Positions 1 through 64,000 of a DNA stretch of 64,000 nt are shown in pieces; the first letter of the stretch is position 1; the number at the start of each line of letters is the position of its first letter. Made by a program: the position numbers and the translations under genes. Below the pieces are notes generated by a model that was given only the letters and a program-made list of their open reading frames with translations, made no database searches and was not told where the DNA came from. The DNA lies in NCBI GenBank assembly GCA_963717465.1, contig OY970340.1, forward strand, positions 480,001 through 544,000, in the 5' to 3' direction. The DNA comes from Candidatus Bathyarchaeota archaeon. GTDB taxonomy: Archaea > Thermoproteota > Bathyarchaeia > Bathyarchaeales > Bathycorpusculaceae.

Positions 1-1034
1 GGTTTTGCGTGTAAGTATTCGCCGCCTTCTATGTCGATGTTGCCTGTTAGCGCTGGTAGCATATATTTGGATCGCACATTACTCATGGAGTTCCTGCCTG
101 ATGATTCAATTGCGTAGCCGTATGGGAACGTGCATGGACGGTTTTTCACTATGAATCTGGCTGCTTCTCTAATCTTTTCAGCTGGAATCCAAGTTATTTC
201 CGCAGCCTTCTCAGGCGTATACTGCTTAACACGTTCCTTTAGCTTATCAAATCCAAAGGTCCATTTCTCCACAAACTCATGATCGTACAAATCCTCCTCG
301 ATGAGGACATTCATCATAGCCAGCATAAGAGCGGTATCAGTTCCAGGCCTAATCGCCAACCATAATTCAGAATTTCTAACAGTTTCAGTATAGCGTGGAT
401 CGACGCAGAGCATTTTCGCGCCACCCTCGACTGCTGCAACAAAGCCAGGCCATGAATATGTCCAAGATTCACTGGGATTCGTTCCAATCGCAAAGATACC
501 TTTGGTCTTACCAGGAATCATCATTGCATATGTTAATCCCACGCCATAGCCTAATCCTAAGGCTTGGTACGTGGGTCCAGCTCAGTGTGTCGCTGCAACA
601 GGCCCAAAGTTAGGGCTGCCCAATAACACATGGAAAGGCGCACAGCCAAGACCTAGGTTAGCAGATCGACCAGTGCCGCTAATGCCGCATACAGATTCGG
701 CGCCATACTTTGCTACAATTTCCTTTACTTTAGCAGCAATTTCCGAAATAGCTTGATCCCACGATATTATTTGCCACTTCCCTTCACCTCGTTTGCCAAT
801 ACGCTTCAACGGATACATGGGTCTGTCTCTATGGTAGATGTACTCTACAGAGTACTTCCACTTCTGACAATAAGGCCCAGGATTAAACGGACTTTCCCAA
901 TCAGGCTCAACTTTAGTGATTTTACCGTTCTCAACAGTCTCAAGCAATTGACATGATCCAGTACTACAGAAACCGCAAATACATCTATGCAATCCATCGT
1001 ATTTCTTCGGGTCTTCAATTTTAGTTTCACTCAT
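1..1034 (-). CDS. Mo/W-bis-PGD (DMSO reductase superfamily) oxidoreductase, acetylene-hydratase-like clade; 5' part only (runs off window), with in-frame TGA at codon 151 (582-584), candidate selenocysteine
   Basis: ATG at 1034 preceded by AGGAG. N-terminal Fe-S motif CGFCSTGSC...CQK and YPLKRIGKRGEGKWQIISWDQA. Manual translation past the TGA continues in the same frame without stops to base 1, giving IGTNPSES, CVDPRYTET, WLAIRPGTDTAL and LTGNIDIEGG, all typical of the family. Confidence 0.92.
538..575 (-). promoter_or_regulatory. Candidate bacterial-type SECIS hairpin immediately 3' of the in-frame UGA
   Basis: Minus-strand sequence CCCACG-TA-CCA-AGCC-T-TA-GGAT-TA-GGCT-A-TGG-CGTGGG. Pairings are CCCACG/CGTGGG, CCA/TGG, AGCC/GGCT and TA/TA with a bulged U. 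The apical loop GGAU starts at +25 after the UGA. Confidence 0.6.
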
Positions 1035-1115
1035 TTTTCTATCTCCTATTACTTTATGTCTTTGAAACAAGTTAATATTAAGGTCTGTTTAATATTTAAG
1101 GTTAAAATATGAGCC

Positions 1116-1134
1116 TGTTTCAGATTTTGAGACA
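1116..1134. promoter_or_regulatory. Imperfect palindrome TGTTTCA-N5-TGAGACA upstream of the TATA box of the Mo/W enzyme gene
   Basis: 6/7 inverted repeat. TATA-like TTAAATAT on the minus strand at about 1092-1099. Confidence 0.3.
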
Positions 1135-1372
1135 AAATAAGGCAAATCTGCTAATTTAGTTGCCACAGGTGCGGTTTTGACCCTATTTTTGATAAAAAAG
1201 TGCAAAGTCTAAAACTCAATTTAATAAAAGTAATAAGAATTGGAACAAATTTCCATGATGGAGAATTAAGAGGCCTGAATTATTTTCTTAAACGAAACTT
1301 TTTCAAGATTAAATAGTAACAAGTTCAGTAAGTTTTAGGTTTTCCAAATAGCAATAATGTTGTGTATCAATT

Positions 1373-1978
1373 TTAAGCGTCAACAGGCGTTATTTTCTTC
1401 GTAAATGTATTATTTTCTATGTGATTCACTGGTTTAGCCGATTGAAATATTGATCCCAAGTTTCGATATGAAAATGGTTTTGGCCACATTTTATCCGTGT
1501 GAAACATGAAGCTATGTACTTCAAGGGATGGTAATTTATGCAAAAGCGATAATTCTTTATCAACCATCTTTGAGAACTTTATAAAATCATCATAATCCTT
1601 GTGAGCAGTTACAGCGAACCATTGTGTTCCTGTCATGCCGCGATCTACGAGGAGGCACAGCAATTCGGGATGGCTGTGAGCCACTTCATCAGCTTCGCTA
1701 AATTGCATTGGTGTTACTATATCAGTAGTTGAAGCTAACGAAAGCACAACAACCTCTAGCCCAATTTTATAGAAATCAGGTACTGGAACGTATTCTTTTA
1801 TGTAGCCCTCTTGTTCAAGCTTCTTTTTTCTTCGAGACAAAGATGTGTGGCTTATTCCCAAACGTTTGGCAATTTCTCTATCGCTATTACCGCTTAATGC
1901 CATCAAAGTAAACAAAGTTTTTAGATTTTCTTGTTCCTTTCTCTCCAGTGCATTTCGTTTACTCAATGGTCTATTCAT
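1373..1978 (-). CDS. Lrp/AsnC-like winged-HTH transcriptional regulator
   Basis: SDREIAKRLGISHTSLSRRKKKLEQEGYIKEY..PDFYKIG HTH, followed by a RAM-like domain. Confidence 0.8.
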   Translation of the reverse strand: MNRPLSKRNALERKEQENLKTLFTLMALSGNSDREIAKRLGISHTSLSRRKKKLEQEGYIKEYVPVPDFYKIGLEVVVLSLASTTDIVTPMQFSEADEVAHSHPELLCLLVDRGMTGTQWFAVTAHKDYDDFIKFSKMVDKELSLLHKLPSLEVHSFMFHTDKMWPKPFSYRNLGSIFQSAKPVNHIENNTFTKKITPVDA

Positions 1979-2015
1979 ATAATACAGTATTACAAAAGTT
2001 GTTTTAAAATTTTGC

Positions 2016-2219
2016 TTGGCGTGCTGGCTTACCCCTAAATTAAAAGCTTTTGTTGGAAAGGGGGTATCGTTTCTAATGAGTTAGCCCCAGCGTGGGAGAT
2101 GAGTCCTAGCGGGACAAGATGACACAAGACCTCAGAAAACCTCTTTTGAAAGGTAGACTTAAGCCTTGCCAAAAGCATGCCAATAGCTGTTTCCACCTCC
2201 AGGGAGCGCGCATTTTTTT
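2016..2219 (+). ncRNA. Candidate structured non-coding RNA of unknown family
   Basis: GC-richer island in an AT-rich intergenic region. Long-range closing helices 2016-2025/2174-2183 and 2026-2031/2160-2165 enclose several hairpins. G.U pairs favour the + strand, and a T7 run lies at 2213-2219. Confidence 0.35.
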
Positions 2220-2374
2220 CCTAAATTAATAAAGTGAGCGCCACCTCTTATTGGAGTAAACAATGAAATTTTCAATAATTTAATTTAAATATTCTAACCT
2301 CTTAAAACCTAAACAAAAATAACTTTTTTAAATTTATTTCAATTTTCAATTTTCTTCAGTAACGGCATTAAAAT

Positions 2375-3511
2375 TTAATCTAAATTCATTTCTTCTTCGA
2401 CGCCGTAGTCAATGATTACTTTTTGTTTTCTCTGCTTAAAGGCAGCGTCCAAGTTTGGGTCGCCTGTGTCAACTCTGAGGCTTTTCAGGCTGCCAAGCTT
2501 ACCCTTAGTTGCAACCACGACAATGTTATCCATTCCTATTTGGCGGATTACTTTTGAGCTTATTTGTTGGTTTCCTCGTCCAAAGATGAAGCCTTGCCCT
2601 CCGATGGGAGTAACGATTATTCTTGCAGATTTTCCTTTCGTTGCTTGCAGTATCTTTTTTTCGTTCACGTCTTTTGCAATTATTTTCTTGTTAAAGAAAA
2701 TGTCAACGCCAAGCAAGGTTTTTTTTGCGTCTAAAAGGTCAGCGATCGTTCTTGTCGTAGTGCCAGGTCCAACAACGTAAACAGTGTTTGGCGGCATGTT
2801 CTCAATAACGTATATGGCTATTGCTGCTTGGTTGCGCAGTTCATTTTCAGTCATGGGACTTGCCATTTTGTTTGCCTGAATCAACTCAGGTTCATAAGGA
2901 GTCAATGTGTACCCGTATAGTTGGGCTGATAAGTGTCCTTCTCGGAAGGCTTTTTCATCAACATCCATAACTTCAGCTTCACGCAAAGGCAAACTAGCCC
3001 ATAGGTACCGGAGGGTTGCTCTTGCCGCTGCTTTGGGGCTTACAGCAAAAACGCTACTATGCATCTTTACACCCGTCGGAACGCCGAGCACTGGAACCTT
3101 CATGTCAACTGCTTTTTGAATAATCCGTGCTGTTCCATCTCCACCGCAGAAGACAAGGAGGTCAACATGAGCTTTTGCCATTTCTTTTGCATAAATTCGG
3201 GTATCGTTTGAAGTGGTTTCGGCTTTCTTTTCACCCAGAACCTGGCAACTGAATCCGTATTTGGTGACCGCATCTTCTCCCATGCTTCCAGCGCCAACGA
3301 TGAATTTTAGGCCTTTTTTGGCTGGAATTAACTCTTCAAGGAAGGCTTGGGCTCTCGAATACGCGATAGGTTTTGCGCCAAGCGACAAAGCTTTTTTCAG
3401 GATTACAGTGCCATCTGTTCCCTTTAGCCCCACTGCTCCCCCCATTCCAGCAACGGGGTTAATAATGAAACCGATTGTTTTTGATGGGATTGCTTGCTCA
3501 GGATAACTCAA
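2375..3511 (-). CDS. ATP-NAD kinase (AcoX-like) family protein
   Basis: NPVAGMGGAVGLKGTDG, GGDGTAR, GVKMHS and GGQGFIFGRGNQQ motifs. Confidence 0.88.
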   Translation of the reverse strand: MSYPEQAIPSKTIGFIINPVAGMGGAVGLKGTDGTVILKKALSLGAKPIAYSRAQAFLEELIPAKKGLKFIVGAGSMGEDAVTKYGFSCQVLGEKKAETTSNDTRIYAKEMAKAHVDLLVFCGGDGTARIIQKAVDMKVPVLGVPTGVKMHSSVFAVSPKAAARATLRYLWASLPLREAEVMDVDEKAFREGHLSAQLYGYTLTPYEPELIQANKMASPMTENELRNQAAIAIYVIENMPPNTVYVVGPGTTTRTIADLLDAKKTLLGVDIFFNKKIIAKDVNEKKILQATKGKSARIIVTPIGGQGFIFGRGNQQISSKVIRQIGMDNIVVVATKGKLGSLKSLRVDTGDPNLDAAFKQRKQKVIIDYGVEEEMNLD

Positions 3512-3640
3512 GGCTGCATCAGCTACATACTACTTGATTTAGGGATAATAAACAAAGCACAATATAGCAGTATAGGATTCTACTGTCTAAAACATTGTTA
3601 AGAGCACGGGTTGCTGTTAACAATTGACTACGATTGACGC

Positions 3641-5314
3641 TTATTTTTGACTGAAGATTTCGTGCGCTTGGTAATTGTGCGCAAGAGTAAGTATTCCTCC
3701 TGACACGTTCTTAGCTTTGAATCCATTTTGCACAAGTATCCTCGTAGCCATATAGGAACGTTGACCTGAACGACAAAAAACGTTAATTTCCTTATCATGC
3801 GGAAGTTCGTTTAAACGTGATCGTAATTGACCCAGCGGTATGTTGACGGCGCCAGGGACACTTTCCACCGCAAGTTCAGCTGGTTCACGCACATCTAAGA
3901 GAAAGCCCTTAGTTGAATCCCATTGGCTAAGCGGCGAATCCCCTCTAAGTATGTTACTTGCAACCATGCCTGCAAAATTGACAGGGTCCTTTGGGCTTCC
4001 ATACTGGGGGGCATAGCAAAGCTCGGCTTCTTCAAGATCATAGACTGTAGCACCCATCTGAATCATAACGGAAAGAATATCAATGCGCTTGTCTACGCCA
4101 TCTTCACCAATCGCCAACGCGCCCAGAAGTCGCCCATCCGACCTTCTGAATATAATACTGATCGCTAAAGGCTTGGCACCTGGATAGTATCCCGCATGCG
4201 AGTTTGGGTAAAGGTAAATTTTTTCGTAATCAGTTTCACCCATTTGCTGCAGAGTCTTTTCATTGACACCAGTCCACGCTATCGTTGCACCAAATAAACC
4301 GATAACCGATGTCCCTTGCGAGCTGCGGAAACAAGAGTCACGTCCAGCGATAATGTCAGCCGCTATACGACCTTGACGGTTAGCGGAACCTGCCAAAGGA
4401 ATATATGACCATTGGCCGGTCACAAAATCTTTCACCTCAACCACGTCGCCTACGGCAAAAATATCAGGATCGCTTGTACGCATATGTTCATCAACACGAA
4501 TGCCGCCATGCTCACCGATTTTAAGTCCAGCACTTTTCGCCAAAGTAATGTCAGGTCTAACTCCGAGAGCAAGAATGACTAGGTCAGCAACATAAATTTT
4601 CCCTGATTTGGTTTCAACATTAATGCGCTCGCCGTCAGTCTGCTTAAACCCTGCTATACCATCGCCAAGAGCAAGACGGATACCCTGCTTCTTCAGATAC
4701 GCCTCAACTACTCGTGCATGCCCAACGTCTATCTGGGGCAGTATCTGGTCAAGCATTTCTACAAGCGTTACTTCAAAACCTCGGTGAACCAGATTTTCAA
4801 CCATTTCCAAACCGATGAACCCGCCACCGACAACAACAGCACTGGCTTTTGATTTTTCCGTTTGGATTCCGACTCGTTCTATCCATTCACGAATAGCCCT
4901 ACCATCCTGAATTGTCCTTACATGAAAAATCCCCGGCAAATCTATTCCTCTTAGAGGAGGATGAACAGCAGTTGCGCCTGGTGACAATACTAGTTTATCA
5001 TAGGATTGCGTGGACACTTGACCAGTCTCTAAATCCTTGAGCTTTACGATTTTTTCTTTTCGTAAAATCTCTACTGCTTCACAACGGGTGCGCACATCAA
5101 TCGCTAACCTATTTCGAAAATAATGCTCGCTTACAACCAAAAGACTCGATTCTTTATCAATTACGCCACCAACATAATAAGGCAGCCCGCAGTTAGCGTA
5201 CGAAACAAACGGTCCGCGTTCCACCATGAGAATTTCAGCTTTTTCATCCAACCTGCGCAGGCGTGCAGCACAAGATGCCCCGCCAGCTACTCCACCAATT
5301 ATAACAACCTTCAA
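3641..5314 (-). CDS. CoA-disulfide reductase with C-terminal rhodanese domain (CoADR-RHD / NAD(P)H persulfide reductase-like)
   Basis: GGVAGGAS FAD motif, SYANCGLPY redox Cys, GGGFIGLE, YAPQY, and rhodanese loop FCRSGQRS. Probable TTG start at 5314 after GGTG. Confidence 0.92.
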   Translation of the reverse strand: MKVVIIGGVAGGASCAARLRRLDEKAEILMVERGPFVSYANCGLPYYVGGVIDKESSLLVVSEHYFRNRLAIDVRTRCEAVEILRKEKIVKLKDLETGQVSTQSYDKLVLSPGATAVHPPLRGIDLPGIFHVRTIQDGRAIREWIERVGIQTEKSKASAVVVGGGFIGLEMVENLVHRGFEVTLVEMLDQILPQIDVGHARVVEAYLKKQGIRLALGDGIAGFKQTDGERINVETKSGKIYVADLVILALGVRPDITLAKSAGLKIGEHGGIRVDEHMRTSDPDIFAVGDVVEVKDFVTGQWSYIPLAGSANRQGRIAADIIAGRDSCFRSSQGTSVIGLFGATIAWTGVNEKTLQQMGETDYEKIYLYPNSHAGYYPGAKPLAISIIFRRSDGRLLGALAIGEDGVDKRIDILSVMIQMGATVYDLEEAELCYAPQYGSPKDPVNFAGMVASNILRGDSPLSQWDSTKGFLLDVREPAELAVESVPGAVNIPLGQLRSRLNELPHDKEINVFCRSGQRSYMATRILVQNGFKAKNVSGGILTLAHNYQAHEIFSQK

Positions 5315-5340
5315 TTCATACACCTTCAGAGATTTATGTA

Positions 5341-5811
5341 TCAACTTTTTTTTCTTAAAGTTTGAACCTGCCATTTGGGCGAAAGTTTTATTGCTTCAAT
5401 CACTGCGTGGCTTTCAATTCGGCTTATGCCTTCAATCCCCGATATGGTAGACATCAATTTTAAAGCGTCATTCTTATTTCGGCATAATGCTAAAACCAGC
5501 AAATCACATTCACCAGTGACTCTGGAGACAATTGAGATTTCGTCATACGAGGACAGCAATTGACCGATCTGTGAAATATCGACTCCTGGCTTTATTGAAA
5601 TCTGCAAACACAGCGGGTACAAATCGAACTCTTCTGGATTTAGAACCACAGTATACCCCATAATGGCACCATTTTTTTCCATTAACTCAATCCTGCTAGC
5701 TACATTTGCATGACTAATTCCAAGTTGCCGGGCAATTTCACGGTAAGAAAGACGAGCATCTCCCGAAAGCAGTTCTAAGATTTTCCTATCAGTATCGTCC
5801 AAAACCTTCAC
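5341..5811 (-). CDS. Lrp/AsnC family transcriptional regulator
   Basis: LDDTDRKILELLSGDARLSYREIARQLGIS HTH; VTGECDL RAM motif. Confidence 0.92.
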   Translation of the reverse strand: MKVLDDTDRKILELLSGDARLSYREIARQLGISHANVASRIELMEKNGAIMGYTVVLNPEEFDLYPLCLQISIKPGVDISQIGQLLSSYDEISIVSRVTGECDLLVLALCRNKNDALKLMSTISGIEGISRIESHAVIEAIKLSPKWQVQTLRKKS

Positions 5812-5819
5812 CCATTATG

Positions 5820-6137
5820 TTATACGTTAACTACACGCTGATCATCCTGCGCTAGAAAATCTACAAGCTGATCATAATCAAGCAATTCCACGCCAGCTAT
5901 CAAGTTTTTAGTTATTCCTCGTTTTTGGGCATCTTTGAATATTAAATAAAGTTTTAATCCAGATTGAATAGCTTTTTCAACATTCGAATTGCTTTCATTT
6001 TTATTAGCTACCATATAAACGGCGTCTTGACTTAACACAGCACTTATTTCCTCGTTTTTCGCTTGCATTTCTAACGCGATTTTCAAGAACGATAAGTCGA
6101 ACCTGTTTAAAAATAGTACAGTCTTCATGTCATCCAC
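5820..6137 (-). CDS. dsrH: DsrH/TusB family sulfur-relay protein
   Basis: LSQDAVY, DAQKRGI and LLDYDQLVD motifs; operon position after dsrE and dsrF. Confidence 0.75.
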   Translation of the reverse strand: MDDMKTVLFLNRFDLSFLKIALEMQAKNEEISAVLSQDAVYMVANKNESNSNVEKAIQSGLKLYLIFKDAQKRGITKNLIAGVELLDYDQLVDFLAQDDQRVVNV

Positions 6138-6476
6138 CTAAAACACCAATGTTACTTGTGCTTCGCCAAGAAGCTCAGATATTTTGGTCTCATTGGCAAC
6201 TGTTATGCCTGCCACAAGATTATCAGCGGTAAATCCTCTTTTCCTTAACGCTTCCTCCTCGACAAAAAGGGTGACGCCTGCATCGGGAAGTTCTGAAAAA
6301 TATCGACTTGTCAAGCTTGTATCAACATCCTTCAGGATAGCATACACGGCATCGTCCATCCAGATGAAAGTAACTTGATGTTCCCACAAGCCCGCGGCAG
6401 TACGTAAGGCTTCATAGTAGTTGATTGTCGAGAAAGGCTTTGATTTTAACATTACACAGACTTTCTTTCCAGGCAC
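6138..6476 (-). CDS. dsrF: DsrF/TusC family sulfur-relay protein
   Basis: KPF...EALRTA, WMDDAVY and EEALRKRG motifs. Confidence 0.75.
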   Translation of the reverse strand: MPGKKVCVMLKSKPFSTINYYEALRTAAGLWEHQVTFIWMDDAVYAILKDVDTSLTSRYFSELPDAGVTLFVEEEALRKRGFTADNLVAGITVANETKISELLGEAQVTLVF

Positions 6477-6480
6477 GCTT

Positions 6481-6846
6481 TCACCTTCCAGTAAAACTTA
6501 AAACAATGTCTGATTCAGCAATCATTTCAGAGAGGTCAAAAATTCCTCCAGCGACAATTCCTTCAGGATACATTGCTTCATTAACACCTCTTAACTCCAT
6601 GCAAACCCTGCAACATACAATTTTTGCACCCTGTCTAAGCAGGTTTTTAAACCTATCAGAGACCGATGTCATGTTGAAAGGTACCCCATTTTGATATTTA
6701 ACAGGGTTATACACACCATCCATCATCATGAAAATGTTAACCTTATGTCCTTTTTTCAGGGCTGATTCCGCTATTTCAACGACTTGTTCGGGACTTTCAT
6801 GCTCAAAGGGTGGTTCGCAAAGAAAAAATAAAAAAGTTTTGGGCAA
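6481..6846 (-). CDS. dsrE: DsrE/TusD family sulfurtransferase
   Basis: PPF, FMMMDGVY and CCRVCMELRG (persulfide-carrying Cys region). Confidence 0.85.
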   Translation of the reverse strand: MPKTFLFFLCEPPFEHESPEQVVEIAESALKKGHKVNIFMMMDGVYNPVKYQNGVPFNMTSVSDRFKNLLRQGAKIVCCRVCMELRGVNEAMYPEGIVAGGIFDLSEMIAESDIVLSFTGR

Positions 6847-6861
6847 AATGTCTTTCTCCTT

Positions 6862-7284
6862 TTAGATGAACAAGTTGACGTCTGATTTTAATGCAAGTTC
6901 CATGAATGTTGCAGCGCCTACTATATCGTCAACTTCTGGAATCAGATCTTCTTTCTTAACATGCATTATCTCCATCGTTGTGCTGCAAGCGTATAGTTTG
7001 ACGTTTCCTGTCTCCTTGCACATTTGAAGCATCTGAGTGAGTGTAGGAACCTTGGCTTTTGCCATTCGCCCCTTTATCATGCCTGTTGCAATCCTCATCA
7101 TTCCAGGTAGTTTTGCCTTGTCAAAGCCGCCCTTTTTGATAGCACTAAGTCCCCAAAATGTAAAGAAAAGATGCACTTTTGTGTCCATCGCTGCTGCTGT
7201 ACTGGCCAACATAAAGACAGGCATTAATTTGTCAAGAGTGCCAGAGTGCACTATGATTGCCATACTTTTATTTTCATCGACCAT
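6862..7284 (-). CDS. DsrE2 (DsrE/DsrF/DrsH-like) protein
   Basis: SGTLDK, LFFTFWGL, LYACSTTM and VGAATF motifs. Confidence 0.88.
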   Translation of the reverse strand: MVDENKSMAIIVHSGTLDKLMPVFMLASTAAAMDTKVHLFFTFWGLSAIKKGGFDKAKLPGMMRIATGMIKGRMAKAKVPTLTQMLQMCKETGNVKLYACSTTMEIMHVKKEDLIPEVDDIVGAATFMELALKSDVNLFI

Positions 7285-7301
7285 TCTTCCACCTCCTCAC
7301 C

Positions 7302-7556
7302 CTAGGCAAGTTTTTGAATAACATAGGTAAAAACGCCGTTTTCCTCATGAGACTCAAGCAGTTTGTTTCCGGTTTTGTTGCACCACGATTCGAAATCTTT
7401 CCTGCTTCCTGGATCGGTGGCGAGAACTTTTACAATTTGATTTTTTTGCATTTTTTTTATAACTTGATTGATTTTTACTATAGGCATGGGACAAAAAAGC
7501 CCTCGTGTATCAAGCGCCTCATCCACTTGGATTTCTGATTTCTTACTTGTATCCAT
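7302..7556 (-). CDS. tusA: TusA/SirA family sulfur carrier protein
   Basis: LDTRGLFCPMP motif; ATDPGS..DF..WC. Confidence 0.93.
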   Translation of the reverse strand: MDTSKKSEIQVDEALDTRGLFCPMPIVKINQVIKKMQKNQIVKVLATDPGSRKDFESWCNKTGNKLLESHEENGVFTYVIQKLA

Positions 7557-7826
7557 TTGGCATCAACATCATTTTATTATTAACCATTTGGATTATATAA
7601 AATTTATGAAAGCGAATTTCAAATCAGCTCTACCACAATCAAACGTTCTAAAGCGAAGTCAAATCGTTCCCTTTCAGAAATTCAGAACCCCGGTTTTGAT
7701 TTCTTAATAAGAAAAGAACACTAAAATTCTTGGTATAATTTTTACAAGTTTAAATTTAATAGTTGACCATTTTAGTAAAAATTCATCAACATATAAAAGG
7801 AAAAGAGAAAAAAGTTTTAGATTTTT

Positions 7827-9227
7827 TTAGGTTATGTATTTCTTGTTGACTTCTTCTAGCCAAGGATACAGTTTGTGAAGTTTTTTCATTGATTCTTCAA
7901 CTTTTTCTGCGGGGTAATCACAGGGTTTCAGTTTGCCGCTGAAGTATTCGTCGTAAGCTGCCATATCAAAGAAGCCGTGTCCGCATAGCACGAAGAGAAT
8001 TGTTTTTGCTTCGCCTGTTTTTTTGCATCTTAGAGCTTCGTCTACGACGCCTTTGATTGCGTGTGCAGGTTCAGGTGCTGGAATGATGCCTTCTGTTTGG
8101 ATGAAGAGTTTTGCAGCGTCGAAGACTTCAGTTTGGTTGAAGGCTTCAGTTGTCATTTGTTTTTCTTTGACGAGTACGCTTATTGTTGGAGCAATTCCAT
8201 GATATCTAAGGCCGCCTGCGTGGATAGGCGCTGGAATGAAATCATGTCCTATAGTGTGCATTGGTACCAAGGGTGTTAATCTCGCCGTGTCTCCATGATC
8301 ATATTGATAATATCCCTTGGTAACTTTGGGACATGCCATAGCTTCTGTGGCAACAAATTTTATGTCCTTAGGGGCTTTCTTTGAAACTTTGTCGTAGTAG
8401 AAGGGCCACATTATTCCAGAGTAGCTGCTGCCGCCGCCTATGCAACCGTAAATGATGTCTGGGTAATCATCGACCATTTCAAGCTGCTTCTTTGCTTCTA
8501 GACCTTCGACAGTTTGATGCATGCAAACATGGTTAAAGACGCTGCCTATGGCATAGTTAGCTTCTGCTTCGTTAACTAGTGCATCTTCAACGGCTTCGCT
8601 GATAGCTATGCCTAAGCTGCCTTTGTTATCAGGGTCTTCTGCCAGTATTTTTCTGCCTGCTTCAGTATGTTTGCTTGGGCTAGCGTAGACTTCGCCGCCG
8701 AAAGCGTTCATTAGCATTTTGCGGTAGGGTTTTTGGTCATAGCTTGCTCGAACCATGTAAACTGTGGCTTTTAACCCGAATATCATAGCCGCAAAAGATA
8801 AAGCTGAACCCCATTGACCAGCACCTGTCTCTGTTGTTAATCGTTTTGTGCCTTCTTTCATGTTGTAGAAAGCTTGAGGAACAGCAGTGTTGGGTTTGTG
8901 GCTTCCCGCTGGACTTGTGCCTTCGTACTTGTAGTAAATTTTAGCGGGAGTTTTCAGAGCTTTCTCAAGACCTGTTGCTCTGAACAGGGGTGTTGGTCTC
9001 CAGATCCTGTATACTTCGCGTACCTCTTCAGGTATGTCTATCCAGCGGTCTTGGCTTATTTCTTGACCGATTATTGCTTTTGGAAATATTCTGGGGACAA
9101 TCCCGACTCCGGGCTGTTTTGTTTGAGGGTCTATGAATGGAGGAAGAGGATGAGGTAGGTCTGGTACAATGTTGTACCATTTCTTTGGGATATCTTCCTC
9201 GTTAAGAAGTATTTTTTTAGATACCAT
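7827..9227 (-). CDS. trpB2: Stand-alone tryptophan synthase beta chain, TrpB2 type
   Basis: [11 protein letters not shown] lysine, [11 protein letters not shown] and [10 protein letters not shown]; no trpA adjacent. Confidence 0.95.
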
Positions 9228-9361
9228 TACAATCGCCTTTGGGTTTGGAATGTTACTTAAACGCTTTATTTAAAGCTTACGTGTACACAATCATACATTT
9301 AATTCAAACTTAAACCAACACATTTATACCACAACGTACAAAAATATACACTGACCAAGAT

Positions 9362-9865
9362 ATGTGGAATACAATCAAAAAACATTTTCACGATTATCCA
9401 GAAAGACTCAAAGTTGCTCGAGTACTTGTAGAAAACGGATTAAGCATAAAAGGCAACAAAATCTACCTCAACCAAATTGAAATCCCGCCAGTACGCATAG
9501 CAAGAGTTGCCGGCGTAGACAGGCGAACAGTAAACGAAACCATAGAAGACGTCAAATCTAACCCCGAACTAAAATTCATATTCGAAGAAATTCGACCCGC
9601 AGGGCCCTCGCTAAAAGAAATCGCAAAACCGCTAAACCTGGGGGTTGTGGAGATAACAGTTGAAAACGCCAGAGCCCCAGGAATCTTGTCAAACGCAGCA
9701 TCAATCCTTAACAAAGCTGAATTAAGCATAAGACAAGCCATCGTAGACGACCCTGAACTTTCCCCAGAACCAAAATTAACACTGATAGCTGAGAAAAAAA
9801 TCCCCGGAGAACTAATATCAGAAATACTCAAGATTCCAGGAGTATCCAAAGTATCAGTATACTGA
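9362..9865 (+). CDS. ACT-domain regulator of amino-acid metabolism (COG2150-like)
   Basis: IARVAGVDRRTV HTH plus C-terminal ACT-like domain (PGILS..SIRQAIVDDPEL). Confidence 0.85.
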   Translation: MWNTIKKHFHDYPERLKVARVLVENGLSIKGNKIYLNQIEIPPVRIARVAGVDRRTVNETIEDVKSNPELKFIFEEIRPAGPSLKEIAKPLNLGVVEITVENARAPGILSNAASILNKAELSIRQAIVDDPELSPEPKLTLIAEKKIPGELISEILKIPGVSKVSVY

Positions 9866-10013
9866 CCCAACGCTCAAAAACGATAAAATAAAATTAAATA
9901 TGGTTTAGGCAAAATTAAGGCAAAACTTTATCAAGCTTCTCAAGTCTTTTTAGAAAAACTTATATTGTAATGATGCTTTTTGTGTTGTTCGCGTTAAAAG
10001 AGGTTACTTGATT

Positions 10014-11702
10014 ATGGCATCACAAACTCAAGCAGGCGGAGTGCCCGTTATCGTAATAAGAGATGACGGTAGAAGATCCCGCGGAGCAGAGGCGCAGCAT
10101 GGTAACATAACTGCAGCCAAGGTTATTGTTGAGAGCGTAAGAAGCTCTTTAGGTCCAAAAGGTATGGATAAAATGTTGGTTGATAGCTTCGGGGACATCA
10201 CAATAACAAGCGATGGTCGCACAATTCTTGATGAAATGGATGTTCAACACCCAGCGGCTAAAATGCTGGTTGAAGTTGCTAAAGCACAAGACAACGAAGC
10301 TGGAGACGGAACAACATCTGCTGTTATAATTGCAGGCGAACTTTTGAGCAGAGCAGAAGAATTACTGGATAAGAAAATTCATCCAACAATTATTATTGAA
10401 GGATATAAGAAAGCGGCTGAGAAAGCCCTTGAAACTTTGGATAAAATCGCGTTACCGGTAGATTTGAAATCACCCGAGTACTTGAAGAAAACGGCAGTTA
10501 CGACGATGGCCAGCAAAGTAGTTGCTGAATTCAAAGAATACTTAGCAGACATAGCAGTAAAAGCAATGTTGGAAGTTGCAGAAATAAAAGATGACATCCA
10601 CAATGTAGATATCGATGATGTAAGAGTTGAAAAGAAAACAGGCGGATCCTTAAGCGACACAACGTTAGTTAAAGGCTTAGTCTTAGACAAAGAAATCGTT
10701 CACAGCGGAATGCCCAAACGAATTGAAAAAGCAAAAATTGCCTTGCTGGATATGGCGTTGGAAAATGAAAAACCAGAGTTCGATGCAAAAATTAACATTG
10801 AAAATCCAGATCAAATGAAGGCTTTCCTCAAGGAAGATGAAGCAATGCTCAAAAGCATGGCTGACAAGATAGCAGCTACTGGGGCAAACGTCGCGATTTG
10901 CCAAAAAGGCATCGATGACATGATGCAACACTTCCTTTCCAGAAAAGGAATAATGGCAGTTAGACGGGCAAAGAAATCCGATATGGAGAAACTAGCCAAA
11001 GCTACTGGTGGAAAAATAGTTTCTAACCTTGATGCACTTTCATCTGAAGATCTTGGCTTTGCAGCGTTGATTGAGGAACGAAAAATAGGCGATGACAAAA
11101 TGACTTTCGTCGAAGGATGTAAACATCCCAAAGCAGTCACCATTCTTATTAGAGGCAGCACGCAGCGGATGACTTCTGAAGCAGAACGCTCATTGCATGA
11201 TGCATTGTGTGTTATTCAAGATTTAATTAAAGATCCCAAAATTGTTGCAGGCGGCGGTGCCCCAGAGATGGAAATGGCAAACGTGCTTAGAAAGTACGCT
11301 GAGACTTTTCCAGGCAGAGAACAACTTGCAGTTCGAGTGTTCGCTGACGCGTTGGAGACTATAGCAACAACTCTTGCTGAAAACGCAGGTTTAGACCCTG
11401 TTGACATACTGTCAGAATTACGGTCAAAGCATGAAAAAGGCGAAACATGGGCAGGAGTAGAAGTCAACGACGGTAAAATATATGACATGTCTAAAAAAGG
11501 CGTTTTCGAACCCTTAGCCGTGAAAAAACAAATAATCAAATCCGCAAACGAAGCTGCATCCATGATTCTTAAAATTGATGACATGATCGCCTCTGGCAAG
11601 CAAAAAGCACCTCCTTCACGAGCAGCCGGAATGCCTGGCACATGCTGGAGAATTTTAAGTGTCAAGTTTAGGCGGCGTATTAAGTGTCAACTCAAAAAAT
11701 AA
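10014..11702 (+). CDS. ths: Thermosome (group II chaperonin) subunit
   Basis: [19 protein letters not shown] and GGGAPE motifs. The last ~20 codons are probably frameshifted (alternative stop near 11658). Confidence 0.97.
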
Positions 11703-11932
11703 CGGTTGGACCACCAAAAATAACTCGTTTCGAGAAGGCAAGGATAGTTGGGGCAAGAGCACTTCAAATCTCCATGGGAGCACCCATACTTGTTGATGAA
11801 GAAAACACTTTCAGTCCAATAGACATTGCTTTAAAAGAGCTTGAATCTGGAATCCTACCCATCACCATTAGAAGAACATTGCCAGATGGAACATTTCAAG
11901 ATATTCCCTTGAAGTGGCTTCTAACTCACTAA
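11684..11932 (+). CDS. rpoK: DNA-directed RNA polymerase subunit K (Rpo6)
   Basis: TRFEKARIVGARALQISMGAP; IALKEL..ILPITIRR. Confidence 0.97.
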   Translation: MSTQKITVGPPKITRFEKARIVGARALQISMGAPILVDEENTFSPIDIALKELESGILPITIRRTLPDGTFQDIPLKWLLTH

Positions 11933-12407
11933 ATTTCTTTTCAAATTTTCGTTGCACCAAAGCTAAAGTGCTGTTTATTTTGTCCCAGTGTGCCCCAAGC
12001 CAGTAGACTTGACCACATATGCTGCATTTCCAAAACTTGTCATAATAGAGAAAAGTCTTCTTTTCAACTTCGTTTGCGATCGATTCTTTTGGTGCACGTT
12101 CAAGTTTGCCATTGCATTTTGCGCAACGAGACTTATCCATATCAACTGCCAAATGCAAATGGTACCTACTTGCTAATTCAGTCAGCCTTTCCGCTTCAGT
12201 TGTACCTGAAAGGTAAAACGCATCAATGTTTTTGGATATTGCCCGTTGATAAAGCTCCAAGTCTTTAGTCAGCAAAATGCGGTTTTCATCTTTTGCCACC
12301 TTTAAAAGTTGAGAATCCCCAAGTTGCGTGGAGTATTCAACATCTTGTCCCAACATGCGCAGCCATCGTGAAAGTTTTCCAAGCATTCCATCAGAAATAA
12401 ACTTCAC
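11868..12407 (-). CDS. Mut7-C RNase domain (DUF82) PIN/zinc-ribbon protein
   Basis: DGMLGKLSRWLRMLG, SRCAKCNG and CSICGQVYWLGAHW. The 3' overlap with rpoK may reflect an indel (alternative stop near 11929). Confidence 0.9.
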   Translation of the reverse strand: MKFISDGMLGKLSRWLRMLGQDVEYSTQLGDSQLLKVAKDENRILLTKDLELYQRAISKNIDAFYLSGTTEAERLTELASRYHLHLAVDMDKSRCAKCNGKLERAPKESIANEVEKKTFLYYDKFWKCSICGQVYWLGAHWDKINSTLALVQRKFEKKFSELEATSREYLEMFHLAMFF

Positions 12408-13757
12408 GCGACGCCTCTCCGAATTACTTCTCCAGTTCCAGCTTTAGCAATTATTTCATTATCATCGTAAACTAATGTGCCTTTAACGTATGTTTTCACA
12501 GGTTTACCAACAACTTCCCAACCATCATAAGGAGAGAACTTTGCTTTTGACCTGAATTTTGAGGCATTGATCTTCCATTCCAATTTATGATCCACGATAG
12601 TTAAGTCAGCGTTTTTTCCTTGTTCTATACTGCCTCGGTCTTTAAGACCGAAAATTTCGGCTGGTTTCTCAGCCATAAGCTCAACTGCTCTAGTTAACGA
12701 TAACCGGTTCTTTTTAACCATGGTTAAAATGAGGGGTAACGTTGTTTCAAGACCTGGCACTCCGACTTTGACATCCCATACGCTGCTTGCTGATTTTTCT
12801 CTAAGAGCATGAGGAGCATGATCTGAGCCAATCACATCCACGGCCCGCTTGTAACGCCTTTCCATAGCGCTTCGATGGTGCTTTTGCTGCGAAGGGGAGG
12901 CGCCATAATCAACATTTGATTATTCTCTAAATCAGCATCGGATAATAGTAAATGGTTAGGGGTGACTTCGCAGGTTACTGTTTTAGAAGTTTTTTTGCTT
13001 TCTGCTATGGCGTTAAGGCTTTCTTGGCTTGTTATATGGCAAAAATGGAGATTTACATTGGTTGATAAGTTGTTTTTTAGCATTCGTTCAACGGCTTTTA
13101 ATTCAACTGCTTCTGTATGCGCCATAAGAAAAGCTGCGTTGTCAACTTGATTGTCACGTATCAGCTTTTTCTCGTTCGAAGACAATAGTTCTTTGTCCTC
13201 TGCGTGGACGGCTACTGGAACTTTTAATTGGCTAACTTTTAAAAAAGCATCATGCAACGCTTGATCATCATCAACGTCTAGGCCGCCTATTTGGCTGCCC
13301 ATGAAAAGTTTGAAGCCGAGAGCGCCCTGATTAACAATATCAACAATCTCATCTATTTCCGGTTGGGAAATTCTGAGTAAAAACCTACATTGACAAGAAT
13401 TCTTCTTGCGGCAGTTTTCATTCGTTCTTCTAAAGTTTTTTTACTCATAGTGACGGGGTTATTGTTTGGCATGTCTAAAACCGTTGTAAACCCTCCAGCT
13501 GCTGCTGCTGAGGTTCCTGTCCAAAAATCTTCTTTGTAGGCTTTTCCTTCATCTCGCAAGTGAACGTGAGGATCTATCAAACCAGGTAAGACCAAGAGAT
13601 GTTGAAGGTTGATTTTCTCGTCTGCATGGGGCATTTGAGTTTCTTTGCCTATTTTGAATATTTTGCCATCTTCTATCGCAATGCTGCAGTCAACTACTTG
13701 TTTTTTGAAGTAGGCTTTAGCGTTTGTTAAGACAATATCAACAATCAAGTAAGTCAC
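12404..13757 (-). CDS. pyrC: Dihydroorotase (amidohydrolase), split into three ORFs by two frameshift sites
   Basis: PGLIDPHVHLRD, DMPNN, VHAED, CEVTPNHL, MAPPLR and GSDHAPH across ORFs 13353-13757, 12832-13302 and 12404-12865. Confidence 0.88.
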
Positions 13758-13838
13758 AGTCTAGTCTAATGGATAGCAAATAAATGATTAATTTAAGTTA
13801 TTTTAAGTTTAATTTAAAAACGGCAATTGTTATGAGAA

Positions 13839-14411
13839 TTATTCTTGAGCGAGTTCGATTCTGCATTCTTCACAGATGTTTTGACCATTCCTGTCTTTGA
13901 GGTTTTCAGAGTAAGCGTTACAGCGGTCACAGTAGCCGGAAAGGGGTGCTTCTTCGCATTCCTCAGCGTTACTATCCTCTATTCGGGTTGTTTCCTGCAT
14001 TATCTCGATTAGTTCAGGCATAACTCCGAGAACGTCTTTGCTCGTAATTATTCCGACAAGTTTACCTTTGTAAAAAACGGCGAGTCGTCTGACGTTCAGT
14101 CGATTCATTCTTCTTGCGGCTTCGCTTATAGTTGCGTCAGGTTCGATTGTGGCAAGAGGTGAAGTCATTATTTCCTTGGCTTTAACTGCGTCAGGCTTGA
14201 GGTTTTTAGCTAAAACTCTTATTACCAAGTCGCGTTCGGTTATGATACCTATGGATTTTCCTGCGTTATCTGTAACGATGATGGCGCCGAATTCGTGTTT
14301 ATCCATTATTTTTGCTACTTTATTTGAAGTATCATTTTCATCTATGGTTGTAACTGGGCTGCTCATTACGTCTTTGACGAGCATTTTTGTTCTTAGTCCA
14401 ATTTCGGTCAT
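13839..14411 (-). CDS. CBS-pair domain protein with C-terminal Cys zinc-ribbon
   Basis: VKDVMSSPV, GIITERDL and GIITSKD; GYCDRC..ICEEC. Confidence 0.88.
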   Translation of the reverse strand: MTEIGLRTKMLVKDVMSSPVTTIDENDTSNKVAKIMDKHEFGAIIVTDNAGKSIGIITERDLVIRVLAKNLKPDAVKAKEIMTSPLATIEPDATISEAARRMNRLNVRRLAVFYKGKLVGIITSKDVLGVMPELIEIMQETTRIEDSNAEECEEAPLSGYCDRCNAYSENLKDRNGQNICEECRIELAQE

Positions 14412-14630
14412 CTTGATTTCACATCAATAATTTATCGGTTAAGTTCTCATGTTCATCTATAAGGAACGCGAATTTAAGAGTTGCTTAAATTTACGATTAC
14501 GGTTGTAAAAAAATAAAAACTTGTAAAACTGAAGAGGATATCAAACTATTTCTTGGCAAATTTAAGAGGCAAATATATAAGATAGTAAAGTTAATATTGA
14601 AAACAAAAAAAGAAAAGAGGTCTAAAATAA

Positions 14631-14925
14631 TTGCCATCTAAACGAAAAAGTCGAGGAAGAGCAAAGGGCAACAAAGGAAGCAGCAGCTTGGTTCAATGCG
14701 CCAATTGTGGCTCTATGGTGCCGCGTGACAAAGCGAAAAGGTCAACACGCCGGGTATCTTTCGTCGAGCCACAGTTAGCGAAAGAGCTTAGATCAGAAAG
14801 GAACATTCTTGTCCTCGTGGGTAGATACAAAGTACTATTGTATTTCATGCGCTGTTCATCGTGGCATCGTTAAAGTTAGAGCTGAAAACGAACGGCACTC
14901 AAGAGGATATAAGAGAAGATACTAA
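14631..14925 (+). CDS. rps26e: 30S ribosomal protein S26e (frameshifted near 14790-14820)
   Basis: MPSKRKSRGR, CANCGSMVPRDKAK; YYCISCAVHRGIVKVR in an alternative frame ending at TAA 14923-14925. Confidence 0.93.
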
Positions 14926-14929
14926 GCAA

Positions 14930-15544
14930 CTACATCTTTTTCTTTAACGACTTGTAAACATGTATTCCCCTTTGTATAACAGTGAGATTTGAAAGTATCG
15001 CTAACAAGATTATTCCATAGCCTAATACTGGTAGCCAGAAAAACGCGATTAAAGTTGCAGCTGCAAGAATAAGCATGCGTTCAGCTCTTTCAGCTAAACC
15101 GACCGATTCCATTTTTATGCCAGCTGCTTCGGCTCTCGCGCGGCTGTAGCTTACCAATACTGAACCAGCTATAGCGGCTAATCCCCAATAAAGATTGCAT
15201 AGTCCGCTTATTATTATGCCAGCGTAAACTGCTACATCAGCATACCTGTCAAGAAGGGAATCGAGGAAGCCTCCGAAGACTGTGGCTTGCTGATAAGTTC
15301 TGGCTATGATTCCATCCATTGTGTCACAGAAACCTGACGCTAAGAGAAGAATAAGAGCTAAAATAAGAAGCCAAGAAGATTGGTTGCCAGTAACCCCGTA
15401 TGTAACGGCTGAAGAAAGCGCAAGTATGAAACCTATAACACTGACACTGTTAGGAGTCAACCCTATTTTGTGTGCTGCTTTTGCTTCTGATGTTAGCATT
15501 TGTTGAACTTGTTTTTTGAGTTTAGTTAGCAAGGTAACATGCAT
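14930..15544 (-). CDS. CDP-alcohol phosphatidyltransferase (archaetidylinositol phosphate synthase-like)
   Basis: TPN; DTMDGIIAR..GGFLDSLLDRYAD signature; VSYSRARAE. Confidence 0.92.
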   Translation of the reverse strand: MHVTLLTKLKKQVQQMLTSEAKAAHKIGLTPNSVSVIGFILALSSAVTYGVTGNQSSWLLILALILLLASGFCDTMDGIIARTYQQATVFGGFLDSLLDRYADVAVYAGIIISGLCNLYWGLAAIAGSVLVSYSRARAEAAGIKMESVGLAERAERMLILAAATLIAFFWLPVLGYGIILLAILSNLTVIQRGIHVYKSLKKKM

Positions 15545-15723
15545 CTCTAATTTTAGAGGACATTAGGGTTTGTTGATAGAAAAGCCTTTCTGATGAAGAA
15601 ATTTACACAAAAACATGGTTTGAAGCTGTTTTTAAGGTGATTTTGACCTTTTTTCAGTGAACTTATAAGGAAGAAAACATCTTAATACGGTACAACGCAA
15701 CAAACAAAAAGGAGATAGAGAAT

Positions 15724-16008
15724 ATGACTGAAAATGCAGATGTAATCTTCGTCGGAAACAAACCACCCATGAGCTATGTTTTAGCAATCATAACAAGCCT
15801 CTCCTCAGGGAATCAAAAAGAAATAACCTTGAAAGCCCGAGGTCAAGCAATAACTACTGCAGTTGACGTAGCTGAAATCGCAAGGAACCGGTTCGTTAAA
15901 GACCTTAAAGTGAGCAAAATCGCCATTGGGACCGCCGAGATGCCGCCGCGAGAGGGAGAGAGCAAGTCCAGAATGGTTTCCACGATGGAGATAACCCTAA
16001 GCAAATAG
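15724..16008 (+). CDS. albA: DNA/RNA-binding protein Alba
   Basis: VGNKPPMSYVLA; KARGQAITTAVDVAE. Confidence 0.97.
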   Translation: MTENADVIFVGNKPPMSYVLAIITSLSSGNQKEITLKARGQAITTAVDVAEIARNRFVKDLKVSKIAIGTAEMPPREGESKSRMVSTMEITLSK

Positions 16009-16234
16009 ATCAAAGAAACTTTAAATGAAACTAATTCCAAAGTTTCTTTATTTTTTAGTTTAACAATAAACCATCCGTTTTTCGTGTTGTTTTTGCATTT
16101 TCATGAATAATGACAGATTAAAATGAGCTTTTTTGCACCGCAGAAGAGCTATTGATTTTTTAAGTCTCTAATTGAAGTGGCAATGGTAAGGTTAAATAGT
16201 TAAATGGATTAGTTAGAGAATTATTCGTGAGAGT

Positions 16235-17524
16235 ATGTTAGATATTAAGCTCATCCGGGAAAATCCTGACCTTGTAAAAGGTAATTTGGCTAAAAGAGGC
16301 AATTCTGACAACTTAAAGATGCTTGAGGAGTTAATCGTGCTTGATAAGCAGTGGCGATTAAACCTTACAAAGCTTAATGATTTGCGGCATGATCGAAAAC
16401 AGGTAACTATTGAAATCGCTAAACTCAAGAAAACTGGCGGTGACGCTGCAAGCCAAGTTGCTAAGGCAAAGGCAATTGATGAGCAAATTACGCTTCACGA
16501 AAAAGAAGTAGCTTCACAAGAGGAGAAAAGTCGAAATTACCTTATGAGACTTCCAAATTTACTCGATGACACGGTTCCCTATGGTAAAGATGATAATGAT
16601 AACATTCAAGTAAAGGCGTGGGGTGAAATCCCGAAATTCAGTTTTCCCGTTAAAAATCACATTGATTTAGCAATGGATCTTGATTTGATCGACATGGAAA
16701 GGGCTGGAAAGGTATCGGGTTCAAGGTTCTTCTACTTAAAGAATGAAGCAGCACTTCTTGACATGGCACTTATGCATTTCGCGATTGAAGAATTAACAAA
16801 AAAAGGGTATGTCCCCATTGTGCCTCCGCACTTGATGAATAAAGAAGCATACGAAGGCGTAACTGCATTATCAGATTTTGCTGATGTTCTCTACAAAGTT
16901 GAGGGTGAAAATCTCTACTTAATTGCGACTTCTGAGCACCCGATGGCGGCAATGTACATGAATGAAGTCTTAACAGAAAATGATTTGCCGTTGAAACTTG
17001 CTGGCATGAGCACTTGCTTTAGAAAGGAAGCAGGGGCACATGGAAAAGATACACGCGGCATTTTCCGCACACATCAATTCAACAAGATTGAACAGTTCAT
17101 TTTCTGCAAACCAGAAGACTCCCCAAAACTACATGAGGAACTGCTTTTGAACGCGGAGGAAATTTTGCAAAAAATCAATCTTTCATATCGCGTAGTTAAC
17201 GTTTGCACTGGAGACATCGGGACGGTTGCGGCAAAAAAATATGATATTGAGGCATGGATGCCAGCGCAGAATGGTTATAGAGAAGTTGTTTCATGCAGCA
17301 ACTGCACTGATTACCAAGCTAGGCGCTTGAACATTCGTTATAAAGAAAAAGAGGGCGCTCCAACTAAGGGTTTCTTGCATACACTTAACTCTACAGCAGT
17401 AGCCACGGGCAGAACCATAGTTGCTTTACTTGAAAATAATCAGCTAGAAGATGGTACTATAAATATACCTGAAAACTTGAGAAAATACATAGGTAACGCA
17501 GAAAAAATAGGCAAAAAACGCTAA
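16235..17524 (+). CDS. serS: Seryl-tRNA synthetase (bacterial-type class II)
   Basis: MLDIKLIRENPD, ATSEHP, FRKEAGAHGKDTRGIFRTHQF and EVVSCSNCTDYQARR. Confidence 0.97.
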   Translation: MLDIKLIRENPDLVKGNLAKRGNSDNLKMLEELIVLDKQWRLNLTKLNDLRHDRKQVTIEIAKLKKTGGDAASQVAKAKAIDEQITLHEKEVASQEEKSRNYLMRLPNLLDDTVPYGKDDNDNIQVKAWGEIPKFSFPVKNHIDLAMDLDLIDMERAGKVSGSRFFYLKNEAALLDMALMHFAIEELTKKGYVPIVPPHLMNKEAYEGVTALSDFADVLYKVEGENLYLIATSEHPMAAMYMNEVLTENDLPLKLAGMSTCFRKEAGAHGKDTRGIFRTHQFNKIEQFIFCKPEDSPKLHEELLLNAEEILQKINLSYRVVNVCTGDIGTVAAKKYDIEAWMPAQNGYREVVSCSNCTDYQARRLNIRYKEKEGAPTKGFLHTLNSTAVATGRTIVALLENNQLEDGTINIPENLRKYIGNAEKIGKKR

Positions 17525-17574
17525 ACCTTTTAATATTGCAATGAGAATCTTTGGGCACATTCGGTGTTTGAAAA

Positions 17575-18256
17575 TTGTCTTCAAAAGCGAAGCATGTACG
17601 TGATAAATGGCGTGGAAAATCATGGTTTAACGTTACTGCGCCATCGTTCTTTGGTAACGTTGATTTAGGTGCAGTGCCAGCTCAAGAGGAAGAACAATTA
17701 ATCGGTAGAGTCGTTGAGGCAACACTCTATGATATTACGGGTGATTTTTCTCATCATTACTTGAAAATGTTCTTTCAAATTAACGAAATTGATGGAAAGA
17801 CCGCTAAAACACTTTTTAAAGGTCATGAATACTCGACGAGATTACCTGCGAAGTCTAGTGAGAAGAAGAACCACAAAAGTTGATGGACTTTTCAACTTGG
17901 TTACTAAGGATGGTTACAAACTTAGAATCGCAGTTTCAGCCTTGACGCTTTCAAGAATAAAAACTTCGCAAGAAAAGATAATTCGCATCATCATGACAAA
18001 AATCATTAACGACAAGGCTGCAGCTTTAACGCTTGACCAGTTTGTTCAAGAGATGGTTCTTGGAAAAATTGCTTCAGACATCTATAACGAAGCTAAATCA
18101 GTTGCACCATTAAGGCATGTCGGCATAAGAAAATCAAAGTTGATCGGCCAACCAGCACAGGCTCAAAAGGCTAAGACGGCACAAACGGCAAAGCAGGAAC
18201 CGGAAGACGAGGAGCAAGAAGAAGAGGAAGAAGCTGCACAAGAAGAGGAAGAGTAG
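17575..18256 (+). CDS. rps3ae: 30S ribosomal protein S3Ae with acidic tail (frameshift near 17835)
   Basis: RDKWRGKSWF..AP, GRVVEATLYDITGD, then RDYLRSLVRRRTTKVD and PLRHVGIRKSK in the second frame. Confidence 0.95.
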
Positions 18257-18367
18257 CAAGTTATTATTCTAAATTTTTAAAAAACTCGTTAGATGCGTTT
18301 ATTTAGTCTATTTATTCCTTGTTGTATAAGTAGTGAGGGTTTGGTTTGGCTTCGAAAGCTGGTGTAC

Positions 18368-18808
18368 ATGAGAAAGGAACTTTTGACTATTTCTGACGTA
18401 ATAAGCAATGTCAAGAAAAGCAAGGATTTTGAAAAAGCAGGCGCGATAGGTCTTTTTATCGGTGTAGTCAGGGGAGAAACTGATGGGGAAAAAGTTGACA
18501 AGTTAACGTTGGAAGCCTATGATGAAAAAGCCAATGAGGTTTTAACTAAAATTTGTGATGAATTAACAGATGACCCAGGAATAGTTGATGTTCAGATTCA
18601 TCATTTAACTGGAGAATTTAAAGTTGGAGATGATTTGGTTTACGTTGCAGTAGCAGGTTCTCACCGGAATGATGTATTTCCAGTTTTACGCAAAGCAGTT
18701 GAAAGGTACAAAAGCGAAGCGCCGATATTCAAAAAGGAACACACTGTTGACTCAAAGGGCAAGTCTTCGGAATATTGGGTTTCAGAAAAAGGACACCATG
18801 AACACTAA
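18368..18808 (+). CDS. moaE: Molybdopterin synthase catalytic subunit
   Basis: GAIGLFIGVVR, LEAY, HHLTG, SHR and APIFKKE; ATG at 18368 after GGTG. Confidence 0.92.
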   Translation: MRKELLTISDVISNVKKSKDFEKAGAIGLFIGVVRGETDGEKVDKLTLEAYDEKANEVLTKICDELTDDPGIVDVQIHHLTGEFKVGDDLVYVAVAGSHRNDVFPVLRKAVERYKSEAPIFKKEHTVDSKGKSSEYWVSEKGHHEH

Positions 18809-18827
18809 GCGTTTAGCTGGAAAAACT

Positions 18828-19745
18828 ATGATTACAGCTCTTGCAGGCGGAGTTGGAGCAGCCAGGTTTCTAACTGGATTGCTCAAGCTTGTTCCCCAAG
18901 AAAATTTGACGGTTATTGTGAATACTGGCGACGACATTGAATTTCATGGCTTGCATGTTTCACCCAGATATTGACATCGTAACGTACACTTTAGCCGGTA
19001 TCGCCAATGAGGAAAAAGGATGGGGAATCAAAGGCGACACTTTTCAATGCCTTGAAATGCTTAAACGGTTTAATCAGGAAACATGGTTTGCCCTTGGCGA
19101 CAGAGATTTAGCTACAAGTATTCTTCGAACTGAACTTTTAGAAAAACGGGTTCACTTTATCCCAAGTTACATCAAAGATTACGCGTGATTTGGGTTTAAG
19201 CTTGAAAATTTTGCCCATGACAGATGACAAGTTTGAAACAAGAATCTCACGGATGTCGGGCTCTATTCATTTTCAAGAATTCCTGGTGAAAAGAGGAGCA
19301 AAAGACAAGGTTCTAGGCGTTGAATTTATCGGTGCCAAGGAGGCAAAACCCGCTCAAGGCGTAATTAATGCAATAAAGAATTCTGACTTAATCGTTATTT
19401 GCCCAAGCAACCCGATTGTTAGTATAGGCACAATTCTTTCAGTTAACGGCGTAAGAGAGGCAGTGAAAGAGGCAAAGGCAAGAAAAATTGCAGATTAGCC
19501 CTTTGATTGCTGGAGCACCCGTTAAGGGACCATTAGATAAACTGTTTATTGGTTTAGGCTTTGAAGTTTCAGGATTATCTGTTGCTAAGCTTTATTCTGA
19601 TTTCTTGGACACTTTCATAATAGACACTGTTGATGCAGCCGACAAAAATGAAATTGAGAAGTTAGGGATTAAAGTAAAAGTGACTAATACGTTGATGAAA
19701 GATCTTGAATGCAAAATAGATTTAGCTAAAACAGTTTTAGAGTAA
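18828..19745 (+). CDS. cofD: 2-phospho-L-lactate transferase (F420 biosynthesis), several frameshifts
   Basis: LAGGVGAARFL, NTGDD, PDIDIVTYTLAG, LGDRDLAT, HFQEF, PSNPIVSIG and SPLIAGAPVKGP across four ORF pieces. Confidence 0.9.
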
Positions 19746-19859
19746 ACAGTACTAATATGAACCACTGCTCAGAAAAACTTGCAACTTCATTTTTTTTAAA
19801 GAAAACAGGTATTAGGGGAACCCATTTTGGATTCTCATCGATTTTTGGTCACTGCGAGC

Positions 19860-21018
19860 TTAGATTTTGAAGTATTTGGCATAGAGTACAACACCGACTG
19901 CTAATATGGCAACGCATGACGCTGAAACTATTGTTGCATCAAACAATATTGTTGAACTGGTTATGGCTGCACCTCTAAGGAATAACGAAGTCAACGCATT
20001 AGTGACATAGTAGCTTGGGACAAAATTTCCAGCCACTTGAGCGCCCGATGATAATGAAGTTTCCGACGAATGTCCCAAGGAATAGTTGTGGAAGCACGAA
20101 TAGGAATGAGATTCCTGTTGCTGCGCCTGGGGATTTTGAGATTGTTGCTGTGATTAAGCCGAAGCCTATATTTGACAGCGAGAACAGCAAGACCAGTGCG
20201 AAAGTAAAGGCGTAGGTTGCTGATGTCTACTTCTGGTCTGAAGCCTAATAGGTATGTCATTGCAAACACTAAAGCTGCTTGTATTAATGCTATTCCCATG
20301 TAAGAGACAACTTGGCTTGCCATGAACTCTGTCGGTGTTGTTGGGGTTATTCGGATGCGTTTCATCATGCCGTTGTCTCGGTCTTGAGCGAAGGATTGTG
20401 CAACCATCATTATGAGGAATATTGAAGCGAACGTGAACATTCCTGGTGCTATGTAGTCAAGAGCTGTTACTGTCTTGACATCCACTAGTGAAGCAGTCTC
20501 TAAACTTAGTGGACTAACTGCTGTTTGTTGGGTTCGGCTTGTCATGGAGGCAAGCACCTGCTGTATTATCGGCGGTATTGCTTGTGTGGCAACAAGCGAG
20601 CCTTTATCTAAGTATAGTTGAACAGTTGTGTTTACCCAGCTGGTTGGGTTGCTTGGCGCATTTTGGTATGATGTTAGGCTTTGGCTGAAATCGGCTGGAA
20701 TTATCATTATGGCTTGGACTTTGCCTTGGGAAAGGTCAGTTTGTGCTGTTTGATTGTCAGCGTAGATTTGAATGTTAAGTATTTTCGTGGCGGTAAGAGA
20801 GTTGAGGAATAATTGGGAAGAGTTTGAAGTGGAGCTTTGGTCCAAGTTTACAACGCCGACATTGTATGTTGTAGTTCCAGAGCCAACGCCTCCGAAAGAA
20901 GGCCAAATGCAAGTACGAACATTATTGGGAACAGGAAAATCATGAAAAGTACTGCTGGTTCGCGGATTGTTTTTTTAAGTTCCTTTTTGGTTAGAGCCAA
21001 GATTCTTTGGGTCTTCAT
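19860..21018 (-). CDS. ABC-2 type transporter permease (frameshifted)
   Basis: MKTQRILALTKKELKKTIREP start; DYIAPG and RIRITPTT; hydrophobic C-terminal helices spread over several frames. Confidence 0.82.
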
Positions 21019-21765
21019 TTATGCTTCCTCCCTGAGGGTTCTGCCAGTGAGTTTGATGAAGACTTCTTCCAAGCTTGCCACTTGATTCTTATTGATCAGT
21101 TCTTTGGGCGTGCCAAGCGCGATGAGTTTTCCGTGGTCTATTATGCCGACTCGGTTGCAGAGTTCTTCAGCTTCTTCCATGTTGTGAGTTGTCAAAATGA
21201 TGGTTTTGTTTTCTTTTTTCATTTCTTTAAGGAAGTCCCAAACTGCATGCCGAGATTGCGGGTCCATGGCAACCGTAGGCTCGTCCAAAAAGAGTATTTG
21301 TGGGTCATGAATCAAGGCGAGTATGAGGCTTAGCCTGCGTTTCATGCCGCCGCTATATTTGCCTGCTCGTTTCTTTGAGTCATCAGAAAGACCCATCTTC
21401 TCGAGCAGTAGGTTGCGTCTTTTGTTGAGCGTTGTTTTGTTCATTGTGTGGAGGTTTCCGAAGAGGTCAATGTTTTCTGCGCCTGTCAGGTAGGGGTAAA
21501 TTGCGGTTTCTTGGATGCAAACGCCGATTAATTCTTTGACTTTCACGGATTCTTTCTGTACGTCATACCCGCAAACTTTTGCCATGCCGTTCGTGGGTTT
21601 TATGAGCCCTGAGAGAATGCTTATGGTTGTAGTTTTGCCTGCTCCGTTTGGACCTAAAAGCCCGAAAAGTTCACCTTTTGCAACCAGCAAGTTAAGGTCA
21701 TCGAGAGCTGTTACGTCTTTGTATTTCTTTTCAAGATGCTCAATTATCAAATCTGATTTACTCAT
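21019..21765 (-). CDS. ABC exporter ATP-binding protein (DrrA-like)
   Basis: GPNGAGKTT, YSGGMKRRL, FLDEPT and TTHNM. Confidence 0.95.
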   Translation of the reverse strand: MSKSDLIIEHLEKKYKDVTALDDLNLLVAKGELFGLLGPNGAGKTTTISILSGLIKPTNGMAKVCGYDVQKESVKVKELIGVCIQETAIYPYLTGAENIDLFGNLHTMNKTTLNKRRNLLLEKMGLSDDSKKRAGKYSGGMKRRLSLILALIHDPQILFLDEPTVAMDPQSRHAVWDFLKEMKKENKTIILTTHNMEEAEELCNRVGIIDHGKLIALGTPKELINKNQVASLEEVFIKLTGRTLREEA

Positions 21766-21900
21766 TATTTGTCACTGCTTAATCAGTGTGTTTTGTGGAA
21801 TTTAGTTTCATTTCAACCTTTAAATTCAAAAAAGTGTCGAGAATTAGCTGGGAAATACCTTTTTATCACACGGTCGGTTCAAAAATGGAACTATTTCTGG

Positions 21901-22806
21901 TTAGATCTGGTCTCGCCAAGTATTGAAGACGTACCCTTTATACAAGATATTGGGTATAACTGATGCAACCATTGGTTCCTTCTCGAGATTTTCGACACAG
22001 ATTTCCAATTCATTCATGTTATTAGTCCAAACCGTGTAGAGTTAGGATGTTTGGAAGATTTGAATAACACCAATAAAACAAGTGTATTCGGCGCATACTT
22101 CTTTAGAATTTGATAAGGCACAACGCTCAAATCAGCATCAGGCTTCAAGTGGAGTTCAAGAAGAGTAATGATATCGTTTGATTTATCAGGATACCATTCT
22201 ATACTCAAATCGATTAAGATAATTCTTAATCATACGTTGAAGTCTGCGGCGAACTGTTTTTGCTGAAACACCTAACTCCTCTGCCACGTCAGAAACTGCT
22301 TTTCTTGAATTAACCTCTAAAGACCGAATAATTTTGTAATCTAAGTCGCATAAAGTTGCGTTAGTCATTTTCAGATTAGTCTGTATAAGATAATGGTGCA
22401 GCTGCCATGATGCCAACATGTTGGCTCAAGAATTCCCGCTTCTTTCTTCACAAAACTGACAAGGTCAGTTAATTCGTTTAGACTTCTGAAGATAAGCACC
22501 AATGATAAAGGAATTTTCCGCCGCCAATCGCAAGCCAATAAATCGAACCTTGAGCTTTTAGCTTATCAGGCAAATCCTGAAATGACCCCAATTGAGAAGT
22601 CCCGTAAACAAAAACCACTACCGACCTTTACTGCAAACAAGCTCACTTTAGCGGTAAACTTGCTTATCACACCCTTCTCGATGAGCAGTTGAATTCTCTT
22701 ATGCACGGCATTCACAGACAAGTTAAGCTTCTTTGCCAACTCAGCGTAGGAAAGCCTTGAGTTGACGCGACAAAAGCATAAGCAGACTCATATCCGTCTT
22801 ATCCAT
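21901..22806 (-). pseudogene. Tandem two-HTH Lrp/AsnC-type regulator, heavily frameshifted
   Basis: MDKTD..NSRLSYAELAKKLNLSVNAVHKRIQ and a second HTH DLDYKIIRSLEVNSRKAVSDVAEELGVSAKTVRRRL; fragments in several frames ending at TAA 21901. Confidence 0.7.
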
Positions 22807-23004
22807 GCAGCATCCAAACAACTCTTAAAGAGTAAGATGCTTAAAGATTTAAGCCCTAAAAGAAATTTCTAATAAAAATTGTTCGAAAAAACTGTGCTTT
22901 TCATACCGGGCACGAAAATGTGAACAAATAGGAAATAGTGAATGCTGCCGGAAAACCTTTCGATTTCGGTTATTTGATGCACAAAAAGCTCTTTCGAAGA
23001 AGGG

Positions 23005-23401
23005 TTATTTAATGTCGCCTAGCGTTGAAACGGTTATTGAGGGTCTTATTTTTTTGATTAGGCGTGAATCCTCGCTTATTAGTTGCAGTTCTTTGGCCTT
23101 AGCGAAGTTAACGTATGCTGCATCGTAAAATGTAATCTTTGCTCGTAGTGCAGTGTCCAATATTTCTTCTTCATTATTGGCTATCGAATAGAACGTCTAA
23201 TATGTTTAATGTATGCTTGATTGTTCTTAACATCATTTTTAATTCTGGCTCCGTAATCTTGCCTTGTAACGAATATTCTTTCCATGCAATATTTCCCAGT
23301 TCATACCTTGCTAGTTCCAATGTATAGTTTCCAGCCAAAACCTCAATCGTGTTCTCTTTAATGGCTCTAAAAATGGCTGAGGAATCAAATAAGTACTTCA
23401 T
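23005..23401 (-). CDS. vapC: VapC PIN-domain toxin (frameshift near 23185)
   Basis: YLFDSSAI and YELGNIAWK; ITFYDAAYV..LISED in the second frame. Confidence 0.85.
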
Positions 23402-23628
23402 CTACTATCCCTATCTTCCCGTATACCCTTCACTATGTCCTCCACGCTTACTTTCTCAAGAACGAGTTTTAACTTGCGTATTTCTTCTTTGAGTTCTTCC
23501 ATTTCCCTTTTTTTCACTTCATCTTCGAGCGCTTTTCGCAAAATTTTGGATGGCTTAATCTTGAAGCGCCGCATTTTTTCTTTGAGTTGTTTAGAAATTT
23601 TTGCGGAAACTGTTACAGATTGCGTCAA
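23398..23628 (-). CDS. vapB: RHH-type antitoxin (VapB)
   Basis: VTVSAKISKQLKEK..SKILRKALEDEV RHH; C-terminal IREDRDSR; overlaps vapC start. Confidence 0.8.
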   Translation of the reverse strand: MTQSVTVSAKISKQLKEKMRRFKIKPSKILRKALEDEVKKREMEELKEEIRKLKLVLEKVSVEDIVKGIREDRDSR

Positions 23629-23742
23629 ACTTCACACCAAAAAGTAGTATTTAAAAATGAGATAAAAAATTTCTATAAAAAGTAGTAATTCTGGATAGCC
23701 CTACTATTTTATTATTAAGCAAATCCCATTGACGATTGAAGG

Positions 23743-24486
23743 CTAAAGTAGCTGTCCCTTTTCCCAATAGTAAAGGAACAGGTCTTTTATCCAGCTGTGG
23801 AAGGTGGAATCATCGCCGAAGAACCCTGCGTAGTCCATTTTTCCTCCAATCTGGCGAAAACATATTCCAGCCATCTGCTCAGTGAGTGCAATTACCGCAG
23901 GAATGTCAAACAAGCCTCGAGCTTCAACGTTCTTCGGAGTTCCAGGCTGGCTTACGACGGGCAGAAGTTTTGTCGGAATAAGCATTTTGATTTGGATTCC
24001 TTTTTGAACCTGCTGATTCATTATGGGGATCATCTTGTCCGGAATGGTACCTTCGCCTGTAGCCCAAATGTACTGTTTAGCTTCAGTAAACCATTTTTCG
24101 CCCTTATTCAAGCTTCCAATTGTATCTGTTTCCAACTGGGCTTCTTCAAGTTCGCCTATCCTATTAACGAATTGGTTGGGAAGCCTCATCAAATCATGTG
24201 TCGAAAAATACTCTCGATGTTTAGAGACGAAATCTAAGGATGCTGAAATCTGAAGCACGATTTTGCCATATTCCCCAAGAGTAAATGTGCCGTCAGGCTG
24301 CTTCTGAACAAGCAAAGTGGAACTCAACCGCTCTAGCTGCCGAAAAGCCTCCGTTGGAGTAACTTTAAGTCGACGAGAAATTTCCTGCATCTTCAAATTC
24401 TGCTTCTGCAACTCCCTCAGAATACAAAGTCTGCTTTCACTTGCCAACTCGAAAAATAACTTTTCCAAACCTAACCCTTCGCTCAA
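23743..24486 (-). CDS. ArsR-type HTH regulator with DUF1724/FilR1-middle-like domain
   Basis: LFFELASESRLCIL..RQLERL HTH; YFSTHDL and WIKDLFLYYW. Confidence 0.8.
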   Translation of the reverse strand: MSEGLGLEKLFFELASESRLCILRELQKQNLKMQEISRRLKVTPTEAFRQLERLSSTLLVQKQPDGTFTLGEYGKIVLQISASLDFVSKHREYFSTHDLMRLPNQFVNRIGELEEAQLETDTIGSLNKGEKWFTEAKQYIWATGEGTIPDKMIPIMNQQVQKGIQIKMLIPTKLLPVVSQPGTPKNVEARGLFDIPAVIALTEQMAGICFRQIGGKMDYAGFFGDDSTFHSWIKDLFLYYWEKGQLL

Positions 24487-24589
24487 ACCTTTTCACCAAT
24501 GAATTTTTGATTCCAATACTTACTTTTTAGCATCCTAATCAAATAAAACTAATCATTACTTCCCGACTATTAAAAAGCAGGGAAGAAAA

Positions 24590-24847
24590 ATGGAAAGCAA
24601 CAAAGAACGGTTTTTCTCTGTCGAGTTAAAGTCCAAGCGAAACCTGAAAAATATCTCATTAACCAATGGATCGAGTGATAGTGTACTTCTTGAAGGAAAC
24701 CTTGGTGAACTCGTGCAGGCTAGGTTTGCAGAAGGCATAATTCTGGAAATTATTGGAAAAAACGGAATATTCAGAGTCGACTTAAGAGAAGAAGAGCTCA
24801 AAAGAACTTCCTTGAAGAATCAAATCGAGGGAAAAATCAATGAGTAA
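24590..24847 (+). CDS. Small hypothetical protein
   Basis: Clean ORF with GGAAG upstream, translationally coupled to the next gene. Confidence 0.6.
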   Translation: MESNKERFFSVELKSKRNLKNISLTNGSSDSVLLEGNLGELVQARFAEGIILEIIGKNGIFRVDLREEELKRTSLKNQIEGKINE

Positions 24848-25589
24848 CTTTGGCACAAGGTCCAAAATCATTTGCCGAGTCGGTGCATTAGCTGCTTTGA
24901 TTGCCGCTTTGGGCTTTAGAAGAAATATGGGTGCAGAAATGACGATGTTCTTCGGGGCAACGCCGACGGCTGCTTCTGGCTGGTTCACGCTGCTTCAGGA
25001 TAATCCTTTACTTGGAATAATTTCCCTCAATTTTTTTGACATCATCAATTATGCCCTAGTCAGCATTATGTTTGTTGCCCTTTTCTTTGCGCTTAGAAAG
25101 ACCAGGCAAGGCTTAGCGGCGAGTTTGTTGTGCTTAGGGGGGTTCATTGTTTACGTTGTTTCAGACACCTCTTTTGAGATGGTTTCCCTAAGCAACAAAT
25201 ATGCAACTGCATCAACGGCAGCACAAAAATCCGCATTATTAGCGGCGGGACAAGCGATACTTGCGAAAGGCGTTCCTGGCGCAGGCTATGAAGGCATAGG
25301 CGGCGTTGTCAGCATGTTGCTCATCGCTGTTGCCGGCTTAATAATCTCGATCGCTATACTTCAGAGCAAAATCTTCAACAGAATAACTGGTTATTTGGGA
25401 ATCATTGCAAGCGTCTTTGACTTGGTTTACCTTATGAGCTTAGGGTCTTTACCAGTTACGAGCGTTCTCTGGTCCAGCATACTTGTTGGCGGTGCAGGCT
25501 TACTGTTGACGGTTTGGCATATCTTGATTGGAATAAGACTCTACCGTCTAAGCAACATGCCTAATATCAAAGTAGGTGTTAACCCATGA
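24840..25589 (+). CDS. Multi-pass membrane protein (DUF4386-like)
   Basis: About 6 hydrophobic helices; WFTLLQDNPLLG and LSNKYATA. Confidence 0.65.
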   Translation: MSNFGTRSKIICRVGALAALIAALGFRRNMGAEMTMFFGATPTAASGWFTLLQDNPLLGIISLNFFDIINYALVSIMFVALFFALRKTRQGLAASLLCLGGFIVYVVSDTSFEMVSLSNKYATASTAAQKSALLAAGQAILAKGVPGAGYEGIGGVVSMLLIAVAGLIISIAILQSKIFNRITGYLGIIASVFDLVYLMSLGSLPVTSVLWSSILVGGAGLLLTVWHILIGIRLYRLSNMPNIKVGVNP

Positions 25590-26220
25590 ATAAAGCATTG
25601 ATTGTTCTACGGAACTCGTTACGGAGCGACAGAGAGCACATCTGAAGAGATCGCAAAAACCCTTCGAAAAGAAGGCATTGAAGTTCGGGTTGTCAACGCT
25701 AAACGGGAAAAAGTCAAAGACATAAATGAATATGACCTTATCATTGTTGGCGGTGGCATCCAACTTAACCGTTGGACTGCTGAACCCGAAAACTTCCTTA
25801 GAAAATTTCAAGCAAAACTTGCAACGAAGAAGCTTGCACTTTTTGTTCTGCTGCGGTTCCGCTATTGGGAAACTACCTGTGGTGAAGCCTTCGTCTCCTC
25901 CACCTGATAACTGGTTGGTAAACAAGATGCCATGGGCACGTTTAGCAAATGATGATCCAGTTGTAATGGCTAGGCAGAATTATCTTGAGGAAAAAGCAGC
26001 CAAATACAATCAACACCCTATTGCTCTGGGCTTGTTCGGAGGCGTCTACAACTATAACAAGCTACCATGGTACCTTAAGAAAGCAGCAGAAGCAGATCGA
26101 CCTCGAATAGAAGCCGCCATAAAGGAAACACAGCCTGGAGTCTATGATACAAGAGACTGGAATACCATCCGAGAATGGGCAGAGGAACTAGCTAAAACTG
26201 TGAACTCTCCTAAAAGGTAA
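25586..26220 (+). CDS. Flavodoxin-domain (HemG-like) protein, frameshift near 25848
   Basis: YGTRYGATESTSEEIA, YDLIIVGGGI, FGGVYNY and DTRDWNTIREWAEEL. Confidence 0.85.
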
Positions 26221-26315
26221 AATAACTCGCTCTATGCTCGACTCAAAATCAAATGAATATAAAAAGATAAATTAAAAAAGAAAAAGGGGGTTGTGTTTAG
26301 CGTGTTGCTATTTTT

Positions 26316-28598
26316 TTAACCAGCTATTTTTTTACGCATCACCATGATGCTTGCGACGGCTGCTACGGCTGCGATTATTGCAAATATTGCTGCTATGTAT
26401 GCGGCTGTTGTTGCTGAATTGTTATTTGTGTTATTAGTTGAGAGGTTAGAAACGTTAGTTTGAACGTTTCCAACATCAGTCTTTAGAGTTGCAATGCCAT
26501 TACTAATTGAGATAACAGTCGCATTTATCGAGCTAAGAGAAGTTTGAATAGTACCGACACTAGTCCGCAAAGTAGCAAGACCATTACTAATTGAGATAAC
26601 AGTCGCATTTATCGAGCTAAGAGAAGTTTGAATAGTACCGACACTAGTCTGCAAAGTAGCAATGCCATCACTAATCGAAGTAACAGTCGCATCAATTGAG
26701 CTAAGAGATGTCTGAATAGCTCCGAAACTTGTCTGCAAAGTAGCGAAACCATTACTAACCGAGGTAAGCTCAGCGTTTAAGCTTGAGAGTGTGTCCATGG
26801 TTATGGTTGCTTGTGGCAGTGACATTGTTCCAGCGCCGATCTGTATAGTGTAGACGCCTGGTTCTAGAACTGGAAGGATGAAGCCAGGGATTAAGTTGTC
26901 AGTAGTTGAGAGTGTTCCGTTACCGTTGAATGTCCATGCAGCTATTTGTGTAGTGTAGCCGTTGTCGTTCATTGCGTCAGTGCCGTTGATTGCGAATACG
27001 GATATTGATCCTGATGTTATTGAGTTGCCTGTTGAGTAAATACTCTCTACGGATTGGGCTTGTACTATTGTTGGAGTAACGATCATGCCGGGGACGACTG
27101 TGAAAGTGCCTGCTGCTGTTTCGAGTTGTGCATCAGTAGCTGAAACTGCGTATGCGCCAGCTGCTACGTTCGGGAAGATAAAGTTAGTGCTGAAATAGCC
27201 ATTGTTATCGGTTGTAACATTTTGGACTGGCAAGTCATATGTGCCGTGTTGGTTGTAGTATGATGTATAGCTTAGGACGTTGAGGACTTTAATTGTCACT
27301 GATGAGTCTGGCGTGAAGCCGTATCCTGTAACAGTTACAGTAGTTCCAAGGCTTTTGTTATCAATTTTAAGAATTGTTCCAGAAACTATGCCGTTTGAGC
27401 CAGCAGTTGTGTAGTAGCCAACGGTGCCGTTATTTGGGCTGATCGTGATGAATATGCCAATCTGGAATAGGGCTGAAGCAGTGTTTTGTGAAGCATCAGT
27501 TGCACGTACTATGTGACCGCCTATGGCAGTGCTTGTGACAGTGAATGTTGCAGTATAGTATCCAGTTTTGTCGGTAGAGACAGTGTCGTTGACAATAGAT
27601 CCATCGAAAGTAAGTGTTACAAGTGAGTTACTTGCAAAACCCGACCCTGTAACAGTAACTACATCGTTAAGTTTACCGTGGTCAGGGGTTAAGGTAATTT
27701 CTGGAGATACCAAGTAGTAGCCTAAGAATGTGTGGTTGCCATTGATGTCAGTAACGACAATATTGTACGAGCCACCGGGTAGCTTTGGAAGCACAACAGT
27801 TGAAGAGAAGTCTCCAGTCGCGCTAGTTGAAGTAGAACCAATTGTTGCAATGTAGCTTAATGAGGTCTGTTGACTAATGAAAGTTATTGCAGATATTAGA
27901 CTGCTTGCTGCGAAGCCTGCACCAGTTATCGTAGTTGTTGTTCCGACATCGCCATTACCAGAGATGGGATTTACTGTTATTCCAGGAATTATCTGGAAGG
28001 TAGCGCTTGCACTGTTAGACTGTGCATCTGTGCCCGTTATAGAGTAAACGCCTGTAGATAAGTCAGGTACGGTTATGGAATCAAGTGTACAGCTTCCTTG
28101 AGCGTCTGCAGTTGCAGTGCCTAAAGTAGTTCCCGCTAACTTAAAGGTGACGACACTGTTTGCAGCAAAGCCTGTTCCAGTGAGATCAATAGTTGATCCA
28201 CTGATTGAGGTAGGCGCAAGTTTTGTTGGACTAACAATTATGGCTGGCTGGATAGGCAAGTTTGCACTTACTATCGCGTTGTTGCTTGTGTCAACTGCAG
28301 TGATGTTGTAAATACCACATGGAGTTTCGGGAATTGTAATTGTTGTAGAGAAGCTGCCGCCTATTGGTGCAGTAACTGTTGTCAGCAAGGACCCATTCAT
28401 GAAAATATCAACGATTGCTAAGTTATTTGCAGAACCACTGATTGTCACTGGTGACCCAACGTACGCTGTAGACGGAGTAATGGTTAAATTTGTTATAGCA
28501 TGTGCAGTCAGGATAGTTGAGATCGTCATGATAACAAGAATTGCTAGAATGAAACTCGCTACAATTTTTTTGTTGAATAATTTATTGTTCATTTGCAT
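26316..28598 (-). CDS. Large secreted surface protein: signal peptide, repeated Ig-like beta domains, heptad-repeat stalk, C-terminal TM anchor
   Basis: Recurrent ITITP..G..VTVTG.GFA motifs; 28-aa repeats; C-terminal AAYIAAIFAIIAAVAAVASIMVMRKKIAG; probable ATG at 28598. Confidence 0.8.
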   Translation of the reverse strand: MQMNNKLFNKKIVASFILAILVIMTISTILTAHAITNLTITPSTAYVGSPVTISGSANNLAIVDIFMNGSLLTTVTAPIGGSFSTTITIPETPCGIYNITAVDTSNNAIVSANLPIQPAIIVSPTKLAPTSISGSTIDLTGTGFAANSVVTFKLAGTTLGTATADAQGSCTLDSITVPDLSTGVYSITGTDAQSNSASATFQIIPGITVNPISGNGDVGTTTTITGAGFAASSLISAITFISQQTSLSYIATIGSTSTSATGDFSSTVVLPKLPGGSYNIVVTDINGNHTFLGYYLVSPEITLTPDHGKLNDVVTVTGSGFASNSLVTLTFDGSIVNDTVSTDKTGYYTATFTVTSTAIGGHIVRATDASQNTASALFQIGIFITISPNNGTVGYYTTAGSNGIVSGTILKIDNKSLGTTVTVTGYGFTPDSSVTIKVLNVLSYTSYYNQHGTYDLPVQNVTTDNNGYFSTNFIFPNVAAGAYAVSATDAQLETAAGTFTVVPGMIVTPTIVQAQSVESIYSTGNSITSGSISVFAINGTDAMNDNGYTTQIAAWTFNGNGTLSTTDNLIPGFILPVLEPGVYTIQIGAGTMSLPQATITMDTLSSLNAELTSVSNGFATLQTSFGAIQTSLSSIDATVTSISDGIATLQTSVGTIQTSLSSINATVISISNGLATLRTSVGTIQTSLSSINATVISISNGIATLKTDVGNVQTNVSNLSTNNTNNNSATTAAYIAAIFAIIAAVAAVASIMVMRKKIAG
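26497..26760. repeat. 84-bp (28-aa) coding tandem repeat, about 3.2 copies
   Basis: ccattactaa/ccatcactaa recurs at 26497, 26581, 26665 and 26749. Confidence 0.9.
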
Positions 28599-28690
28599 TT
28601 TTCTTACTTCCTTGTTTTTTCGGTAGTGGCAGGTAAGCGATAAATTGATATTTAAAAATGATGTAAACAATCCAATTTTAAAATTACATT

Positions 28691-28719
28691 TGTGCACATT
28701 CCACAATATAATGTGCACA
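28691..28719. promoter_or_regulatory. Two TGTGCACA palindromes 21 bp apart, upstream of the surface-protein TATA box
   Basis: TGTGCACA at 28691-28698 and 28712-28719; TTTAAATA on the minus strand at about 28649-28656. Confidence 0.5.
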
Positions 28720-28739
28720 TTGCATAATTTAATGCGATA

Positions 28740-29312
28740 TTAATAATTAAACTCCATTGCTATTATGCCTTTGCAGTAGTCCGTTTTGTTGGTTTGATAT
28801 CTCATGCCATGCATCACACCGTCAATGAACTTTACAAGGGATTCTGTATCTTCAAGCGAAAGCACGCTAGAAACACATATTAATTTTATAAAATCCTTAT
28901 GGAAAGTTACATTGACTTCACTTAGGCTCCAACATGTAGCTAAAAGAAATTCCCTGAAGCCTTCGACTGGATCATTAAATTTCTCCTTGATATATTTGCC
29001 ATACCAAACGCCGCTATCATACCATTTTGAAAGAAAAGTCTCCTTGTCTTCATCGTAAGCTTTGTGAGTCAAATAGGTCAAAACATCCAGCGGAACAAAA
29101 TCGCCGCCAAGAAGCTTGTAAGATCGTGAGAGTTCACATAAATTTTCAAGTTCATTTGAAGTGACGCCTAAAGAGTTCATTTGGACAGCAAGTTTTAGGG
29201 CATCTTCAATAAACTTGTTTGGTGATGAGTTGGCTTTAACGGATGCTTCTATAGCTTGTGCTAAAACATCCTCAGAGATAGCGACTAATTTTTTGTTGCG
29301 ACTTTTAGACAC
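28740..29312 (-). CDS. Putative regulator: N-terminal RHH-like segment plus V4R/H-NOX-like C-terminal domain
   Basis: KLVAISEDV..PNKFIEDAL RHH-like; WYDSGVWYGKY and FIDGVMHG pattern; paralogous to the upstream gene. Confidence 0.55.
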   Translation of the reverse strand: MSKSRNKKLVAISEDVLAQAIEASVKANSSPNKFIEDALKLAVQMNSLGVTSNELENLCELSRSYKLLGGDFVPLDVLTYLTHKAYDEDKETFLSKWYDSGVWYGKYIKEKFNDPVEGFREFLLATCWSLSEVNVTFHKDFIKLICVSSVLSLEDTESLVKFIDGVMHGMRYQTNKTDYCKGIIAMEFNY

Positions 29313-29318
29313 GCTATT

Positions 29319-29948
29319 TTACTCCTTTATAATTTCCATGCGAATAATGCCGCGATTAATTTCAAGATAGACTAATTTGTACATGAAAGTCTCAACAGCA
29401 CCCTTAATAAAAGATCCAAGTAAATGGGTGTATGAATCCGAAAAACGAGGGCTCAAAACACGCACGGATAAATGTGAACCAACTCTGTTGATTTGCATTT
29501 CAGGAACATTCCAAAATAAAACGGATAAATCTGATAAATCCTTCATTAAGTTTTCATACGGGTTTTCAACATCGCTTAGGATGTACCGCTTAGCGAACCA
29601 AACACCCGCATCATGCCAACTTTTCAAAGTGACTTCTTTTTTCTCTTTATAGGCGATGTCAGCCATTTCATACCAGAGGTTTTCAGGCCCTAAAGTTAAA
29701 CCAAGTCTTTTAGCATTTGCTTCCACTTGACGTTCTTCGACGACTTTTTTTAAGTTTAAACTTAAAGCTTCAGCTGTAAGTGCTAATTCGAAAAGGTCAT
29801 TCACTGTTCCGTATAGACTGTGTCCTCTTTTTTTAGCAATATAACTTAAGCTTTCTATCAAGTCTTCCCGGCAAACGAACGTCTTTCTTTTAGCAGAAAT
29901 ACTCTTTCTGCTTGAGTACAAATCCGAATTCGTCGCCACGGATTTCAT
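29319..29948 (-). CDS. Putative regulator: RHH-like plus V4R/H-NOX-like domain (paralog of 28740-29312)
   Basis: RKTFVCREDL..IAKKRGHSLYGTVNDLF; WHDAGVWFAKRY and FIKGAVETF. Confidence 0.55.
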   Translation of the reverse strand: MKSVATNSDLYSSRKSISAKRKTFVCREDLIESLSYIAKKRGHSLYGTVNDLFELALTAEALSLNLKKVVEERQVEANAKRLGLTLGPENLWYEMADIAYKEKKEVTLKSWHDAGVWFAKRYILSDVENPYENLMKDLSDLSVLFWNVPEMQINRVGSHLSVRVLSPRFSDSYTHLLGSFIKGAVETFMYKLVYLEINRGIIRMEIIKE

Positions 29949-30283
29949 GAAGATGTTTGAACTCCATTAACCCCTCAAGCAAGGGCTAGGATTAATAGCT
30001 GAGATAAAAACGTACAATTTAAAAATTATGTACACTTAAAGCTATCTAGAATAGTGATTGTACACACTGCGAACACCAGTTAATTCATAATGCAAACTTG
30101 TAAAAAAAAATGTTTTTGACCACCCGCCTCATAATAGAAATTTTTGTTTTTCTTGTGATTTTCGTTATTGACACATTGTCGACGCAAATTTTGTATGCTC
30201 TCAGTGGGCTGAAACTTTTTTCAGATAGGCAGAAGATTGGTAACAAATTAGAAACCACTTTGTTTATAAGTGACAATGTACTC

Positions 30284-30319
30284 ATAGTAACTATGTTACT
30301 ATTGGTAACTTTGTTACTA
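30284..30319. promoter_or_regulatory. Tandem palindromic operators (GTAAC-N3-GTTAC x2) downstream of a TATA box
   Basis: ATAGTAAC-TAT-GTTACTAT (30284-30302) and TGGTAAC-TTT-GTTACTA (30303-30319); TTTATAA at 30263-30269. Confidence 0.65.
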
Positions 30320-30351
30320 AAGGTAAAAAACCAAAAAGACAAGGAAGTTAA

Positions 30352-31113
30352 TTGAAAATGAAAGTTTTAGCTTTCAACAGTAGTCCCAACACGGAAAACG
30401 GCAACACTGCTCTCATCCTAAACCCCTTCCTAAAAGGAATGAAAGAAGCAGGAGCAGAAATAGAATTATTCTACATCAAAAAACTGAAAATCAACCCATG
30501 TATAAGCGAAATGTCATGCGTAATAAAAACGCCAGGCAAATGCATCCTAAATGATGACATGCAAATGCTTTATCCGAAATTGAAAGAAGCTGACATAATC
30601 GTATTCGCCACCCCACTGCATTTCGACGGGATGACAACAACGATGAAAAACTTGATTGAAAGGCTATGGTTGCCCAGCGGAACCCCATTTCTGGAACTGA
30701 GAAACGGACGTGTACGACACCCTGTTCAGCCAAATACAAAAAAAGCGAAGATAGTTCTTCTTTCAAACTGCGGATTTTATGAATTAGAGAATTTTACACC
30801 ACTGTTGGCGCACATTAAAGCAATTTGTGAAAACTTGAGCTTTGAATTTGCAGGTGCCCTACTTCGTCCTCACGGTCCTACGCTGGGCATGATGCTTAAG
30901 GCAGGCGCTCCAGTGACGGATGTTTTAAATGCAGCAGAAGAAGCTGGACGTCAACTGGTAACTGAAGGAAAAATGTCTGAGGAGACTTTGAATGTTGTTA
31001 GCAGAGAACTTTTGCCCTTAAAAGATTACGTCCAGCATCACAATCAACGCATCAAACAGTTCGTCGAAAAAATGAAAATGGCACCAACACCAACAGTGCA
31101 GCAGCTAAAGTAG
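30352..31113 (+). CDS. Flavodoxin-fold NADPH-dependent FMN reductase / iron-sulfur flavoprotein-like protein
   Basis: NSSP..GNT, PCISEMSC..TPGKC..DDM, FATPLHF and SNCGF. Confidence 0.88.
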   Translation: MKMKVLAFNSSPNTENGNTALILNPFLKGMKEAGAEIELFYIKKLKINPCISEMSCVIKTPGKCILNDDMQMLYPKLKEADIIVFATPLHFDGMTTTMKNLIERLWLPSGTPFLELRNGRVRHPVQPNTKKAKIVLLSNCGFYELENFTPLLAHIKAICENLSFEFAGALLRPHGPTLGMMLKAGAPVTDVLNAAEEAGRQLVTEGKMSEETLNVVSRELLPLKDYVQHHNQRIKQFVEKMKMAPTPTVQQLK

Positions 31114-31126
31114 GAGAAATAAGTAA

Positions 31127-31810
31127 TTGGCAACTGTAAAATCTAAGCCGACAGGATTTTCTCGAAGGGAACGCGAGAAACTCAAGCGGCACAACGAAAT
31201 TATCGACGCAGCTGAGAAGAGGTTTTTTGAAAGAGGGTTTGACGATGTTTCAATGGATGAGATCGCACGCGACTTGGAGCTTTCAAAACCTGCTCTTTAC
31301 AGGTATTTCCGCAATAAGGAGTCGTTGTACTTGGCGGTTGTACTTAGGGGTATGCTGCTTCTACTGGACACATTTGAGGCGGCAATAGTTAAAGAGAAGA
31401 TAGGCATAGAGAAAGTCAATGCTTACCTTGGCGCTTTATGCTTTAATTACATCCAAAAACACGCCGATTACTACAGAATCATCACTGTGGCTAGGGAACA
31501 GCGTTTTATGGATTTATATAAGCAGGGTAAGGTTGACGGAGCAAAAGAATTCGGCAACACAGCATTTGAACTTCTAACATTTTTATCAGATGCCATCAAG
31601 CTAGGAGTTAGAGATGGCACGGTTCGTGCAGATTTAGAACCGCTGCAAACAGCAATCTTCTTAGTCGTATCATCTGAAGCAATCACTAACCTCTCCTATG
31701 AATATCAACAGAACCTTCTAGCGAACAGGAACATAAGTAAAAACCAATTCTTGAAGCATTCAATTAATTTAATGTTGCAAGGAATAGCAAACAAGCCACC
31801 CAAACAATGA
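31127..31810 (+). CDS. TetR/AcrR family transcriptional regulator
   Basis: IIDAAEKRFFERGFDDVSMDEIARDLELSKPALYRYFRNKESL. Confidence 0.93.
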   Translation: MATVKSKPTGFSRREREKLKRHNEIIDAAEKRFFERGFDDVSMDEIARDLELSKPALYRYFRNKESLYLAVVLRGMLLLLDTFEAAIVKEKIGIEKVNAYLGALCFNYIQKHADYYRIITVAREQRFMDLYKQGKVDGAKEFGNTAFELLTFLSDAIKLGVRDGTVRADLEPLQTAIFLVVSSEAITNLSYEYQQNLLANRNISKNQFLKHSINLMLQGIANKPPKQ

Positions 31811-31895
31811 TAATTTTCGCAATGTTTTTGGGCATTCTCGAAATACACCTAAAACCCGTTTGTGTATTGCAGAAAACTAAGTTTCGAAAAGGCAA

Positions 31896-32870
31896 TCAAG
31901 CCAGCCTTAACGTCATGTTCAACCTTTGAGAGAGCTTCTCAAGGTCTTGTACTACGTAGAAGAATGCCATCCATGACCATTTGCCCCATCTGCGGATACC
32001 TTCGCTCTTTACTTCTTGTATAGCTTGCCTATTGTTAGCTGGCTTTTTGCCAAAGAAAAGTTTACCAAATACTTCAACAGACCAAGCATCTATGGGGAAC
32101 CCACCGTGTGGATTTATTATATCAGCGGAATAATCACCGATTCCCGGTAATTCCAGAAGCTTCAGCTTAGCTTCCTGTGGACTTAGCGTCTCCAATTCTT
32201 GTAATGTTGGGAAATTTTCTTTAACGAGTTTCTCTGAGAGCTTGATGATGCGTTTTGCTCTGTAGCCGACCTTGCACGTTTTTGCGAACGCTGAAGGATT
32301 GAGGCTTGCGAATCGTTGCGGTATTGGCCAGGCGTGAACTACTTTTCCATCGAACTCTGCAGCCTCTCCATAGTTTCTGATTACGCAATCCATCATTTCG
32401 TTACTTCGCTTAAGTGGAGCCATCTGAAGAAGTATCGCCAGAACTGCATCTGGAAACACGTTGTCTCCCATCAGAGTGCTATGCATGCCATCTAAATCAG
32501 AGATTACATACTTGAGAATCGAATCCTTCTGTGCAAGCGCGTAGAACTCCCGCAGATCATCATCCGCTCCAAGACAATGAATTAACGACTTCTCTATTTT
32601 ATCGAGCCGACCATTCTCAAGCTTGCTTTTAAGAAACATTCTAACAATTATCCGTGGATTCCTAGTTGTACCTTTCGAGTCAAGTTTCAATCCAATCAGT
32701 CTGCGATCAAGATAAAGAGAAGTCCAAAGCGTCTCTTCATCGTAAATCTCTAGAGGTGTGAATAGCGACCAGCCAGCAGGCTTTCTAACTGTTAGATGGA
32801 AGTTGTACGGTGGAATGGGTTTAATCTCGAAATCTGATGAGTAATTAAGCTTAACCACAGGCTTATCCAC
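31896..32870 (-). CDS. HhH-GPD DNA glycosylase (AlkA/Ogg-like)
   Basis: GYRAKRI, LLELPGIGDYSA (HhH) and FPIDAW (GPD). Confidence 0.85.
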   Translation of the reverse strand: MDKPVVKLNYSSDFEIKPIPPYNFHLTVRKPAGWSLFTPLEIYDEETLWTSLYLDRRLIGLKLDSKGTTRNPRIIVRMFLKSKLENGRLDKIEKSLIHCLGADDDLREFYALAQKDSILKYVISDLDGMHSTLMGDNVFPDAVLAILLQMAPLKRSNEMMDCVIRNYGEAAEFDGKVVHAWPIPQRFASLNPSAFAKTCKVGYRAKRIIKLSEKLVKENFPTLQELETLSPQEAKLKLLELPGIGDYSADIINPHGGFPIDAWSVEVFGKLFFGKKPANNRQAIQEVKSEGIRRWGKWSWMAFFYVVQDLEKLSQRLNMTLRLA

Positions 32871-33187
32871 TGAAAAATTTTTAAGGATCCGCTAAAAGGG
32901 CCTGATAATTTCTTAGTTTATGTCCATTGTCCATGTCAATTTATGATTTATAAACGATATTTAAAGTTAGCATCCAACATGGACCCTCGGTTTTGGGCTG
33001 TTCTGGTGCCCCTGTGGGATTTACGGCTTAAACTGTTTGCTTAAGGTTTTTCCCGCTGGGCAATATTACTGATTTATAAATTGCCGTAAGCTATTGAGGG
33101 ATAGTACTTTTCAAGAGGTATCTTGTCAAAATTCTTTTATAAATTTCTAATATTGTTTTTTAATTGGAGTGTAAAAATATAAGCCAA

Positions 33188-33570
33188 GTGGCTTACTACA
33201 AACCTTTCGCAGCATGTGTTCTCTCTTTGATTGGAGGCATTTCGGCTTTTGCGAATATCCATACTTCGCAAACTATTTCACAACAGTCTTCTTCATCGAA
33301 CATTGATAGAGGTGAAACTACATGATAAGAGTCGGAACCGTTTCATTGTCTGCTATCTACATAGCATTATATATTGCAGCATTCGTTGGCGCAGTGGGAC
33401 CTTGGCTGATGACACCAGTTGGCAGCTTAGCAGCATGGACACTTCTGCAGATTATTGGCACCATCTTGTTTTTCACGGTCGGTTTAATCGGTGCTATTTA
33501 CGCAGCGGATGCGTTGGTAAAAGCAGTTAGAGAAGCGGAACCTAAACCAACTAAACCGAATCCGCCATAA
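33188..33570 (+). CDS. Small membrane protein, probably frameshifted
   Basis: Hydrophobic segments in two frames (MAYYKPFAACVLSLIGG.. and ORF 33322-33570). Confidence 0.4.
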
Positions 33571-33597
33571 TACCGAAAAACAAATCAAAAAGTAAAA

Positions 33598-33612
33598 GTG
33601 GCGGGTCCGCTG
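33598..33612 (-). repeat. att-like copy of the tRNA-Arg 3' end
   Basis: gtggcgggtccgctg matches gtggcgggcccgctg (34306-34320) at 14/15. Confidence 0.7.
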
Positions 33613-33633
33613 CCTAGTTGACAGGAAAATGAG

Positions 33634-34008
33634 TTAGACGACAAATTCGACTCCTTTTAGTCCTTTAAATGACTTATCTCCGGTTAGAAACTTGATCTTA
33701 AATTTAACGGCGAGATAGTACCCAAGGGCATCAGCGTAAGACAGGTTATAGCCCTTTTTCTTTAGTCTCAACCGAAGCCTCATTGAGCCCTCGACATCTG
33801 TTAAACCAAAATCACTGGTATATTTAGCAAAAACCTTCAGTACTTGAGAGGCAGCTTCCAACCCATGAACTTCAAGAGTGCGATAATATATCTCCATTAA
33901 ATTTAGTTTTGTTAAGTAACCATCGTTTTCTTCGAAGAATGACCGATAGTTTTGATTATCGCTTAGATAAGCGATAACGGCGTAGCTATCATAGAAGTAT
34001 TTTGCCAT
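33634..34008 (-). CDS. vapC: VapC PIN-domain toxin
   Basis: YFYDSYAVI, NLMEIYY, LSYADALGY and FLTGD. Confidence 0.9.
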   Translation of the reverse strand: MAKYFYDSYAVIAYLSDNQNYRSFFEENDGYLTKLNLMEIYYRTLEVHGLEAASQVLKVFAKYTSDFGLTDVEGSMRLRLRLKKKGYNLSYADALGYYLAVKFKIKFLTGDKSFKGLKGVEFVV

Positions 34009-34017
34009 TCTCTCACA

Positions 34018-34224
34018 TCATTCCCAACCATGTTTCATTTCTTCTTTTTCATGTTGCAGATCCTTGAACGGGTATTTTCCGCGCAGTTGGCGCACGTCAA
34101 ATACTTTTCGCACTGTTACCTCGACTTCTTCTCCTTCCCTGAGACCCTCTTCCGCGACTAATTTTTTCGGAAGTACAACGCCCACTGAATTTCCCCAGCG
34201 CTTAACTTTTGCCTTAATTATCAT
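34018..34224 (-). CDS. vapB: AbrB/MazE-type antitoxin (VapB)
   Basis: MIIKAKVKRWGNSVGVVLPK..GLREGEEVEV; the true start is ATG 34224, because the longer ORF overlaps the tRNA. Confidence 0.88.
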   Translation of the reverse strand: MIIKAKVKRWGNSVGVVLPKKLVAEEGLREGEEVEVTVRKVFDVRQLRGKYPFKDLQHEKEEMKHGWE

Positions 34225-34306
34225 AGTTAGACATGTATAACTGCTGGAATTAAAACGTTGCGAAAGCAAAAAGCAACACGTACAAACACCGCAAACAGAA
34301 GTTTGG

Positions 34307-34385
34307 TGGCGGGCCCGCTGGGATTTGAACCCAGGACCTCCGGCTCCGCAGGCCGGTGTCATAATCCGTACTAGACGACAGGCCC
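34307..34385 (-). tRNA. tRNA-Arg(GCG), CCA encoded
   Basis: GGGCCTG..CCGGC-CTGCGGA-GCCGG..CTGGG-TTCAAAT-CCCAG-CGGGCCC-G-CCA cloverleaf. Confidence 0.97.
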
Positions 34386-34505
34386 AGTCAACAGGCTATG
34401 CCCAAAGAATTGGGGCAGAATAGTAAAAGATTGCTGAAACTTAAAATTAGTGGTAGGAAGCTACTTTTTACTGTATTTCTGTTCTCTTTCCGGCTAAGTC
34501 AAGAG

Positions 34506-36107
34506 CTAACTTTTGATTAGTGCTCTCTGTAGAGCGGCAATTACGTTTTGTTTGCCCATTGCTAAAACGTATGGTCCAAGCCGTGGTCCTTGTTGCGCGC
34601 CCATCAGTATTGTGTATAGTGTTTTGAAGAAGTCGCCGGGTTTTATGTTGTTGTTTTTTGCTGTGTTGAAGACGGCGTTTTGGATTTTGTCCGGGTCATT
34701 TTCAGCTTCGAGTAATGGGATGAGTTCTAGTATGGCTTTTCTCTCTTCAGGCTTGAGTTCAATGGTTGTTTCTTTGATTTCTTCGAAATCGTTTGACCAG
34801 TTTTGAGCGTATTTTACTCGTTTTTCCAGCTCGGCATCAATTGCTTGGGTTTTCTGCAAGTAGCCGTAGCTTCTTAGCTTCTCGGTTAGGAACTCGTATA
34901 CGCTGTCTTTTGGAGCCATTTTGACCAGAAAAGCCATCAGGTTATAAGGCACATGAACGCTAGGCTTAGCGGGTGGTTTCATGACCCAGCAGTACTCGTA
35001 TAAGCCTTTGAGTTTTACGAAGTCGCGTTCGCCGACTTTTTTCTTGCCAAAGTATACATCCTCAATGTAATCAAGCTCATTCATGTAAGCTGGAATATCT
35101 GAAACATCCAGTGTGCGTGTGCCAACAAACCGCTTGAGCATAAGCAGCAAGAGCGACTGCGGCGAGCCATAGTTGAACCAGACTTGCGGCGTGAAAACGT
35201 TGCCGGCTGATTTGGAAATTTTTTTGCCACCCTTATCTAGAAACATCTCATATTTCGCGTGTGATGGCGGTTCGAAACCTAACACTTCTGCGCAGATGCG
35301 GTCGTTAATTTTTACTGAGTCAGCGATGTCTTTGCCGTAGGCTTCAAAACGGATGTCTAAGGCTTTCCAGCGTGCTGCAAACTCGCCCTTCCACGTAAGT
35401 TTGCCTTCGCCCTTCTTAATATCAGCCTCACCCTCAAAGCCACAGCCTTGGATTAGTTTGCCCCTGATTTCCAAGCCTTCACATTTGTAATGAACTTTGT
35501 CAGTTTTAGGGTCAAACGAGTAAGCTCGTGTGGTGTAGATGCGGCCGCATTTCTCGCAGACCGCAAAGTACGGCAACACTTCCGTGTAAGTGTCTTGACC
35601 AACTTCCTCTTTAACGATTTGACCCACATTCTTAGCATTCAAGAGGAGCGTGCGAGTTTCATTGAGGAGTAAGCCTTTTTCATAAACTTCTTTTGCAGAG
35701 TAATACTTGTATTGAATCCCGCATTTATCAAGTGCTTCTAAAAGCAGCATACTCATGTGCTTGCCGTAGCTTTCGTGACAACCAAACGGGTCAGGGATGC
35801 TACTGACTGGGTATCCAAGGTACTTCTCCATATCCTTTGAAAGCCCAGCGGGAACTTTCCGCAAACCATCTTTATCATCACAGTAAGCAACCAGCTCCGA
35901 ATTGAAGCCTAACCCCTGCAATGCGAGAGTTACTGCGTATGAGCGGGAAGCATCTCCTAGACTGCCGATGTGAGGAAAACCTGAGGCGCCAAGACCCATC
36001 TCGGTCCTAATTTTACTCGTGTTTCGGCCAAGTTGTTGTTCTCGTTCGATTACTTTTTTAGCCATCATGTCGTACCATGTGCCGTGACCGATAGTCTCTT
36101 CACTCAT
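34506..36107 (-). CDS. lysS: Lysyl-tRNA synthetase, class I
   Basis: GASGFPHIGS, DGLRKVP, FEAYGKD, KISKSAGN and QGPRLG. Confidence 0.96.
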   Translation of the reverse strand: MSEETIGHGTWYDMMAKKVIEREQQLGRNTSKIRTEMGLGASGFPHIGSLGDASRSYAVTLALQGLGFNSELVAYCDDKDGLRKVPAGLSKDMEKYLGYPVSSIPDPFGCHESYGKHMSMLLLEALDKCGIQYKYYSAKEVYEKGLLLNETRTLLLNAKNVGQIVKEEVGQDTYTEVLPYFAVCEKCGRIYTTRAYSFDPKTDKVHYKCEGLEIRGKLIQGCGFEGEADIKKGEGKLTWKGEFAARWKALDIRFEAYGKDIADSVKINDRICAEVLGFEPPSHAKYEMFLDKGGKKISKSAGNVFTPQVWFNYGSPQSLLLLMLKRFVGTRTLDVSDIPAYMNELDYIEDVYFGKKKVGERDFVKLKGLYEYCWVMKPPAKPSVHVPYNLMAFLVKMAPKDSVYEFLTEKLRSYGYLQKTQAIDAELEKRVKYAQNWSNDFEEIKETTIELKPEERKAILELIPLLEAENDPDKIQNAVFNTAKNNNIKPGDFFKTLYTILMGAQQGPRLGPYVLAMGKQNVIAALQRALIKS

Positions 36108-36171
36108 AATTGTAACCTACCAAAACAAGTGACTGCGCAGGGGTATAAAAAAATGTTTAGAGCCTAAAAGC

Positions 36172-36522
36172 TCATTCAATTTTTTTGCCGTGGTGAAGCG
36201 CTGTGACTATCGCGAGTAGACCAAACAGTAGTACGAGTATTGCGATTGAGTATATCCAGTTGTAGGCGAATACGAACCATGCTCCGCCTATTCCGATTAA
36301 GCACAGACTTAACTGAACATAGCTGAAAGCGGGTCGAGAGTACTTTTCAGGGTTTGCCCGTTGCAGGTCTGCTAAAACAAGCAACCAAACACCGAATAAC
36401 AATAGACAAAAAGGCACTGTGCTGTACCATGAGATTATTGAGCTTGCGCCTAAGATGATTGCTGCGAAAATTATGATTAAGAAGACGCCGATGGTTAAGA
36501 TTTGACGATCAGTATTAGCCAT
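36172..36522 (-). CDS. Small 4-TM membrane protein
   Basis: Four hydrophobic segments; last gene of the SPFH operon. Confidence 0.7.
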   Translation of the reverse strand: MANTDRQILTIGVFLIIIFAAIILGASSIISWYSTVPFCLLLFGVWLLVLADLQRANPEKYSRPAFSYVQLSLCLIGIGGAWFVFAYNWIYSIAILVLLFGLLAIVTALHHGKKIE

Positions 36523-36534
36523 TTTTTGCCTGCC

Positions 36535-37515
36535 TTAACTTATTTGTTGACCGCAATCAGGACAAAACTTTGAGTTAGAAGGGATATGTTTGCCGCATTT
36601 TGGACAAGTAATAGTTGCCTCTGATGGCGGTGTAAGGCTTGTTCCACATTCAGGACAGAACTTGCTGGTAGCTGGAATCTTGGCGTTGCACTTTGGACAA
36701 ATAACTAGCGGTGCTGAGGGTGCTTGCTGAACATTGCCGTACTGTCCCATTATTTGCGGTATAAGCACTGCTCCTGTAGCTATAGCTGCGCCACCGCCTC
36801 CTGATTTTCCTAGCGATTCAGCCGCGCTCTTCATGGTTTCCATGCGTAAGACTTCTTCAGGAGCGGTCTTTCCTGTTTTAAGCCAGAATAATCTTTCACG
36901 ATACTCCGGCGTAGTATCCATGCCGCCGAACCGCAAGTCAGTTAATTCTATGCCTACACGCTTAAAGTAATCGGCCACGCTGTTTTTGACAATAATCGAG
37001 GTTTCGTCAAGCCGAGTAAAAACTGTGACCAAATCATAGTGTGAAAGTTCATTGATTATTTTTTCGTTAAGGAAACTCCGCAAGTAATTGTCTACTTCTT
37101 CAGTCGTGTAAATCTTTTGACCGCCAACTACCTCGTTAACGAACAAGGAGGCATTTTCAATCTTGAACCAGAATTGCCCAAAGACTTTTAGCGGTGCAAG
37201 CTCAGTGGTCTGTGCCTGGGTCCCCCATTTTCCATCAAAAATTCTTGTGCTAATGTAGAGCACCATAGCTGTGAATGGCTTGTTACTGCCAAATCCAGCA
37301 AGATGCGTCAGCAAACTTGTCATCAAAGGCAAATTCAAGGTCGTCAGAGTGTGTCTTCCAGGACCGAAAACATCGTAGGCTTTTCCATCCCTAAAGAAGA
37401 CTGCAAATTCGTACTCGTGCACTATTAATTGTGCACCCCAAGTGATGTCTTCGTTTGGGTATCTCCATATAATATCGCTTTGACCAGCATTTTGCCATTC
37501 GATTACTTGCGGCAT
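36535..37515 (-). CDS. SPFH/Band-7 (YdjI-like) domain protein with double zinc ribbon
   Basis: AQLIVHEYEFAVFFRDGK..GPGRHTLTTLNLP and KWGT; C-terminal CPKC..FCPECG..CPKCG..FCPDCG. Confidence 0.88.
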   Translation of the reverse strand: MPQVIEWQNAGQSDIIWRYPNEDITWGAQLIVHEYEFAVFFRDGKAYDVFGPGRHTLTTLNLPLMTSLLTHLAGFGSNKPFTAMVLYISTRIFDGKWGTQAQTTELAPLKVFGQFWFKIENASLFVNEVVGGQKIYTTEEVDNYLRSFLNEKIINELSHYDLVTVFTRLDETSIIVKNSVADYFKRVGIELTDLRFGGMDTTPEYRERLFWLKTGKTAPEEVLRMETMKSAAESLGKSGGGGAAIATGAVLIPQIMGQYGNVQQAPSAPLVICPKCNAKIPATSKFCPECGTSLTPPSEATITCPKCGKHIPSNSKFCPDCGQQIS

Positions 37516-37516
37516 A

Positions 37517-38053
37517 TCAATTCACTCCCAATATTACTTCGCTTCTTTTATCAAACGTATCCTCAAATGCATCAACTTTATCAGTTATAGCCTGAATTTG
37601 AGCCTTGAGGTTTGAGGTGTCTCCGCTTAGAAGTTTAGTTTTCAAGGCGTCCACATCAGCGCTTATACCGTTAACGCCATCGACAAGTTGATTGTCAAAA
37701 GTTATCATTTTATCCAGGTTTTCCTCTTTTACTTTCACCACGTCGAAAAGTCCAGAATACCCGTACGAGGCAAACTTTACTTTTCCTGTTATGCGATCCA
37801 TTTTCGCCGTTAACCTGTCCATGTCGGATAACACGTCCATGTAACGTTTATCCGTTATCTTCTGAAAAATATTCTTAACGTTGTCTTCTATCTGTGAAAG
37901 CTTCGACGTAAGATGATTTCTGATCAGTTTATCTGATTCTCTACGAAGTTCCTTTTCCTTATATCCTCTAAATCCCGGAATTGCAGCTTCCAAGCGTTCG
38001 GAAAGCCTCATTTGGCTTTTCGCTTGACTATACACATCATTATTCTCACTCAT
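37517..38053 (-). CDS. Conserved helical hypothetical protein
   Basis: IPGFRGYKEKELRRESDK and ASYGYSGLFD motifs; adjacent to the SPFH gene. Confidence 0.75.
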   Translation of the reverse strand: MSENNDVYSQAKSQMRLSERLEAAIPGFRGYKEKELRRESDKLIRNHLTSKLSQIEDNVKNIFQKITDKRYMDVLSDMDRLTAKMDRITGKVKFASYGYSGLFDVVKVKEENLDKMITFDNQLVDGVNGISADVDALKTKLLSGDTSNLKAQIQAITDKVDAFEDTFDKRSEVILGVN

Positions 38054-38171
38054 TTCACAATTCCCCTTGCTATTGACTCCGCTATAGAAAAAAAGCTTGC
38101 TTTTAAAGTTTATTAAACATAATTGAATCTTGAAAGGCGAATATCACTCAACGATTTCCCAAGCGAATGCC

Positions 38172-39557
38172 TCAATTAGTCTTCAGTTTTTCTCTTTTCA
38201 GTATTTCTCTGGCCACTATGACGCCTGAGGCTGAAGCTTGAACTAGGCCTCGTGTTACTCCTGCACCGTCGCCTATAGTGAACATGTTCTGGATCTTCGT
38301 TTCCAACGTGTTGGTTAACTGTAAGTGTGAAGAGTAGAATTTTACTTCTATGCCATACAGAAGGGTGTCTCGCGAATGGACCCCTGGAGCTATCACATCT
38401 AAGGCTTGAAGCATTTCCCGTATGTCAGATAAGTAACGGTAGGGTAGAACGAAGCTTAAATCTCCAGGCGTCGCGTTCTTCAAAGTCGGTTCAACCACGC
38501 TTCGGCTAAGACGCTCAGGCGTTGAACGACGTCCACTGACTAAGTCGCCTAAACGCTGCACCATAACTCCGCCGCTGAGAAGATTCGAAAGTCGGGCAAC
38601 GTATTTCCCGTAAGCAATCGGCTCCTTGAAAGGTTCAGTAAACGAAGTGCTAACAAGTATTGCAAAGTTTGTATTTTCAGTTCTCCGCTCAGCGTAACTT
38701 CCACCGTTAACAGTTAAAACTCCATCGTAAGATTCAGTGGTGACTTCACCGTAAGGCGAAACACAAAACGTTCTAATCTGGTCATCAAAAAGCTTCGAGT
38801 AATAAACAAGCTTTGGTTCATAAAGGGCTTTAGTTAAATTCTCCATAACAGAGGCTAAAACTTCAACTCTTACGCCAATGTCAACTGGGTTGTTAACGGT
38901 TTTTAATCCGCGAACTTGAGCTTCAGTTTGAAGCCACTCTGCACCACTTCTGCCAGGAGCAATAATCACGTATTTACCGTGAATTTTTTCCCCGCTTGCG
39001 GTTTCAACACCCTTGATTAAGTGGTTTTCAGCGATTAGTCCTTTGATGTCTGTTTTCGGCTGAAAAGTTATTCTTCCGTTTAATTCTTTGCGCATCTGTC
39101 TGAGCGTTTCAAGGCATTTGTCTGTGCCCATGTGCCGAACTTCTTGCCGTATAAGTTTTAAGCCGGCAAGTGATGCTTGACGTTCAATTTCGTCAACTTT
39201 TTCAGCGTCTCCACCGTAAACAGTTTCGCTTGCACCAAATTTCAGGTAGACGTTATCAACGTGTTTTACAAGAGCTTGAAGTTCTTTACTTGAAACGTAC
39301 TGATTTAGCCAGCCACCTACTTCTGTTGATAGCGTCAATTTTCCATCACTGTAAGCGCCTGCACCTCCCCACCCTGAAAGAACAGAGCATGGCTCACAAT
39401 GAACACATTCGAAACCTCTGCTCGAGGGGCACTTGCGCTTGTCTATATCTAAGCCCCTATCAAGGATTAACACGTTCAAATTTGTTTTTTCTGTTAGCTC
39501 TAATGCTGAGAAGATACCAGCTGGTCCAGCGCCCACGATTATTACGTCGTACTTCAA
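38172..39557 (-). CDS. NAD(P)/FAD-dependent oxidoreductase
   Basis: IIVGAGPAG, GWGGAGAYSDGKL, HMGTD, EVKFYS and GDGAGVTRGL. Confidence 0.9.
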   Translation of the reverse strand: MKYDVIIVGAGPAGIFSALELTEKTNLNVLILDRGLDIDKRKCPSSRGFECVHCEPCSVLSGWGGAGAYSDGKLTLSTEVGGWLNQYVSSKELQALVKHVDNVYLKFGASETVYGGDAEKVDEIERQASLAGLKLIRQEVRHMGTDKCLETLRQMRKELNGRITFQPKTDIKGLIAENHLIKGVETASGEKIHGKYVIIAPGRSGAEWLQTEAQVRGLKTVNNPVDIGVRVEVLASVMENLTKALYEPKLVYYSKLFDDQIRTFCVSPYGEVTTESYDGVLTVNGGSYAERRTENTNFAILVSTSFTEPFKEPIAYGKYVARLSNLLSGGVMVQRLGDLVSGRRSTPERLSRSVVEPTLKNATPGDLSFVLPYRYLSDIREMLQALDVIAPGVHSRDTLLYGIEVKFYSSHLQLTNTLETKIQNMFTIGDGAGVTRGLVQASASGVIVAREILKREKLKTN

Positions 39558-39717
39558 GACCTCTAATCCCCTTGGAACCCAGAGTTACATGCAACTAGTG
39601 CCATATATTTGTTAAGTCAAGTTTTAGCTTGCAAAACTAGATAATCAACTAACCGAAAAAATTATCTTTCCATGATATGTCTAAAAACATTTAAAGCCAC
39701 GCAAAAAACCAAGTAAA

Positions 39718-39985
39718 ATGAAACGAATGACAAACCTACACAAAAACGAGGACGCAGAAGAATCCATTTCGGACTTTTCACGCTTTTACACACTCACGAT
39801 ACTTTATGAAGGCCCCACACGGTACAGCATAATCAACAGGTTCAAAAAAAGAGTAAAAAAAAAGAAGCCCAAGCTTAGTCTACCCGTTCCTGCAGCAGCT
39901 TGAAGAGAAGGATTAGTTAAACACAAAGATGAACTTGTGGGCAAGAAAAAAATAAAAGAGTTTTAATTAACCAGAGAAGACCTGA
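39718..39985 (+). pseudogene. PadR-family regulator remnant
   Basis: FSRFYTLTILYEGP..GYSII, then PSLVYPFLQQLEE in a shifted frame; breaks off against the convergent gene at 39987. Confidence 0.6.
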
Positions 39986-39986
39986 G

Positions 39987-40703
39987 TTACCCATATCGTT
40001 TTTGGACAAGATAATAATAAACTAGAGCGCAAAGAAACGTTAAGAATCCAACGCCTAAAACTAGAGTCGCATAAGGGGTTGTTTGAATTAGCATTGTTCC
40101 AAGCGGCTGTGCAAAAATTACTGCTAAGGCAGCTGCGACTGATAAACCAGCTGAAATTATTAGAATGATTAGCAGATAAGAGAAACTGCCAGTAATCGTC
40201 CTTGTGACTTCAAGCGAGTCTCCGCCTCTTGATAACAATTCTTTTCGTGTGTTTTTTGTGTTTGATATAAATTTCAGAGTGATTGTGCAACTGAATATTG
40301 CAACTCCAATAATTGCTATTTGAATAAAAGATAAGTCCTGTGGTAAAGTTGGCATTCGGATTGGCAATCCAAGCAGCGAAGGAAGTTGCCAAAACCAACT
40401 TGAAGTGGAAAATGGTAGAATTGCGGGAATTAACGGGAGAAAAACGAGAAATTCAAGCCATTTGATTTTTTGGGGTTTGATGAAATAAATTAAAAAGGCT
40501 ATTAGCTCAAACAATAAAAACCATAACGGAATAATCAGCTGGCTTAAACTCGCAAGGTAGGGCACAATCATCAAAGAATTATAAATATAAATAATTATGG
40601 TTTGACCAATGCTTGTTTGAAAAAAACTCCAGAAGGAGACAGCAACCATCAAAATAATCGTCATTGCTGCTGCCAAATTTAAAGAGGTAAAGTCAAGTTT
40701 CAT
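39987..40703 (-). CDS. Membrane protein of the MoxR cluster
   Basis: About 6 TM segments; overlaps the DUF58 gene stop. Confidence 0.7.
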   Translation of the reverse strand: MKLDFTSLNLAAAMTIILMVAVSFWSFFQTSIGQTIIIYIYNSLMIVPYLASLSQLIIPLWFLLFELIAFLIYFIKPQKIKWLEFLVFLPLIPAILPFSTSSWFWQLPSLLGLPIRMPTLPQDLSFIQIAIIGVAIFSCTITLKFISNTKNTRKELLSRGGDSLEVTRTITGSFSYLLIILIISAGLSVAAALAVIFAQPLGTMLIQTTPYATLVLGVGFLTFLCALVYYYLVQKRYG

Positions 40704-42079
40704 CGACTCTTGACCTCCGCAAGAAACACATGTAACAAAGACCGCTCAGTCGGATCCCAAGCTAAAACCATTGCTCCTGCTTCACGCAATCGGCTTTCAA
40801 TCTGGTAATCTTTGCATTGCAGAATGCCCGCGCTATACTTTTCTTGTTGAGTTTTAGCGGCAAAAAAATGACTTTTTACGTTTAATACTAAAATGGAAGA
40901 CTTTACCCAAGATTTATTGTATTTTTTAAGTTCTTTTATGCCGTCTAACAGATCGTTTGTTTTATTCTCACTTAAAGCAGTGATAATTATACTCAAAGGT
41001 GAATTGCCAACCAGATACGAGCGGCACATCTGGACTGATCTCCGCAAAGATTCAGCCTCAGCCATTTCTACTCCTAAGAGTTCTTTTGAAATCTTGAAAC
41101 GTTGTTTTCGCCCGATGTCAGGGAGAATTGTCCGTGGTTTTTTACTGTAAATGTAGACGCCTACAAAGCATTCCCGTTCCAGGTAATATTGTGATAAAGA
41201 GTTTACTGCAGCTATCGCGTTTTCGAAAGCGTTGCTTATGACTGAACCTTGTGACCCCATGGATTTTGAGCCATCCATGAATATCCAGACAAATTTTTTG
41301 CCTTCTTTTTCAAACTCGTTGACGAAAGGCTGCAGGAAGAGACCGTTGGATCTTTGAGCAGTGACTTTCCAGTTTATGTTTTTGTAGGGGTCACCAGGTG
41401 AGTACTCGCGAATTTCTTTAAAATCGGTTGTAGTTATGCCAGATTTTGCGAGTGAGCCTAGCGGAAGAGGAAGCCTTGAAAGTGTCTTAGTGTTTCTTAT
41501 TCGCCTTAGAGGAACTGTTCTTAATTGAACTATTAGTTCTTTTTTATCTCTACATTTCCCCACAACCGTCTGCCTTAGTCTTAAGGCATGACGAAACTCC
41601 CAATCGAGCTCCTCAAAACAGTAAACACCTCTTTTTGTACATTTAACCGCGTAACGAAAAGTATCCTTTTTAGGCTTGAATCCCTTCCAGAGAATCTTAA
41701 AGTTTGAGCCTTCAACGATCTCGAAATGTTTTGGAATTACATCTCGCAAAATAAGAAAACCGCTACCATCATTCACAGTAACATCGGTTTCAATTTCAAT
41801 GGTTTCACCCGTGTAGCAGCTCGATTTAATATCATGCCTTTTTATCTGAATCGATGTAGGCTGACTTAGAAGAAAACCTGAAACAACCAAGAATAATGGA
41901 ACCAAGCTGATGTAAATAAGCACTGGATTTTCCAGAAATAGACCAGCAATTAGAATACTTGCAAAGGCTGACAAATACTCTAAGGTGTCCTTAGTCAAGA
42001 TTTTTTTTGCAGAACCTTTTTCGCTTATTTCAGGTTTTGCATCTGCAATAGAGTTAATGTTTCCAGTTGACTTTGCCAA
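40700..42079 (-). CDS. DUF58 / vWA-associated protein
   Basis: DFKEIREYSPGDPYKNINWKVTA, VNEFEKE and MDGSKSM. Confidence 0.9.
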   Translation of the reverse strand: MAKSTGNINSIADAKPEISEKGSAKKILTKDTLEYLSAFASILIAGLFLENPVLIYISLVPLFLVVSGFLLSQPTSIQIKRHDIKSSCYTGETIEIETDVTVNDGSGFLILRDVIPKHFEIVEGSNFKILWKGFKPKKDTFRYAVKCTKRGVYCFEELDWEFRHALRLRQTVVGKCRDKKELIVQLRTVPLRRIRNTKTLSRLPLPLGSLAKSGITTTDFKEIREYSPGDPYKNINWKVTAQRSNGLFLQPFVNEFEKEGKKFVWIFMDGSKSMGSQGSVISNAFENAIAAVNSLSQYYLERECFVGVYIYSKKPRTILPDIGRKQRFKISKELLGVEMAEAESLRRSVQMCRSYLVGNSPLSIIITALSENKTNDLLDGIKELKKYNKSWVKSSILVLNVKSHFFAAKTQQEKYSAGILQCKDYQIESRLREAGAMVLAWDPTERSLLHVFLAEVKSR

Positions 42080-43057
42080 CTATTGCTTTCCTCTATTCCA
42101 ATCTTTCGGCACTTCGATTTGAGCAGTTATTTCGTCTACAAGACCTCGCAAGCTTACGTTTTCTAAGGCATATTCAATCTTCAAAATTAATCGATGTGCC
42201 AGCGTGTCTTTTACAAAGAACTTTACGTCGTCAGGAGTGACAAAATCCCTTCCGTACGTTGCAGCTAATGCCCTGACAACTTTCAACGTTGCTAGCGCTC
42301 CTCGTGGGCTGGAACCGATTTCTATTTTTGGGTGTTCTCTTGTTTTTCTAACAATTTTCGCAATATACTCAATGATTTTCGGGTCAATGTAAACGTCATT
42401 TTCACATTTGTACTGCATATCCAGAAATGTCTTAGAAGTAATGGCAGGCGTAATATCTTCAGTCGGGTCATCTTTCCTCCATTGAATACGATTTCTCAGT
42501 ATTCTGCATTCCTCATCTAAGGATTTAACATAGCCCGTGCTCATCTTCAACGCAAACCGATCAATTTGAGCCTCAGGAAGAGGATATGTGCCTTCAAGCT
42601 CAATGGGATTTTGGGTTGCAATTACAAAGAAGGGCAAAGATAACTTGTGAGTAACGCCTTCGATTGTCACTTGCTGCTCTTCCATCGCTTCAAGTAACGC
42701 TGATTGGGTTTTAGGCGGAGAACGATTAATTTCGTCAGCGAGCAGCACATTGGTGAAAATTGGTCCCTTTTCAAGGAGAAAAGACGAGTTTTTTTGGTCC
42801 CAGACTCTTGTGCCCACAATATCTGCTGGCAACAAATCAGGAGTAAATTGGATTCTTCCCCAATTTGAACCCAGCATCTTTGCAAAAGTTTTAGTCAAAA
42901 GAGTTTTGCCTAATCCAGGGTTGTCTTCGAACAGTACGTGACTGTTGGATAATCCTGCACAGAGAAGCTTTCTTAGCAGTACTTCATCTCCGACGAATAC
43001 TTTTCCTATGCTGTCAAGGGTTTTATCAACTGTTTCTTTCATTTCTTGAAAATCCAT
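42080..43057 (-). CDS. moxR: MoxR family AAA+ ATPase
   Basis: PGLGKT, RIQFTPDLLPADI, LADEINR..KTQSALLEAM and ATQNPIE. Confidence 0.95.
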   Translation of the reverse strand: MDFQEMKETVDKTLDSIGKVFVGDEVLLRKLLCAGLSNSHVLFEDNPGLGKTLLTKTFAKMLGSNWGRIQFTPDLLPADIVGTRVWDQKNSSFLLEKGPIFTNVLLADEINRSPPKTQSALLEAMEEQQVTIEGVTHKLSLPFFVIATQNPIELEGTYPLPEAQIDRFALKMSTGYVKSLDEECRILRNRIQWRKDDPTEDITPAITSKTFLDMQYKCENDVYIDPKIIEYIAKIVRKTREHPKIEIGSSPRGALATLKVVRALAATYGRDFVTPDDVKFFVKDTLAHRLILKIEYALENVSLRGLVDEITAQIEVPKDWNRGKQ

Positions 43058-44202
43058 TATTTTTTCTCTCCTGTATTTCTAAATAAGTCAGGTTCCAAAC
43101 TTTTGATAATGCGCTCTACAATTTCTTTTCTTGTTTGCAAGTTCCTTTCTTTTGCAATTTGAAGATCCCATGAGGAAATAATTCGGGGATTTGGAAGCTC
43201 AGTATAATTAATGAGATTGTTTAGAACAAAATCAATTTTTTTAGGGCTAACTTTTCGTGAAAATAACAATTCAAATAAGAACAAAAGTAAATCGTTCTTT
43301 CTTCCAGAACTCAAGAAATCATCCACGTATCGTGTTAGAGCTGAGAATTCTATGGTTGTTTGTAAACCAATTTCTTGCTTATGCTTGGTCCAAGTCTCGA
43401 GTATTAGCGGTGCTGATATGGGAGTAAGGTTGGATTTTAAACGGAAAAATGCAACAACAGTTAATGAGCCAATGAATAACCATTCACCAATAATCGTGAA
43501 AGTTGTGCTTAACTGCAAAAGATAGGCCCTTAAGAACAATACATAAGCAGCTATGATTAAGCCTAATATTATTTTTATCGAAGTGCCATTTCCTATCCAG
43601 CGACCAAAATTCTTAGCTATTGAATTACTTGAATATTGAAGCGGATAGAACAAAGAAGTTGCAGCGGCAAATAAGAAGCCATACAAGCAAATATCTGCAA
43701 CAACAGCATAAGTGCTTGCGAAACAATTTAGCACTGCAAACCTTAGAAGAAACGCTGTGCCGACGAGAACAAAACATCTCAACAATGCAACTGTTATTGT
43801 TTGATGGTAACTTCGCAATACAAAGTCAGCCAAAGAGTAAAGGGAAGCAGCAATGATCAAAATGAAAGTGTATACACTTAACGCTTGAAGCAATGAAGGC
43901 ATGTATTGAATCGTTAAAAAGTAATAAATTATTATGGCAACCATAAAACCGTAGAGCGTATTTGCTATCTGATCCGTGAATTTGCCTTTTAAAAGAATCT
44001 TGTAATAGGTTACAGCAGCAGAAAACGATAAGCCGATGAGGAAGTATGGGAATCCATATTCAAGCGCTGAAAAGATTGTTGATCCTAAATAATTCTCCAA
44101 AGAAAAAACGTCGGAGACAAGCGCGAACCAAAGTAACATAATAACCACGATGTAGGTTACTGTTGCCAAAACCAGTTTCTTTAACAGGTCTTTCTGCATC
44201 AA
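43057..44202 (-). CDS. Polytopic membrane protein
   Basis: About 8 TM helices plus a soluble C-terminal domain; coupled to its neighbours. Confidence 0.72.
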   Translation of the reverse strand: MMQKDLLKKLVLATVTYIVVIMLLWFALVSDVFSLENYLGSTIFSALEYGFPYFLIGLSFSAAVTYYKILLKGKFTDQIANTLYGFMVAIIIYYFLTIQYMPSLLQALSVYTFILIIAASLYSLADFVLRSYHQTITVALLRCFVLVGTAFLLRFAVLNCFASTYAVVADICLYGFLFAAATSLFYPLQYSSNSIAKNFGRWIGNGTSIKIILGLIIAAYVLFLRAYLLQLSTTFTIIGEWLFIGSLTVVAFFRLKSNLTPISAPLILETWTKHKQEIGLQTTIEFSALTRYVDDFLSSGRKNDLLLFLFELLFSRKVSPKKIDFVLNNLINYTELPNPRIISSWDLQIAKERNLQTRKEIVERIIKSLEPDLFRNTGEKK

Positions 44203-47012
44203 TTCTGCCCTCCTTTTGCCTGTGACGCTTGCTTAATCGAAAGTGCAGAAAGAAACATCTTCTCATAATCGGTTCGGCCCAGATTGTACAAGCTGTAATT
44301 GGCTATTTCGAAAATTTGAACAAAACTATTTAAGGATGATTTATCTTCAAAATGAGAATTCTGCAAGATAGCGGCTTGAAATTCTCTAGGCGAAGTTTCT
44401 ACTCCTAATGGAACACCATTATTCTTTTCAAAATCAAACGTTTCTTTATAGATACTAACTATTTCCTCTGTATAATCAACAATCTTGATACTTCTTTGGA
44501 CAACAATTTCCTTGGAGTTGGGCTGTGAATACTTAGCGGTTAACAAGTAGGCGCCTTTTGTTTTCGTTTGGAAATCTATTTTGGCTATTCCCTCGTTTTC
44601 CGTGCTTAATTTTTTGAATGGTTCATCGCCAAACTGAACCTCGATCGTACCGTTAACTGGGAGGTCATTCTTTTTGAGGTGTATTTCGGCTTGAAACAAA
44701 TCGCCTACACCCCAAATGTCAGGAAACGGCGACTTGATGAGTGGAAAAACGATTTTAAGTACTACATTGTCCGAGTTTTTAGCTTCAACGATAAGAGGAG
44801 CAATCACTGGAGTAGCAAAAGATGGATTAGTTAGTTTGGATTTGCGTTTTTTGTAGAAAATGAAGCAAATTGCTGCGGCTGAAGCTATTGCAGCTATAAC
44901 GATTGCGTAGAATAGGGGAGAATTCCAAAAGCTGGATTGCGCAACTGAGTTAATGTTACTGATTGAGTTAATGTTAATTTGTCCATTAGCTTCGGTTGGC
45001 CATGAAGAGTTTGCTTGGCTAAGATAAACTGTGTAGTCTAATTTGCTTTCGTTGGTTTGAGGGAAAGATGAAAAAGAGAATGTTGCGAAACCCGTTTGAT
45101 TTGTTGTTGCAAGCATCTGAACGACTTGGTCTCCCAAAGAGTAATTTAGTGTAAGTTGAGTGTCTGGTACGGGATTTTCTGTGGTGCTGTTAGTTAATTG
45201 CGCAGTGACATTGTAGGATTGACCAATTGTTGCGTTTCCTGATTGAGTCAAGTTAATCTCAAGAATAGAGTTTAACATATTCAATTGTCCATCGAATTCG
45301 GATGACACGTAATTGCCTGTTTGGTTAAAGTAAACTGTGTAGTTCAGCGTATTGTCTGCGGTCTGCGGTAATGATCCGAAGGAAAGCGTTGCGTAACCTG
45401 TTTCATTTGTTGTGGCTACTGCTTGCTCTTTTTGGGTGCCGTTCATGTATGATAGTGTAAGTGTTTGGTTTGCAATCGGCGTTTGCGAATCATCGACCAA
45501 CTGAGCATAAATACTAAAGGGTTGCCCAACAAGTGGAGGACCACTTGACGTCGCGCTAATTTTAGTTGCTGAGTTCACTTGCAGAGTCGGGTCGCTATTA
45601 GACCCCGCATAAACGGTATTGCCAAGCGTTGAAGCTATTACTTGGTAGCTGCCGAGACTGACATTTTGGGGAATTTGACATAGAATATTAAATTTGCCTT
45701 CAGCATCCGTGGTGTTTAACCCACAGACAAACCCGACGGAATCGTTCTTGTCAATTTTCAAGGTAATAGAAACGCTAAGTCCGCTTACTGGATTGCCTTT
45801 ATAATCAGTTACAACACCTTGTGCGCTGAAATATCCGCCTCTTAAAGCCCAGGATGAAACACTTGTTATGGTTGTATTAGTTGGTATAAGCGTGGGTGTT
45901 GGAGTAGGAGTCGGGGTTGGGCTAGGCGTAGACGTTGGACTGGGAGTAGGAGTAGGGGTGGGTGTAGACGTTGAATTAGATTCAGAGGTTGATCCATTTG
46001 AAGCGGTTGTGGCGTCAAATTCAACCCAGCCTAAATTGCTAAAATCTACCTCTGCCCAAGCATGCGCCTGACCGCTTGTGACTTGTTGATATTCAGCAGT
46101 TGAGTTTATGTTGTAACCTACAACCAATCGCGATGGAATACCAATGTACCTTAACAGGAGAACGAGTGCAGAATTAAAGTTGGTACATACGCCTCTTTTT
46201 TCATATTGCAAAAACCATATAACTGGATCTTGACCTGCCGGAGCACGGGTGTAATTTAAATCGTACACATAGTTTGTTTTAAGATAATCTTGGATTAGCA
46301 AGATTTTTTGATAGTCTGATGATGCTTGGGAAAGATCGATTTTATCGATGATAGCTTGCAATGTTGAATTTAAACTAGTTGGAACTTCAAGATAAGTAGC
46401 GGAAGCCTGAGTGTTAACGGATTCGGAGTTAAGCAGGCTATCACTAAACGAATAATGGGTATACTCGTCAATATAAGGCTGGTCAAATTCGTCGACTACA
46501 CTGAAAATGTACAGTTGAGGGTAATAATAGGCTGTAGCATTCAGCAAATCAAGTTCGTTGCTGTAATAAAGCGCTGGAATAAATCCGCTCCAATCACCTT
46601 CAATAAGTACACTTCCGTCAGTAGCATTCGTGTAAACTGCCGGTGTCTGAGACAGATAGTCTCCATTGTATATTGATGAATTTGTATCAGACGCAATTGA
46701 CCATTCACCGCTTTGGTATATTTCGCCTACAGATGTTCGAATATAAGGTGTTTGGGTAACTCCAAAAATCTCAAAACTTGAACTACTATTTGCACCTTCA
46801 GCGGATATTTCTGGCAAGGATGTGTTGGGCGTGACATTTGAAGTATCCGTGCCTTTTCCCCCACGGTTTCCTGAACCATTCCCCAGACTCGTTTCGGCTA
46901 CAGAGATTTTAGGCATGAGACTGGTCAAAACAAACGCTGAAAAAATAACCCCAATCACGACGATTGCGAATAGCAAATACTTAGTCTTGGGGTTTGGACC
47001 AAGGTTATCCAT
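44199..47012 (-). CDS. Membrane-anchored transglutaminase-like protein with Pro/Thr linker and Ig-like domains
   Basis: Catalytic triad context GVCTNFNSA..IPSRLVVGY, HAWAEV and WVEFDAT; PT repeat at about 45890-45970; second TM helix and a DUF4129-like tail. Confidence 0.88.
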   Translation of the reverse strand: MDNLGPNPKTKYLLFAIVVIGVIFSAFVLTSLMPKISVAETSLGNGSGNRGGKGTDTSNVTPNTSLPEISAEGANSSSSFEIFGVTQTPYIRTSVGEIYQSGEWSIASDTNSSIYNGDYLSQTPAVYTNATDGSVLIEGDWSGFIPALYYSNELDLLNATAYYYPQLYIFSVVDEFDQPYIDEYTHYSFSDSLLNSESVNTQASATYLEVPTSLNSTLQAIIDKIDLSQASSDYQKILLIQDYLKTNYVYDLNYTRAPAGQDPVIWFLQYEKRGVCTNFNSALVLLLRYIGIPSRLVVGYNINSTAEYQQVTSGQAHAWAEVDFSNLGWVEFDATTASNGSTSESNSTSTPTPTPTPSPTSTPSPTPTPTPTPTLIPTNTTITSVSSWALRGGYFSAQGVVTDYKGNPVSGLSVSITLKIDKNDSVGFVCGLNTTDAEGKFNILCQIPQNVSLGSYQVIASTLGNTVYAGSNSDPTLQVNSATKISATSSGPPLVGQPFSIYAQLVDDSQTPIANQTLTLSYMNGTQKEQAVATTNETGYATLSFGSLPQTADNTLNYTVYFNQTGNYVSSEFDGQLNMLNSILEINLTQSGNATIGQSYNVTAQLTNSTTENPVPDTQLTLNYSLGDQVVQMLATTNQTGFATFSFSSFPQTNESKLDYTVYLSQANSSWPTEANGQININSISNINSVAQSSFWNSPLFYAIVIAAIASAAAICFIFYKKRKSKLTNPSFATPVIAPLIVEAKNSDNVVLKIVFPLIKSPFPDIWGVGDLFQAEIHLKKNDLPVNGTIEVQFGDEPFKKLSTENEGIAKIDFQTKTKGAYLLTAKYSQPNSKEIVVQRSIKIVDYTEEIVSIYKETFDFEKNNGVPLGVETSPREFQAAILQNSHFEDKSSLNSFVQIFEIANYSLYNLGRTDYEKMFLSALSIKQASQAKGGQN

Positions 47013-47377
47013 GCGAGTAAGCCCTCACTGAATTAGGGGTAGGTCTTAAATTTATCCGGTTTTTCATCGATCTTTTCAATGATATTTCGTGGATAATTGC
47101 ATTGTTAATCAATAAAATGAACTCAAGATTTATAGTTTAAAACCGAATTATTGTGTCCCATCATTTTAGTTTTTCATAACGAGTTTTTCTGTTGAGAATT
47201 TCTTGTTTTTTTTTAGTAAACTAATGTGAAAATAGGAATATCACGATTAAACCACAGTTTTTAGTAAGGCTATCTTTAGGCTAATAAAAAAGGTACCATA
47301 AAAGGTACTATTGGAATTTTCAAGGGGAATAAAGAAGAAATGTTTTCCTTGTTTCCCTCGTATTGTCGTAAACTTTT

Positions 47378-49548
47378 TCAGGTTTTATTTGCTTGAGGAA
47401 CTGTACTGTTCTTGTTTGCTTTTGGTCTTTTCATGAAATAAACCACACCTACGACGACTACGATAATTACGACTGCGAGGACGACGATAAGCATCGTTTC
47501 ATATGAATTGCTTTGGGTGGGTGTACCGACTGCAACTGTTGTTCCGGTTAAGGCTGAGGCGGGAATGATGCCAGAAACCGTGTGAGGAGACGTGAACGTG
47601 GTTGTGACTGATACCCAACTGTTTCCGTTCCAGTATTCAATTACGCTTGAGCTTGAAAACGCTGAGTTTGTGATGCTTACGGTTACGTTAACGTTGGAGC
47701 CTAATGTGCCGCTGCTTGAATTAACTTGGATATCATAGAAAACGGCACCGCTGATGGATAGAGTGCCTGTAGCTTCTGGCTGAGTACTGCCGTAATTAAC
47801 TGATGTAACGTTCACTTCTGCACCGTTTGGAAGAGAAGAGCCACTGACTGTGACGTTAACGCCGGTCTGCGATGATTGATCTATTGTTACGGAATTACCA
47901 CTTACAGAAGCCGTAGAAGTAGCGGTTGATAGTGGAGTTGGCGAAGGCTTTGGAGAAGATGTTGATGTAGCTGTTGACGTTGGAGTCGGCGTTGGAGTAG
48001 CTGTAGGAGTTGCTGTCGGCGTCGGAGTAGCTGTAGGAGTTGCTGTCGGCGTCGGAGTTGGTGCCAGCTGTTCGGTTTCCACGGTACCTGTGATTATACC
48101 AGATGGTATCGCGGTTAACTGGAAGTTAACGTTGGGTGTCGTTTGGTTAACTGTTACTGATATTGTCAGCACTTGCGATGACGAGTACTCGTCCGCTGTG
48201 GCTGTTACGTTGTATGTTCCCGTTGTTGTTAGACCTGTTGATATTGTGTAGTCTCCTGAGCTGTCTGTTGTAGCTGAGCCTGTTATCCAAGGCTCGTCGT
48301 TGCTTGCCGCGTCTACAGTGACGCCATCGATTGGATTGCCTCCCGCATCGGTTACTTTTCCGGTTATGATTCCTGAAGGTATGAAAGTGAGTTGGATGTT
48401 GACGTTTGATGTCGTTTGTCCCTGAGTGACGCTCACATTCGTGACTTCGTTAGGCGTGGCCGCGGGGTACGCGGCGTCAACCGTGTAATTTCCCGTTCCC
48501 AGATCGGTTGTGATGTTATACTGGCCTGCTGAGTCGGTGGTGGCGAAACCGAAGTAAGTGTCTGTGCTGTCAGATACGGAAACAGCAGCGCCTGCTATAG
48601 GTGTGCCGTCTGGTTGAGTGATTGTTCCTGTGATTTTGCCTGATGGTGCAAGGGCAATGTTTTGTCCTGATGTTGTTTGTCCCTGTGTGACGACAATATC
48701 TGAAATTGTGGTGGACATGTGACCGGTTGGGTCAGAGACTGTTACGTTGTATGTTCCTGTGCCTAGGTCTGTATCCATTGTGTATTGTCCTGAACTATTC
48801 GTCGCCCCGAATCCTGCGAATTGGCCGTCTGATGATTCCGCATAGACATCAATGCCCGAGAGGGTCGCGCTGGAGACTGCATCAGTGACTGTTCCAGTAA
48901 TTGCGCCTGATTTTGGAAGGGCAAGGTTGATGTTTGCTGTTGTTGAGCCTGCTGTTACTGAGACTTGGCTGACGGTTTGAATCATGTGTTGTCCTAAGTA
49001 ATCAATAGCGCTTACGTTGTAAGTGCCTGTTGGCAAGTTCGTGTTTATTTCGTAGTTTCCGTTGCTGTCGGTGTACGCGTCGTCACCGCCGCTTGAGTAA
49101 CCTCCTGTTAGGTCTGTCGAGTTTTCTGCTACCACTAAAGCGTTTGCTACTGGACGATTTGTTGAGGCATCGGTTACTTACCGGTTATGATTCCTGAGAC
49201 GGCTACTGTTATGGTGATGCCCGAGGTTGTTTCGCCTGCTGTGACAGGAACGTTGTCGACTTCTGTGTTCACGTAGCCAGTACCGCTTGTGGTTAACGTG
49301 TAATTGTCAGTTCCAAGGTAGCTTGTGATGCTGTATTGCCCTTGAGAGTTTGTGACGGCATGTCCTTCGCCGCCGCTCAAGCTATTGCCTAAGGCTGAGA
49401 CGGTAACGTTTGGAACGGGATAGGGTGGTTGAGCTGAGGCTTGTTGTGAGACTGAAGCAATGCCTATTATTGCGGCTATGAATAAGCCTACTAATAGTAG
49501 TGTTATCAAAAAATTGGCTGTTAGTTTGGATTTGGTTAGTGCACGCAT
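47378..49548 (-). CDS. Secreted surface protein with repeated carboxypeptidase-regulatory-like beta-sandwich domains (1-nt deletion near 49175 splits the ORF)
   Basis: Repeats of SG.ITG.VTD..G.PI.G..V..TDS.G.Y.I.T.L.TG.Y.V; GGTAAGTAACC reads GKVT if one A is restored; PT linker and C-terminal TM. Confidence 0.82.
47985..48058. repeat. 30-bp coding tandem repeat (PTATPTATPT linker)
   Basis: gtcggcgtYggagtagctgtaggagttgct repeated about 2.5 times. Confidence 0.85.
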
Positions 49549-50458
49549 TTTAATTCCTTTCCTGCTTTATTGCTTCTTGCTTACAAATATAAAGTTACTT
49601 ATTATTTGTAGTTATAAGCATATTTTTGAAAAAAAATTTTCGCGGAAGATAAATCTTAAATCTAAATAGCGTAGAAATAGCCTAAACACAAAAATCAAGT
49701 AGGCATTAGCAAAATGTGAAGTTTTGTATTATATAGACAAGGAAAGGCACGGCGCGCATACAATGGCATGAGCGCACACCACCTTTAACACGTCTCACAC
49801 CATCGCGCTAGACCTACGAACAATACGGCAATTAAGAAATTAGCTTTTGCTTTTGTGTTATTTTGTTTTAGCCGAAGATAAAACTTGCGGCTCAAGATTT
49901 TAAATGTAGAGTTTTTTGGTTTTTTTCCATGCAAAACACCAAGACATTCTTTTATGCTCATAACTTGTTTATAAAATTAGCTAGCGCTTAGCTCTTTGGA
50001 GTCTATATTAGCACTTGGCCAGAATAAAACAGATCAACATGTCTAATGCAAGCGTGTGCTTTGCTTAAATTTACACAAGCTTACGGAAATGAACAATGTA
50101 AAATTGTTTAGAAAGAAAATATTAGTCTTATATGTTCTGAATTAATCTTTTATGGCTTCTATAAGATTAAAGTGGCGAAATCTCCCGCTATCCCCTCTTT
50201 TTTTAAATCTTTAAGAAAAGTGAGATGCTGGCATATCAGCCATCTTTACCGGAGCTAAATCACCATAAAGAAAAATTTGCCACCAAACGCAGCCCCACAA
50301 AACTAAAAACAAGAAACTAGTGCAAGGATGCTATTTGAAACCTCTAAGCAGTGGAGATTTCGTCTCTTCCTCCTTATTTTTGATTTGTTGACGACGAGAA
50401 GGTGATTTGGGGTTAATTAGGCACAAACTAAATACTTCAAGAATCACAAGTTTGGCCT

Positions 50459-51319
50459 ATGGGGTACCAGCCGCGTATAAAGTCGCCAAAAGGCGCGATT
50501 CACCCGTACAAAAAGCCTCTCCGTGAAAAAAGAAAGAGTAGAAAACGCATTCGCAAGAGTTGTGAACCAATACAGGAAGCGAAGCATACTGCAACTGAAA
50601 GAGAGGTCTCAGAGGTAACCCTCAAGCGGCTGCATACTCTGGGCAATCAAAGGTTTGGTTCTTTCCCGTTCAGCGAACATTTTGATCGTTGGCTAAGCAA
50701 CATAACGGCTGTTCTGAGCGAGTTTGAGTCTCACCCTAGCATAAGCGTAGATGATAAATTCATAAGGGAACGTTCAGAAATATTCTCAAGGATTAAGCTT
50801 CAACTTGAAGATAGACGCCGCAAGGAAGCTACAATTAATCAAGAAACAAAAAACTTATCAGACTCCATAAATCACCTTAAACAAATCAACACAGACTACT
50901 CAGATAATTTGAGGGCTTTAAGAGGTAGAAAAAACAGCGAAGTCAAGCGCCTGTATATGGACATAAATCGCCTGAAAAGACAGCAGGATAACATAATTCG
51001 GATGAAAACTGGTTTTTTGCGAGGTATTTCCGGAAGGGAAAAAGAACAAAAAGAAATAGAGATAGCTCAGGAATTAAACGATAAGCAGAAAGAACTTGAA
51101 TTGGTTATGCTGAATTTTAAAGCAAAACAAAAGGAACGCTGGGAGGAGTATGAAAATAGGAGAGAGCCAGTGTTGGAGCAGATAAAATTTTTCCAGAAAA
51201 GAATTGGGTATCTGGAGGACGATGGCTCCCTGGAAGAAAGATGGTTTGCTTGTGAAGCTCTCATTGATGTTTTGAACACATTTCTGCAAAGAAAAGCGAC
51301 GCAGCCGCATAACTCTTAA
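50459..51319 (+). CDS. Basic coiled-coil hypothetical protein
   Basis: Intact 286-aa ORF with a K/R-rich N-terminus and a long heptad-rich helical body. Confidence 0.7.
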   Translation: MGYQPRIKSPKGAIHPYKKPLREKRKSRKRIRKSCEPIQEAKHTATEREVSEVTLKRLHTLGNQRFGSFPFSEHFDRWLSNITAVLSEFESHPSISVDDKFIRERSEIFSRIKLQLEDRRRKEATINQETKNLSDSINHLKQINTDYSDNLRALRGRKNSEVKRLYMDINRLKRQQDNIIRMKTGFLRGISGREKEQKEIEIAQELNDKQKELELVMLNFKAKQKERWEEYENRREPVLEQIKFFQKRIGYLEDDGSLEERWFACEALIDVLNTFLQRKATQPHNS

Positions 51320-51374
51320 GAGCTGAACCAGCAGGAATCTGACTCTAAAAAACAGCAAGTTGGCTCATAGTGAG

Positions 51375-51396
51375 TGCCGGGAGTGGGACTTGAACC
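51375..51396 (-). repeat. Orphan tRNA 3'-end fragment (att-like remnant)
   Basis: Minus strand GGTTCAAGTCCCACTCCCGGCA = T-loop, T-stem and acceptor 3' strand; no 5' half adjacent. Confidence 0.7.
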
Positions 51397-51859
51397 TGCT
51401 AACCCGTAGAATTATCGCCCGCAATCCTCTCTTTTTCTTTAAGAGTCATTTTTTATCAATCGAAGCTTAGGAGACAGAAAAAAGGTACTTGGCTATGAGA
51501 AAAGTGGCAATATAATTTCAAAAAAGAGGAGATTAAAGCTTGAAGAAATGAATAATATTTTTGCTATTAAAAAAAACTCACTTGTTTAGTAAGTTGAACT
51601 ATCTTTCGAATTTCGGGGAGTTTTCCAATTCTACTTCAACAAATTGTTTTTGTTCATATATTGAAAACTGCAATGCCGAGGTTTCCACTCCCATTATAAC
51701 TTAAATGCAAGATCATTCATGGATTTAGTCGATATATCTTCGATTCTTTCCCTATCAGTTTCTTTGGCTTTGATCACATCGTCTAAGAATTTTTTAACAA
51801 CTCCTCAGAAGGTGGATAGACGTGTTTCTTAAGGCTGTGTTGCCTATACCTTTTCCGCG

Positions 51860-52130
51860 TTAAGGTGATTTTTGTGATAGTTGAATTCCGCATTGTGGAC
51901 AGAACTTGGAGCTTGAGGGAATCCAGTACCCGCATTTTGGACATATAATCGTAGCACTTACTGGAGGCTTAAGGGAGGTTCCGCATTCGGGACAGAACTT
52001 TGATACAGCTGGAACATAGGCGTGGCATTTTGGGCAAATGATAAGTGGGGCTGTGGGCGCTTGAGCTTGACCTTGAGGACCCATAATTTGCGGTATAAGC
52101 AGCATGCCAACTCCTATCGCGGCTCCACTC
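51860..52130 (-). pseudogene. 3' fragment of a second SPFH/double-zinc-ribbon gene
   Basis: GAAIGVGMLLIPQIMG..APLIICPKC..SKFCPECGTSL.PP..ATIICPKCG aligns with the C-terminus of 36535-37515; the SPFH domain is absent. Confidence 0.75.
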
Positions 52131-52689
52131 TTTGCACGTGTAATTCTCGGGGCAACGAGTCCACTGTGTGTAAACCGACAATACATAGCGGTTAACAAAT
52201 CGAAGTAACATTGCGCAGCTATTATCGAAATTTTGCCGGGGTTAATGCTAAGAACAAACATTGCTTTATGCTCAAAAGAGTTAATGCTTTTAGCCTCCCG
52301 ACGTGCAGCACTTCCAACAGTAATATACTATATCACCCTAGTTTATACGTTGTGCATGGCGGCTTTTTCAGAGCTTATGCAATGAAGCAAAGTTAAATTT
52401 CTAAGTCTAAGCAGCTCCAATCTCAAAAGGCGCGCTTTCCTCGACACTTTTCTACGCTATATGAATTTAAGATGTATCTTTGAAAACTTGGGACCAAAAG
52501 AATGAGGCTAACGGTAATAGTAATGAATTGTTGGTAGCGTGTGCACTCAAGCAAGCGGTAACTTGTATTGGTTTCACAAGTGCATCCTTTCCGAATACCT
52601 TCCCCACTTCTCAAGCAAATCGGCAAACTAGATTTATTAGTTAGAATGAGCAATTGTTGTAAAATTAATTAATTAGGAAATGCATTAAT

Positions 52690-53151
52690 ATGTCTATAAC
52701 TCCCGAAGAAGCTGCCCATGAACTACTTGAAGTAGTTCCGATCGTCATGAGAGAAATACGCTCCCAAATGCGCAGCCGAAGATCACCAGACCTAACAGTT
52801 CCACAGTTTCGCGCACTTGCTTTTGTGGATAGAAACTCAAGTTCCTCGCTTCTGGAAGTTGCAAATCATTTAGGATTAACCCCACCCTCCACATCCAGAA
52901 TGGCGGATGGATTAGTCGCACGAGGCTTAATGAAACGAGAAGATCAGCCAAACGATAGACGACGCGTAAAATTAACCGTTACCCATCGTGGGCAACAGAT
53001 TTTAGAAAACTCGCGCAAAGGCACGTTGGCTTGCTTGGCTGACAAATTAAGCAGCATTAGCGCTAACGACAGAGAAGTCGTATTCAAGGCCATGAAGGCT
53101 CTACAGCCCATCTTCACGAATGGCGATGCACAGGTACAAGTGATGAAGTAA
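52690..53151 (+). CDS. MarR family transcriptional regulator
   Basis: LTVPQFRAL..EVANHLGLTPPSTSRMADGLVARG..DRRRVKLTVT. Confidence 0.93.
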   Translation: MSITPEEAAHELLEVVPIVMREIRSQMRSRRSPDLTVPQFRALAFVDRNSSSSLLEVANHLGLTPPSTSRMADGLVARGLMKREDQPNDRRRVKLTVTHRGQQILENSRKGTLACLADKLSSISANDREVVFKAMKALQPIFTNGDAQVQVMK

Positions 53152-53154
53152 AAT

Positions 53155-53952
53155 ATGGCTATTCTCACAACAGAACATCTCACTCGCAGTTTCGGGCAAC
53201 TAAAAGCGGTTAATGACTTGACCATAGCTGTGGATGAAGGCGAAATCTTTGGTCTACTTGGTCCCAATGGCGCAGGTAAGTCAACCGTCATCAAAATGTT
53301 AACCACCCTTTTGCCTCCGACTGCTGGACGCGCAACGATTGGAGACTTCGATGTTGTGCATAACGCAGGCAAAGTAAGAAGATTGATTGGCTACGTGCCT
53401 CAACTTCTCTCTGCTGACAGCACCCTCACAGGCCGCGAGAACCTGATGATCTTTGCCAAACTTTATGATATACCCAAAAGTGAACGCGCCACACGAATCG
53501 ATGGGTCACTGAAGTTCATGGAGTTAACCGACGCCAGTAATAAACTTGTGAAAAATTATTCGGGCGGCATGATTAGGCGCTTAGAAATAGCCCAAGCCAT
53601 GCTGCATCACCCCAAAGTTCTGTTCTTGGACGAGCCCACCATTGGTCTTGATCCAGTAGGACGCAAAGCGGTATGGGATCATATCCAAAAACTGCGAGAT
53701 GACTACGGAATTACCATCTTTCTTACTACGCACTACATGGAAGAAGCAGACAAGCTATGCCCCAGGGTGGCGATCATGCATTTAGGAAAATTGGTTGTCA
53801 TTGGTGCACCTACCGATTTGAAGAAATCCCTAAATAGGGATGACGCAACGCTCGACGACGTATTCGCGTACTACACTGGGGGAGAACTCGAGAGAGGTGA
53901 AAGCTATAGAGAAACGAGCAGGACAAGGCAAACGGCGGGGAGGCTCGGCTAA
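53155..53952 (+). CDS. ABC exporter ATP-binding protein (DrrA-like)
   Basis: GPNGAGKST, YSGGMIRRLEIA, FLDEPT and TTHYMEEA. Confidence 0.95.
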   Translation: MAILTTEHLTRSFGQLKAVNDLTIAVDEGEIFGLLGPNGAGKSTVIKMLTTLLPPTAGRATIGDFDVVHNAGKVRRLIGYVPQLLSADSTLTGRENLMIFAKLYDIPKSERATRIDGSLKFMELTDASNKLVKNYSGGMIRRLEIAQAMLHHPKVLFLDEPTIGLDPVGRKAVWDHIQKLRDDYGITIFLTTHYMEEADKLCPRVAIMHLGKLVVIGAPTDLKKSLNRDDATLDDVFAYYTGGELERGESYRETSRTRQTAGRLG

Positions 53953-53968
53953 AACGATCCTGAATAAA

Positions 53969-54760
53969 TTGAAAAATGCGGCTAAATCGGTTAATTCCTT
54001 CTCCTACAAAACATTGAGCATAGCAGAGATGGATGCACGGAAACTTCGTCATGATCCAACCGAGTTGATTACCCGTGCTGTACAACCTGCTCTCTGGTTA
54101 CTGATCTTCGGGGAAGTCTTCACAAGGGCACATATCATATCCACTGGTAGTCTACCATACATATCCTTCATAACGCCTGGAATTCTAGCTCAAAGCTGCC
54201 TCTTTGTAGCCATCTTCTACGGCATATCTGTTATCTGGGATCGCGACTTAGGCATTGTCCACAAATTCTTAGTAAGCCCAACGCCCCGAGAAGCGTTGGT
54301 TCTCGGTAAAGCATTGTCTGCAGGAGTCCGGGCGCTTTCTCAAGTTGTAATCATCTATGTACTAGCTATTTTGATTGGCGTAGGCATCAACTGGAATCCT
54401 ATAAACCTAACATTGGTCGTGGTCGTCACGATATTGGCTTCGGCTTTGTTTTCAACATTTTCACTCATAATAGCTTCTGTGGTGAAGACGCGTGAACGCT
54501 TCATGGGCATCGGTCAAATATTGACTATGCCGCTGTTCTTTGCAAGTAACGCCATTTACCCACTATCACTGATGCCTAGTTGGTTGCAAATCGTTGCTCA
54601 AGCTAATCCTCTTACTTACGCAGTTGACGCACTGCGAGGGCTCATGATTATAGGAGGATCCAGCACTTATGGGGTTGGCATAGACTTGCTTGTACTTTTT
54701 GTAGGCATGATTGCTCTGGTAATAATCGGCTCTAAACTCTACCCGAAAGTGATCATTTGA
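53969..54760 (+). CDS. ABC-2 type permease (DrrB-like); start approximate
   Basis: QPALWLLIFG, FITPGI, DRDLG and NPLTYAVDALR. Confidence 0.9.
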   Translation: MKNAAKSVNSFSYKTLSIAEMDARKLRHDPTELITRAVQPALWLLIFGEVFTRAHIISTGSLPYISFITPGILAQSCLFVAIFYGISVIWDRDLGIVHKFLVSPTPREALVLGKALSAGVRALSQVVIIYVLAILIGVGINWNPINLTLVVVVTILASALFSTFSLIIASVVKTRERFMGIGQILTMPLFFASNAIYPLSLMPSWLQIVAQANPLTYAVDALRGLMIIGGSSTYGVGIDLLVLFVGMIALVIIGSKLYPKVII

Positions 54761-54916
54761 AAACGTGCACTTTACTGCCTAGTCTTGATGTCTGCGACGA
54801 AAATATTAGCGCACGCACTTGCTCTCTAAGCTGTCAGCTGTTTTGTTGTCTTGAATTTAGGCAAGAGGCTAAATGAAGCATTGAAGAAAAATTACAATTT
54901 CAAGGGGCAGGCAAAG

Positions 54917-55253
54917 TTGGAAACGATCACTAAGCGCTTGGAATTGCTAAAGCTTGAAGGATAAGGCTTTTCTCAGGCTGAGATTGTGAAGGAATTGAGC
55001 GTTAACTAAGCGGACAGTGTACAGTGACTTTGAGACCCGTGAAGGCTGGCAAGCCGCGCAGAGCGGGATTAAGCCAAACATGGTTCTGCTGAAGGTCATT
55101 AACCGTTATGAGCAGATTTATCGTCAAGCAAGCATGCGGTTTTTGTCGTCTTCCAATGAGTTGGCTCGGATGGCGGCATTGAATTTTATGCTAAAGACTA
55201 ATTCTATGTTGTTTGAGTGCTGGAAAATAGTGGTCTCATATACTCTAAACTAA
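54917..55253 (+). pseudogene. Decayed HTH protein gene
   Basis: KRLELLKLEG*GFSQAEIVKELS (in-frame TAA at 54962-54964), then after a shift TKRTVYSDFETR, an HTH recognition helix. Confidence 0.55.
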
Positions 55254-55528
55254 TCTTTTATGGCTTCTATAAAGCTCATGACGTTCCAGAGCTTGACTCG
55301 CGTGTAGGGCGGCATGTTTGGGTCTTGAAGAATCTCATCTAATAGAGATACGGCGTTTGAGGCTTTTACGGCGGGTGTAAATTCTGGGCTTTGCAGTGCG
55401 TTCATGGCATCTTTGGCGGTGCGTCTAATGTTTCTTGGTGTTGTATTGTCTTCAGAAACTTCTCCGAGAACGCCTAGTGCCTGCTTAATTTTGGCTTCAT
55501 ACTCTTCAGCTTTTTTCTTCCGAACCAT
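55250..55528 (-). CDS. UPF0147 family protein
   Basis: DNTTPRNIRR; LDEILQDPNMPPYTRVKLW. Confidence 0.92.
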   Translation of the reverse strand: MVRKKKAEEYEAKIKQALGVLGEVSEDNTTPRNIRRTAKDAMNALQSPEFTPAVKASNAVSLLDEILQDPNMPPYTRVKLWNVMSFIEAIKD

Positions 55529-55603
55529 AAATTAGAACTCCTCATTGTTTTTCGAGTAACCAAGTTATATAAGCATTGATACGTATTTACTTTGGGGTTC
55601 TTG

Positions 55604-55963
55604 ATGAAAGAAAAAAAGGAAAATACGTCGATTAAACGTATGGCTGAACTCTTAATGCAAGGCGCCACTTTAACTGACTTGTCATGCCCAGTTTGCTCTT
55701 CACCGCTTTTTAGATTAAAAGATGACACGTTATGGTGCGGTCAAGACGAAAAAAAAGTAATAATCGTAAAAGAAGGCGAGGAACCACCAAAACCACCAGC
55801 CAATTCAGCATACAATAAGCTTGAAGCAACATTAATGGCTAAAGTGGAAGATATCCAGAAAAAAATTGAAAAAACAGACAACATAGAGGAAATACAAAAA
55901 CTAACAGCAGCCCTCTCAGAGTTACTAAACAGTTTAGAAAAAGTCAAATCGATGAAGAAGTAA
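55604..55963 (+). CDS. UPF0148 / Sjogren's autoantigen p27-like zinc-ribbon protein
   Basis: MAELLMQGATLTDLSCPVCSSPLF. Confidence 0.85.
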   Translation: MKEKKENTSIKRMAELLMQGATLTDLSCPVCSSPLFRLKDDTLWCGQDEKKVIIVKEGEEPPKPPANSAYNKLEATLMAKVEDIQKKIEKTDNIEEIQKLTAALSELLNSLEKVKSMKK

Positions 55964-55979
55964 GCTGGAACATAAGCTA

Positions 55980-56486
55980 TTGCTTGGGGTATACGATAAT
56001 TTTCCAGTAAACCTCCACAGAATCGACACTTTTAACTCAGCTATCTCTTCCAAGCAACTTCAAAGGAGAATTATTCAAGTTTTTTACGAAATTAACCTTA
56101 AAACATTTAGTTTCGAAGAGATTGCTAACCCGACAGTTCCAAACGCAAAAATCATTTTTGAAATAGGTTTAGCAGAAAATACCAGCTTCTGTTTTATTGA
56201 TCAAGAAGAAGCTGCACAAGCACTCGATACTATAAGAAAGAAACGCGTTCAAATGTTGGATTTTTTTTGCGTAATCCGTTACCAAAAAACCGTGCAAGAT
56301 AAAAAAGCAGTTTTAAAATTTGATTACTACATGATCCGAATGTTATTTGGCAAAAACATGCTTGAACTTCAGATTTATCATGAGAAAGGTCCACGTTACC
56401 TAACTCCCGAGGACTTAAGCAATTTTATTCTTAGCAGACTTAACAGTTTTCCCAACAAAATATTAACGAGAATAGAAAGCGACTAA
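55980..56486 (+). CDS. Conserved hypothetical protein
   Basis: Intact ORF in an operon; LKFDYY and HEKGPR motifs. Confidence 0.7.
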   Translation: MLGVYDNFPVNLHRIDTFNSAISSKQLQRRIIQVFYEINLKTFSFEEIANPTVPNAKIIFEIGLAENTSFCFIDQEEAAQALDTIRKKRVQMLDFFCVIRYQKTVQDKKAVLKFDYYMIRMLFGKNMLELQIYHEKGPRYLTPEDLSNFILSRLNSFPNKILTRIESD

Positions 56487-56583
56487 ATAGTTTTTAGAAA
56501 AACAATTATCAAAGTTTATAAGAGCCCTTGAGTAACGGTCAAAAAACAACTGGGATTATTTAGAACCGTCAGGAAGCAGAATA

Positions 56584-57564
56584 ATGAACCCTATCGTGGT
56601 AAAGTCACTCAAAAAATATTATGGCAGCCTAAAAGCGGTTGATAACATTTCTTTCACGGTTAATCAGGGAGAAATTTTTGGATTACTTGGTCCAAACGGA
56701 GCAGGTAAAACCACCACCATAGAAATTTTGGAAGGTTTACGTAAAAAGGAAGGGGGTGAAGTGGAAGTTTTAGGTCTTGATCCTTGGAGGCAAGGCTATG
56801 AACTGCATAAGAGAATTGGTGTTATCCCTCAAGAGTTTAATTTCTTTGAAAGAACAACTCCAAGGGAAGCAATAGTTTACTATTCTAGCCTCTTTAAAGT
56901 TAAGGTTGATCCTGATGAAATACTGAAAGAAGTTTTGCTTGAAGATTCAGGAAAAAATCAATTCCAAAACTTGTCCGGTGGACAGAAACAAAAAATGGGA
57001 CTTGCACTTTCACTAGTTAACACGCCGGAACTGGTGTTTCTCGATGAACCCACCACAGGTTTAGACCCTAACGCTAGAAGAGCAATCTGGGAAGTAATTA
57101 AGAGGCTAAAAGCTACAGGCAAAACCATTATACTAACAACTCATTACCTTGACGAAGCTCAACAGCTCTCAGATAACGTAGCCATAATGAACCATGGGCA
57201 CATCGTGGCCATCGGCACTTCAGATCAAATAATAGAGGAATTTGGCTCAGGCGAACGAATAGAGCTACATGGAAGCAACATAAAGCTTGCAGATTACATT
57301 CGAGATAACACGAAACTGCAAGTTGACTATTACGAAACTAAAGGCATTGTTAGCGTACTGATTAAACAGAAAAGTGATGCATTAAAAGCTTTGATGGCAG
57401 CTGAAGAGTCAGGTCTGGAATGGCGCGAAATGCAAACCCACCGAGACAGCCTAGATGACGTCTTTGTTAAGCTGGTAAATATGCAAGTTAATGAACAAGG
57501 CGAAATTCAAGAAAACGGAAACGCAAATAATAACAAACCAAAAAACAAAAAGGAGAAAAAGTAA
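56584..57564 (+). CDS. ABC exporter ATP-binding protein
   Basis: GPNGAGKTT, LSGGQKQ, FLDEPTTGLD and TTHYLDEA. Confidence 0.95.
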   Translation: MNPIVVKSLKKYYGSLKAVDNISFTVNQGEIFGLLGPNGAGKTTTIEILEGLRKKEGGEVEVLGLDPWRQGYELHKRIGVIPQEFNFFERTTPREAIVYYSSLFKVKVDPDEILKEVLLEDSGKNQFQNLSGGQKQKMGLALSLVNTPELVFLDEPTTGLDPNARRAIWEVIKRLKATGKTIILTTHYLDEAQQLSDNVAIMNHGHIVAIGTSDQIIEEFGSGERIELHGSNIKLADYIRDNTKLQVDYYETKGIVSVLIKQKSDALKALMAAEESGLEWREMQTHRDSLDDVFVKLVNMQVNEQGEIQENGNANNNKPKNKKEKK

Positions 57565-58700
57565 TGCCAAGCCTAAGAAGAATCTTTGCTGATTTCAAGG
57601 TTTTTAGCCGAGGATACATAAGAAACGTTATCGGCTTATTTTTCGGCTTGATATTTCCAGTTATACTAATTTTGATCTTCGGCGCAATATTTTCCTCAAC
57701 TGGAACCGTAACCGTCTACGTGCAAAATCTAGATACAACTAACAAAAATAATATTGCTACGTCATTCGTGGATGCAATCAATGGTACTTACCCCAATGGA
57801 ACTGCAATCAGCAGTAACTGGCCAGTCCAAGTAAAAATGGTTGATCCTTCCGTAAACTTCACTGAATACTTAAGAGAGCAATCATCCTCTGATGGCATAA
57901 TTATTCCGGCAAACTTTTCACAAGAATATCTTACACCTGGAGGACAAACGAATATCACAGTATACGGCAGTAGTTCCTCAACTACAAGTTCAATCATAAG
58001 CAGCGTAGTAACTTCCTTAGCAAACCAGTACAATTTGCAAAGAGCTGGCGGTTCAGAAGTTATACAGATATCCTCAGCTTCTGTAAACACTCAACAAACA
58101 AAATACATTGATACACTAATTCCCGGGCTCATCGGCTTTGCTATACTAGTTAACCCAATGTTCGCTATAGTAAGCATATCAGCGGATTACAAGAAAACAA
58201 AAATGTTTAAACAATTGTCATTAACTCCGCTAACGAAAATGGAGTGGCTAACATCAAAAATCTTGTTTTACATTTTACTTTCAGCCATTTCATTCTTACT
58301 CATGTCAGCCGTGGGAATCTGGGTCTTTGGCGCAAACATAACTTTTTCCGCATGGCTTATTCCGTTTATAATCCTGGGACCAATGCTCTTCTGTTCACTG
58401 GGTATGCTCGTGGGCACAGTATCAAAAACCCCTGAAACCGCAAGCATAGTAGGTAACATCATAACGTTCCCAATGATGTTCCTGGCAGGCACATTCTTCC
58501 CAATCTCAATCATGCCAACGTGGCTTCAGACACTCGCCCATGTACTTCCGTTATACTATGTGATTGAAGGATTAAACAATGTAATGGTTTACAACAACGC
58601 AAACCTCATGACGACATTGATAGACTTGGCAGTCGTTGGCATAATTACAGCAGTCTTCTTTATCGCAGCAATCCGTTTCTTTAAATGGCGAGAAGACTAA
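57564..58700 (+). CDS. ABC-2 type permease
   Basis: N-terminal TM, extracellular domain, LIPGLIG and FPMMFLAGTFFP. Confidence 0.92.
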   Translation: MPSLRRIFADFKVFSRGYIRNVIGLFFGLIFPVILILIFGAIFSSTGTVTVYVQNLDTTNKNNIATSFVDAINGTYPNGTAISSNWPVQVKMVDPSVNFTEYLREQSSSDGIIIPANFSQEYLTPGGQTNITVYGSSSSTTSSIISSVVTSLANQYNLQRAGGSEVIQISSASVNTQQTKYIDTLIPGLIGFAILVNPMFAIVSISADYKKTKMFKQLSLTPLTKMEWLTSKILFYILLSAISFLLMSAVGIWVFGANITFSAWLIPFIILGPMLFCSLGMLVGTVSKTPETASIVGNIITFPMMFLAGTFFPISIMPTWLQTLAHVLPLYYVIEGLNNVMVYNNANLMTTLIDLAVVGIITAVFFIAAIRFFKWRED

Positions 58701-59311
58701 ACTTTTTCCCTCAACCCTTTCTTCTTCAAAAAGCTTTCTACTTTAGAGTATAAGTCCTGAGCAACTACATTAACGGGTTTCTCGCCGTCTAAACGACAAA
58801 GTTCACCATTCGCCACGAACTGTAAGTAAACCTGCCTGACTTTTTGTTGATTCTCCAAAGTTTCCATAACGGACCTTCCACGATTTAACCGCTGCATAAC
58901 AATTTCAGGACTAACATCAATAAAGAAAGCAGCATCGGGCTTCAAAGCATACTCGTTAATCGCTCTAATCCATTCCAGGCTTAGACCAGCGCTTCCCTGA
59001 TAAGCTAAAGATGAGTAAACGTAACGATCAGAAATTACAATTTTGCCCTCTTCCAACGCTGGTACCACTTCATTTTGAATATGCTCGATGCGGTCAGCTG
59101 CAAACAACAAAGCTTCAACAGAAGTTGGTAAACGCTTTTCACCGTACAAGCAACTTTCACGTATGAACGTGCCGATTTTGCCGTTGCTTGGCTCAGCAGT
59201 ACAAATAGCACTGATCGATTCACTTAATTTTTTTGTCAGCATTTTTGCTTGGGTGGTTTTTCCGCTCCCGTCTAAGCCTTCGATGCAGATGAAAACGCCT
59301 TTCTTGCTCAT
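58697..59311 (-). CDS. tmk: Thymidylate kinase
   Basis: IEGLDGSGKTT, LLFAADR and DRYVYSSLAYQG. Confidence 0.96.
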   Translation of the reverse strand: MSKKGVFICIEGLDGSGKTTQAKMLTKKLSESISAICTAEPSNGKIGTFIRESCLYGEKRLPTSVEALLFAADRIEHIQNEVVPALEEGKIVISDRYVYSSLAYQGSAGLSLEWIRAINEYALKPDAAFFIDVSPEIVMQRLNRGRSVMETLENQQKVRQVYLQFVANGELCRLDGEKPVNVVAQDLYSKVESFLKKKGLREKV

Positions 59312-59403
59312 GTTTTTTCAACTCGGTTGGTTCAGCGTTACACATTATAAGAAGGCGCATAAATATAATTTAACTTTAGAGGCAAACTTTAGAGGCGTTA
59401 TTT

Positions 59404-60678
59404 GTGCCGGAGGCTCAGTGGGGCGAAATAAAAGATCCCGTTCACGGATATGTATACATAACTGAAGCAGAAAAGAATGTCATCGATTCTTATCCGATGC
59501 AGCGGCTTAGAAGGCTACGTCAACTTGCAGGTTCAGAATACGTTTATCCAAGTGCAAACCACACACGTTTTGAACACAGCATCGGCGTATTGTTTCTTGC
59601 ACGAAAAGTGCTTGAAAACCCAAACATTTCAAGATTAATTAGTGCTCAAGAAATCGAGTTATGCAGAGCATCCGCACTACTTCATGATGTTGGTCATGGT
59701 CCGTTTTCGCATGTGTTTGAGGAGCTACTGCAGAGATTTTTAAAAAAATCGCACGAAGACATTACATCTTGGCTGATTGAAAAGAGCGAAATTGCTGATT
59801 GCCTATCCAAGATGGGTTTTAGCCCCTGTGAGGTAGCGGCTTTAGCGGTAGGAAAACTGCGTAAGCCAGGCAAGGCGTTTCTTGATCAAATAATCAGCAG
59901 CGCAGTGGATGTTGATAAGCAGGATTTCATAGTAAGAGATACTTATCATACAGGCGCTGAATACGGCTTCATAGATGTTTTCCGATTAATCCACGCCTTA
60001 GACGTGTATGACGGAAACCTAGCTGTTGAGCTTGGCGCGTTATCAGCACTTGAATCATTAATGATTGCCAGAATTGAATCGTTCAAAAGTATATATTTTC
60101 ATCGCGTGGGAAGAGCAGCCCAGTTAATGCTGGCAAAAGCTATGGAAAAAGCTAACCCAGAACTCGGATTAACGACTTTTAAAACGCCTGAAGAGTATCT
60201 TGGTATGGATGATTATACTGTTTGGACAGCACTGAAAAAATGCGATGCATCCAAAACAATCATGAATAATTTGGCGCAGCGTAAAATGCTCAAATGCTCT
60301 TTTGAACGCACATTTTATGAGAAAGACACGATGATCACAAACATTTTTGGTCGTGAATCATACCGGTTAAAGATGCAAAATGAAATCGCAGAAGAAGCAA
60401 ATGTGGAAGCGGACTCAGTCATCATTGATGTGCCAACCGTGGCTTCAGTTCCATACCATTACGCTGAATTCTCCAAACCAACGGAAATCCCTGTCTATAG
60501 AAGAGATTCATCAGGTCACAAAACCGTCCAGAAGCTAACAGAAATCTCAAAAATCTTTGAAACCCTGCAGGGATTCATGAATATACTAAGAGTTTACACC
60601 GATGCGACAAACCGGGAAGCGGTAGAAAAAGCCGCAGTTAAAATTTTAGGAAAAGTTAATTCACCTGAAATGTTTTAG
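59404..60678 (+). CDS. HD-domain phosphohydrolase (dNTP triphosphohydrolase-like)
   Basis: DPVHG, QRLRRLRQL, HTRFEHSIG, LLHDVGHGPFSH and DVDKQDFIVRD. Confidence 0.92.
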   Translation: MPEAQWGEIKDPVHGYVYITEAEKNVIDSYPMQRLRRLRQLAGSEYVYPSANHTRFEHSIGVLFLARKVLENPNISRLISAQEIELCRASALLHDVGHGPFSHVFEELLQRFLKKSHEDITSWLIEKSEIADCLSKMGFSPCEVAALAVGKLRKPGKAFLDQIISSAVDVDKQDFIVRDTYHTGAEYGFIDVFRLIHALDVYDGNLAVELGALSALESLMIARIESFKSIYFHRVGRAAQLMLAKAMEKANPELGLTTFKTPEEYLGMDDYTVWTALKKCDASKTIMNNLAQRKMLKCSFERTFYEKDTMITNIFGRESYRLKMQNEIAEEANVEADSVIIDVPTVASVPYHYAEFSKPTEIPVYRRDSSGHKTVQKLTEISKIFETLQGFMNILRVYTDATNREAVEKAAVKILGKVNSPEMF

Positions 60679-60712
60679 AAAAAAAGAAAGAGTTGATTGA
60701 TTAGACAGGGTT

Positions 60713-61642
60713 TCATTTGGTGGTGCTTTCTTGAGGCGGCAGTGGTAATTGCTGTTGCGGTTTGCTCTTTCTATATAAGTAGAAGAATACGCCAATACCG
60801 ACTAAAAGTAAACCTATGCCAAAAAGAATCACTGCTACCGCTTCAATGAACATTATGGTACCATAGCCCTGTGCAAGATAGAATATTGTGTTCTCAGCTG
60901 TTGACCAAAATGATGATTCAGTGCCATATGCTGCTTTATAATCGCTTAGCGCAGTACTGTAGTAGTTTGCTGCATCGGCAAAGTCGCCTGTTGCATAAGC
61001 CTCATCGCCAAGAGCTCTATTGTTATCAGCTTGTTCTTCATAGTTACGAGCATTTCCATCAATAAGAGGCAGAAAACCCAATTGCGTTAAATCAGTGTAA
61101 GCCGAAATTGTCCGATTGTCTTTATAAGCAGTAGCTTGGTTTGCTGAGAAAACTGCGAAATCACTTTCAGTGTCGATGGTCGTAGTGGTTACGGTTCCGC
61201 CAGAGGACTGATTCATTGTATCTACATATACACTGTAACTGTGGGTAACATAATTGGAAGCTATTGAAACAGATGGCACTGTGAAAGTTATCAAGACAAC
61301 ACATGATTGACCAGGTGATAGAATTAAAGCATTTGTTGTGCTGATTGTTGGATTTGTTGAACTGTAATTTGTAGCCCAATCGAAACCAACCTTTACCGCC
61401 GAAATGTTAAGCTGCTCGCTACCGCTATTTGGAATGTAAACTGCTAAGCTAGCATTAGTATTTTCAATGTAAGCTTCATCGACGTAGCCAAGGAACGAAT
61501 CGGAAAAATCTCTTGCAACCGGAGAAATCCAGTTACTTGAAGTAGTATATGCAGCTTTTACAGTTAAGTTAGGCGCAAACCCAAGTGCTATAATTAGAAT
61601 ACCAAAGCAAATAAGTGCACTCATCATTATTTTTTTTCTCAT
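60713..61642 (-). CDS. Secreted, C-terminally membrane-anchored hypothetical protein
   Basis: Signal peptide MRKKIMMSALIC.., beta-rich domain, helical region and C-terminal TM. Confidence 0.72.
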   Translation of the reverse strand: MRKKIMMSALICFGILIIALGFAPNLTVKAAYTTSSNWISPVARDFSDSFLGYVDEAYIENTNASLAVYIPNSGSEQLNISAVKVGFDWATNYSSTNPTISTTNALILSPGQSCVVLITFTVPSVSIASNYVTHSYSVYVDTMNQSSGGTVTTTTIDTESDFAVFSANQATAYKDNRTISAYTDLTQLGFLPLIDGNARNYEEQADNNRALGDEAYATGDFADAANYYSTALSDYKAAYGTESSFWSTAENTIFYLAQGYGTIMFIEAVAVILFGIGLLLVGIGVFFYLYRKSKPQQQLPLPPQESTTK

Positions 61643-61915
61643 TAATCTTTCCTCTTTGACAGGCAGGTATTTGCCAGCGTTAAGCATATAAGCTTTTTTA
61701 AGATTGCCTCGCTCTTTTGCCTAAAACAATCAGTCCTTTTTCAGATAAAGTGCTGCATTAAGGAAAATCGGTATAAATTTTGAAATCGAAGATGAACTAA
61801 AAAAATAGATTCTTATCTCTATTTGACGGCAATATAGACTTCTTTGGCCTTCGTTTGATAGGGAGCTTATTTTTAGGTACGTTTATATGGGGAGAAAAGG
61901 TAGGAGAGCGTTTTT

Positions 61916-62539
61916 TTAAACAGTTACCCATCCACTGCTTGTTAGTGACGATGGAACTGTAAATTGTATTGTAGCTGACGCTGTTTGCTCAAGGGTAACT
62001 TTAATGTCAACTTGTGATCCCGCTAATGCTCCGTTGGCATTGCTTAAGGATATGACGAGATATCCCTCGCTGTTTGCATTTAATGTGGCACCGTTTGGAA
62101 CGTACATTGCTGCTTTATCTGCTGTTGTGCTTGTTAATAGTGCATCGTAAGTGGTTGATGTTAATGCTTGAACGCCTGAGTATATGTCGGTTGTTATGAC
62201 TCCGTTTGCATCAAAGGTTACTTGTGTCGTGTTTGTGCCTAATGTAACAGTATTCACTCCAACTGCTTTTAATGGAATGACTATGCCTGTTATGTTAGAA
62301 CCATCTGCAGAGGCTTTAACGTAAATATCTCCATCAACGGCTAATGAGGAACTTGCTTGCGTCAAACTCTGCTGAATAACGCTTTTGCTTTGGTTAGAAG
62401 CAAAAAGCCCTTGATCGATAACCATGTAACTAAATACACCGGCAATGATAACGAAAGCTATTAGAATTATCGCCGCCTCTAAAGCAACTATACCACGCCG
62501 CTGCTTTATGAAGCTCCTTAGGTTCTTTTTCCCATTCAT
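61916..62539 (-). CDS. arlB: Archaellin (ArlB/FlaB-like), canonical 16-aa class III signal peptide
   Basis: KQRRG|IVALEAAIILIAFVIIAGVFSYMVI with E at +5. Confidence 0.85.
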   Translation of the reverse strand: MNGKKNLRSFIKQRRGIVALEAAIILIAFVIIAGVFSYMVIDQGLFASNQSKSVIQQSLTQASSSLAVDGDIYVKASADGSNITGIVIPLKAVGVNTVTLGTNTTQVTFDANGVITTDIYSGVQALTSTTYDALLTSTTADKAAMYVPNGATLNANSEGYLVISLSNANGALAGSQVDIKVTLEQTASATIQFTVPSSLTSSGWVTV

Positions 62540-62772
62540 ATTATTTGCCTCTTCAATGACTTGTTTGCTTTAATTTGTCTTTCTAATCGTATATCTTTGT
62601 ATTAATGACTTACGACTTACCAATTAAGGTCAAAAAACAGAATTTAAAAACTATAGTAACGATAAGTTTTTGAAAATAAAAAATTAGTCTCATGCACCAT
62701 GGCACCACCCTGTTACCCTGAGGTGGTGCCATGGCGTTTTTTTTAACCGAACGTGCCCTTGTGTTATCTTCT

Positions 62773-63651
62773 TTAAGATACGGTGATGTAACTATCTGCC
62801 GGCAAAGCCGATGGAGTCTTGAACGCAACTGTAAGCGTTGAGGAATCTTGCGTTTTTATCTCAACAGTTATTGCTGACGTAGCAGAGGCCTGTGCATTAG
62901 AGCTGAGGGTAATTATCAAGTAACCTTCTGAACCGGAATCTAGTGTCTGGTCTCCATTGCTATTAGCGATTGCAAGGACTGCCCCAGTGCTAAACCCATT
63001 TGCATACGCTGTGGAATATGTTCCATTTACGTATGTGCTGCAGGAGGCGCCGCTCGTTGTTTGATTTGCTAGTTCAAAGCCGACAAAGTTGTCGAATTGC
63101 TGTCCAACTGGGTCGTATACTGTACTTGTTGCATTGTAAACGATGTCGTCATTGGTATATCCTGTGTACATGATGCCATGATACACATTTGCCCAAGCTT
63201 GATTACCAACTTGAAGCATCACGCTTGTTTCGTTTCCTTGCATGTTAACGGAGTTTACCCCAAATGCCTTTAATGGAATTACAATGAGGTCTATAGATCC
63301 GCCACTTGAGGTTGTTCGAACAATGGTCGACCCATCCGTCATCAAAGGTGTACTTGCTTCCTGTAGTCCCTGTTGGATCACAGTTTTGCCTTCATTTGTT
63401 GCGAATAATCCCTGGTTGACAACCATGAAGCTGAAGGCTGCGGCAATAGTTACGAAGGCGATGAGTATAATTGCGGTTTCTAAACCTACGATACCCCGTT
63501 TTTGCTTTACAAAATCCTCCAGGAATTTAGCTCGTCCTGAATTGCGAACTTTTTGATTACATGAAGGACAACTTACCATTTGAAGTACAGATCTTGTATT
63601 CCATTGGTATCCACATTTTGGGCATTTTATGTTCGGTTTTTGTTTAATCAA
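62773..63651 (-). CDS. arlB: Archaellin with N-terminal C4 zinc-ribbon leader
   Basis: CPKCGYQW..CPSC precedes KQKRG|IVGLETAIILIAFVTIAAAFSFMVV in one frame. Confidence 0.82.
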   Translation of the reverse strand: MIKQKPNIKCPKCGYQWNTRSVLQMVSCPSCNQKVRNSGRAKFLEDFVKQKRGIVGLETAIILIAFVTIAAAFSFMVVNQGLFATNEGKTVIQQGLQEASTPLMTDGSTIVRTTSSGGSIDLIVIPLKAFGVNSVNMQGNETSVMLQVGNQAWANVYHGIMYTGYTNDDIVYNATSTVYDPVGQQFDNFVGFELANQTTSGASCSTYVNGTYSTAYANGFSTGAVLAIANSNGDQTLDSGSEGYLIITLSSNAQASATSAITVEIKTQDSSTLTVAFKTPSALPADSYITVS

Positions 63652-63687
63652 CTTATACCACTTCTACTACTTCTACCACTTCTACTT
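63652..63687 (-). repeat. Four 9-bp direct repeats abutting the archaellin start codon
   Basis: Minus strand AAGTAGAAG TGGTAGAAG TAGTAGAAG TGGTATAAG then TTG; TATA TTTAAATA at 63721-63728. Confidence 0.8.
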
Positions 63688-64000
63688 ATAGTAGTTAGTA
63701 TTAAGTATTAAGATATACTATATTTAAACTTATTGCAAATAAGTATTCAAAAAACTAACCGTACTACACAAATACAAAATCATAATAGAAATCCATAACT
63801 AAAAAAATGATGGAAAAATAAGAACTGAAAAACTAAAACAAAATCAGAACTTAAACGGACATTTTTAATGAAGGCATCGTATTCAACATAGAATTTATCA
63901 AATTATAAGAAACTATCCAAGTTGCTCCGCTTAAAACAAACAAGATTCCAAGATTCAGGAAAAATGTTCCCCAGTATCCGCCAGAAACCGCTTTAATCGA

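Follow-up and report, generated by a model that had tools for sequence, protein, structure and literature searches.

Putative selenocysteine-liganded, acetylene-hydratase-like enzymes in a Bathyarchaeon and a candidate recoding hairpin within their reading frames

Introduction

Enzymes of the Mo/W-bisPGD superfamily hold their metal through a Cys, Sec, Ser, or Asp residue at the column that follows a G-S/T-P-N motif. Among these, Sec is listed solely for members of the FdhF, FdhA, FdnG, and FwdB types in the part of PMC10100899 drawn on here, and acetylene hydratase and enzymes like it are so far listed as Cys-liganded. The Sec formate dehydrogenases and FwdB belong to the same superfamily as the enzyme described below and likewise have a UGA-encoded Sec ligand after a G-x-P/N-N motif.

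The prototype of the bacterial SECIS is that of Escherichia coli fdhF, a stem-loop in the coding sequence just 3' of the UGA that is read by the winged-helix domains of SelB. Archaeal SECIS elements are of the GAA_A type or resemble the eSECIS of Asgard lineages. Reviews from 2024 and 2026 place them, in the relevant passages, in 3'UTRs (PMC11227280; PMC13188914). A reporter system for Sec exists in Methanococcus (PMC11881835, as excerpted). Sec use in Bathyarchaeota, including an open reading frame that fuses PSTK to aSelB, is already in print (PMC8762117, section 3.4.1; PMC9499178, in part), and the remark in the first-pass annotation of the DNA analyzed here, that Sec use is not established for this archaeal group, is out of date. 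The main text of PMC8762117 does not contain the word "SECIS" and uses "selenoprotein" once.

Here, a gene with an in-frame UGA is described from a 64,000-nucleotide stretch of a Bathyarchaeal contig (contig positions 480001-544000, hereafter the window; Table 1). The nearest named relatives of its product (69-70% identity) carry the labels Bathyarchaeota or Bathyarchaeia, and the name Bathyarchaeon is used here on the basis of such labels. It is considered highly likely that the gene specifies a Sec-liganded enzyme of the acetylene hydratase branch, the UGA of which would be decoded by the archaeal Sec route with a hairpin at +6 as the probable signal.

Table 1. Features of the UGA-containing gene, its upstream neighbor, and the PSTK-aSelB fusion genes. 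Positions are those of the window unless given as contig positions.
Feature	Position	Strand	Basis
Mo/W-bisPGD enzyme gene, acetylene-hydratase-like, codons 1-344 of 767	1-1034	-	ORF reading, Pfam, similarity to 2e7z
Start codon ATG; protein begins MSETKIEDPKK	1032-1034	-	Direct reading
[4Fe-4S] motif, Cys20-x2-Cys23-x4-Cys28	951-977	-	Codon reading, paralog alignment
Fourth Fe-S Cys, Cys56	867-869	-	Codon reading
UGA, codon 151, proposed Sec and metal ligand	582-584	-	Column alignment to paralogs, homologs, and 2e7z
Spacer GCUGGA, 6 nt, between UGA and hairpin	576-581	-	Same length in 11 of 11 paralogs and in hdrA and mvhD
Hairpin, 38 nt, in the ORF (codons 154-166), candidate Sec recoding signal	538-575	-	Folding, covariation
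Winged-helix (HTH_24/MarR-like) regulator gene, directly upstream, same strand	1376-1978	-	
PSTK-aSelB fusion gene, copy one	contig 952706-954940	+	Pfam domains
PSTK-aSelB fusion gene, copy two	contig 2827363-2829585	-	Pfam domains

An acetylene-hydratase-like gene interrupted by UGA

The first-pass annotation described a TGA interrupting an otherwise open frame, and this is confirmed. After the TGA, the frame stays open for 193 further codons as far as window base 3 and continues beyond the start of the window to contig position 478734, giving a minus-strand frame of 767 codons with a single internal TGA and a terminal TAG. The start codon is preceded by a Shine-Dalgarno-like GGAGAT (1041-1046), and a homologous N-terminus beginning MSE is common to all paralogs. 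In the protein, the interrupting codon lies in the context GSPNFGPVAATH-*-AGPTYQA; with UGA read as Sec, the residues around position 151 become ...FGPVAATH-U-AGPTYQALGLGYGVGLTYAMMIPGK.

The domains Molybdop_Fe4S4 (PF04879, 31.0 bits), Molybdopterin (PF00384, 96.1 bits), and Molydop_binding (PF01568, 39.8 bits) were all found above their Pfam cut-offs. Among solved structures, the closest match is the acetylene hydratase of Pelobacter (Syntrophotalea) acetylenicus (2e7z), which aligns with residues 18-755 at E 7.8e-110; a thiosulfate reductase comes next (E 8.7e-56). The enzyme shares with 2e7z the three-domain architecture and the ligand column: as had been proposed, the UGA falls at the Mo/W-ligand position, where it aligns with the Cys of the 2e7z motif SPNWTSAMYMC that binds tungsten. 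Both proteins look cytoplasmic; inspected by eye, no twin-arginine leader is visible in MSETKIEDPKKYDGLHRC. Cys20, Cys23, Cys28, and Cys56 are invariant among eight paralogs, and in the alignment three of these lie no more than one residue from a Cys of 2e7z. The predicted product would be a cytoplasmic, single-subunit enzyme with a Mo/W-bis(pyranopterin guanine dinucleotide) cofactor, a [4Fe-4S] cluster held by the four Cys, and Sec151 as the metal ligand.

Several differences set the enzyme apart from acetylene hydratase. First, the ligand is encoded by UGA rather than being Cys. Second, the Fe-S motif reads C-x2-C-x4-C instead of C-x2-C-x3-C. Third, Ser24 (codon AGT, 963-965) stands where 2e7z has its catalytic Asp13, next to the second Fe-S Cys; the replacement of this Asp by Ser had been correctly noted before. 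Moreover, in a FastTree phylogeny the eight intact UGA-containing copies group together (SH-like support 98) and branch apart from all 51 other family members; the input comprised 27 loci hand-picked from 80 and 8 of 120 database proteins, and excluded the three broken paralogs as well as L057 and L069, which have no long ORF. Given the UGA-encoded ligand, Ser24, the Fe-S spacing, and the separate branching of the clade, the substrate is not inferable from acetylene hydratase, and acetylene hydratase activity in the strict sense is improbable. Formate dehydrogenase H (1aa6), of the same superfamily, matches residues 19-333 (E 2.2e-40). The protein belongs to a different branch from the Sec formate dehydrogenases, reaching 243 bits on the NCBIfam model for the formate dehydrogenase alpha subunit, where the cut-off is 666.

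The UGA column in paralogs, homologs, and other assemblies

A total of 14 tblastn matches in this genome span the ligand column, and 11 of these carry TGA there; a paralog with 33% identity has TGT. Eight of the 11 UGA copies are intact, with exactly one TGA each and a terminal stop of TAA (six copies) or TAG (two copies), never TGA. It should be noted that the 11 paralogs are related by descent and are not independent observations. A single in-frame TGA at the identical aligned column in 11 paralogous genes places the frame with its internal TGA far beyond chance. Of 110 database homologs that cover the column, 109 have Cys and one has Asp. At the codon level, TGT or TGC occurs in all 20 Cys-type homologs compared (the Cys paralog of this genome, together with 19 loci from 15 genomes in its class). 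TGA terminates 253 of 1032 long open frames in the genome, indicating that it is not reassigned genome-wide.

The possibility that UGA is a true stop, leaving either a pseudogene or a 150-residue Fe-S piece plus a separately started C-terminal piece, has in its favor that gene callers split all copies into N-terminal products of 139-172 aa and C-terminal products of 596-607 aa, and that 3 of the 11 copies have additional frame breaks. In every copy, however, it is the metal-ligand column that is interrupted. A split would lose the ligand residue, and the first ATG 3' of the UGA is 20 codons downstream. In addition, the intact copies end in codons other than TGA, and selection has acted on both sides of the UGA: comparison of this gene (copy A) with six paralogs gave dN/dS of 0.095-0.153 in the 3' part, at dS >1, and similarly low values upstream. 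Rather than the decay to be expected of a pseudogene, the 3' half thus shows purifying selection. A true stop is accordingly regarded as very improbable.

An error of sequencing or assembly that turned a Cys codon into TGA is even less credible, to the point of being nearly dismissible. The three broken paralogs do indicate indel errors or pseudogenes, and in two other genes a TGA lies in frame at a column without Cys and is not followed by a hairpin. Against an error, the same codon is present in 11 diverged copies, and the same TGA was sought, and its trace encountered, outside this genome: all nine N-terminal fragments examined from eight other public contigs (143-172 aa, 65-79% identity) stop one residue before the ligand column. 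Further, Logan contigs of relatives from four other metagenomes, which are not source reads, span positions 556-592, and no change at 582-584 is among the 40 differences listed (there are 428 further). Public sequencing runs checked for window positions 1-1100 included no RNA run, and the DNA shares were at most 0.11 in 7 runs from 6 studies.

More distant loci add little to the comparison. Genome contigs yielded 80 related loci, all distant (28-44% identity). Because of indels close to the loop, mapping of the ligand column on these by local tblastn is unreliable, missing 32 loci and misplacing the column by 1-3 residues in many others, and it was left out of the evidence. A search of metagenome contigs for close Sec-type relatives returned three loci, all distant.

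Selenocysteine machinery

Where the first-pass annotation called for a search for Sec machinery, tRNA-Sec, SelD, PSTK, SepSecS, and aSelB are all present, and the genes lie on the same 3.05-Mb contig, which makes up the entire genome (88% complete by markers). Two tRNA-Sec genes (Rfam RF01852) score 71.8 and 61.8 bits against a gathering score of 47, and SepSecS scores 488.9 bits (cut-off 224.85). The SelD gene has a UGA at codon 14, making SelD itself Sec-containing. PSTK and aSelB are encoded as the fused open reading frame published for the Bathyarchaeotal Sec system (Mukai et al., Front Genet 2022, PMC8762117, in part), here in two copies of 744 and 740 codons from stop to stop. Pfam domains in both fusions are KTI12/PSTK, GTP_EFTU, D2, aSelB_III, and a Tsr1/BMS1-like C-terminus; the winged-helix domains of bacterial SelB were not found in either (Pfam, E <= 0.01). 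From what is known of these families, the pathway would operate as follows: tRNA-Sec (anticodon UCA) would be serylated and then phosphorylated by the PSTK domain, SepSecS would convert the phosphorylated tRNA with selenophosphate from the Sec-containing SelD, and the aSelB part of the fusion would deliver the resulting Sec-tRNA-Sec to the UGA.

A complete Sec pathway of this kind bears on another alternative, in which a different residue is inserted at the UGA, for instance Cys carried on tRNA-Sec or by a near-cognate tRNA, leaving an ordinary Cys-liganded enzyme. Cross-talk between Cys and Sec via SepCysS is discussed in PMC8762117, where the fusion is linked to coexisting SepRS-SepCysS without SepCysE. 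The present genome differs from that description in that, at 88% completeness, neither enzyme was found, the best matches scoring 50.2 bits for SepRS (cut-off 380.65) and 44.1 bits for SepCysS (cut-off 365.25). Moreover, TGT or TGC would suffice for Cys, as it does in the Cys-type homologs. Non-Sec decoding is hence judged very unlikely. Taken with the Cys column of the homologs, the purifying selection, and the TGA of the paralogs, the machinery supports the earlier proposal that UGA is read as Sec: codon 151 very probably encodes selenocysteine at the metal-binding site.

A hairpin six nucleotides after the UGA

The hairpin downstream of the UGA has an outer stem in which CCCACG (570-575) pairs with CGUGGG (538-543) and an inner stem; its apical loop of 7 nt, UAGGAUU (553-559), lies approximately 22-29 nt 3' of the UGA. 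The minimum free energy of the hairpin is -19.9 kcal/mol in this gene, and in each of the 11 copies the 45-nt segment beginning at +6 from the UGA has a folding energy between -15.4 and -21.8 kcal/mol. As controls, segments following 3000 Cys codons of long ORFs gave a mean of -6.0 +/- 3.2 kcal/mol, and those following the 253 TGA stops a mean of -4.8 +/- 3.1 kcal/mol. The hairpin is absent 3' of the Cys codon in the 20 Cys-type homologs (mean -8.6, minimum -14.2 kcal/mol).

Pairing is supported by covariation and by invariance at synonymous sites. Across the 11 paralogs, 89% of cells are paired and both sides have changed in 5 of 14 pairs, although the structure used in this test was derived from the very sequences tested. 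All five hairpin stem codons examined for synonymous change are invariant, versus 14 of 137 background codons, and the 13-codon segment over the hairpin ranks sixth lowest of 650 for synonymous variation. Synonymous variation is lower still around codons 250-267.

Hairpins at +6 also follow the UGA of hdrA (-26.0 kcal/mol) and of mvhD (-22.0 kcal/mol). Orthologs from three related genomes retain the UGA together with the hairpin, whereas Cys-codon copies with a nearly identical peptide fold at only -6.7 to -10.8 kcal/mol. These observations are consistent with a role in which the hairpin, 6 nt after the UGA and within the ORF, would mark the codon for Sec insertion. Placement at +6 is not universal, since the UGA of SelD has no hairpin there (-5.4 kcal/mol); in SelD, a long hairpin begins 12 nt 3' of the UGA (z = -3.07).

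Two wider screens were also run. Of 6665 UGAs screened for hairpins of -13 kcal/mol or lower, 146 matched, mostly probably noise. A coding-potential screen for further selenoprotein genes, in which 30 of 40 loci were scanned with Pfam (L150-L159 left out), returned nearly exclusively neighboring genes in the same frame among the 30 and missed selD and hdrA-mvhD; of the two screens, the one based on hairpins performed better.

A distal signal was also sought. The GAA_A-type SECIS pattern had no match in eight 3' flanks (353 nt each) or eight 5' flanks (300 nt each) and one match in the entire genome. No Rfam family was found at E <= 0.1 in 49,485 bases from 10 loci, and no Rfam SECIS family at E <= 10 on window positions 450-650. 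In seven of the eight intact copies, an oligo-T run (T5+) begins 5-30 nt 3' of the stop codon. By these three approaches, no 3'UTR SECIS was found, in which the locus differs from known archaeal systems. It differs from the bacterial system as well: the hairpin fits no Rfam SECIS model, C-terminal winged-helix domains are lacking from the elongation factor, which is archaeal in type, and PSTK and SepSecS take the place of SelA.

Sec might nevertheless be inserted at UGA151 through a signal other than the +6 hairpin, for instance an unrecognised UTR element or a trans-acting factor; the hairpin could then serve in ribosome pausing, release-factor hindrance, or mRNA stabilisation, as examples. 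This is thought unlikely, though less so than the alternatives above. It is consistent with the SelD exception, with aSelB domains that have no known RNA-binding extension, with the 3'UTR placement given by the reviews cited above, and with modest scores against shuffles of the same sequence: z = -2.5 for copy A, where the hairpin is locally G+C-rich and 6 of 200 shuffles form an equally stable fold, and z = -1.9 for mvhD (8 of 200). However, the flank and Rfam searches gave no 3' or 5' candidate element, the oligo-T tracts leave 5-30 nt after the stop in seven of eight copies, and UGA and hairpin are tightly coupled in three unrelated contexts (the enzyme family, hdrA, and mvhD) and jointly lost in Cys copies. 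We therefore favor the hairpin as the Sec recoding signal, a combination of bacterial placement with archaeal machinery that appears reasonably likely from comparison of the sequences. The broader proposition, that Bathyarchaeia with the PSTK-aSelB fusion decode Sec-UGA by means of a local +6 hairpin in the ORF as a third arrangement, is put forward with only slightly better than even confidence. Such an arrangement would, by the same narrow preference, combine a signal positioned as in bacteria with Sec-tRNA synthesis of the archaeal/eukaryotic kind and with an aSelB devoid of the bacterial RNA-binding domains.

Implications for selenocysteine decoding

Both the Sec-liganded acetylene-hydratase-like clade and the conserved in-ORF hairpin 6 nt after the UGA appear to be new. 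No acetylene-hydratase-like selenoprotein was present in the literature searched, as far as the main texts extend; the supplements of PMC8762117 and PMC5424206 may list Bathyarchaeotal selenoproteins. In the 2026 review of prokaryotic selenoproteomes (PMC13188914), neither "acetylene" nor "Bathyarchae" occurs. The clade would add a new selenoprotein family to those listed. Of most importance, if a local signal inside the ORF does operate with archaeal machinery, this would alter the 3'UTR-SECIS picture for archaea and bear on the relation of the bacterial and archaeal/eukaryotic Sec systems. If so, conversion of Cys to Sec and gene duplication would be easy, because a local signal moves along with its codon, and a signal that travels in this way could explain a family of 11 Sec-liganded W/Mo enzymes not known elsewhere. 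Since gene callers halve all 11 copies, a whole enzyme family is missed or misread when the metabolism of these widespread sediment archaea is reconstructed.

Gene neighborhood

The enzyme family has expanded to 11 UGA copies by duplication. Paralogs of the winged-helix regulator that lies upstream of the present gene adjoin 6 of the 11 enzyme genes, and several copies adjoin genes for an enoate-reductase-like flavoenzyme or a corrinoid methyltransferase. This company of regulators with flavoenzymes or methyltransferases suggests that the enzymes belong to substrate-specific catabolic modules.

Reading frame, protein family and metal site

The reading frame of copy A, the gene under study, is interrupted by a TGA and then stays open in the same frame for 193 further codons up to the window edge. 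On the genome's sole contig, where the window occupies 480001-544000, it ends at position 478734, giving 767 codons with one internal TGA and TAG as the final stop. The interrupted frame described in the first-pass annotation is thereby confirmed, as is its observation that the Asp beside an Fe-S Cys of acetylene hydratase is replaced by Ser. The protein carries the Pfam domains Molybdop_Fe4S4, Molybdopterin and Molydop_binding and matched none of the NCBIfam models at cut-off. Among solved structures it is closest to acetylene hydratase (2e7z; E 7.8e-110, residues 18-755), with thiosulfate reductase (8.7e-56) and formate dehydrogenases far behind. The UGA column aligns with the Cys of SPNWTSAMYMC in 2e7z, which we take to be the tungsten ligand Cys141, and C20, C23, C28 and C56 are unchanged across 8 paralogs. 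Ser24 stands where 2e7z has the Asp that follows its second Fe-S Cys, presumably Asp13, and the name acetylene hydratase is therefore unsuitable for copy A.

Coordinates of features in the window and on the contig
Feature	Location	Strand	Basis
ATG start, copy A	window 1032-1034	-	read from sequence
GGAGAT just 5' of the ATG	window 1041-1046	-	read from sequence
TGA, codon 151, context GSPNFGPVAATH-*-AGPTYQA	window 582-584	-	read from sequence
Hairpin of copy A: outer stem CCCACG / CGUGGG, inner stem, UAGGAUU loop	window 538-575	-	MFE -19.9 kcal/mol
Winged-helix regulator beside copy A	window 1376-1978	-	HTH_24/MarR-like
Regulator paralogs	near contig 126766, 127488, 615576, 1209147, 1209725, 2379292, 2497089
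tRNA-Sec(UCA) 1	contig 845695-845779	+	ARAGORN; Rfam RF01852
tRNA-Sec(UCA) 2	contig 2829638-2829723	-	ARAGORN; Rfam RF01852
PSTK-aSelB fusion ORF 1	contig 952706-954940	+	domain search
PSTK-aSelB fusion ORF 2	contig 2827363-2829585	-	domain search
selD UGA region (locus L013:1531-1640)	contig 951702-951811	+	folding and shuffles

Evidence that the UGA is probably read as selenocysteine

A tblastn search of the genome with the read-through protein returned 14 places covering the UGA column. TGA was present in 11 (copies A to K; 44-80% identity to copy A, n = 11 places) and TGT in one 33%-identical paralog, the remaining 2 being remote, poorly aligned Mo enzymes. Eight of the 11 copies are intact, each with exactly one TGA and with TAA (6) or TAG (2) as the final stop. 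The other 3 (contig 130847-133145, 616633-618931 and 2797286-2799584) have extra frame breaks while retaining the UGA and its hairpin, and may be decaying copies or assembly indel errors. In a FastTree phylogeny of 63 hand-chosen rows, the 8 intact copies formed a single clade, with SH-like support of 98, separate from all the sampled bacterial and archaeal Cys forms. Between copy A and six paralogs, dN/dS was 0.095-0.153 on the 3' side of the UGA and 0.089-0.139 on the 5' side, with dS around or above 1.

Among the 120 database proteins listed, 110 cover the column, with Cys in 109 and Asp in 1. The other 10 are the closest matches (65-97% identity), C-terminal pieces of 442-607 aa that start past the column, as expected from a gene caller that stops at the TGA. 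Corresponding N-terminal pieces form 15 clusters (139-172 aa), and all 9 that were fetched, from 8 other contigs, terminate one residue before the column. Homologs at E <= 1e-100 were present in 15 other genomes of the 401 sampled from the same class, and all 19 of their homolog places had TGT or TGC at the column and no internal stop; no homolog was matched among 39 genomes of the same genus.

Contigs of four other metagenomes (freshwater sediment, sediment and peat) span window positions 556-592 at 80-99% likeness. The 40 differences listed for them (428 further ones lie beyond) include a synonymous A>G in the spacer at 579 and no change at 582-584. Eight contigs (6 in metagenome X4, 2 in X2) diverge from copy A exactly behind 584, where they encode PNFGSVAAQT as other paralogs do. 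These data fit a conserved TGA in relatives and are no proof for the assembly of the genome under study itself.

Judged from sequence, codon 151 is very probably read as Sec. This was the proposal of the first-pass annotation, and it is supported by homologs, paralogs, selection and machinery: Cys in homologs, a 3' half free of decay, recurrence of the TGA in paralogs and Sec genes on the contig were all found. No literature on an acetylene-hydratase-like selenoprotein was found in main texts of mostly non-subscription journals, and the Sec-liganded clade is undescribed as far as these searches reach.

Selenocysteine machinery and its distribution

The genome, a single contig of 3,053,889 bases with a marker-gene completeness of 88%, uses TGA to close 253 of the 1032 frames that span 300 or more codons from stop to stop. 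Its two tRNA-Sec genes score 71.8 and 61.8 bits against RF01852 (gathering score 47), and their acceptor stems differ through compensating changes. SepSecS (488.9 bits, cut-off 224.85) adjoins the first, and a PSTK-aSelB fusion adjoins the second. The two fusion ORFs, of 744 and 740 codons between stops, combine PSTK (KTI12), GTP_EFTU, domain 2, aSelB_III and a domain-IV-like C-terminus, and are mutually only 54% identical. The selD gene, with a UGA of its own at codon 14 (...VPVHG-U-SCK), lies about 60 nt upstream of a PSTK-aSelB gene. It is unusual for one genome to have two parallel sets for Sec delivery (loci L009, L011 and L018).

Sec use in this lineage is already known: PMC8762117, in section 3.4.1 and in the legend to its Fig. 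9, reports Sec-encoding systems with exactly this fusion for Bathyarchaeota, as a passage of the review PMC9499178 restates, and the earlier view that Sec use is not established for the group has been superseded. The trait has a scattered distribution: SepSecS occurs in 12 of the 401 genomes sampled from the class and in 3 of the 39 from the genus. At least 120 database relatives share the length and domain composition of the fusion protein; among those listed, the closest with a name are 69-70% identical and labelled Bathyarchaeota or Bathyarchaeia. PMC8762117 ties the fusion to SepRS-SepCysS without SepCysE, the published rationale being that it shields Sep-tRNA-Sec from SepCysS. Neither SepRS nor SepCysS was found at its cut-off in the whole genome, and this rationale is inapplicable to the organism studied here.

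A candidate recoding hairpin within the ORF

In every enzyme copy a hairpin starts 6 nt past the UGA. For the 45 nt from this point, folding energies in the 11 copies range from -15.4 to -21.8 kcal/mol, compared with -6.0 ± 3.2 after 3000 Cys codons of long ORFs and -4.8 ± 3.1 after 253 TGA stops; behind the Cys codon in 20 homologs the mean was -8.6 and the lowest value -14.2. Pairing held in 89% of cells over the 11 copies versus 23-47% with the partner slid, the structure being derived from these same kin copies; both-side changes occur at 5 of 14 pairs, and the observed score was matched by 0 of 500 shuffles. The 44%-identical copy retains the stem via a register shift. Seven close paralogs share 142 invariant residues with four-fold-degenerate codons, of which only 19 also have an invariant codon, namely 5 of 5 in the outer stem versus 14 of 137 elsewhere. 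When 6665 in-frame UGAs across the genome were scanned, the top places among long frames went to hdrA (-26.0), mvhD (-22.0) and the 11 copies of the enzyme gene, all with the 6-nt spacing. In three Sec-positive relatives the hdrA-mvhD orthologs have retained the UGA together with its hairpin (-21.0 to -27.6); copies carrying TGT or TGC, with an almost identical encoded peptide, reach only -6.7 to -10.8.

Several observations weaken this case. Against shuffles of its own G+C-rich sequence, copy A reaches only z = -2.5 (6/200), with mvhD at -1.9 (8/200) and hdrA at -5.7. In synonymous variation, the stretch covering the hairpin takes 6th place among 650 windows rather than the first, and the paralogs are kin that supplied the structure tested. 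Bacterial SelB winged-helix domains, which could serve as readers of the candidate hairpin, were not found in the aSelB parts. A hairpin at +6 is absent after the selD UGA, where one of about 87 nt begins 12 nt downstream (110 nt, -40.8 kcal/mol, z = -3.07, 1/200 shuffles). As for distal elements, the GAA_A-type SECIS pattern occurs in 0 of 16 flanks of the 8 intact copies and once genome-wide, and no Rfam family reached E <= 0.1 in 10 selenoprotein loci (49,485 bases); oligo-T tracts (T5 or longer) begin 5-30 nt past the stop codon in 7 of the 8 intact copies. On balance, we lean towards the hairpin being a recoding signal. Main texts of mostly non-subscription journals yielded no literature on a Bathyarchaeial SECIS, and the in-ORF hairpin is undescribed as far as searched.

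Other in-frame UGAs were also observed. An MttB-superfamily gene (locus L146, contig 1121393-1122979, +) has a TGA at codon 339, whose counterparts in two paralogs are Arg and Leu, and no hairpin follows it (fold -9.3). This UGA, hairpin-free and at a non-Cys column, provides a naturally occurring negative control. A DegT/DnrJ/EryC1 aminotransferase gene (L132, contig 477147-478286, -), which lies beyond the window immediately 3' of the enzyme gene, has a TGA at codon 279, inside its Pfam domain (residues 21-375, E 2.2e-123), with no hairpin after it (fold -8.0). This TGA is probably a nonsense change or base error, not Sec. Two UGAs 180 nt apart (contig 2823439 and 2823619, -) lie in frames open on both sides and precede stable structure, with folds of -17.2 and -16.2. 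Those at 157563 (-), 3025131 (+) and 1805082 (+) have hairpins of -19.1 to -20.1 and only 10-30 open codons upstream; they could be small selenoprotein genes that have escaped recognition, terminators or noise.

Gene neighbourhood

A winged-helix regulator (HTH_24/MarR-like) adjoins copies A, C, D, E, G and J. Its family (about 170-200 aa; common motif ...ENLKxLFALMALGGKSDREIAKxLGISNxTLSRRxKKLEQEGYIKEY...) has been duplicated along with the enzyme genes. Flavoenzymes of Oxidored_FMN plus Pyr_redox_2 type adjoin copies C, F, G and K, MttB-like, MtmB-like and B12-binding genes adjoin copies D, I, E and G, and SCP2-like genes adjoin copy H. The enzyme copies and their neighbours look like duplicated, separately regulated putative catabolic modules.

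What the first reader, a model, noticed from the sequence alone, without database searches (positions are those of the whole stretch)
538..584. Bacterial-style SECIS hairpin inside an archaeal coding sequence
Seen: 6 nt after the UGA a stem-loop forms (CCCACG/CGTGGG, CCA/TGG, AGCC/GGCT, bulged U, UA/UA, loop GGAU), with the first loop G at +25. Known: bacterial SECIS elements lie directly 3' of the UGA within the CDS and present a G at the start of a small apical loop (with a bulged U in E. coli fdhF). Characterised archaeal and eukaryotic SECIS elements lie in UTRs. Inference: either this archaeon recodes UGA with a bacterial-type SelB system, which would be unusual for Archaea, or the gene arrived by transfer with its SECIS.
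Basis: partly seen in the sequence, partly recalled or inferred. Interest (0 to 1): 0.85.

Follow-up and report, generated by a model that had tools for sequence, protein, structure and literature searches.

The report
Selenocysteine hairpin inside an archaeal gene
An RNA hairpin sits six bases after a selenocysteine UGA codon inside an archaeal tungsten/molybdenum enzyme gene, which suggests that this archaeon marks such codons locally, as bacteria do, and not from the untranslated end of the message as known archaea do.

Summary
The hairpin is real. UGA is at window 584-582 (minus strand), followed by a 6-nt spacer and a 38-nt stem-loop at 575-538.

The gene is an acetylene-hydratase-family enzyme, and the UGA stands where homologues carry the metal-ligand cysteine. 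Eleven paralogs in this genome keep both the UGA and a hairpin.

Evidence that the hairpin is selected:
- Only 3 of 3000 synonymous recodings give as good a hairpin at that position.
- None of 3750 Cys-codon controls beat it.
- Paralogs show compensatory changes.
- The stretch ranks first of 734 windows for synonymous-site conservation, by a small margin.

Independent support comes from hdrA-mvhD. All 5 UGA-bearing orthologs in the genus have a hairpin at the same spacing at both sites. At one site 0 of 25 Cys orthologs do, and at the other 3 of 25.

The machinery is archaeal (SepSecS, PSTK fused to a four-domain SelB). I found no SelA, no bacterial SelB wings and no UTR-type SECIS. All 80 outside relatives checked lack a UGA, so import together with a bacterial SECIS is unsupported.

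Best reading: a local, in-gene recoding signal, new for Archaea but not yet tested at the bench. Earlier notes of this scan report the same pattern on other DNA of this genome.

The parts
1..1034 (-). 5' part (344 codons) of a 767-codon gene for an acetylene-hydratase-family W/Mo bis-pterin enzyme. It runs off the window start and ends at a TAG 1270 nt beyond it in the genome.
   Evidence: Pfam Molybdopterin 2.1e-20, Molybdop_Fe4S4 8.9e-08; PDB 2e7z E 7.8e-110 over residues 18-755
582..584 (-). In-frame UGA, codon 151, read as selenocysteine. It aligns with the Cys of homologues at the metal-ligand position.
576..581 (-). 6-nt spacer GCUGGA between the UGA and the base of the hairpin
   Evidence: energy profile over spacers 0-15 has its minimum at spacer 6
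538..575 (-). 38-nt stem-loop, -18.8 kcal/mol; the proposed in-gene Sec recoding element
570..575 (-). 5' arm of the outer stem, CCCACG (codons Pro CCC, Thr ACG; each is 15% of its codon family in this genome)
538..543 (-). 3' arm of the outer stem, CGUGGG (within GGC GUG GGA; GUG is 16% of Val codons)
560..567 (-). 5' arm of the inner stem, CCAAGCCU
544..552 (-). 3' arm of the inner stem, AGGCU-A(bulge, 547)-UGG
553..559 (-). Apical loop UAGGAUU, with GGA at +25 to +27 after the UGA

Best explanation
The stem-loop at 575-538 is a cis-acting recoding signal for the UGA at 584-582. It lets this archaeon insert selenocysteine at the metal-ligand position of an acetylene-hydratase-family W/Mo enzyme.

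Inferred mechanism. When the UGA is in the ribosomal A site, a hairpin starting 6 nt further on sits intact at the mRNA entry. From there it could slow release-factor action. It could also present its apical loop to the Sec-specific elongation factor, here an archaeal four-domain SelB fused to PSTK, or to an unknown adaptor, and so bring Sec-tRNA(Sec) to the codon.

Shown: the UGA, the hairpin, their fixed spacing, signs of selection on the RNA, the archaeal type of the Sec machinery, and the lack of a detectable UTR SECIS.

Inferred: that the hairpin is needed for Sec insertion, and what binds it.
For: (1) The UGA is a Sec codon.
- It aligns with Cys in internal and external homologues.
- All 11 TGA-bearing paralogs keep it.
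- The genome has 2 tRNA-Sec genes, SepSecS at 400 bits, and two PSTK-SelB genes.

(2) The RNA looks selected.
- 3 of 3000 synonymous recodings reach the observed hairpin at +7. The diverged paralogs give 1 of 3000 (p1211), 3 of 3000 (p1134) and 7 of 3000 (p2055).
- 0 of 3750 Cys-codon controls beat it.
- The stem uses rare codons CCC, ACG and GUG in the ten closer copies. The most distant paralog instead has CCC AAC ... GUU.
- The best of 734 15-codon windows for identical synonymous codons among 7 paralogs starts 2 codons after Sec (0.774 against 0.573 overall).
- 89% of 154 cells pair, against 23-47% when the partners are slid. 5 of 14 pairs change on both sides, which 3 of 500 shuffles reach.
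- The paralog at 48% protein identity keeps a hairpin through CCAACG/CGUUGG, one base later.

(3) The same spacing appears in an unrelated gene. Both UGAs of hdrA-mvhD have their best hairpin at spacer 6 (-24.3 and -20.8).
- All 5 of 5 TGA orthologs in the genus keep it.
- Cys orthologs reach -13 kcal/mol or better at that position in 0 of 25 (site 212) and 3 of 25 (site 682).
- A sixth TGA ortholog, in another genus, also has both hairpins.

(4) Genome-wide, 214 of 115,355 TGAs have such a hairpin, and 20 of these lie in open context. Twelve of the 20 are ten paralogs of this gene plus the two hdrA UGAs.

(5) No rival signal was found.
- The only shared 3' feature of 8 paralogs is a T-run 20-40 nt after the stop.
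- There are no GAA_A-type pattern hits near 10 Sec genes.
- There is no Rfam SECIS match in 9 loci or in the whole genome.
Against: - On total folding energy, the window's own hairpin is only marginally better than codon-preserving recodings (124 of 2000), because the peptide itself is GC-rich.
- The synonymous-conservation peak is narrow in margin (0.774 against 0.770 and 0.761 for other windows), and gene conversion among paralogs could raise it.
- The paralogs, and the TGA-type hdrA orthologs, are each one lineage, so the counts overstate independence.
- One of 8 Sec sites examined (MtaA-like U203) has no good hairpin at +7 (-2.7; its best is -15.4 at spacer 15).
- 3 of 25 Cys orthologs at hdrA site 682 also have a hairpin there.
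- No TGA-bearing ortholog of this gene exists outside the genome in what I searched, so cross-species covariation could not be tested for this family.
- My GAA_A pattern has no positive control.
- There is no expression, protein or binding data.
Confidence: 0.65

Rival explanations
1. The hairpin is only an accessory stimulator, like the eukaryotic selenocysteine redefinition element (SRE) of selenoprotein N. It would slow termination at the UGA without being bound specifically, while a true SECIS that my searches missed lies elsewhere on the transcript.
For: Published reviews describe SREs as stem-loops in the coding region near UGA-Sec whose stem, loop and spacer matter, and which also promote read-through of other stop codons (passages of PMC8704476 and PMC6844570). 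The loops at the different Sec sites share little sequence (UAGGAUU, AAGUAUA, GUGCA, GGAA), which fits a generic structural effect. My GAA_A pattern was not validated on a known archaeal SECIS.
Against: Nothing conserved lies beyond the stop codon except a T-run, which looks like an archaeal terminator 20-40 nt downstream. There is no SECIS_1 match at E<=1 in the whole genome. None of the 13 genome-wide GAA_A pattern hits lies near 10 Sec genes. The 3' flanks of hdrA in five Sec genomes share no element.
Confidence: 0.2
2. The hairpin is a by-product of coding constraints. The peptide after the metal ligand (GPT...YGVG) is conserved for enzymatic reasons and happens to be self-complementary.
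For: Recodings of the peptide fold on average to -14.2 kcal/mol, and 124 of 2000 match the native total energy. P154, G164, V165 and G166 are invariant in the five-sequence protein alignment.
Against: Only 3 of 3000 recodings give the hairpin at +7. The stem uses rare codons in the ten closer copies. There are paired synonymous changes (Leu UUA to CUA together with Leu UUA to UUG) that keep a base pair. The same spacing occurs in hdrA-mvhD, where Cys orthologs with a similar peptide mostly lack the hairpin.
Confidence: 0.1
3. It is a true bacterial SECIS, either read by a bacterial-type SelB or imported with the gene from a bacterium.
For: Position, spacing to the loop (22 nt) and energy fit the loose published bacterial consensus (PMC13188914 figure legend). 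The closest outside relatives of the enzyme are mostly bacterial.
Against: No SelB wing domain or SelA was found, and SelB is of the archaeal four-domain type. 0 of 80 outside relatives have TGA. The G is at loop positions 3-4, not 1-2, in the favoured fold. No Rfam bacterial SECIS model matches. The Sec-type hdrA is 65-71% identical to the Cys-type hdrA of the same genus, so it is an archaeal gene.
Confidence: 0.03
4. The UGA is a genuine stop and the gene is split or dead.
For: Three of the eleven copies are visibly damaged elsewhere.
Against: Eight copies keep one uninterrupted 760-772-codon frame with a single TGA at the ligand position. Codon-usage scores favour the same frame on both sides. 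The Sec machinery is present.
Confidence: 0.02

Closest known systems
Bacterial SECIS (bSECIS), prototype E. coli fdhF; consensus as summarised in PMC13188914 (figure legend read)
   Same: It lies inside the coding sequence directly after the Sec-UGA. It is a single stem-loop with a small apical loop holding GG, 22 nt between the UGA and the loop, and an energy far below -7.5 kcal/mol.
   Different: The host is an archaeon with PSTK/SepSecS and a four-domain archaeal SelB that lacks the winged-helix domains which read bSECIS. The G is at loop positions 3-4 in the favoured fold. No bulged U is supported. No Rfam bacterial SECIS model matches.
Eukaryotic selenocysteine redefinition element (SRE) of SELENON/SEPN1
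   Same: It is a stem-loop in the coding region close to the UGA-Sec codon, and the stem, loop and spacer all matter (passages of PMC8704476 and PMC6844570). I recall a 6-nt spacer from Howard et al. 2005, but that paper was not held.
   Different: The SRE acts together with a 3'-UTR SECIS and SBP2. Here no UTR SECIS was found, and the hairpin accompanies 7 of 8 Sec codons examined.
Euryarchaeal SECIS (GAA_A type) of Methanococcales and the eukaryote-like SECIS of Asgard archaea
   Same: They serve the same archaeal Sec synthesis pathway (PSTK, SepSecS, aSelB).
   Different: Those elements lie in UTRs and have a GAA_A bulge or a GA quartet (PMC13188914 and PMC11227280 passages). This one is in the CDS, 6 nt from the UGA, and has neither motif.
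Acetylene hydratase (PDB 2e7z), for the protein
   Same: Full-length similarity (E 7.8e-110, residues 18-755). It has an N-terminal Fe4S4 domain, and the ligand residue is at the corresponding place.
   Different: The ligand here is encoded by UGA (Sec) instead of Cys. The gene is present in 11 copies, and the substrate is unknown.

Membership tests
Bacterial SECIS (consensus model, PMC13188914 Fig. 2 legend) | [quoted passage not shown] | tested here: met
   The hairpin starts 6 nt after the UGA.
Bacterial SECIS (consensus model, PMC13188914 Fig. 2 legend) | 3-9 nt apical loop and 4-16 bp upper stem | tested here: met
   7-nt loop; inner stem of 5+3 bp.
Bacterial SECIS (consensus model, PMC13188914 Fig. 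2 legend) | At least one G in the first two loop positions | tested here: not met
The favoured loop is UAGGAUU, with G at positions 3-4.
Bacterial SECIS (consensus model, PMC13188914 Fig. 2 legend) | 16-37 nt between the UGA and the apical loop; MFE <= -7.5 kcal/mol | tested here: met
   22 nt; -18.8 kcal/mol.
Bacterial SECIS (functional definition) | Read by bacterial SelB through C-terminal winged-helix domains | tested here: not met
   No SelB-wing_3 match in the genome, which is 88% complete. Both SelB genes are of the archaeal four-domain type.
Rfam SECIS families | Match to a curated covariance model | tested here: not met
   No SECIS match in the window at gathering score, in 400-700 at E<=10, in 9 paralog loci at E<=10, or for RF00031 in the whole genome at E<=1.
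Euryarchaeal SECIS (GAA_A type) | UTR location, GAA_A bulge, three S-S pairs in the upper stem | tested here: inconclusive
   My rough pattern gave no hit from -300 to +500 of 8 paralogs or near 10 Sec genes. The pattern was not validated on a known element.
Eukaryotic SRE | Coding-region stem-loop near the UGA that acts together with a 3'-UTR SECIS | tested here: inconclusive
   The stem-loop near the UGA is present. No UTR SECIS was found. Function is not testable here.
Selenoprotein gene | In-frame UGA aligned with Cys of homologues, in a genome with Sec machinery | tested here: met
   Cys in internal and external homologues. tRNA-Sec x2, SepSecS, PSTK and SelB are present.
Selenoprotein gene | Selenium actually incorporated at the site | not testable with these tools
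   Needs mass spectrometry or 75Se labelling.
Acetylene hydratase family (DMSO reductase superfamily) | Full-length similarity, with Fe4S4 and molybdopterin domains | tested here: met
   2e7z E 7.8e-110; Pfam PF04879 and PF00384.

The most novel reading that the evidence does not exclude
This archaeal lineage uses a third arrangement of the selenocysteine system. It has archaeal/eukaryal-type synthesis (PSTK, SepSecS) but a local, in-gene SECIS placed as in bacteria. On this reading, the place of the SECIS is not fixed by domain of life and has shifted, or been retained, independently. The duplicated tRNA-Sec and PSTK-SelB pair, one copy with degenerate GTPase motifs, may be part of that adaptation.
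Probability: 0.4. Interest if true: 0.9.

Novelty: new variant of a known kind. Interest (0 to 1): 0.78.

Why it matters
Reviews up to 2026 place archaeal SECIS elements in untranslated regions and reserve in-gene elements for bacteria (PMC13188914 and PMC11227280, passages read).

An archaeon that pairs archaeal Sec machinery with UGA-proximal hairpins would change three things.
- Selenoprotein prediction in archaeal genomes would have to change, because UTR-based searches would miss these genes.
- The unsolved question of what recognises the SECIS in Archaea would become testable with a short, defined RNA.
- It would bear on how the three SECIS systems evolved.

It also uncovers an 11-copy family of Sec-containing acetylene-hydratase-like enzymes that standard annotation would split at the UGA.

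Tried and rejected
- Rfam scans of the window, the hairpin region, 9 paralog loci and the genome (RF00031) gave no SECIS match.
- Searches for TGA-bearing orthologs of this enzyme outside the genome found none.
  - The scan of GTDB species genomes kept 80 loci of 586 relatives, all at 48% identity or less, and none had TGA.
  - The scan of JGI metagenome contigs kept 80 of 153, the best at 45%. I did not inspect the Sec column of these.
  - 60 relatives and 5 Sec-using or near genomes were also searched.
- A short-peptide tblastn was too weak to align the site and was replaced by the full query.
- Three codon-usage screens for further Sec genes were too noisy to give a clean list. I therefore relied on the sites confirmed by homology. 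The selenoproteome list is incomplete.
- The MtaA-like gene has no Pfam match and no homologue in 60 genus genomes, so it gave no comparative data.
- FlpD and hdrA searches in distant Sec-using genomes of the class found only Cys forms, except in genus g26.
- Sequencing runs: no RNA holder was listed.
- Laying contigs of four DNA runs showed many diverged copies in two sediment runs, but only the best-supported differences are printed. No conclusion could be drawn for 2036-2082 of L025.
- Howard et al. 2005 (PMC1142574) is not held, so the 6-nt SRE spacer is recalled, not read.
- The 3' flanks of hdrA in five Sec genomes share no element.

Full report
**The observation.** On the minus strand an ORF starts at window 1034 and runs off the window start. 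Read with TGA as Sec, it is one frame of 767 codons with a single TGA at codon 151 (window 584-582), and it ends at a TAG in the genome beyond the window. After the TGA come six bases (GCUGGA) and then a 38-nt stem-loop at 575-538.
- The outer stem is CCCACG/CGUGGG.
- Two bases are unpaired.
- The inner stem is CCAAGCCU/AGGCU-A-UGG, with a 7-nt loop UAGGAUU.

The apical refinement (bulged U, UA/UA, loop GGAU) costs 2.5 kcal/mol relative to the favoured fold, and its pairs have 2-3% predicted probability.

**Is it more than chance?**
- The 71-nt stretch folds to -19.9 kcal/mol, against -14.5 +/- 2.7 for dinucleotide shuffles. That is z -2.0, and 8 of 200 shuffles fold as well.
- I recoded the 17 codons after the UGA with synonymous codons drawn by genome usage. 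The native total energy is then only marginally low (z -1.64; 124 of 2000 as stable). The seven other intact paralogs give 10 to 142 of 2000. The Gly/Ala/Pro-rich peptide itself therefore favours structure.
- The picture changes when the score is a hairpin whose 5' end sits exactly at +7. Then 3 of 3000 recodings reach the native -18.8. The figures are 1, 3 and 7 of 3000 for three other paralogs.
- None of 3750 in-frame Cys codons in long ORFs of this genome beats it. The control mean is -1.4, the first percentile is -12.1, and the best control ties at about -18.8.

**What the gene is.** Pfam finds the Fe4S4 and molybdopterin domains. The closest solved structure is acetylene hydratase, 2e7z, with E 7.8e-110 over residues 18-755. 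The TGA aligns with Cys in a TGA-less paralog of the same genome and in the homologues of genome G054. In 63 of 80 relatives from other species it also aligns with a Cys codon, and 0 of 80 have TGA there.

**Paralogs.**
- The genome holds ten further copies at 74-82% DNA identity, plus one at 48% protein identity. All have TGA at the same site. Three of them are damaged elsewhere.
- All ten closer copies keep CCCACG...CGUGGG, using CCC, ACG and GUG. These make up 15%, 15% and 16% of their codon families.
- Among the 7 close intact copies, same-residue pairs use the identical codon at a fraction of 0.573 overall. The fraction is 0.746 in the 15 codons after Sec. The best of 734 windows (0.774) starts two codons after Sec, but other windows come close at 0.770 and 0.761.
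- On an 11-sequence alignment, 89.0% of 154 cells pair, against 22.7-47.4% with slid partners. Five of 14 pairs change on both sides, which 3 of 500 shuffles reach. The covariation score is 0.187 against 0.121, which 1 of 500 shuffles reach.
- One case is two synonymous Leu changes (UUA to CUA and UUA to UUG) that turn a U-A pair into C-G.
- The most distant paralog keeps a -16.2 hairpin with CCAACG/CGUUGG, one base later.

These copies share ancestry and may undergo gene conversion, so the counts are not independent.

**The organism and its machinery.** The 16S gene fits the archaeal model over its full length at 1474.8 bits. Earlier notes of this scan call the organism Bathyarchaeia, which I did not verify.

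Present in the genome:
- Two tRNA-Sec genes, drawn with a 4-bp T stem.
- SepSecS at 400 bits, next to one of the tRNA-Sec genes.
- Two genes in which PSTK (KTI12 family) is fused to SelB, of 732 and 730 residues. The SelB part aligns from end to end with archaeal SelB 4ac9 (E 2.4e-79) and carries aSelB_III.

Not found:
- The SelB-wing_3 domain.
- SelA above its cut-off.

The genome is rated 88% complete. A bacterial-type reader is therefore not supported.

**Is there a UTR SECIS instead?**
- The 3' flanks of 8 intact paralogs share only a T-rich run 20-40 nt after the stop, which looks like an archaeal terminator.
- A rough GAA_A-type pattern gives no hit from -300 to +500 of these genes. It gives 13 hits genome-wide, none near 10 Sec genes. 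This pattern has no positive control.
- Rfam finds no SECIS in 9 paralog loci at E<=10. RF00031 finds nothing in the genome at E<=1.

**Independent support from another gene.** The genome's hdrA-mvhD fusion (854 codons; FlpD domain 5e-47) has TGA at codons 212 and 682. Both sites have their most stable downstream hairpin at spacer 6, at -24.3 and -20.8.
- Thirty loci from 61 sampled genus genomes were examined. Five carry the TGA form (84-86% identity) and 25 the Cys form (67-71%).
- All 5 TGA forms have the hairpin at both sites (-24.3 to -25.9 and -20.8 to -20.9).
- Cys forms reach -13 at that position in 0 of 25 at site 212 and in 3 of 25 at site 682.
- A sixth TGA form, in another genus, also has both hairpins.
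- Strong SepSecS matches occur in G000 and three of those four other TGA-form genomes. The fourth is 56% complete. In the class as a whole, 9 of 301 sampled genomes have SepSecS.

The TGA forms are one clade, so each site counts as one evolutionary event.

**Exceptions and the genome-wide view.**
- Of 8 Sec sites profiled, 5 have their energy minimum at spacer 6.
- One site has -18.6 at spacer 6, with an extension that starts at spacer 0.
- One site has its minimum at spacer 7.
- One site (MtaA-like U203) has no hairpin at +7.
- Of 115,355 TGA triplets, 214 have a hairpin of at least a 5-bp base at +7 and -13 kcal/mol or better. Twenty of these have 40 or more open codons on both sides. Twelve of the 20 are ten paralogs of this gene and the two hdrA sites.

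**Origin.** The enzyme family was not found in 36 sampled genomes of the genus. It was also not found in the Sec-using relatives G061, G071, G077 and G009, or in the genus genome G021. Outside relatives are at most 48% identical, mostly bacterial, and lack the TGA. The Cys-to-Sec change and the hairpin therefore have no sampled donor, and import together with a SECIS is unsupported.

**Comparison with what is known.**
- The element fits the loose bacterial consensus in place, loop size, distance and energy. It does not fit in the position of the loop G, and it does not fit in the reader protein.
- It resembles the eukaryotic SRE in being a coding-region stem-loop close to the UGA. Here, though, no UTR SECIS accompanies it.
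- Two reviews, of 2024 and 2026, place archaeal SECIS elements in UTRs and do not mention Bathyarchaeia (passages found; full-text searches listed no paper describing in-gene archaeal SECIS elements).

**Verdict.** This is a real, probably selected hairpin at a fixed distance from a genuine Sec codon, and it is best read as a local recoding signal in an archaeon. Function and reader are inferred. Earlier notes of this scan describe the same pattern on other loci of this genome. I re-tested the hdrA and paralog claims myself.

Noticed in passing
outside the window: G000:C1 about 952742-954940 (+) and 2827366-2829555 (-); L012:670-2868, L013:1081-3273: There are two genes in which PSTK is fused to the N-terminus of an archaeal SelB (732 and 730 aa). 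The second has altered GTPase motifs (GHCKHGKT, EMPGN, SKID instead of GHVDHGKT, DLPGH, NKID) and lies next to the second tRNA-Sec gene. I saw no mention of a PSTK-SelB fusion in the passages of PMC11227280 searched for 'fusion' or 'fused' (0 occurrences).
   Followed up: partly
window about 1045-1140 (minus strand, upstream of the start at 1034) and the same place in paralogs: Several paralogs share an upstream block (a T-rich run, GTC.CAAAA..., then CTTAAATAT about 60 nt before the start). This is possibly a common promoter and regulator site for the family.
   Followed up: no
G000:C1 616633 (+), 2799584 (-), 132694-133145 (-): Three of the eleven Sec-type copies look damaged: one loses its frame after about 397 codons, one is truncated at 296 codons, and one is split. 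All still keep the TGA and the hairpin.
   Followed up: partly
L203/L234 (G000:C1:2822990-2824225, minus strand): A 412-codon gene with two in-frame TGAs has no Pfam match and no homologue in 60 genus genomes. One TGA has a +7 hairpin with loop GGAA. The other has none at +7, though a -15.4 hairpin starts at +16.
   Followed up: partly
relatives G061:C3, G071:C6, G077:C70, G299:C14: In relatives, SepSecS lies within about 1-3 kb of the TGA-type hdrA-mvhD (in G299, of a TGA-bearing FlpD gene). G077 and G000 also keep a Cys-type copy. Together with the patchy spread of SepSecS (9 of 301 in the class), this looks like a mobile 'Sec island'.
   Followed up: partly
apical loops of the Sec-site hairpins: GGA or GGGA stands at +24 to +28 after the UGA in most sites, and in one case out of the reading frame. 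It is absent in hdrA U212 and in paralog p1211. This was seen post hoc and not tested statistically.
   Followed up: no
window 1373-1978 (-): A 201-aa ORF with a helix-turn-helix-like N-terminus lies directly upstream of the enzyme gene. It is possibly its regulator. It was not searched.
   Followed up: no
L025 2082 (the TGA) in runs X2, X4: Contigs of two sediment metagenomes align at 80% or better across the hairpin and lose alignment just upstream of the TGA. This hints at further diverged copies in nature that keep the TGA and hairpin. The printed tables are too cut to count.
   Followed up: partly
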